Of a DNA stretch of 22,091 nt, positions 1 through 22,091 are shown piece by piece. How positions within the stretch are numbered: the first letter of the stretch is position 1; the number at the start of each line of letters is the position of its first letter. Under the pieces are notes generated by a model that was not told where the DNA came from, did not search any database, and worked only from the letters and a program-made list of their open reading frames with translations. The position numbers were made by a program, and so were the translations under genes. The DNA is from Candidatus Micrarchaeota archaeon (GTDB lineage: Archaea > B1Sed10-29), in contig CAZOFO010000007.1 of the NCBI GenBank assembly GCA_964579265.1, forward strand, positions 1 to 22,091, read 5' to 3'.

Positions 1-20
1 GGTATCCCCACTGGCTCCAG

Positions 21-80
21 ATACAATCCAGGAGCTCTGAGCAATTCACTTGCGATGATGTCCTATTGGTGTCAGGGGAC
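21..80 (+). ncRNA. tRNA-Trp intron 1 (37/38, 60 nt) with box C/D-type guide elements
   Basis: BHB: central helix CTCC (15-18)/GGGG (75-78), bulges AG|A (19-21) and AC|A (79-81). Box D' CTGA (37-40), GCAA/TTGC hairpin, box C'-like GCGATGA (52-58). Guide GGAGCT (31-36) is antisense to 13-18; guide CTATTGGTGTC (63-73) is antisense to 78-88. Confidence 0.85.
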
Positions 81-95
81 ACCAGTAGACGGGAG

Positions 96-143
96 AAACC
101 ACTCAAAGACTCGGAAAGAGTCAACTGAGAAACGGTTCCCGAA
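96..143 (+). other. tRNA-Trp intron 2 at non-canonical position 53/54 (48 nt)
   Basis: BHB: outer GA (88-89)/TC (145-146), central CGGG (90-93)/CCCG (138-141), bulges AG|A (94-96) and AA|T (142-144), inner AACC (97-100)/GGTT (134-137). Internal hairpin GACTC-GGAAA-GAGTC (108-122). Confidence 0.88.
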
Positions 144-180
144 TTCAAATCTCCCAGACCCCATCTTATTCCCCATAATT

Positions 181-212
181 AAAAGATAGAGAAAAAAGGA
201 AATAAAAAAGTA
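181..212 (-). terminator. Probable oligo-T terminator of the minus-strand radical SAM gene
   Basis: Several T runs on the minus strand just after the stop at 223, as in archaeal intrinsic terminators. Confidence 0.4.
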
Positions 213-222
213 AATTAGTAAA

Positions 223-1515
223 TTAGTTTATATTAATAGGAATCTTCTGAAACTCTTCTCCAAAAGCAAGGTTGAGCACTTCTTTATTATCTGCAGCATA
301 TTCTAAGAACCTAGGAATAAGATCTTTAGCTACCTTACAACTATAAGAAGAAGGGGAATTTTTCCTATCCCCGAAAAACGTTCTCATCGGACAATTACCT
401 CTGCAAATATGTACTAAATCACATTGAGGACATCCTTCATAGCTTGAAGGATGGTAACTGAATAAATTCTTTCTCTGGTATTCCCGAATAGCCTCAAAGT
501 TCAAATTACTATCTTCTTCTAATTTATTTTCAATAATGAATTTATCACCTAATCCTTCTTCAATAACCTCCACACATGAACTTAGAAGACCATAAGGAGA
601 GACCACTAACCTATTCCTCATGGAACATATATAATCCGCACTAGGAACATTCAAATAAATTGTATTTATATAAGCTTTCTTATCCTTTTCAACCATATTC
701 TTAAACAACCTCATCATTTCATCGGAGAAGGAAGAAGGTTTAGGAGGACAAATATTCTGAGAACGAGATGAACCGGATACATGAACTGTTTCCAGACTAA
801 CTGATATTACTCCGTAATCATCTATTAATTTCAAAACATCCTCTGTAATATTCTCAACATTACTCTTGGTAATAGTCATCTGTACTCTAGTAAGTCCCTC
901 AGAGTAACTTTCCTCCAAAGCTTCCAGAGTCTCTTGTAGTCTAAGTTCAGAATCAAATTCCTTCGCAGGTCTGTTTATTGACTGCGAGCTTCCATCATAC
1001 GAGACCCTAAGATTCACATTTTTTGACTTCAACCACTCTAAGTGATCTTTCACCTTGGTGCCGTTAGTAACTATCCTAATATAATGATCAAGACCCATAT
1101 CCTCCACATAATTCACTACACTTTTTATCAGATCAAAATTTAGTAGAGGTTCTCCCCCACCCGTGAAAAACAAGTTTATTTTACTAGTTTCAGGATATCT
1201 TTCCATTAATTGATCTATTAGATTAAAGCAAACTTCTTTTGAAGTATCCTTTTTCTCTTCACCCCCATCAGCATAACAGTACTTACACTTAAGATTACAT
1301 CTAGTAGTAGGCACCACAGTAAGCTCCAAAGTATCTTCATCCTTTCTGAAAGCTTTTCCGCTATAATCAATTTTCTTAAATCCTTCTTCTATACTTTTTT
1401 TTATACAATTCTTATTCTTTTCATAATCATCTTTAGGGAAAAGAGCAAGAGCTCTGTCACCGGTAACAGCAACATCCTCATTTAATTTTATTACTTTAGG
1501 TTCGTAAATACCCAT
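223..1515 (-). CDS. Radical SAM/SPASM-domain protein (anSME/peptide-maturase-like), 430 aa
   Basis: CNLKCKYC (CxxxCxxC), GGGEPLLN, VTNGT, VSYDG. SPASM cysteines in YIC..SPYGLLSSC..CPQCDLVHICRGNC..YSC. About 60-aa N-terminal extension. SD GGAG at 1524-1521. Confidence 0.93.
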   Translation of the reverse strand: MGIYEPKVIKLNEDVAVTGDRALALFPKDDYEKNKNCIKKSIEEGFKKIDYSGKAFRKDEDTLELTVVPTTRCNLKCKYCYADGGEEKKDTSKEVCFNLIDQLMERYPETSKINLFFTGGGEPLLNFDLIKSVVNYVEDMGLDHYIRIVTNGTKVKDHLEWLKSKNVNLRVSYDGSSQSINRPAKEFDSELRLQETLEALEESYSEGLTRVQMTITKSNVENITEDVLKLIDDYGVISVSLETVHVSGSSRSQNICPPKPSSFSDEMMRLFKNMVEKDKKAYINTIYLNVPSADYICSMRNRLVVSPYGLLSSCVEVIEEGLGDKFIIENKLEEDSNLNFEAIREYQRKNLFSYHPSSYEGCPQCDLVHICRGNCPMRTFFGDRKNSPSSYSCKVAKDLIPRFLEYAADNKEVLNLAFGEEFQKIPININ

Positions 1516-1600
1516 AATATCTCCAAATTTTCATCTATACTAAATTATTGTTATTACAATAAGATATAAAAGGGAAAGATTTCTTCCAAAAAAATAAATC

Positions 1601-1614
1601 AAAAAGTATATAAA
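1601..1614 (+). promoter_or_regulatory. Putative BRE/TATA promoter for the small peptide and radical SAM unit
   Basis: Purine-rich AAAAAG followed by TATATAAA (1607-1614), 35 nt before the ATG at 1650. Confidence 0.5.
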
Positions 1615-1649
1615 AAGAGAAACATAAAAAAGAGAGTGGAGGGGATTAA

Positions 1650-1778
1650 ATGAAAAATTTTGTCTTACTTGCACCCTGTAAATGGAACGAAAAAAAAGAA
1701 GGTAAAGAACTAGGTCCTCAAGACCTTTGTTATAGAGATTGCCCTTGCCCAAACAGCCCTTCGGGAAAAGGTTGCTAA
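1650..1778 (+). CDS. Small Cys-rich peptide, putative RiPP precursor: MKNFVLLAPCKWNEKKEGKELGPQDLCYRDCPCPNSPSGKGC (42 aa)
   Basis: Translated by hand (absent from the ORF track). SD GGAGGGG (1638-1644) 5 nt before ATG, TAA stop, 5 Cys. Lies between two SPASM radical SAM genes, 42 nt upstream of the co-oriented one. Confidence 0.8.
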   Translation: MKNFVLLAPCKWNEKKEGKELGPQDLCYRDCPCPNSPSGKGC

Positions 1779-1820
1779 GAGTAAATCAAGATAAAAGCAG
1801 GATAAGCAACTTGAGGGAAA

Positions 1821-2858
1821 ATGAAAATGTCAGAGGACCTTATAGAGATAGGAAAGGAAATCGAACTAGAACTAATACAATGGGAACTTACAAAAGAATG
1901 TAATCTTCATTGTCCTTTCTGCTATGCGGATTCAGGACCAGACAAAATAAGCGATAACGAGTATAATTCCTCCGAAAGGAAAGAGATCTTCAAGAAATTA
2001 AAACAAATAGGATTAGAAGAACTTCAATTTCTCGGAGGAGAACCACTCTTAAAAAAAGATACGATTCTATACGCTTTAAGAGAAAACGAAGGAAACATCT
2101 CTCATTTCACAATAACTACAAACGGAACTCTCATTACTGAAGAACTAGTAGAAGAACTAAAACCATACAAAGACAAATTATCAATCCAAATAGCTCTAGA
2201 TGGAGCTAAAGAAGAAACTCATGATTCTTTAAGAGGCAAAGGAACTTATAAAAAAGTCATCAGCGGAATCAAGATACTTAACGAAAATAATATAAACTGG
2301 GGAACAACCCTTCTAGCCACCAACAAAAACTTTGATGAATTAGAAGAAATAGTGGAAAAAGTAGAGGAAAAAGGAGGAGAATACATTCAAATTCTAAAAT
2401 TAAGAAGAGGTGGAAGAGAAGAAAACTTCTACGCAAAAGCAGGATTATCAGCAGAAGAAAAGGATAAAACAAGAAATAAGATTAAAAAGCTAGTTGATAA
2501 ATACCCTGATCTCGTATTCACCGAATCTTTTGTACTCCCTTATCACAAAAACAGATTAGAAAAAGCGAAAGAAGATGAAGAATCCTTTTTAGGATGTGGA
2601 ACAGGATTAATGAGAGTTTCTATATTTCCAAATAAAATAATGAGTCCCTGCGTAGGTATAAGAGAAAATTCTCTATTAGCTGAAAAAATAGAGGATCTGG
2701 ACATAAAAGGAACTTATCAGAAGATTAAAGATAAATACCTAAAAAAGGTAAGAGAATACAAAAAACAAAGATGCCAAGAATGTGAATACAGAGAAGAATG
2801 CTTCCCAAGATCTTGCCAAATAGAAGCTGATATGGAGAAATGCCCTCAGGAAAGATAG
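1821..2858 (+). CDS. Radical SAM/SPASM-domain protein, 345 aa
   Basis: CNLHCPFC, GGEPLL, TTNGT, IALDG. SPASM GCGTG..IFPNKIMSPC..CQECEYREECFPRSC. SD-like GAGGG before the start (ATG at 1821 or 1827). Confidence 0.93.
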   Translation: MKMSEDLIEIGKEIELELIQWELTKECNLHCPFCYADSGPDKISDNEYNSSERKEIFKKLKQIGLEELQFLGGEPLLKKDTILYALRENEGNISHFTITTNGTLITEELVEELKPYKDKLSIQIALDGAKEETHDSLRGKGTYKKVISGIKILNENNINWGTTLLATNKNFDELEEIVEKVEEKGGEYIQILKLRRGGREENFYAKAGLSAEEKDKTRNKIKKLVDKYPDLVFTESFVLPYHKNRLEKAKEDEESFLGCGTGLMRVSIFPNKIMSPCVGIRENSLLAEKIEDLDIKGTYQKIKDKYLKKVREYKKQRCQECEYREECFPRSCQIEADMEKCPQER

Positions 2859-2909
2859 CCAGAAAATAACTATACTCCTTTCAAAAAGATAAATTGAGGC
2901 AATGATAAA

Positions 2910-4106
2910 ATGAAAGTTCTCATGCTCAAAAAAAGAAATAAAGATATAAGAGAGATAAAGGACCTCTGTCAAGAAAACAACTACAAAGTGATAGAAGAAA
3001 TCTCAGCTAAAGACCCAGCTAACCCATCTAAAGAAAAAATAGAAAAAATAAATCAAATATTAGAGGAAAAACCTCAATTAAAAAAAATAGTGCTGGATCA
3101 AGAAATTAAAAGACCTAGAAAAGAAGACTTGGAAAAAGCCACCGAAAAAGAAATAATGGACAGATTCGACCTCATTCTAGAAATATTCGAAGAACACATG
3201 AGTAGTTCACTTGGAAAAAAACAACTAGAATACATAAAAACAAAGAGAAAACTAAGCAAACTCAGAAGAATGGACAAAGGTGCACACGAAAGACACAGAT
3301 CACGAACAGCTACAAAAAAAATATCTAGACTCAAAGAAGATATCTCCAAAAAAAAGAAAAAATATAAAAAAGAAATAAACAAACTCATGGATCAAGGTTA
3401 CCCTTCATTCTCATTAACCGGCTACACTAACGCCGGTAAAAGCACCCTCTTCAATAATCTACTCGAAAAAAAACAAGTCAAAGAAAAATCAGAGCTATTC
3501 ACAACACTAAAAACAACAGCAAGAACAACGAAAATAAAAAACACGAAAATAATGCTAGTAGACACAGTAGGATTCTTCAAAGAAATACCGCACGACCTAA
3601 TACCTGCATTCAAAACCACATTATATGCTGCAAAAGAATGTGATTTTGTACTATCCCTAGTAGACATACAAAACAGTAAAAAGATAATAAAGGAAAGAAT
3701 AAATCTCTGCATGAACCAAGTAACTGAAAAATTCAAAGGAAAGCCAATGATACTGCTAAATAAAATAGACAAAACCAACAAAAATAAAGATGAAATAAAT
3801 CAGATAAAGAAGGAAATAAAAGAAGAATACAAAGTACCAGTATATAAAATAAGCGCTAAGGAAAAAATAGACATAAAAAAACCAATCAAAGAAGCAATGA
3901 AAAACACTAAAATCCAAGAAAAAAATATAAAAGTACCATATAAAGAACTGAAAAACAAATCAGAAACACTAAACAAACTGAAAAACTCCCCTCTAACCAC
4001 AGACATAGAAAAAAGAGATAAATACCTAAAAATAAAGATAAAAGGAACCAATAAAGCTATCGAGAAGAACAATTACCTAATAAAAAGATTAAACAAAAAG
4101 AAATGA
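2910..4106 (+). CDS. hflX: GTPase HflX
   Basis: N-terminal DRFDLILEIF, G1 GYTNAGKS, G2 LFTTL, G3 DTVGF, IPAFKTTL, G4 NKID, G5 SAK. Confidence 0.92.
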   Translation: MKVLMLKKRNKDIREIKDLCQENNYKVIEEISAKDPANPSKEKIEKINQILEEKPQLKKIVLDQEIKRPRKEDLEKATEKEIMDRFDLILEIFEEHMSSSLGKKQLEYIKTKRKLSKLRRMDKGAHERHRSRTATKKISRLKEDISKKKKKYKKEINKLMDQGYPSFSLTGYTNAGKSTLFNNLLEKKQVKEKSELFTTLKTTARTTKIKNTKIMLVDTVGFFKEIPHDLIPAFKTTLYAAKECDFVLSLVDIQNSKKIIKERINLCMNQVTEKFKGKPMILLNKIDKTNKNKDEINQIKKEIKEEYKVPVYKISAKEKIDIKKPIKEAMKNTKIQEKNIKVPYKELKNKSETLNKLKNSPLTTDIEKRDKYLKIKIKGTNKAIEKNNYLIKRLNKKK

Positions 4107-5047
4107 AGATGCACTACGAACTTGAACTTGAAAAGATGAAGAACGAGATAAAGGAATCAGATCTTGATAAGATTCTGATACAGCTACCTGAAGGGCTGAA
4201 AGACGACTCAAAGAGAATAATAGATGAACTGAGATCAGTCAAAGGAGACCTAGATATCACTCTAGACGGGAAAACTGTCCACGGAGCCTGCTGCATACCT
4301 GAGGAAGAAGAGAGAGATAAATACGATTTAATAATTCACTTCGGCCACACTCAAATGGTTCCATCGAACAATGTTATCTACGTACCTGTGAAGTCAAGAG
4401 AAGAAGTGAAAGAAGTTGCTAAAGAAGCAGCTGAAAGAGCAGAAGGAGATAAAATTGGTTTGACAACCACCACGCAGCACCTGCATAAACTAGAAGAGAT
4501 GAAGAAAGGAATAGAAGAAGCTGGAAAAGAACCTGTGACCAGGGAAGAAGACCAATATATCAAGGAAGCACAGGTCCTAGGATGCTGTTTCATCTCAGCT
4601 AATGAAATAAAGGATGAAGTAGATTCATTCATATTCATAGGATCCGGTAAGTTCCACGCTCTAGGAGTAGCCAATTCAACAGATCAGAAAGTTATACAGG
4701 GAAACCCATACAACGATGAAGTAAATGAAGTAGACCCAGGGAATTGGGAGAGAGAAAAAGAAATAAGAAAAGACAAGGCTAGAAATTCAGAGAACTTCGC
4801 GATAATAGAGACAACTTACCCAGGCCAGACAAGCAACAGAGTTACGGAAAAGACTAAGAAAAAACTAGAAAAAGACGGTAAAGATGTCTACAGGATAAAA
4901 ATGAATCAAATAACCCCAAATAGAATAAATCACCTTCCCTTCAATGCATTTGTGATAAACGCTTGCCCTAGGATTGTAAGAGATGACTGGAATAACTATG
5001 ATAAACCCGTTCTTCTTCCAGAAGAAACTGAAGAACTAATAGAGTAA
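4103..5047 (+). CDS. dph2: Diphthamide biosynthesis protein Dph2 (3-amino-3-carboxypropyl transferase)
   Basis: QLPEGLK, GACC, HFGH, QVLGC, GSGKFHA, ACPR (three Fe-S Cys regions). ATGA overlap with the hflX stop. Confidence 0.92.
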   Translation: MKMHYELELEKMKNEIKESDLDKILIQLPEGLKDDSKRIIDELRSVKGDLDITLDGKTVHGACCIPEEEERDKYDLIIHFGHTQMVPSNNVIYVPVKSREEVKEVAKEAAERAEGDKIGLTTTTQHLHKLEEMKKGIEEAGKEPVTREEDQYIKEAQVLGCCFISANEIKDEVDSFIFIGSGKFHALGVANSTDQKVIQGNPYNDEVNEVDPGNWEREKEIRKDKARNSENFAIIETTYPGQTSNRVTEKTKKKLEKDGKDVYRIKMNQITPNRINHLPFNAFVINACPRIVRDDWNNYDKPVLLPEETEELIE

Positions 5048-5050
5048 TTA

Positions 5051-5100
5051 TCTCTTTTTCCTCTAATTTTTTAGATTTTTATCCCAATTATTTTTATATA
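5051..5100 (+). promoter_or_regulatory. T-rich terminator after dph2 and putative TATA box (TTTATATA, 5093-5100) for the antiporter genes
   Basis: Oligo-T runs after the dph2 stop; TATA-like octamer about 42 nt before the ATG at 5143. Confidence 0.4.
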
Positions 5101-5142
5101 CCTTGAAGTTTTACATAACCCAGAGAAAAAGCGAGTGAAAAC

Positions 5143-6843
5143 ATGGATGGATTAACACCATTAACACTAAACTTCACTGTACTAGTGGCAGCAGCCACTA
5201 TATTCACGATAATAGCAAAAAAAACAAAGCAACCGCCTATTGTAGCATACATATTTACCGGAGTAGCGGTAGGACCAGTAATGCTAAATATAGTTTCAGA
5301 AACAGCCTCTATAGAGCTGTTTTCAGAACTAGGGCTAGGTTTTCTACTATTCTTACTTGGTCTAGAGATGAAGATAGAGAGCATAAAAAAGATATTGAAG
5401 CCTATAATAAGGATATCAATACTTCAAACAATCCTACAGACATCACTGGCATTCTTAGTCGCTTACGCATTAGGATTCGAGATGATGGAAGTCATAGTAA
5501 TAGCGATGTGCACGGTGTTCGGAGCCACACCAGTAATAGTGAAAGTCCTAACAGATCAAAACAAGATAAAAAGCCTTCCAGGAAGAATAAATGTAGGAGT
5601 TCTGATAATACAAGATATAATTCTAGTAGTGTACCTAGCACTGTATTCAGCAGGAACATTAACCAATATAACTGTAATATCGTACACTCTATTAAGAGTA
5701 CTATTAATGATGGGGCTAATAGGAGCACTAGTGATAATAACCTCAAAATATCTTTTATCTGGGCTATTCGGAGAAGTAGCTGAAAACAAACACGCTTTCT
5801 TCATACTAGGAATAACCTGGGCATTCGGATTCATCACACTAGGACACGTATTAGGGTTATCAATAGAAGTAGGAGCATTCCTAGCAGGACTAGGATTAGG
5901 GCAGATACCTTTCCACAAGGAAATACAGGAGAGAACAAGACCACTCACCAATTTCTTCCTAGTAATCTTCTTCGCATCTATAGGCCTCCAATTAACAGTA
6001 CAAAACCTATTCGTGTACTGGAAAGAAGCACTCATATCAGGAGCAGTACTAATGGTAGGTAACTTCCTAATAATGTTCTATCTGATAGACAGAGAGAAAT
6101 TCACCCCAAGAACGAGTTTCCTCGGAAGCATAAACATGACACAGGTAAGCGAGTTCTCACTAGTCGTGGGAGGAATAGCCATAACTCAAGGATTCATATC
6201 ACCCGACATATTAGGATATCTGAGTCTGATGGCTCTCGTTACAATGACCATCTCAACCTACCTAATCACCTACAACGAACAGATATACGAAAGAGTAAAA
6301 CACCTGCTTGAAAGATTTGAAGGAGAAGAGAAAAAAGACGTGGATCTAGGTACTCTAAAAGACCATGCTTTAGTAATAGGGTATAATGATACTGCAGAAA
6401 GAGTAATACCGACACTAAAGGAACACTTCGAGCAAATAGGAGTAGTAGACAAAGATCCTGAAAAAACTGAGAAGTTAGAAGAAATGGATGTAGAATACAT
6501 ATTCGGGGATTTCAAACATGAGAAAATACAAAGGGAAATGGGAGTAAGAAAAGCTGAACTAATATTAAGTTTCGCGGAAGAAGAAAATGTAAACAGACAG
6601 ATACTTAGGAACTGCAAAAAAGATTCCATAGTATTCATAGAAACAAAAGACCCTAAATTAGGAGCTGAATACTACGATATGGGAGCCGATTACATCGTGA
6701 GACAAAATATGCTAACAGCTGAAAAAATAAATGAATACTTAGAAAAGTATCTAAATAGTCTACCTCAATTCATAAACCAGATTGAAAGAGATAAAAAATC
6801 ATTAGAATGGAGAGGCAGGAAAAAAGAGGTGAAGAACAAATGA
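5143..6843 (+). CDS. Kef-type CPA2 cation/H+ antiporter with C-terminal RCK (TrkA-N) domain
   Basis: Many TM segments; FLLFLLGLE, IQD, GAFLAG, FFASIG, QVSEFS; RCK-like tail HALVIGY..VVDKDP..IFGD. Confidence 0.92.
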   Translation: MDGLTPLTLNFTVLVAAATIFTIIAKKTKQPPIVAYIFTGVAVGPVMLNIVSETASIELFSELGLGFLLFLLGLEMKIESIKKILKPIIRISILQTILQTSLAFLVAYALGFEMMEVIVIAMCTVFGATPVIVKVLTDQNKIKSLPGRINVGVLIIQDIILVVYLALYSAGTLTNITVISYTLLRVLLMMGLIGALVIITSKYLLSGLFGEVAENKHAFFILGITWAFGFITLGHVLGLSIEVGAFLAGLGLGQIPFHKEIQERTRPLTNFFLVIFFASIGLQLTVQNLFVYWKEALISGAVLMVGNFLIMFYLIDREKFTPRTSFLGSINMTQVSEFSLVVGGIAITQGFISPDILGYLSLMALVTMTISTYLITYNEQIYERVKHLLERFEGEEKKDVDLGTLKDHALVIGYNDTAERVIPTLKEHFEQIGVVDKDPEKTEKLEEMDVEYIFGDFKHEKIQREMGVRKAELILSFAEEENVNRQILRNCKKDSIVFIETKDPKLGAEYYDMGADYIVRQNMLTAEKINEYLEKYLNSLPQFINQIERDKKSLEWRGRKKEVKNK

Positions 6844-8459
6844 TCGATATCATAATAGCATTAACAATCATATTCGTAGTAGCTTCAATTACTTTATTCC
6901 TATTCAATAGGTTTAAACACCCGACAATACCTGCCTACTTAATTGCAGGGATAATAATCTCTCCTTTAGTAGCTGAAGCTGAAATACTTTCATTGGCAGA
7001 AATAGGAATTGCTTTCCTCGTATTCATATTCGGATCAGGGTTAAGATTGAAAAAAGCTGAAAAGATAATAAAAAGCACAGCAATACTTACAGCAAGCCAA
7101 GTAGTAATAATAGGATCTTTAGTATATCTTTATTCCTACATAATAGGTTTTGGAATTCTCAATTCTCTATATCTAGCAGTAGCAGCTTCTTTAAGTTCTT
7201 CTCTAGTTGGAACAGAATTGATAGGAGGTAAAAGAATAAAATTAGCCTACAAAAGACTCTGCAACTCCATAAACCTAACACAAGACCTAATAGCAATAAT
7301 GATATTCATAATACTAGCTTCCTATCCATTAACAAGACAAGGAATAATATCGAACGTGCAGATAGGAGGACTCATAATACTACTTGGATTCATACTGAGA
7401 AAAGTAGCACCTTACCTCTTGGAAACCATCAGAGGATCCCAAGAAACAGCAATGTTAGTAGCTCTCAGCACCTTACTGATATTCACCTCAGTAGCACAGT
7501 ACTATGGATTATCAATAGTGATAGGAGCATTTGCAGCAGGGATAACACTATCAAAACCACCCTACGACCAAGAGATAATGGAAACATTCGAATCCTTGAA
7601 AGATTTCTTCTCCGCTATATTCTTTGTATCACTGGGAGCACTGGTAATAATACCAACCTTTGGAATAATTATAACATCAATAGCTCTAATATTTGTCATA
7701 GTAATAGTAAAACCATTATTCACGGTTCTAATAATGGAAAGTCAAGGATACAGCAAAGGAACATCACTTATGACAGCTTTAAATCTAGATCAAATGAGCG
7801 AATTCGCATTAATACTCGCAATACACGCCCAAATGGCTGGACAGATAAGACCAACAGTATTCCAATCCATAATACTTGCAGCAGTCGTAAGCATGATAGC
7901 CAGCTCCTACACCAGCCGCCACGTCTGGGACATCTACGACAAAATAAAGGACAGATGGATCATAAATCTACCAGGAACAGAGTTCGTGGAGTCGGAAATA
8001 CCTGAAGATATATCGGATCACTTTATAATAGGAGGATACCACGTACAAGGAAAAAACATAGCCCATTTCTTAGAAGAACAGAATAAAGAAGTTATAATAG
8101 TAGAAAATGACCCTGAGAGAATACTTGAGGCAAAGGAAAACGACATGAGCTACATCCATGGAGACCTGAGAATTCAAGAGACATGGGAAGAAGCCAGATA
8201 CAAAGACGCAGAGATGATAATCTCTACAGCACCAGTAAAAGAAGTCAACGACACCATAGTAGACCTTGAAACCGAAGCATACAAAATAATCAGAACAAAA
8301 TACATAAAAGAAGCAAAAGAATACATAGATGAGACACTATACATAATAGTGCCAAGATACTTATCTACAGAGAGACTCATAGAACACCTCAAAGGATGTC
8401 TTGGAAGCGAAGGATACAGAAAAAGACTTAGAAAGATGAGTAAAGAGGAACTAATGTAA
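6840..8459 (+). CDS. Second Kef-type CPA2 antiporter with RCK domain (start revised from 6807 to 6840)
   Basis: TQD, GAFAAG, FFVSLG, QMSEFA; RCK HFIIGGY..IVENDP..IHGD. SD GAGGTGA (6826-6832) and ATGA overlap support the 6840 start. Confidence 0.9.
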   Translation: MIDIIIALTIIFVVASITLFLFNRFKHPTIPAYLIAGIIISPLVAEAEILSLAEIGIAFLVFIFGSGLRLKKAEKIIKSTAILTASQVVIIGSLVYLYSYIIGFGILNSLYLAVAASLSSSLVGTELIGGKRIKLAYKRLCNSINLTQDLIAIMIFIILASYPLTRQGIISNVQIGGLIILLGFILRKVAPYLLETIRGSQETAMLVALSTLLIFTSVAQYYGLSIVIGAFAAGITLSKPPYDQEIMETFESLKDFFSAIFFVSLGALVIIPTFGIIITSIALIFVIVIVKPLFTVLIMESQGYSKGTSLMTALNLDQMSEFALILAIHAQMAGQIRPTVFQSIILAAVVSMIASSYTSRHVWDIYDKIKDRWIINLPGTEFVESEIPEDISDHFIIGGYHVQGKNIAHFLEEQNKEVIIVENDPERILEAKENDMSYIHGDLRIQETWEEARYKDAEMIISTAPVKEVNDTIVDLETEAYKIIRTKYIKEAKEYIDETLYIIVPRYLSTERLIEHLKGCLGSEGYRKRLRKMSKEELM

Positions 8460-8528
8460 ATGAAAAACTAAAAGTAATACAAAAAAGTAAAAAAGAACTT
8501 TAATCCAGGTTAAAAACAATTAGAAAAA

Positions 8529-8876
8529 CTAACGAGAAATCAAGAAATCCTCTTGATCCCAGAGAGTTATTTCCTGGAAATTAGCAGTAATATTCTTATC
8601 TCCATCCATTACAACCACTAATTCAGGTCTTTTCTCCCAATCAGAAGGAACATCACCTGTCCAATTACTGAAAAACCATCTCTCCTCAGGTACAGCCATA
8701 ATCCTCACCTCTTCACCAGCTTCAAAACTGTAGTTTCCCTCAGGAGGACTAGTATTACCTTCACCCTCAATATCTATCCTCAATTCGTATTCTTCAGGCT
8801 CAAATAGAGGCAAAATAAACACCATGCCAATGAGGAATAACAATGAAAACAGTAAAACAAAGACTTTCTTAAGCAT
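8529..8876 (-). CDS. Small membrane-anchored protein with one InlB B-repeat-like domain
   Basis: N-terminal TM, then GEGNTSPPEGNYSF.AGEEV.I.AVPEE.WFFSNWTGD..VMDGDKNITANF. SD AGGAG upstream. Confidence 0.75.
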   Translation of the reverse strand: MLKKVFVLLFSLLFLIGMVFILPLFEPEEYELRIDIEGEGNTSPPEGNYSFEAGEEVRIMAVPEERWFFSNWTGDVPSDWEKRPELVVVMDGDKNITANFQEITLWDQEDFLISR

Positions 8877-9043
8877 ATTTCATCTCCTTATACAAAAGAG
8901 GAAATCAAACCTCTTATTATTTATCCTTAAAAACAAAAACAAGAATATTAATTACTTAAAACACCAAAAAATACACGGGAACAAACACACAAAAAAACTC
9001 AAAACAATTGAAAAATCAACTTAAAAATAGGAAACACGATAAA

Positions 9044-10243
9044 ATGGATCAAAAAGAAAAAAGAAAACTAGAAAAAAAGATAAAAGAACTAGAACAAATG
9101 AAAGGAAAAGGAACAGAACTAATAAGCCTATACATACCACACGATCAGAACGTAAACGAAGAAGTAACAAGATTAAAAACAGAATACAGCGAAGCAGCAA
9201 ATATAAAGTCAAAATCAACAAGAAAACACGTTCAGTCAGCAATAAAAACAATACTACAGTCACTAAAAGGAGTAAACGAACTTCCAGAAAACGGAGTAGC
9301 AATATTCGCAGGACACGTGGATGGAGATATGAAAAAAGAAATAATAACACCACCAGAACCAGTTCAAGTTAATCTATACAACTGCGACAACACCTTCAAA
9401 CTGGAACCATTGAAAAAACTCGTTGAATCAAAAGAAAAATACGGACTAGTAACAATAGACAGCAAGAACGCAACCATAGCAAAACTGAAAGGAAAGCATC
9501 TGGAAATACTGCAGAGCTTCGGTTCACAAGTACCTTCAAAACACACAAAAGGAGGATGGAGCCAGAAAAGATTCGAAAGAATAATCAACCAGGCAAAACA
9601 CGAACACTACAAAAAAGCAGCAGACATAATAAACAAAGAATTCAAAGACGAAGAGATAAGAGGAGTGATAATAGGAGGACCAGGACAAGCAAAAGACAAA
9701 ATAGACTCAGATCAATACCTAAATAAAAAAATAACGAAAAAAATACTTGGAAAACCAAGCACAGGATACGCGGACGAATCAGGCATAAAAGAACTGATGC
9801 AAAAATCAGAAGAACTCATAAAAGATCTAGAAGTACAGAAAGAAAGAGAAGCAGTAGATAAATTCATGAAAAAAATCACAGGAGACGAACTAGCAACATA
9901 CGGATTAAAACAAGTGGTAAAAGCACTCAAACAAGGAAAAGTAAAAACATTAATGATTTCAGAAGACATCAACTGGAAAAAAACAAAGATAAAATGCCCA
10001 GAATGCGGAGAAGAAGAAGAAAAACTAATAAAAAACATGGAAGAATTCCAAAAACAGGGAAAAATCTGTTCAAAATGCAAAGAAGAAAGAGAAATAAAAG
10101 AAAAAAGAGACGTAACTGAGAAACTTGAACAACTAGCGGAAGAAACCGGTTCAGATATAAAATACATATCAACAGATACAGACAAAGGCAAACAATTCCA
10201 CGATGCCTTCGGAGGAATAGGCGCAATACTCAGATACAAGTAA
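9044..10243 (+). CDS. prf1: Peptide chain release factor aRF1 (eRF1 family) with atypical GGWSQ loop (start revised from TTG 9008 to ATG 9044)
   Basis: GTELISLYI, NIKS, YNCDNTF, IIGGPG, Zn-ribbon CPEC..CSKC, C-terminal FGGIGAILRY. Confidence 0.9.
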   Translation: MDQKEKRKLEKKIKELEQMKGKGTELISLYIPHDQNVNEEVTRLKTEYSEAANIKSKSTRKHVQSAIKTILQSLKGVNELPENGVAIFAGHVDGDMKKEIITPPEPVQVNLYNCDNTFKLEPLKKLVESKEKYGLVTIDSKNATIAKLKGKHLEILQSFGSQVPSKHTKGGWSQKRFERIINQAKHEHYKKAADIINKEFKDEEIRGVIIGGPGQAKDKIDSDQYLNKKITKKILGKPSTGYADESGIKELMQKSEELIKDLEVQKEREAVDKFMKKITGDELATYGLKQVVKALKQGKVKTLMISEDINWKKTKIKCPECGEEEEKLIKNMEEFQKQGKICSKCKEEREIKEKRDVTEKLEQLAEETGSDIKYISTDTDKGKQFHDAFGGIGAILRYK

Positions 10244-10262
10244 AAATACAAAAAAAGATAAA

Positions 10263-11117
10263 ATGACTGAAAAAATCATCTCCAAAACAAAGAAAAGATA
10301 CAAGAACACAAAACAAAAGATCTTAAATAGATACGAAAAAACAGACCTAAAGTACAAAAAAATCATCTACCTAGGTATAGGAGTACTCCTCACATCATAC
10401 ATAGCGATTTTCCTAATCGATCTACTCAATATATTCAATTCAAGACAAATTCTAAACGTATTAGAAGTACCATTGCTCTGGAACTTCTTATTCACAGAAA
10501 ACGGACCAATAGAAATACTTCAATGGATATTCCTAGGAGGATTCACAATAACAAGTTTCTTTCTCGCCAATAAACTGAAAAAAAAGGGAAAAACTAAGGA
10601 AAAAATGTTCTGGTCAATTTTCGCAGTAGCAGGAATCCTAATGCTCATAGAAGATATATTTAGTTTAAGAATCCTCATCTCCGTAGCAATCCTAGAAGCT
10701 GATAAACACGGAGTAAAAATGATACAGATACTTATATATAGTTTAATATCAATACTGCCTTTAATATCACTATTAATATATAGAAAAAAGGTATTCCAAC
10801 ATAGAACAACTAAAATACTACTAATTTCAGGAGTGATAATCTACGGAAGCGCTGCATTCATCTCAGGACCATCAGACCTAATTGGAACAACTGATAGAAT
10901 GGGAAATACCCTTTACGACACCACCACATCAATAGGAGGAGAAGAACTAGTTGAAATATACGACGAAATAGATCGGAGAGTGGAAAAAGGAGAACTAGCA
11001 AGATTAAATGTAAGATATAGACTGGTTGATTACATAGTAGAAGAGAGCTTGGAACTATTAGGAGCAATGTTACTGCTAGCTTCCTCCATATCCTACAAAA
11101 ACCACATCAACCGCTGA
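10263..11117 (+). CDS. Hypothetical multi-pass membrane protein (paralog A)
   Basis: About 6 hydrophobic segments; ENGPIEILQW, LMLIED, EESLELLG; clearly similar to the next gene. Confidence 0.85.
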   Translation: MTEKIISKTKKRYKNTKQKILNRYEKTDLKYKKIIYLGIGVLLTSYIAIFLIDLLNIFNSRQILNVLEVPLLWNFLFTENGPIEILQWIFLGGFTITSFFLANKLKKKGKTKEKMFWSIFAVAGILMLIEDIFSLRILISVAILEADKHGVKMIQILIYSLISILPLISLLIYRKKVFQHRTTKILLISGVIIYGSAAFISGPSDLIGTTDRMGNTLYDTTTSIGGEELVEIYDEIDRRVEKGELARLNVRYRLVDYIVEESLELLGAMLLLASSISYKNHINR

Positions 11118-11275
11118 AAAACCTTATCCCCCGCAAAATCACTTTATTAAAACGCAGTCAACGAAAATCCGCAAACCCAAACATATTAAGAAATCATTAT
11201 ATAATACATAACACCAAAATCAACACAAAGATTATTTTTCCATTTAAAAGAGAAGAGAGAATACAGTGAGATCAA

Positions 11276-12154
11276 ATGACTCGAAAAATCCCGGAAAAAA
11301 TTAGAAAGCTATATGAAAAAACAAGCGAGACAGTAAAAAAGAAGTATAAAGAAACCTCCGTAGACTACAAACACGCCCTTTACATAGGGATTGGAGCACT
11401 TCTAATATCCTATCTAGCAGTTTTCTTAGTAGATATACTGAACGTCTTCGGCGCAAGATCAATAATGGAACACCGAGCCGTTCCACTACTATGGAACTAC
11501 CTCTTTGGAGAAAGAGGACCAATAGAAATGATTCAATGGATCTTATTAGGAGCATTTACACTTACAAGCACCTTATTAACAATAAATCTGAGAAAGAAAG
11601 ATAGAAAAAAAGAAAGCATATTCTGGCTACTTTTCGCCATAACAGGAGTACTAATGATAATCGAAGATATAGGGAACATAAGACATTTCCTATTCAGAGA
11701 ACTTATAAGCGTTCAATGGGAAACAGTAAATATCCTAGAAACAATATACTTCGGCCTAATAGCACTACTACCTATAATAGCAGTAGTAAAATACGGAAAA
11801 CAAGTATTCAACAAGAAAAACACCACAATATTGCTAATCCTTGGATTCATATTTTACGGCTCAGCAGCCGCCCTATCAGGACCATTAGATCTTGCTGAAA
11901 CAAAATACGAAGTAGGTGAATCACTATACGAGATAACAATAGTGATGGGAGGAGAAGAACTAAGAGAAGTATATGAAGAATCTGAAAGACGACTCGAAGA
12001 AAGATCACCAGGAGGAGAATACGTGGGAATTAGATACAGACTACTAGATTTCCTTTTAGAGGAAACCCTTGAACTATTAGGAGTTACAATGCTCCTGGCA
12101 TCAGCCATATCATACAAACAACACTTAAAAAACTCTAAGAAAACAGAAAGATAG
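11276..12154 (+). CDS. Hypothetical multi-pass membrane protein (paralog B)
   Basis: ERGPIEMIQW, LMIIED, EETLELLG; colinear with paralog A. Confidence 0.85.
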   Translation: MTRKIPEKIRKLYEKTSETVKKKYKETSVDYKHALYIGIGALLISYLAVFLVDILNVFGARSIMEHRAVPLLWNYLFGERGPIEMIQWILLGAFTLTSTLLTINLRKKDRKKESIFWLLFAITGVLMIIEDIGNIRHFLFRELISVQWETVNILETIYFGLIALLPIIAVVKYGKQVFNKKNTTILLILGFIFYGSAAALSGPLDLAETKYEVGESLYEITIVMGGEELREVYEESERRLEERSPGGEYVGIRYRLLDFLLEETLELLGVTMLLASAISYKQHLKNSKKTER

Positions 12155-12159
12155 ATAGA

Positions 12160-13242
12160 ATGTACGAGATAAAGAAAAACCCGGAAGACTTCAAAGTAGA
12201 AGAAATAACTCCAGATAAAGAAGTATTAGAAATAGATAAAGAATACAGATTCAAAGAAGAAACAGAAGGGAAACAGCTTATATGCTTACTGATAAAAAAA
12301 GACTGGGAACAGAACAAAGCAATAAAAGAAATAAGCAATAGACTGCACTTCTCTAGAAAAAGAATAGGATACGCAGGAACAAAGGACAAAAGAGCACTGA
12401 CAAGCCAAAGAATATCAATATACGGGACGAATCCGGAGAAAGTAAGAGAACTGAAGATAAAAGACATGGAAATAAAACCACTCAAGTACTCGGAAGAAAG
12501 AATAACACTAGGAGACCTATGGGGAAATAATTTCACCATAAAAATAGAAACAGATGAAAAAACAGAGATAAAGCCTAAAGAGAAAATACTTAACTACTTC
12601 GGACACCAAAGATTCGGTAAAGTAAGACCAATAACTCACCTAGTAGGAGAAGCAATCATCAGAGAGAAACCTGAAAAAGCAGTTAAGATATACCTGACAA
12701 AGACATTCGAAGAAGAAAGTGAAGACGCGAAGAAAGCTAGAAGATGGTTAAAAGAAAACTGGGAAGAAAAACCGTTCAAAGAAGCACTTAAAAAATATCC
12801 AGACTACCTAAACTACGAGAGAACACTCCTACACCACCTAACCGAGTACCCTAGAGACTTCATAAACTCACTGCGAAAACTACCGAAGAACCTTCAAATA
12901 ATGTTTCCCCACGCCTATCAAAGCCACCTATTCAACCAGTACCTGGACAAAATCAAGAACAAAGAAATAAAGGAAGAAAAAGGACCTATATACGGATACA
13001 ATACAGAGATAAAAAACAAGTATGAAAAAGAAATCCTGGAAGAGAACAACCTTAACCTACAAGACTTCAAAGTAAACTGCCTGCCAGAAACGAGCGAAGA
13101 AGGAGAAAGAAGAAAAATATACGTAGAAATAAAAGATCTAGAGATAATGGAAAAAAGCGAAAAAAACCATAAAATATCATTCTCACTACCAAAAGGAAGC
13201 TACGCCACCACAGTAATAGATCAATTAATAAAAGAGAAATAA
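12160..13242 (+). CDS. truD: tRNA pseudouridine(13) synthase TruD
   Basis: PEDFKVEE, GYAGTKDKRALTSQ (catalytic Asp), LGDLWGNNF, NYFGHQRFG, HAYQS, FSLPKGSYAT. Confidence 0.95.
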   Translation: MYEIKKNPEDFKVEEITPDKEVLEIDKEYRFKEETEGKQLICLLIKKDWEQNKAIKEISNRLHFSRKRIGYAGTKDKRALTSQRISIYGTNPEKVRELKIKDMEIKPLKYSEERITLGDLWGNNFTIKIETDEKTEIKPKEKILNYFGHQRFGKVRPITHLVGEAIIREKPEKAVKIYLTKTFEEESEDAKKARRWLKENWEEKPFKEALKKYPDYLNYERTLLHHLTEYPRDFINSLRKLPKNLQIMFPHAYQSHLFNQYLDKIKNKEIKEEKGPIYGYNTEIKNKYEKEILEENNLNLQDFKVNCLPETSEEGERRKIYVEIKDLEIMEKSEKNHKISFSLPKGSYATTVIDQLIKEK

Positions 13243-13249
13243 ATAAGAA

Positions 13250-15709
13250 CTAAAAGACTTCATAAATCGCTATAGGAGATCTACGTTTACTACAAAGATG
13301 GCAAAGTGCAGAGTAAACGTAATCACCAGAAGGATGGATCAAAACCTCGATGTTTATAGTATCCTTAATAGATCTAAGCAGTTCAATATTTGAAGGATCG
13401 GAAACATTCCAAACACCAAGACCAACATATGATTTAGAATCAACAGAATAAGCTCTATCACCATCTACCCTTATCCTATATTCACCACGGCTCTTGTTCT
13501 CCCTAGAAGCTCTGCTAGATTCCGAGATATTTTCAGGATCTGTTACATTGACGGAGACCAAGTGACCAGGATAAGACTCATCATGAGAACCAGCACCCAC
13601 TAAGACGTGGCTATCATCAATGATTCTTGCCCCAGCACTGTAATTAGCTCCTTCCAAATCCAAAACATCAATTACCTCCGGATTTTCCTTATCAGAGACA
13701 TCAACGCTGTGAACCCTACCGCTATAATCCGAGACAAAAGCATGATCCTCGTTACTGTCAGTTACTACATCGTGAGGACCTCTACCAGGATCATCTTTAA
13801 ATCCAGAGACATTACCAATTATTTCAGGATCCTCCCTATCAGAAATATCCAATATAGTGAAATGATCTCCTCTATACCCTGTTAGATACAAGTAATTTTC
13901 ACTGGAGCCTAATGAAATTCCATGAGAACCTTTTAACCTCTTATCTTGGATCCTAGATACCTCTACGATATCTCCAGGGTCAGAAACATTAAAGACAAGT
14001 AGATAATCCTGCAGATACTCAAGTTTTAAACCATTGGACTCCGGACCAGGATCAGAACCATCACCCACGTACGCGTATCCGTCATCAGTAACGCTAATAC
14101 CAAGTGCTCCCGGATAAGTAGTATTTATATCAACGCTATCAACCTGACTGGGATATAAAGGATTAGACAGATTCAACGAAAGGAATTTTCCATTATGAAC
14201 CCAGAAAAGATAGTCCTCTCTAGCATCCATATTCCTGTAGAGACCTCTCCTATCAAAATTATAGAAGTAATCGAAAAATTCAATCTCTTTTTCATTTACT
14301 ATCTCTCCCTGGTCATTTAATCCTCTAGGAACCTCATAGATAACAACCTCCTCATTTTCAAAAACATTTATCAAGTATTCATCGTGTTTAGAGGTATCTA
14401 CATCAAGAACCTGGGTTCCCTTTCTAACCAAGACGTAATCAACCTCCTGGACGTATTCCAAGAAGTCATCACACGAGGAAAAAACACATCTAACCTTTCT
14501 ATATCTTCCAGAAGTATTTACTTCACCCTGGAAGAACCCGTCGAGATAAGATTTCCTCCTTGATATACCTGTGACCCAGTGATCGGGACCGCTCATAACA
14601 ACTGAATCTCTAGGAGTATTTTCCCTCATCCAAACAAAAGCCTCTTTCTCCTCAGGAGTCAAGACCAGGTCATCGGAGATCACAGGATAAGAGAAAAGAT
14701 GGAAACCACGGAAAGACACCATCAAGATAACTACACTCCAACAGAGGATTTGACCCATCTTTGAGTAATCAGGCCAACCCCAGTTATTAACTAAAAACGA
14801 AGATCCAAGAACGCTAAAACCTAAAGCAGAAAACAAGAACCCTCTATTAGTTTCTATTAGATTCAAGAAAATAAGCAGTATAGGTAAAAACGCTATTAAT
14901 CCCCAGAAACTATTTCCTCTTTCCTTGTAAAATGCTAGACACCCAAGAAGGATTAGGAAAGGACCTACATTCAGAAAGTTTCCAATGGAAAGAGAAAACA
15001 GATTACTAGCTATAGGTTCAGGTATATTATGAGAAAAGTAAGGATAGGCCATGACCAGAGAAAGACCAACAATCAAGAGACCGAGGTAAGATACCCATCT
15101 CTCCGAATCAAAGAAAAAACCTTTTAGAGCTATTAAACCTCCTATAAGGAAGGAAGAGAGATGTATAAGAGGCATCAATATACCTATAAATAAAGATGGA
15201 TAGAAATCACCTCTCTCAATGAAGTAAAGCATTATCACGAAAAGAGAGATAGCTATAGATGTAGGCTGAGCATTTACATTAGTATGAACAACTACACTAG
15301 TGGAAAAGGAAAACAAGAAAGTTGAAAGAAGAGCAGTCTTCACATTCCATCTCTCTTTCACCATTAAATATAAGAAGATCAAAGAAATTATAAACACCAG
15401 CGGTGAAAGAAAGCTTGCAAAGAGCTCAGGCTCAACACCTGCAAACAACGAAGTGGAGAGTAAAACAGAATATAGAGGAGGATACTCATATCTCCTACCC
15501 TCATAAGAAAGACCATCGTAAACAGGAACTTCACCATCTTCATGGACCATTGAAGATATCCTTCCATGGTAATAAATATCCCAGCCGTTCAAGTTATCAG
15601 GGGAAAACCAAGCAAATCTAACTGCAAACGAAGAAATAAGAATAATCACGAGCAAAAAGGTGTAAAAATTGAAATTCGAAGAACGAAAATTACTTAAATC
15701 AATTCCCAT
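13250..15709 (-). CDS. GT-C (STT3/PMT-like) membrane glycosyltransferase fused to C-terminal LVIVD-like beta-propeller repeats
   Basis: GWDIYYHGRI and YPPLY after TM1, many TMs, extracellular AFVWMRENTPRDSVVMS, repeats LLVFNVSDP, FTILDISDREDP, VHSVDVSDKENP, LGVWNVSDPSN. Start 15709 follows AGGATGA; alternative start 15718. Confidence 0.8.
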   Translation of the reverse strand: MGIDLSNFRSSNFNFYTFLLVIILISSFAVRFAWFSPDNLNGWDIYYHGRISSMVHEDGEVPVYDGLSYEGRRYEYPPLYSVLLSTSLFAGVEPELFASFLSPLVFIISLIFLYLMVKERWNVKTALLSTFLFSFSTSVVVHTNVNAQPTSIAISLFVIMLYFIERGDFYPSLFIGILMPLIHLSSFLIGGLIALKGFFFDSERWVSYLGLLIVGLSLVMAYPYFSHNIPEPIASNLFSLSIGNFLNVGPFLILLGCLAFYKERGNSFWGLIAFLPILLIFLNLIETNRGFLFSALGFSVLGSSFLVNNWGWPDYSKMGQILCWSVVILMVSFRGFHLFSYPVISDDLVLTPEEKEAFVWMRENTPRDSVVMSGPDHWVTGISRRKSYLDGFFQGEVNTSGRYRKVRCVFSSCDDFLEYVQEVDYVLVRKGTQVLDVDTSKHDEYLINVFENEEVVIYEVPRGLNDQGEIVNEKEIEFFDYFYNFDRRGLYRNMDAREDYLFWVHNGKFLSLNLSNPLYPSQVDSVDINTTYPGALGISVTDDGYAYVGDGSDPGPESNGLKLEYLQDYLLVFNVSDPGDIVEVSRIQDKRLKGSHGISLGSSENYLYLTGYRGDHFTILDISDREDPEIIGNVSGFKDDPGRGPHDVVTDSNEDHAFVSDYSGRVHSVDVSDKENPEVIDVLDLEGANYSAGARIIDDSHVLVGAGSHDESYPGHLVSVNVTDPENISESSRASRENKSRGEYRIRVDGDRAYSVDSKSYVGLGVWNVSDPSNIELLRSIKDTINIEVLIHPSGDYVYSALCHLCSKRRSPIAIYEVF

Positions 15710-16562
15710 AGCGATCATCCTTTTAATATTAATAGCGCTTCTCTTTTATAATATAAACAATTTCAACAATATAAGCATAACCCAAGAAGGACCCACAAAC
15801 CTGAGATTAACTGAATTCGATACAAGAACCTATGAAAACCAGGAAACCTGTTTTGCATTTGAAGTAGAAAACCCGGAAAAAACTAATTATACAGTAAAAG
15901 CAAACGGAGAAGAAATAATCAAAGAGGAAGTTCCACCCGTAGAGAACAGAAGGATAAGAGAATGCATAGGACTTGACACAGGGAACCACACCGTGGAGAT
16001 AGAAGGAGGAAACGAATCAAGGTTAAAGTTCCACTCCGAGAAAATAGAGATAAAAAACCATTCAATAACAGGAGAAAAAAAAGAAATAGGACAGGAAATA
16101 GATGTAAAAGAAGAAGAAATCGAGATAGAACTGAAGAATCCTTCCTATAAAGAGAGAGCGGTTCTGATAGATGCAGGAGAATCTTCACAGTACGTTAAAC
16201 TACGGGAAAAATCTGTTAAAAACCTAGTTTTAAATTATCCTAAAGATACTGAAGAAATAAAGATAGCTGGAGAAACCACTGAAATACCTCCTTATCCAAA
16301 AAGAAGAGAAGATAATTTCGGATTAGCTATAGTGAGTATTATACTGTTCTTTTTCCCAGGTCTAGCTCTGTTCTACGATAAAGAAGAACCAGTAGAGTCA
16401 TCTGCAAGATCTGCAGCTTTTTCATTCTTCTCCCTATTATTCATAGGAATGATTTTCAATTTGATAGGTACATTGTCGTATAGATCAATAATAATTTCAT
16501 GGATATTGATATCAGCGGGGTGTCTGTACTGGAGAAAAAGACCACACTGGAAAGAAAAATAG
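15669..16562 (+). CDS. Membrane protein (N-terminal TM, extracellular beta-rich region, three C-terminal TMs); possibly the 5' half of a frameshifted GT-C gene
   Basis: TTG start with SD AGGTG (15658-15662); hydrophobicity pattern; FFFPG-containing TM block at the C-terminus. Confidence 0.75.
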   Translation: MKFEERKLLKSIPIAIILLILIALLFYNINNFNNISITQEGPTNLRLTEFDTRTYENQETCFAFEVENPEKTNYTVKANGEEIIKEEVPPVENRRIRECIGLDTGNHTVEIEGGNESRLKFHSEKIEIKNHSITGEKKEIGQEIDVKEEEIEIELKNPSYKERAVLIDAGESSQYVKLREKSVKNLVLNYPKDTEEIKIAGETTEIPPYPKRREDNFGLAIVSIILFFFPGLALFYDKEEPVESSARSAAFSFFSLLFIGMIFNLIGTLSYRSIIISWILISAGCLYWRKRPHWKEK

Positions 16563-16567
16563 AGAAA

Positions 16568-17956
16568 ATGAGTGAAAAGAAGATAGCAGTGATTCTGATA
16601 GCTATAGTGATAGGTATAACTTTATCATCTCTTCTTTACGCATCTATAAATACTCACTGGAATGTTTTCTATCAGAGGAAAGTAGAGTCAACTTACCACA
16701 ATCAAGGTCTGCCTGAAGAGGATTTTCAAAGTTATTTAGGAAGGAGAAATACTTTTATACCAGGGTATTTCTCATTTGGAGCCAGCACGCTTAAACTTAC
16801 AGGTATGACTCCTTCTGTGGCGGGTAGAACACTTATAAAGCTTCTTTCAGCTTCTTTCTTGGTCTTAAGCTCGATTTATTTCTCCAAGTCTCTTGATCTT
16901 AACAAAAAACAGCTTGTGATTTTCCTGATTTTCCTTGTAGGTCAGAGCATTGTTTTCACCTGGATAATGTCTTATCCTCTTCATACACTTGGTCTAGGGA
17001 TGTTCCTTTTCACGCTCGGCTACGGTGTAAGAGGAGAGATGGACAAAAGGAGAACTATCTTCACAGGAGTAATGGCTGGTTTAAGCGGATTAGTACATGC
17101 TTCCTATATAGTTATGTTTCCTTTAATGTACTACGTGTTGCTTAAACATCTTGGGAAAAGTAAACAAGTGGTTAATTCAGTTAAAGCGTTTTCCGTAGGT
17201 GCTTTGGTAACTCTTTCGCTCTATGCGAATGTATTGATTGAAAATGGGGTTCCTTACGCTATCCAGTTGACCGAGTGGGGTTACGGTATTCAGGGGTCAT
17301 TCCAGAGCTTTATAGGATACATGGCTTTTTTGTCCCCTGTATTACTAATTGTTTTTTATAAAGAGATCAAGGAGGATTGGAATCCTACCTTGCTTTGGGC
17401 GTCTATAGTTCTTCTTGGAGGATATATATTTGTAAGTAGGAGACTTGATGTTTTCTTAGGAATATTGATAAGTGTTATGGTTGCTAAAGATCTTTCATCT
17501 ATAGAACTACCTAGGTTATCCATTGATAGTTCGAAATTGTTCAGCTTAGTGATTCTTTTAGGTATTGGAAATGGATTGGTAATGGGTGCTCATATTGGTC
17601 AAACTAGATCTAGAGGAAATACTTTCTTGAGTGGCTGGTACGAGGATCCGTTTGAGTTTTCCGGTAAGACACCTGGTGATAGAGTGATTTCAGATCCTTA
17701 TTACGGTCATTCTTTAACTTATTATACTGATAAAGCGGTTCTTTCGGATCTCTACGTGGAGTACGCGAATGAAACTAAGTACGAGGATAATATGGATTTC
17801 ATTGATGAGGAAGAACTTGGGATCATGGAGAAGTACGGTATAACTACTGCGGTTGTGGATTCCGATATGGATCTTGATGAATTGAACACAACTATCTTGT
17901 TCTCTAACGAGCATCTTTCAGTTCATAGTAACCATGAGAAGTTCTATTCGGAATAG
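16568..17956 (+). CDS. GT-C-like multi-pass membrane protein (start revised from 16499, or continuation of the upstream ORF)
   Basis: SYLGRRNTFIPGY parallels SYEGRRYEYPPLY of the neighbouring GT-C; many TMs; tail DRVISDPYYGHSLTYYT..KYGITTAVVD. Confidence 0.75.
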   Translation: MSEKKIAVILIAIVIGITLSSLLYASINTHWNVFYQRKVESTYHNQGLPEEDFQSYLGRRNTFIPGYFSFGASTLKLTGMTPSVAGRTLIKLLSASFLVLSSIYFSKSLDLNKKQLVIFLIFLVGQSIVFTWIMSYPLHTLGLGMFLFTLGYGVRGEMDKRRTIFTGVMAGLSGLVHASYIVMFPLMYYVLLKHLGKSKQVVNSVKAFSVGALVTLSLYANVLIENGVPYAIQLTEWGYGIQGSFQSFIGYMAFLSPVLLIVFYKEIKEDWNPTLLWASIVLLGGYIFVSRRLDVFLGILISVMVAKDLSSIELPRLSIDSSKLFSLVILLGIGNGLVMGAHIGQTRSRGNTFLSGWYEDPFEFSGKTPGDRVISDPYYGHSLTYYTDKAVLSDLYVEYANETKYEDNMDFIDEEELGIMEKYGITTAVVDSDMDLDELNTTILFSNEHLSVHSNHEKFYSE

Positions 17957-17980
17957 GGGAGTTTTGATATGTTTAGAGCT

Positions 17981-19471
17981 TCATGGTTTTACTTTGTTTA
18001 TTGAGGATTCTTCAGTGCATTTGTTTCCTTCACATCCCCAGGATACGTATTTCTTTTCGAGTTCAACTTCTTCATGTATTTTTTCTGATGGATCGTTCTC
18101 CGTGAGGAGGAGGTAATCGATTTCGTTTTCCTCAAGAGTTTTTTCTATGTCGACTTCTTCCGGGTTTACGAATATCTTTGAGTAGTCCACCCATCTTTCA
18201 GGGTTTTTGGCTGATTCAAAGAATATATCCAGTTCACATTGGTTGTCTGTCAGGGTTAATAGGTTGGCGCAGGTGTCGTGGTGTGCTAGTATTCTTGCTT
18301 CTTCAGGTATTTTTTCTTCTGCTTCTTCTATCATTGTATAGTCGGAGTTGCTTAGCGGAGGTTTGAGGTCTCCGAGGTGGGATACAGCGGTTATGGATAT
18401 AAGTGCGAATATTACTCCGAATGTGAATATTTGCCTGGATTTTATGTTTGGATGTGTCATTTCTCTTGATATGAGGATGATTAGAGGTATTGAGAAGAAT
18501 AGTAGTTGTCTCCAGGGGTACAGTATAGGTGTTATCAGGAAGCTTGTGAATAGTATGAAGAAGAAGATTAGCCATATCCATAGTAGTAGGGTTAATTTGT
18601 CTTTTGATATGAATTGGAGTTTTTTCTTGATTTTTCCCGGTGTTAGGGATGTTTCTTTATGGTTATTTTTTTGTTTATTGTTTTCTCCTGATATTAAGAG
18701 TAGGATTATTACTAGTAGTGTGGAGAATATTATTCCAAGGATCAGTCCCTGGTAGGCGAATGGGAAGACTATCTCTGGTCCCAGAGATATGTTCAGTGAT
18801 CTTGTAAGTATCTCGATCGGGTTTTTTCTAGTGGAGAACCATCCTATTATTGATAGGATTATTGGTGATGCGAATAGTCCTGTGTGTTTGAATTCTTTTT
18901 TTACAAGCAGGTATATTATGAATGGGAAGGATAGAAATACTCCGGAGAAGGGGTTGAATAGGAATGCTATTCCCATTGTGATTCCTCCGTAGATCGGTTT
19001 TTCCTTTAGGATAAGGTGGATCGTTATTATGGATAGGAGTACTCCTATTATTTGTGGTGAGTCGTAGGAGCTGTATATTAATGGTGGGTTGAACAGCATT
19101 AGTGCTGCTGCTACTAGAGCTGAGTTTTTGTCCCAGTGTTTTTTCACGAGTAGGTAGATGGGTATTGATATTAGGAGAGTTATTATTGGTAGTAGGAACC
19201 TTGTTGTTGTGATTATTGATAGTCCTGTTATTGAACTGATTCCGATTAGTGATAGGTGGTAGAGTGGTGGGTATAGTCTTGGTCTTTTTTCTCTTGGCCA
19301 TGGGTTTGTCTGGTAGAGTGGGCTTGATGTTTCTTGTATTCTTTGAGCTACTCTCACATGGTAGTACGAGTCGTAGTGCAGGGGTTTTTCGTGTTGGGTA
19401 ACGGGTCTGAGTCTGATTATGCCTGCTCCAATGATCAGTAGGGTTAGTATGATGAGGTGTTTGTTGTTCAC
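17981..19471 (-). CDS. GT-C (STT3/AglB-like) membrane glycosyltransferase, 496 aa
   Basis: HYDSYYHVRVA, LYPPLYH, many TMs, C-terminal ARILAHHD..NEIDYLLL. GTG start with SD GGTGA, overlapping the upstream TGA. Confidence 0.8.
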   Translation of the reverse strand: MNNKHLIILTLLIIGAGIIRLRPVTQHEKPLHYDSYYHVRVAQRIQETSSPLYQTNPWPREKRPRLYPPLYHLSLIGISSITGLSIITTTRFLLPIITLLISIPIYLLVKKHWDKNSALVAAALMLFNPPLIYSSYDSPQIIGVLLSIITIHLILKEKPIYGGITMGIAFLFNPFSGVFLSFPFIIYLLVKKEFKHTGLFASPIILSIIGWFSTRKNPIEILTRSLNISLGPEIVFPFAYQGLILGIIFSTLLVIILLLISGENNKQKNNHKETSLTPGKIKKKLQFISKDKLTLLLWIWLIFFFILFTSFLITPILYPWRQLLFFSIPLIILISREMTHPNIKSRQIFTFGVIFALISITAVSHLGDLKPPLSNSDYTMIEEAEEKIPEEARILAHHDTCANLLTLTDNQCELDIFFESAKNPERWVDYSKIFVNPEEVDIEKTLEENEIDYLLLTENDPSEKIHEEVELEKKYVSWGCEGNKCTEESSINKVKP

Positions 19472-19884
19472 TGGTTTTCACCTTTTACTGCTTGTAGTGT
19501 GTAGGTTTTGTTTGCTTCTTGCTGGTCGTGTATTGGTGTTATGTGGATCTGTATTTTCTCTGTTTCTTCTTTGATATTTGTTTTGTTTTCTTTTCTGAGG
19601 GTTGCTTCTTTTTTTTCTCCTGGTGGTACGTTTATTTTTTGTGTTCTGTTTAGTTGCGGTGATTCTAGTTGGTACGTTCCCGGGTTTTCCGATTCCAGTG
19701 GTTCTTGAATCTCTATTGTTATTTCTCCGTGTTGGAATGAGTGGTTTTTTATTCTTGCTTGTGTGGTTGGTGGTTGTTCTGCGGGTTCGAAGTGTAGGTA
19801 TAGTATTGGTGATGCTATGGCTAGTGTTATGAGGAGGATGAATATGAATTCTGTTGATTTTATGAATTCTTGTAATTTATCCAT
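19468..19884 (-). CDS. Hypothetical membrane-anchored protein, 138 aa
   Basis: Single N-terminal TM; AGGATGA upstream; codon usage matches its neighbours; stop overlaps the next start. Confidence 0.75.
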   Translation of the reverse strand: MDKLQEFIKSTEFIFILLITLAIASPILYLHFEPAEQPPTTQARIKNHSFQHGEITIEIQEPLESENPGTYQLESPQLNRTQKINVPPGEKKEATLRKENKTNIKEETEKIQIHITPIHDQQEANKTYTLQAVKGENQ

Positions 19885-19897
19885 TTTTTCATCCTTT

Positions 19898-20581
19898 TTA
19901 GAGTTCTTTCCCTGTCCATGATTTTATCACTGATGTTGCTAGGTATTTTGCTAGTCCACCGCTCTGGCTCCAGTTTAGTTCGTTGAATTCGAATGATTTG
20001 TCAGGGTATTCTATTTCGACTGGTACGTACCGTAGTTCCATTCCTTTTTTTATTGATTTGAGGTTTATTTCGGATTCTACTTCGAATCCGTTTTCTTTTA
20101 AGCTTAGTTTTTCAAAGTCTTTTCTTTTGATTGCTCTTATTCCGCATGTGGGGTCTTTTACTGATTTTCCTGTGGCTAGTAGTATTGCTAGTTTTGCGAG
20201 TGCGTTGTTGATTCTTCTTGGCCAGGGCATTTTTTGGAAGTTTCTTTTTCCTATCACTATGGTGTTTTCTTCTAGTTTTTCAAGGAATAGTGGTAGTTTT
20301 TCTATTTGGTGTTGGTCTGCGTCTGTGAATACTATTTTTTCTTTTTCTGCGTTTTCCACGCCTTTTCTCATTGCGTGTCCTTTTCCTTTGTTTGGTTTGT
20401 AGGATACTACTTTGTCTGCTTTGGTTTTTTCTGCTTTTTCTTTGGTTTTGTCTTTTGATCCGTCGTCCACTACTATTATTTCTAGTTCTTTGTTCGCTTT
20501 TTCTTTTAGTTCTTGTAGTTCTTTTACTGTGTTCTGTATTGTTTTTTCTTCGTTGTAGCAGGGGATTATTATGCTTGGCAT
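19898..20581 (-). CDS. Glycosyltransferase family 2 (dolichol-phosphate glycosyl synthase-like)
   Basis: IIIPCYNEE, VVDDGSKD, NKGKGHA, DAD (DxD), DPTCGIRA, FEVESE. Confidence 0.92.
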   Translation of the reverse strand: MPSIIIPCYNEEKTIQNTVKELQELKEKANKELEIIVVDDGSKDKTKEKAEKTKADKVVSYKPNKGKGHAMRKGVENAEKEKIVFTDADQHQIEKLPLFLEKLEENTIVIGKRNFQKMPWPRRINNALAKLAILLATGKSVKDPTCGIRAIKRKDFEKLSLKENGFEVESEINLKSIKKGMELRYVPVEIEYPDKSFEFNELNWSQSGGLAKYLATSVIKSWTGKEL

Positions 20582-20594
20582 TTTTCATCCTTTT

Positions 20595-21161
20595 TTATCT
20601 TTGGAATCTGTTTTGTAGGTATATTCCTGTTGCTTTTAGGTCTTCGGGTGATTTTGTTTTGATTGTTATTGTTCTGTTATCTATTTCTATTAGGTTGTTT
20701 TCTCCTTCGTGTTCTGGGTATTCTATGTATAGGAGCATTTCGTTTTCTCCTGGTTTTATTCCTCTGCATTCTTCGACTGTTTTTTCTCCTCCGTCGCATT
20801 TTACTGCTTCGTTGTTTTCCATTCCTATTCCGTGTATTCTTTCGTGGTTTAGACCTGCTTTTTGTGTCATTATTGATGATATTCTTGGTACTGTGTCGGT
20901 TATTTTTGCTGTTGTTTCTGTTCTTTCCACGTCTCCTTCGAATACTAGGTAGGATTTGTCGGATGTTTCTAGTAGTTCTTGGAAGTGTTGTTCTGGATCT
21001 TGTTCTTGGTATGATCTTATGCATAGGTTTTTGTAGCATGCTTCTTCGTAGCTTGGTGTTGTGAAGTAGTAGATGTTTAGTGCGATTAGTGCGATTAGTA
21101 TTGGTATTAGTATGTAGAGTATTTCTTTGTCCATTTTTTCTTCTTCTTGGTTTTGGGTCAT
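20595..21161 (-). CDS. Hypothetical membrane-anchored extracellular protein with two Cys pairs
   Basis: N-terminal TM; CYKNLC and CDGGEKTVEEC. Start uncertain (21170 GTG, 21161 or 21134 ATG). Confidence 0.75.
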   Translation of the reverse strand: MTQNQEEEKMDKEILYILIPILIALIALNIYYFTTPSYEEACYKNLCIRSYQEQDPEQHFQELLETSDKSYLVFEGDVERTETTAKITDTVPRISSIMTQKAGLNHERIHGIGMENNEAVKCDGGEKTVEECRGIKPGENEMLLYIEYPEHEGENNLIEIDNRTITIKTKSPEDLKATGIYLQNRFQR

Positions 21162-21325
21162 TTTTTTCACTTTTTGTTTTTTTATGTGTGTTTTTTGTTG
21201 TTTTTGTGGTATTTAGTTTGCTGGTTCTTTGGTTTTCTCGTTTCTTGTTTTTATCTGTATTTGTATATGGTTGTGGCTAGTGCTGTTTTGGGGTAAAAAT
21301 AATATAAGAAATAGTAAGGGGTTTG

Positions 21326-21344
21326 GGCTTGCTTTTGGCAAGCC
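21326..21344 (-). terminator. Stem-loop downstream of the S-layer gene
   Basis: Perfect 7-bp inverted repeat GGCTTGC-N5-GCAAGCC, 24 nt after the stop; minus-strand T-rich tract about 10-30 nt further on. Confidence 0.55.
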
Positions 21345-21368
21345 TTTCTGGTTTTAGTGTTTTGTTTT

Positions 21369-22091
21369 TTATCCTGTTAGACGGTTGATTAAGTCGTCTG
21401 CTGCGTCTACTGTGTCTTCTTTTAGGTATCCAGCGACTAGTAGGTCGTTGTCTTCTGCTGCGATTACTGAGTCTCCTGCTTCTTGTAGGTCGTCTGCTGT
21501 GTCGAATTGTTCTGCTAGTGCGTTGACGTATGGTCCTCCTACAACTATTCTGTATTGTGCAACGCCTGGTTCTGTGTCGTCCATTATCATTTCTGCTGGG
21601 TCGTCGTTGCCTAGGTAGGATTTCGCTGTGTAGAAGTCTTCGTAGTTTTCTACTGTTCCGACTACATCTTCTACTTCGAAGTCGATGTTCCAGTCTATGC
21701 TTGTTACTTCGTATCCGTTGAATTCAGCTGGTACATCATCGTAGCCAATTGTCACTGAGTCTCCGACTTCCATTCCGTCGTCCGGAATATCGTCGTTTTC
21801 AACTGTTGTTCCTATTCTTGTCAGTGCGTTCCTGTAGTCTTCTGGTAGGATGAAGCTTGCTGCTTGTCTATCTGTGTCTGTTATTTCTAGTCCTGTTCCT
21901 AGTATGTGTTGTTCGTCTTCTACTTCGACGTCTCCGGATGATTGCTCGTAGTTTATGTAGGTTCCATCTTGGTAGTCATCTCCGATTTTTATCCCTGCGT
22001 CGTCATCGCTTTCGTTGTAGAACACATATGCTTCTGCTCCTTGATGATCTTCTACAAACAGTTTGGAGATTGTCTCGTTGGTGTAGTGCAC
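21369..22091 (-). CDS. S-layer protein, C-terminal part (5' end outside window)
   Basis: IVVGGPYVNALA and LLVAGY..EDTVDAA..LI at the C-terminus resemble archaeal (Methanococcales-type) S-layer C-terminal domains. Very D/E-rich, with N-x-S/T sequons NET and NES. Confidence 0.8.
   Translation of the reverse strand: MHYTNETISKLFVEDHQGAEAYVFYNESDDDAGIKIGDDYQDGTYINYEQSSGDVEVEDEQHILGTGLEITDTDRQAASFILPEDYRNALTRIGTTVENDDIPDDGMEVGDSVTIGYDDVPAEFNGYEVTSIDWNIDFEVEDVVGTVENYEDFYTAKSYLGNDDPAEMIMDDTEPGVAQYRIVVGGPYVNALAEQFDTADDLQEAGDSVIAAEDNDLLVAGYLKEDTVDAADDLINRLTG

Follow-up and report, generated by a model that had tools for sequence, protein, structure and literature searches.

The question raised by this locus is whether a short open reading frame lodged between two divergent radical SAM genes specifies a peptide that the neighbouring enzymes modify. 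The window, that is the whole stretch of DNA analysed (22,091 nt), comes from a soda-lake DPANN archaeon with a small genome, assembled in 41 contigs that add up to 761 kb and are 91% complete. Enzyme 1 (430 aa) is encoded at 223..1515 on the minus strand, and enzyme 2 (345 aa, or 343 aa from an alternative start at 1827) at 1821..2858 on the plus strand. The gap separating the two genes (1516-1820, 305 nt) opens with an AT-rich divergent spacer (1516..1649), followed by a frame of 42 codons on the plus strand (1650..1778), a candidate precursor peptide gene that is an orphan; these coordinates, first given by a first-pass annotation made from the DNA letters, are confirmed. The product of the frame, MKNFVLLAPCKWNEKKEGKELGPQDLCYRDCPCPNSPSGKGC, has cysteines at positions 10, 27, 31, 33 and 42. 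The annotation had correctly listed the last four and overlooked C10.

The radical SAM genes and the small frame belong to a strain-specific island (166..4102), together with a gene for an HflX-like GTPase (2910..4106, plus strand; Pfam GTP-bdg_N and MMR_HSR1), the last one of the island, and these four genes travel as one unit. The left edge is the 3' part of a tRNA-Trp(CCA) gene (1..163, plus strand), the 5' end of which lies on contig C8. This gene contains two introns, 60 nt at 21-80 and 48 nt at 96-143. With its introns in, the unedited tRNA of the window is missed by both ARAGORN and Rfam; when the two inserts are removed from the copy of the same-genus genome G003, ARAGORN calls tRNA-Trp(cca). 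The stretch 1-163 is conserved (89% in G003, 71-83% in other relatives) and its folding z is -2.5. On the right the conserved flank, outside the island, is a dph2-type diphthamide synthesis gene (4103..5047, plus strand; Pfam Diphthamide_syn, 2.8e-64), whose start overlaps the stop of the GTPase gene by 4 nt. In G003 the dph2 ortholog comes about 35 nt after the tRNA and the island is absent. Within the same sample, contigs of run X7 switch to other sequence behind positions 165 and 167 and before 4103, and they cover the flanks more deeply than the island, inside which the comparison of same-sample contigs revealed no polymorphism. The island is also poorer in G+C than the remainder of the contig (0.324 vs 0.373). 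Its GTPase, at 168.5 bits, stays below the cut-off of the NCBIfam HflX model TIGR03156 (216.75); it is the sole copy in the host genome and was not found in five same-family genomes (62-82% complete). The gene content of the island includes no protease, no exporter and no obvious immunity gene.

Is the small frame a gene? Intergenic frames of 30-70 codons number 307 in the 761 kb of the genome, so that size by itself is weak evidence. The start region is more telling. An SD-like sequence, GGAGGGGAT, occupies 1638-1646; 7 nt separate its GAGG core from the ATG, and the spacing preferred in this genome peaks at 6-9 nt; GAGG is found upstream of 18.9% of 602 long open reading frames vs 4.2% of random 20-mers. 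Near-identical ribosome-binding sites precede genuine small genes of the host, the histone gene for example (GGAGGTGGATTAAA-ATG). Among the 307 small intergenic frames, 42 have an SD-like site, and the majority of these look, as judged by eye, like real proteins. The SD assignment of the first-pass annotation thus holds, both for its spacing and for its resemblance to the sites of real small genes. The same cannot be said of the TATA box it gave to the frame: a perfect TTTATATA does stand at 1607-1614, yet TATA-like matches show no enrichment (80 found, 120 expected), and the motif therefore carries no evidential weight. The G+C content rises from 0.224 in the spacer to 0.395 in the frame. Codon usage is middling (score 0.07, rank 66 of 307, with a median of 0.36 for gene chunks), and an independent assembly record lists the frame as a predicted gene (P0241 of the protein collection). 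A read-through fusion of the frame with enzyme 2 was rejected: they share the reading frame, but four stop codons intervene. In all, the 42-codon frame is probably a real gene.

No homolog of its product was found in 5.8 billion clustered proteins, in 1.84 billion representative proteins or in 31 genomes of the phylum of the host, searches in which 42 residues are too short to reveal a relative at about 43% identity, the distance of the enzymes' own relatives. It matches no Pfam family at E up to 0.01 and no NCBIfam family at E up to 0.1, which agrees with the initial remark that it fits no recognised precursor family. Several look-alikes were discarded as chance: the weak matches in genomes of the phylum (best E 0.008), a match in G028:C69 that adjoins a radical SAM gene but runs antisense within a 333-aa frame of a G+C-rich genome, and Atlas look-alikes, all unnamed and at or below 0.83, which is chance level.

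Both enzymes resemble, by sequence, the radical SAM enzymes that modify peptides, and neither reaches the cut-off of a curated family. Enzyme 1 matches Pfam PF04055 at 5.4e-17, with its CX3CX2C motif at C73/C77/C80, and ends with a seven-cysteine set (C297, C314, C362-x2-C365-x5-C371-x3-C375 and C393); the motif and the set are invariant across eight sequences, including seven full-length relatives of 38-45% identity (P0122-P0128). A penultimate cysteine common to these seven relatives is missing from enzyme 1. Its AF2 model has a pLDDT of 77.8, with low confidence (41-72) in the SPASM region, residues 291-390. The best folds are CteB (TM 0.68) and anSME (0.62), and CteB is also the best solved match of its family by sequence (E 3.8e-21). 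A small N-terminal domain, conserved in the alignment, is predicted at residues 7-44 (strands at 7-27, a helix at 28-44); with three strands and a helix, it is smaller than a full winged helix, and Pfam finds no PqqD match (PF05402). The best NCBIfam match of enzyme 1 is PapB, at 92.8 bits for a cut-off of 340.

Enzyme 2 matches PF04055 at 9.2e-29, with CX3CX2C at C25/C29/C32 (P0001 numbering) and C-terminal cysteines of the SPASM/twitch type at C257, C275 and C316-x2-C319-x5-C325-x4-C330, where the last spacer is one residue longer than the canonical X3. In 20 homologs, C25/C29/C32, C257, C275, C316 and C325 are invariant, C319 and C330 nearly so, and a seventh cysteine is missing in P0002, its only ortholog (43% identity, on a contig of 1,452 bp). 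The AF2 model (pLDDT 87.1) is closest to SkfB (TM 0.69, rmsd 3.4, 305 columns), SuiB (0.67) and anSME (0.64), with CteB also among the best folds; by sequence SkfB comes first among solved structures (7.6e-17) and CteB second. An N-terminal peptide-binding (RRE) domain is lacking. The best NCBIfam match is WgkB, with 102.9 bits for a cut-off of 650; PapB scores 98.5 bits over the full length. Full-length alignments with NCBIfam peptide maturases, among them PapB, the SCIFF maturase, MftC and DynA, are obtained for both enzymes. The label 'SPASM-type' that they had been given is upheld by cysteine motif and fold, and fails with Pfam: up to E 10 the PF13186 model gives no match to enzyme 1 or enzyme 2, while many homologs do carry it. 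Scanning genome contigs with enzyme 1 returned distant bacterial radical SAM genes only, 25-39% identical over parts of their length; viral contigs scanned with the alignment of its family had nothing above 26% over most of the length, and for enzyme 2 neither the metagenome scan nor the viral-contig scan produced a match. The two enzymes were not seen together in any other locus examined.

What do the relatives of enzyme 1 do? The closest, in G013 and L036, are 44-46% identical over the full length (P0123 equals the G013 enzyme in length and in identity), and in both of these, the two closest relatives with readable upstream DNA, a gene for a small Cys peptide lies directly upstream, which suggests that the family acts with small peptides. 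That partner ends with GAAH-x-GCCKQ (for example GAAHPGCCKQ), usually with a gene for the rRNA methyltransferase TlyA alongside. Peptides with the motif G-A-A-H/E-x-G-C-C were met at five distinct other loci, in each case (5/5) within the short cluster of genes that holds the enzyme, counts that form a small sample because the scan covered 3/64 parts of the metagenome collection. A TlyA-family gene adjoins the enzyme in six loci elsewhere; five of these genes (L037, L038, L039, L040 and L042) score at or above the TIGR00478 cut-off (185.8 bits), and the TlyA-like protein of G013, whose two best matches are TlyA models, falls below it at 166.6 bits. By sequence, then, enzyme 1 belongs to an unnamed family associated with GCC-peptides and TlyA in ultrasmall archaea and bacteria: it is orthologous to the radical SAM enzyme of those clusters, with a conserved N-terminal domain. 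The host locus nevertheless departs from them in several ways. A six-frame motif search of all 41 contigs, in an assembly that includes both flanks of enzyme 1, found no GCC-type peptide; nothing in the 91% complete genome matches the TlyA-like protein of G013; no relationship of the 42-aa peptide to the GCC-peptides could be detected; and the neighbours of enzyme 1 are here a second radical SAM enzyme and the HflX-like GTPase. The first-pass expectation of a conserved small frame beside close homologs of the enzymes found no support in the loci examined: the peptide has no homolog, and the relatives of enzyme 1 carry a different one.

Characterised systems offer several partial likenesses. 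The SCIFF/CteB pair (ScfB; TIGR03973/TIGR03974; PDB 5WGG, 5WHY) combines a precursor of about 45 aa, Cys-rich in its C-terminal half, with an adjoining radical SAM/SPASM enzyme, and CteB recurs among the best solved matches on both sides of the gap. By contrast, enzyme 1 scores 70.4 bits against the SCIFF cut-off of 425, the 42-aa peptide has no NCBIfam match, and the host locus, in a DPANN archaeon, has two divergent enzymes, one of them devoid of the N-terminal peptide-binding domain. As for PapB/PapA (freyrasin) among the ranthipeptides (NF047865), both enzymes score with PapB yet stay far under its cut-off, and the peptide lacks the repeated C-x3-D. Substrates of Cys-to-Asp thioether formation have Cys near Asp or Asn, and in this the 42-aa peptide is similar. 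The sactipeptide system SkfB/SkfA (PDB 6EFN) provides the top solved match of enzyme 2 in sequence and in fold, but with 24% identity and an alignment confined to residues 114-291 of the 412 in the SkfB chain, which leaves the N-terminal part of SkfB with no counterpart in enzyme 2. On TIGR04403 enzyme 2 obtains 78.5 bits, where the cut-off is 300. Among Archaea, the SPASM radical SAM enzyme CrpC of Methanococcus voltae is described as placing thioether (ranthionine) cross-links on CrpA, the Cys-rich product of a neighbouring gene (PMC13692751). The substrate CrpA is given there as a protein, in contrast to the short peptide considered here.

Taken together, these elements make it plausible, though unproven, that the island carries a small RiPP-like radical SAM peptide cassette, a reading that we hold tentatively. 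Of the interpretation proposed at the outset, the real-looking frame and the neighbours of the peptide-modifying type remain, and comparative support for the peptide was not obtained. The island would have been inserted 2-4 nt behind the tRNA-Trp gene. The 42-aa peptide would be translated from its strong ribosome-binding site, its gene being most likely co-transcribed with that of enzyme 2, since 42 nt, free of any T-run, separate them. Acting on the peptide, enzyme 2 would abstract a hydrogen and introduce cross-links in the Cys-rich C-terminal portion, with Cys thioethers like those of ranthi- and sactipeptides as the likeliest chemistry. The divergent enzyme 1 may have been co-opted for this new peptide too, or may lack its usual GCC-ended partner. 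From translation and co-transcription to the role of substrate and all of the chemistry, these are steps that we infer; for two maturases acting on one peptide, and for the cross-links proposed, we infer and do no more.

A competing account, which we regard as rather unlikely while giving it real weight, has the frame arise by chance in a bidirectional promoter and 5'-leader region, untranslated, with the enzymes acting on other substrates and the GCC-type peptide of enzyme 1 either lost or hidden in the unassembled 9% of the genome. Small intergenic frames are common here, some of those bearing an SD look spurious by eye, and the codon score of this one is middling; its peptide has a homolog nowhere among the collections searched, and the family of enzyme 1 owns a different conserved partner. 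Against this speak a 7-base SD match at the preferred spacing, close to the sites of real small genes, and a G+C content that climbs by 17 points exactly across the frame. A GCC partner hidden elsewhere fits poorly with the five other loci, all of which keep it in the cluster, when both flanks of enzyme 1 are assembled here. If the frame were not a substrate, the locus would reduce to a pair of orphan radical SAM genes carried by an island. The local excess of G+C within the AT-rich spacer, together with a short hairpin at 1712-1726, might also evoke a structured small RNA or a non-coding leader element at 1650-1800. This is hardly credible: Rfam gives nothing for the region up to E 10, its folding z is +1.44, with 188 of 200 shuffles doing equally well or better, and a structured RNA at 1630-1830 was rejected on these grounds.

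Translation granted, the product could still be a small protein that is not a substrate and instead acts as a redox partner, regulates the neighbouring enzymes or helps by binding a metal or an Fe-S cluster. With five cysteines over 42 residues, three of them clustered as C-x3-C-x-C and one at the very C terminus, it would suit such a role, and the host has small Cys-rich frames with good ribosome-binding sites away from radical SAM genes (C1:100004-100207 and C2:9790-9891). We find it unlikely, as the peptide lacks the CxxC pairs typical of zinc ribbons and rubredoxins, matches no known family, and is encoded directly upstream of a SPASM-type enzyme, the classical position of a precursor. Were the enzymes instead devoted to cofactor synthesis, after the manner of AhbC, AhbD, NirJ or PqqE, the frame would be irrelevant. 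Enzyme 2 shares the radical SAM plus SPASM architecture of AhbC/AhbD/NirJ, and its scores with AhbD (100.4 bits), NirJ2 (99.4) and NirJ1 (95.8) equal in strength those obtained with peptide maturases; AhbD is even the best NCBIfam match of P0002, at 113.5 bits. Yet these scores are far below cut-offs of 500-650 bits (500 for both AhbD and NirJ2), about fivefold or more in the case of enzyme 2, and its match with AhbD spans residues 18-223, no more than the radical SAM core. On a FastTree with long branches, covering 120 proteins, enzyme 2 and P0002 fall outside the clade that gathers 7/7 Ahb- or heme-named rows, and the nearest rows after P0002, by path length, are three PqqD-fused proteins of the maturase type. 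The island has no further heme-pathway gene, and the family of enzyme 1 goes with small peptides. A role in cofactor synthesis is therefore very improbable.

Should the peptide of the RiPP-like cassette undergo modification, a DPANN archaeon would possess a radical-SAM peptide cassette. DPANN organisms have genomes of about 0.8 Mb and are thought to depend on hosts. A search on DPANN, radical SAM and RiPP returned no description of such a cassette in the portions of the literature that it covered. If the reading is true, the placement on a strain-variable island would speak for a function in conflict or in host contact, and this maturase family, which elsewhere goes with a conserved GCC-peptide and TlyA, would be able to switch partners; TlyA elsewhere and HflX here would hint at a link between the family of enzyme 1 and the ribosome. 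In a full-text search, no paper among the matches listed linked TlyA to radical SAM peptide maturases. One may go further and conceive the island as a module-swapped GCC-peptide/TlyA system, mobile between strains at a tRNA-Trp hotspot, where a new Cys-rich peptide and a second radical SAM enzyme stand in for the GCC-peptide, and HflX for TlyA. The family would then make a modified peptide directed at the ribosome, with TlyA or an HflX-type ribosome-rescue GTPase ensuring self-protection or coupling to the ribosome. This extension is speculative, and we consider it distinctly improbable.

Separately, the 42-aa peptide was compared with the GCC-peptides themselves. As a diverged member of that group it was rejected on sequence: an HMM built from five GCC-peptides gives it 0.2 bits, about rank 218 of 2,569 small frames of the host, and pairwise alignments are not above shuffles (p 0.51-0.97). 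As to general layout, the 42-aa peptide and the GCC-peptides each have a hydrophobic stretch, a Trp, and then GK a few residues on.

The 305 nt separating two radical SAM genes, those of enzyme 1 (223-1515, minus strand, 430 amino acids) and enzyme 2 (1821-2858, plus strand, 345 amino acids), contain a 42-codon ORF that starts with ATG, runs on the plus strand from 1650 to 1778 and encodes MKNFVLLAPCKWNEKKEGKELGPQDLCYRDCPCPNSPSGKGC. The first-pass annotation had proposed an uncalled small ORF at this place, and this is borne out, both large ORFs matching Pfam Radical_SAM; its description of the cysteines of the peptide stands too, except that Cys10 was left out. The ORF has an entry as a called gene in a large protein collection (P0241). 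It is in one reading frame with enzyme 2 (1650-1829), with four stop codons between them (TAA, TAA, TAA, TGA), which rules out the recent split of a fused gene.

Because the genome (761 kb, 36% G+C, 41 contigs, 91% complete) holds 307 ATG-initiated ORFs of 30-70 codons outside its long ORFs, size alone is uninformative. The start context is telling. The ORF is preceded by GGAGGGGAT at 1638-1646, and GAGG is found at most 20 nt upstream of 18.9% of the 602 long ORFs, as against 4.2% of random 20-mers, with a spacing to the start that peaks at 6-9 nt in the genome and is 7 nt here. Near-identical sites, such as GGAGGTGGATTAAA-ATG, precede real small genes (histones, ribosomal proteins), and an SD-like site is present in no more than 42 of these 307 ORFs; judged by eye, the majority of the 42 are real proteins. 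TATA-like motifs show no enrichment in this AT-rich DNA (80 found, 120 expected). That the frame is open by chance is possible though rather unlikely: small ORFs are common and the codon usage of this one is average (rank 66 of 307), which counts against a gene, but its SD-like site is spaced as in real small genes and its G+C content is 0.395, against 0.224 in the preceding spacer. A structured RNA element in place of a coding sequence is unlikely in the extreme, with no Rfam or tRNA match and a fold weaker than that of shuffled sequences (z +1.44). We consider that the ORF is probably a real gene. Two further small Cys-rich ORFs with good ribosome-binding sites lie at G000:C2:9790-9891 (plus strand) and G000:C1:100004-100207 (minus strand) of the same genome, neither adjoined by a radical SAM gene; one codes for a 33-residue Lys-rich peptide with C-terminus ...KDCDDKDCKDCRNPLC, the other for a 67-residue protein with CPCTYPGCPRKGKCCEC.

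That both neighbours of the ORF are SPASM-type enzymes, as had been suggested, agrees with their cysteine motifs and folds, but the Pfam SPASM model matches neither. Enzyme 1 displays a CX3CX2C motif and seven more invariant cysteines in a SPASM pattern; in its model (pLDDT 77.8), three strands and a helix make up a small N-terminal domain, and the model is closest to CteB (TM about 0.68) and anSME, CteB being its best sequence-profile match as well (3.8e-21). In enzyme 2 the radical SAM core begins right at the start of the protein, and C257, C275 and C316-x2-C319-x5-C325-x4-C330 correspond to the SPASM cysteines in an alignment with 19 homologs; the model (pLDDT 87.1) is closest to SkfB, CteB, SuiB and anSME, with SkfB leading in the sequence comparison too (7.6e-17). 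No NCBIfam cut-off is reached by enzyme 1 (top model PapB, 92.8 bits for a cut-off of 340) or by enzyme 2 (WgkB, 102.9 bits for 650).

Relatives of the two enzymes are rare. Enzyme 2 has a single ortholog at 43% identity (P0002, encoded by a contig of 1,452 bp), followed by the next match at 29%; no ortholog was found among 40 related genomes or in the metagenome scan. Seven relatives of enzyme 1, at 38-46% identity, share a penultimate cysteine that it lacks, and its family is present in only two of 31 genomes of the phylum and two of 401 archaeal genomes, the present one and G013. In G013, a gene for a 45-residue peptide ending in GAAHPGCCKQ immediately precedes the enzyme gene, and one for a TlyA-like rRNA methyltransferase immediately follows it. 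The motif of this GCC-peptide adjoins family members at five distinct loci (G013, L036, L037, L038 and L040) and a TlyA-family gene is adjacent at six, the metagenome search behind the L-locus counts having covered 3 of the 64 parts of the collection. The TIGR00478 cut-off is met at L037, L038, L039, L040 and L042; the sixth gene, in G013, scores 166.6 bits for a cut-off of 185.8. Small genes with the conserved motif G-A-A-H/E-x-G-C-C-K/R-Q/K extend over L033 7405-7542 (minus strand) and, on the plus strand, L036 1-87, L037 about 4600-4750, L038 449-616 and L040 4617-4769. They adjoin enzyme 1 relatives and TlyA-family genes, and share a hydrophobic strand with a Trp, and GK or GS; the L037 and L040 peptides extend beyond CC into a further tail containing Cys. 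No GCC-peptide was found in any frame of the present genome, whose assembly covers enzyme 1 on both sides, nor was TlyA (91% completeness). Other arrangements were met on the way: at L034 4768-8029 (minus strand, in G013:C8), a tandem of three radical SAM/SPASM genes (466, 317 and 339 amino acids, 15-18 Cys apiece) reaches the contig end, with no precursor seen in the available 450 nt upstream, while L043 247-2117, where a distant enzyme 1 relative (about 25% identity, 488 amino acids) is followed by a 129-residue protein with 16 Cys, is a different pair of radical SAM enzyme and Cys-rich protein.

As to a similar small ORF beside close homologs, the relatives of enzyme 1 do have a small peptide gene, but it is of the GCC type and has no detectable kinship to the 42-residue peptide. 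By eye, the two have in common a hydrophobic stretch, a Trp, then GK a few residues on. Yet an HMM of five GCC-peptides scores the ORF at 0.2 bits, which places it at about rank 218 among the genome's 2,569 small ORFs, and in local alignments the peptides do no better than shuffled sequences (p 0.51-0.97); on sequence, the idea of a diverged GCC-peptide is rejected. No homolog of the 42-residue peptide turned up when a word-indexed collection of 5.8 billion proteins was searched, when HMMER was run in full on 1.84 billion representative sequences or when 31 genomes of the phylum were searched in six frames; in these genomes, the lone match near a radical SAM gene was antisense noise. At this length, such searches are blind to relatives as distant as the enzymes' own, so that lack of matches does not prove lack of a family.

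The best-supported picture is a radical-SAM peptide system in the form of a compact accessory cassette. A putative translated Cys-rich peptide would be joined by SPASM-type enzyme 2, co-directional and 42 nt downstream of the ORF with no T-run between, and by a second, divergent enzyme, enzyme 1, whose family demonstrably goes with small Cys peptides. A RiPP-like reading of the locus is plausible but has to stay tentative, since no conservation ties the 42-residue peptide to either enzyme. It is fairly improbable that the ORF encodes a genuine small protein on which neither enzyme acts. That the enzymes make cofactors is very improbable: AhbD and NirJ models score enzyme 2 about level with peptide maturases (NCBIfam), but in a FastTree tree of its 120 best database relatives, a quick method applied to long branches, enzyme 2 and its ortholog form one clade (support 100) outside the clade with all seven heme-named proteins, the next nearest rows by path being PqqD-fused proteins. 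The proposed cassette, if functional at all, would work like SCIFF/CteB, PapA/PapB or SkfA/SkfB, although it belongs to none of their curated NCBIfam families. An archaeal precedent is CrpC/CrpA of Methanococcus voltae, where SPASM-installed thioethers are reported on the Cys-rich product of a neighbouring gene (PMC13692751). Our literature search found no paper linking TlyA to such radical SAM peptide enzymes, or describing such cassettes in DPANN archaea. Three things are novel: a peptide that is an orphan, a second enzyme (enzyme 2) that is nearly one, and a GCC-family enzyme in other company, HflX instead of TlyA.

These novelties are carried by a mobile-looking island. The stretch 166-4102 (enzyme 1, the ORF, enzyme 2 and an HflX-like GTPase) is strain-specific, because in the same-genus genome G003 the dph2 ortholog, which starts at 4103 in the window, follows about 35 nt after a tRNA gene, and because contigs of sequencing run X7 diverge at both edges, with other sequence past 165 and 167 and ahead of 4103. 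Coverage in X7, the samples being soda-lake metagenomes, is 52 on the tRNA versus about 5-8 within the island, and G+C is 0.324 versus 0.373 in the remainder of the contig. The HflX-like gene (168.5 bits for a cut-off of 216.75) is single-copy in this genome and was not found in five same-family genomes (62-82% complete). No integrase was found, nor a tRNA-end repeat at the right border. At 4103-4106 the HflX-like stop overlaps the dph2 start (ATGA), though the former belongs to the variable island and the latter to the conserved flank.

The left border is a hidden tRNA gene. Window 1-165 is G+C-rich, conserved as DNA in relatives (89% in G003) and well folded (z -2.5). Once both inserts (60 nt at the canonical 37/38 site, 35 nt in the T-arm) are removed from the full G003 element, ARAGORN calls tRNA-Trp(CCA); the window gene, which ARAGORN and Rfam miss in its intact form, occupies 1-163 of the plus strand, where the tRNA ends, continues on contig C8 and has inserts of 60 and 48 nt. 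An identical overlap of 55 nt (window 1-55 = G000:C8:1-55) indicates that contig C7, to which the window belongs, and contig C8 adjoin. Contig C8 goes on with a 475-residue secreted-looking protein (C8:196-1623), tRNA-Arg(CCT) (C8:1708-1780) and a TrmB-like regulator (C8:1993-2754); G003 has no 475-residue gene between the two tRNAs, which marks this gene as a second strain-specific insertion at that site. The 60-nt intron of the window tRNA, at the canonical site, contains AUGAUG and CUGA motifs, the T-arm insert varies in length within the genus (48 nt here, 35 nt in G003), and a second possible tRNA-Trp is seen on contig C2 (39057-39159) in the intron mode of ARAGORN.

Follow-up and report, generated by a model that had tools for sequence, protein, structure and literature searches.

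What share the side chain of the GGQ glutamine, the methyl group it carries and the backbone amide have in peptide release is an old question, for which mostly crippling laboratory mutants have been available. GGQ is regarded as invariant in class-1 release factors at large and is called universally conserved in e/aRF1 (PMC2613156), and a general occurrence of its methylation in archaea has been proposed (PMC6144793). The stretch of DNA analysed here (the window; 22,091 nucleotides of contig CAZOFO010000007.1 from a Candidatus Micrarchaeota archaeon) encodes an archaeal class-1 release factor, aRF1, from which the GGQ tripeptide is absent. Residues 170-172 read GGW, and the resulting GGWSQ sits within HTKGGWSQKRFER of the 399-aa ORF. 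Is this protein the terminator of its cell, and which residue would then do the work of the missing Gln?

Apart from the loop, the protein has the composition of a release factor (Table 1). The Pfam models eRF1_1, eRF1_2 and eRF1_3 all match above cut-off, so the N, M and C domains are present, eRF1_3 with 84 bits over residues 265-399, and the TIGR03676 score of 449 bits compares with a cut-off of 234.7. The fold predicted by AlphaFold (mean pLDDT 86) has its best match in aRF1/eRF1 and forms a helix from residue 172 to 199. Against solved aRF1/eRF1 structures the GGQ loop aligns ungapped, with Trp over Gln. For the GILRY motif near the C-terminus, a role in GTPase binding is described (PMC2613156). 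With the intact ORF, domains and stop-decoding motifs, the preliminary description of an otherwise complete aRF1 with GGWSQ for GGQ holds. TAA, TAG and TGA, which it noted as stops in the window, all end long ORFs of the genome as well: the 359 long ORFs of the genome (G000; 761 kb, 91% complete) end in TAA (223), TGA (71) or TAG (54), apart from 11 that ran off contig ends. Judged by its sequence, the protein is a variant aRF1 orthologue and not a canonical aRF1 member, because it has GGW instead of GGQ at 170-172. Due to the differing depositor labels of its members (Iainarchaeum, Micrarchaeota or just archaeon), we refer to the window family as a small DPANN-type lineage.

Table 1 Sequence features of the aRF1 gene in the window and of the protein it encodes.
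Feature	Position	Strand	Detail
aRF1 gene	9044..10243	+	399 aa, uninterrupted ORF, ATG at 9044; further in-frame TTG upstream at 9008
NIKS stop-decoding motif	9200..9211	+	residues 53-56; sequence, column conservation
YxCxxxF motif, YNCDNTF	9377..9397	+	residues 112-118; sequence, column conservation
GGWSQ loop tip, where GGQSx is expected	9551..9565	+	GGA GGA TGG AGC CAG = G170 G171 W172 S173 Q174
TGG, Trp172, at the site of the normally methylated Gln	9557..9559	+	ungapped alignment, equal loop length, reads
CAG, Gln174, +2 residue co-varying with loss of the GGQ Gln	9563..9565	+	
R176-x-x-R179, helix arginines in normal register	9569..9580	+	rows with Arg: 34/34 and 198/198 at 176, 34/34 and 186/198 at 179
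Zinc-ribbon minidomain, domain C	9995..10078	+	C318, C321, C342, C345
GAILRY motif, C-terminal, domain C	10220..10237	+	sequence

Two tandem paralogous membrane proteins without Pfam match are encoded between aRF1 and truD (10263-11117 and 11276-12154, plus strand). Other loci have one copy (L051) or none, with truD directly following aRF1 (L083, L087, L101). Elsewhere in the window, two divergently oriented radical SAM genes (223-1515, minus strand; 1821-2858, plus strand) adjoin a GTPase gene and a diphthamide-synthesis gene. Contig C41 of the genome, 1.7 kb long and with 63-68% G+C as against 36% for the genome, is probably a contaminant.

A sequencing or assembly error at GGWSQ, considered improbable from the beginning, is ruled out by the family, the database relatives and the reads. 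The aRF1 was recovered from four of the five other genomes of the family (G002-G005; no match in G001, 72% complete), and these proteins, 63-81% identical to that of the window, all read GGWSQ, as do all seven closest database proteins. In four soda-lake read runs no alternative letter appeared at 9557-9559 among the rows listed, which leave out nine minor ones. An identical contig bridges the Trp172 codon in run X2, from which this DNA may itself derive, and a contig of a related strain does so in run X7, which belongs to a separate study.

In the window's genome, tblastn, a six-frame motif scan and a genome search found no second aRF1, with or without GGQ, and the only other match was pelota. 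For a wider view, we scanned one genome per species with the pattern P-x-K-H-x-x-G-G-[not a C-starting codon]-S-x-x-R-[FY]-[DE]-R, which is blind by design to loops without KH, to intein-split loops and to His, Pro, Leu or Arg at the site. It yielded 62 loci, namely 48 GGWSQ, 7 GGFSQ, 1 GGYSQ and 6 GGMSS, and the TIGR03676 search covered 50 of these 62 genomes. The GG[WF]SQ variant was the only gene above cut-off in 43 of 43 genomes; four of them repeat G002-G005, and another is a bacterial bin into which a contig of the window family was misplaced. In another phylum, that of G035, all 13 non-Gln genomes checked have a single aRF1, so that the non-Gln variant stands alone in all 56 genomes of these two sets. 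A bin labelled Bacteroidetes (L080, G087) contains a contig of the window's archaeal family.

The six GGMSS genes, from six Methanomassiliicoccales genomes, and the GGYSQ gene, from one Promethearchaeota genome, are second copies beside another aRF1, which was fetched in five of the seven cases and reads GGQ in each. The GGMSS paralogs (L057, L077, L089, L090, L092, L106) lack NIKS; they may be tied to amber/pyrrolysine decoding. Another aRF1-like paralog of 370 aa, which is divergent, reads GGQSQGRF and differs in its N-terminal region, lies beside a normal aRF1 (L122; G057:C1:576300-578400).

Such paralogs, together with the completeness of only 91% of the window's genome, give some room to the early suggestion of a rescue-type paralog, or to an inactive one, whose true GGQ counterpart is absent from the assembly. 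We regard this as extremely improbable, since no second aRF1 appeared in any of the 56 other non-Gln genomes, the window protein keeps NIKS and YxCxxxF, which sets it apart from the NIKS-less GGMSS paralogs, and a separate Pelota gene is present in the same genome. From its status as the only aRF1 found, the window protein is almost certainly a working terminator.

The loss of the Gln is not confined to this family. Among the best 150 representatives of 50%-identity clusters, in which intein-bearing proteins are over-represented, 27 have another residue (W, F, M, A, E or S) and 123 are of the GGQ type. On a FastTree phylogeny of 241 aRF1s (381 before redundancy filtering) with the loop columns removed, 20 changes between Gln and non-Gln are required, 17 for aromatic residues, and GG[W/F/M/Y]S has about 17-20 origins there. 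The window family groups on it with GGQ-type aRF1s of the class to which it belongs (support 84). A homologue search confined to one region gave no more than six proteins of the window family. Further origins include a Sulfolobales family that contains Zestosphaera: of the 117 loops read, 13 are non-Gln, and the other 104 are all GGQSQ. In haloalkaliphilic Thermoplasmata, GGFSQ is nested among GGQSA with identical flanks, and the sister of a non-Gln group in Nitrososphaerota reads GGQSQ. The phylum of G035, which has small genomes and is probably Aenigmatarchaeota, was matched in 137 of 151 genomes, with 61 Gln, 74 non-Gln (W 45, M 25, Y 2, F 1, A 1) and 2 unclassified loops, all read by eye. 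In the phylum of G045 no non-Gln loop was found, the 32 matched genomes of 34 being all GGQ. One record labelled Aenigmatarchaeota (L052, G062) carries a Thermoplasmata-type aRF1.

The preliminary description had given weight to the Gln two residues further on, and rightly so. Among the 150 representatives, Gln at this +2 position occurs in 24 of the 27 non-Gln proteins as against 29 of the 123 GGQ proteins; the latter number also shows that SQ after GGx does not by itself mark a VLRF1, contrary to the preliminary description. The +2 Gln is found in all 56 aromatic cases of the locus scan, and among intein-free loops of the phylum of G035 it occurs in 4 of 57 of the Gln type but in 54 of 60 of the non-Gln type. 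In phylogenetically independent pairs on the tree, the link between non-Gln and +2 Gln gives a median p of about 0.008. Six genomes that are 88-96% complete have a sole aRF1 without any loop Gln, reading GGWSAN (four), GGWSAS and GGMSAR.

Does Trp172 occupy the position of the Gln, or is the loop displaced? The stretch from residue 161 to residue 179 is 19 aa long in all 108 non-Gln aRF1s, in 281 of 282 aRF1s with Gln and in all 45 archaeal VLRF1 proteins (aVLRF1). G170, G171, S173 and R176 are invariant in Gln and non-Gln types, and the spacing of K166, S173, R176 and R179 is fixed. Inteins sit behind residue x in GGQ and GG[WFM] alleles alike. Due to the equal loop length, the invariant flanks and the same intein site, we place Trp172 at the Gln position.

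These inteins, for which aRF1 is a hot spot, deserve mention in their own right. A Cys...His-Asn intein of 133-577 aa lies exactly at GGx|S of aRF1 in 49 representatives, and in 6 of the 25 other genomes of the window's class (L031-L036; G012, G029, G027, G018, G007, G019). A second site, Yx|C of YxCxxxF, is used in five representatives, and two proteins bear both, so that intein-bearing aRF1s make up 52 of the 150 representatives (P0121-P0269). One source annotation names an aRF1-intein fusion, and the main text of an intein survey (PMC4760082) leaves release factors unmentioned. We considered the loss of Gln as an escape from an intein homing at GGQ|S and rejected it: W, F and M are likewise followed by the intein (14 of the 49 intein-bearing representatives), and in the phylum of G035 inteins occur in 14 of 74 non-Gln as against 4 of 61 Gln genomes.

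Mtq2/PrmC of H. volcanii methylates the Gln of the aRF1 GGQ motif, and the enzyme is said to be present in all archaea (PMC6144793). In the window's class, TIGR00537 matched above cut-off in none of the six family genomes (G000-G005; 62-91% complete) but in 21 of the 25 other genomes. The window aRF1 offers no Gln for N5-methylation, and we found no PrmC/Mtq2 in the six genomes of its family. The model gave no match above cut-off in 38 further GG[WF]SQ genomes, and it matched in all six genomes that have a GGMSS paralog and a second aRF1 (read as GGQ in four of the six). In the Thermoplasmata family, PrmC is found in 10 of 10 GGQSA genomes (the tenth split across two contig ends) as against 0 of 7 GGFSQ genomes. 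The Sulfolobales have it in 98 of 104 GGQ genomes (72 at E <= 1e-18 plus 26 full-length matches with a custom profile, 16 of which were checked by tree and fell outside the paralog clade) and in none of the 13 GGWSQ genomes. In the phylum of G035 the numbers are 57 of 61 for Gln (55 above cut-off) and 0 of 74 for non-Gln, and within its mixed family f59 PrmC occurs in 3 of 3 Gln and 0 of 11 Trp genomes. The non-Gln loop goes with the absence of PrmC/Mtq2, and does so in each of four unrelated groups, the counts being samples of incomplete genomes in which kin are not independent.

Several matches were inspected and discarded. Three of the 74 non-Gln genomes in the phylum of G035 had PrmC matches that turned out to be other methyltransferases, and weak PrmC-like matches in seven non-Gln genomes (G080, G097, G102, G162, G363, G392, G456) were not counted because they belong to other methyltransferase groups or miss the YxPxxD/NPPY pattern. 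PrmC is also missing from some GGQ genomes (4 of 25, 6 of 104 and 4 of 61 in the above groups). In the all-GGQ phylum of G045 it was matched in 27 of 34 genomes, which reflects background loss or incompleteness, and in a GGQSQ sister clade within the Sulfolobales family it is present in one genome and not in two. Trm112 was found in none of five genomes of either loop type and thus offers no contrast, and ribosomal L44e was found in five of five genomes.

Could the loop have been patched into an aRF1 from an aVLRF1- or baeRF-type gene by gene conversion, or could the protein be an aRF1/VLRF1 intermediate, as was initially considered? Loops of Methanomicrobia-type aVLRF1, KHSKGGWSQKRFER, agree with that of the window protein in 13 of 14 residues, having been selected by that very pattern, and the loop of the window family resembles aVLRF1 and the GGQ aRF1s of the class to a like degree (identity 0.68 vs 0.63). 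With 113 columns of the M domain, a grouping of the family with aVLRF1 was not rejected by an AU test (p = 0.62), which is weak here, as the aVLRF1 branches are very long. Outside the loop, in four segments, the window protein is only 12-19% identical to aVLRF1 but 42-50% identical to 24 GGQ aRF1s of its class. The separate M-domain phylogeny that had been suggested groups the family with its own class in the best free tree (support 95) and not with aVLRF1, and trees without the loop likewise leave it within that class. Among the 31 genomes of the class no second match to the acVLRF1 model was found. In other lineages one or two substitutions with unchanged flanks are enough (GGQSQ to GGWSQ; GGQSA to GGFSQ), and the flanks vary between the non-Gln lineages. 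A chimeric or intermediate origin consequently appears quite improbable to us, although a conversion tract no longer than the loop is conceivable. Another aRF1-like family, with proteins of about 380 aa that read KHKKGG[WFM]SQ.R[FY]QR, occurs in Thermoplasmatota and is probably baeRF family 10 (L113 in G088:C26; also second matches in G231, G247, G224, G245, G263 and G293).

How might such a factor release the peptide? We propose an ordinary, vertically inherited release factor in which Trp replaces the GGQ Gln in an unshifted loop. Its N domain would read all three stop codons, and both loop glycines would still enter the peptidyl-transferase centre, where the backbone NH of residue 172 could provide the polar catalytic contact. 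The W, F, M or Y side chain may pack on A2451/C2452/U2506 in place of N5-methyl-Gln. Gln174 would be a frequent enabling or compensating residue, perhaps one that restores a hydrogen bond, rather than a relocated catalytic residue, the proposed path being GGQSA to GGQSQ to GGxSQ. The methyltransferase, deprived of its substrate, would then be lost. For the GGQ factor, a packing role of the Gln side chain has been described, which methylation improves by way of contacts to U2506, A2451 and 2452, and the main-chain amide lies in the catalytic pocket, where amide and side-chain carbonyl surround a water molecule (PMC5799190). Taken as a whole, this mechanism of packing by a bulky hydrophobic residue in place of methyl-Gln, with the +2 Gln as accessory, is in our view somewhat more probable than not. 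Since the six sole aRF1s described above have no loop Gln, neither Gln appears strictly needed.

This explanation is weakened because the +2 Gln is near-obligate, which a shifted catalytic Gln predicts equally, and because the Gln carbonyl that orients water (PMC5799190) cannot be supplied by Trp. An easy tolerance of Gln loss is further put in doubt by the yeast eRF1 Q182E strain, which could not be propagated (PMC12440015). A working terminator with a shifted catalytic Gln, as the preliminary description had suggested, could also be obtained by a change of register of two residues: on the ribosome the start of the helix would unwind and bring Gln174 to the site of the GGQ Gln, with Trp172 stacked to the side, in the way proposed for the GGxSQ motif of aVLRF1/acVLRF1. 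The strong co-variation of non-Gln with +2 Gln speaks for this, as do the treatment of the Q of GGxSQ as active-site residue in aVLRF1/acVLRF1 (PMC6514570) and the requirement of Q295 of GGSQ for release by yeast Vms1 (10.1101/301341). But the loop contains no indel and its spacing from K166 to R179 is constant, the AlphaFold model keeps 172-199 in one helix (a weak argument, as the alignment held GGQ proteins and the model no ribosome), and the six sole aRF1s have Gln neither at 0 nor at +2. Furthermore, GGQSQ is normal across the Sulfolobales, so that the +2 Gln acts there beside the GGQ Gln and not instead of it. A shifted Gln is thus a serious but rather unlikely solution, weakened by the constant loop length and the Gln-less loops. 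The loss of PrmC is neutral between packing by Trp172 and catalysis by Gln174, because the GGQ site disappears either way.

A change on the ribosomal side could make the altered loop tolerable, with a factor that works only with its own ribosome. The 23S rRNA of G005 (L315:1750-2300, minus strand), the only one found in the window family, departs from the archaeal consensus in its peptidyl-transferase loop by A2448G, C2452U, A2453G and G2505U. A2448G, C2452U and A2453G are also present in the GGQ relative G010, which has A2503C as a change of its own (L314:4640-5200, plus strand), with n = 1 per class; the positions 2448, 2452, 2453, 2503 and 2505 we take to be in E. coli numbering. G005 and G010, which both depart from the consensus, are members of one order. 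No 23S rRNA is assembled in the window's genome, and five other non-Gln genomes yielded none with a short pattern. An altered centre as the cause is therefore very improbable in our view; it can add to the packing of residue 172 but does not exclude it.

The preliminary description had allowed that GGWSQ might prove to be a widespread, already described aRF1 variant. It is widespread, in many lineages, but in a literature search that covered few subscription journals we found no description: GGxSQ appeared for VLRF1 families only, and neither a Gln-less primary aRF1 nor a co-loss of PrmC was reported. The text of the PMC6514570 supplement, whose figure alignments are unsearchable, contains no Gln-less aRF1 motif. 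By its sequence, the GGWSQ of the window is thus a widespread variant rather than a unique one, and breaks a textbook invariant. We hold it quite possible that the methylated GGQ Gln is dispensable for primary termination and was given up independently at least 17 times within the archaea, in one phylum by about half of the sampled genomes. Trp, Phe, Met or Tyr would have replaced methyl-Gln before the methyltransferase was deleted, some lineages would terminate without any loop Gln, and the GGxSQ of VLRF1 would be the same solution, with x and not Q as the heir of the GGQ Gln. Natural single-copy GGW/F/M/Y factors and their near-identical GGQ sisters form a ready test series for the role of the Gln, as in Sulfolobales and Thermoplasmata, where the sisters are one or two substitutions away and the methyltransferase was lost alongside. 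Gln-less aRF1s also raise the question of which residue in the GGxSQ of VLRF1 corresponds to the catalytic Gln.

Compared with known systems, the window protein resembles classical aRF1 (TIGR03676; PDB 4AF1, 3AGK) and eRF1 in its three domains, NIKS, YxCxxxF, zinc ribbon and GILRY-type end, and also in loop length, the two glycines, Ser at +1, Arg at +4 and +7, single copy and tree position within its class. It differs in the Gln that is described as universally conserved (PMC2613156, PMC5799190, PMC6144793) and is Trp here, and in PrmC/Mtq2, not found in six of six family genomes. With acVLRF-1, baeRF family 10 and Vms1-ANKZF1 it shares a Gln after a small residue (GGxSQ/GGSQ). The Pfam models acVLRF1 and baeRF10 match its M domain, but they also match GGQ aRF1s, and the acVLRF1 model NF041024 gives 34 bits, below its cut-off of 125; unlike acVLRF-1, the protein retains the stop-codon domain, and the architectures are not alike. 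The definition of aVLRF-1 comprises a GGxSQ motif, a coiled coil at the N-terminus and the lack of a C-terminal Pelota domain (PMC6514570). With aVLRF-1 the window protein shares the GG[WF]SQxRFER loop, of equal length, and the GGxSQ motif, but it carries the C-terminal eRF1_3 domain, and its N domain begins at about residue 5-11, with no long N-terminal coiled-coil extension. The 45 aVLRF1 proteins that we fetched for comparison, picked partly by a loop search pattern, have 307-373 aa, end 66-93 residues past the motif and contain no intact NIKS/YxCxxxF. Such aVLRF-1 proteins look like accessory factors, while the protein of the window is the only aRF1 found in its genome.
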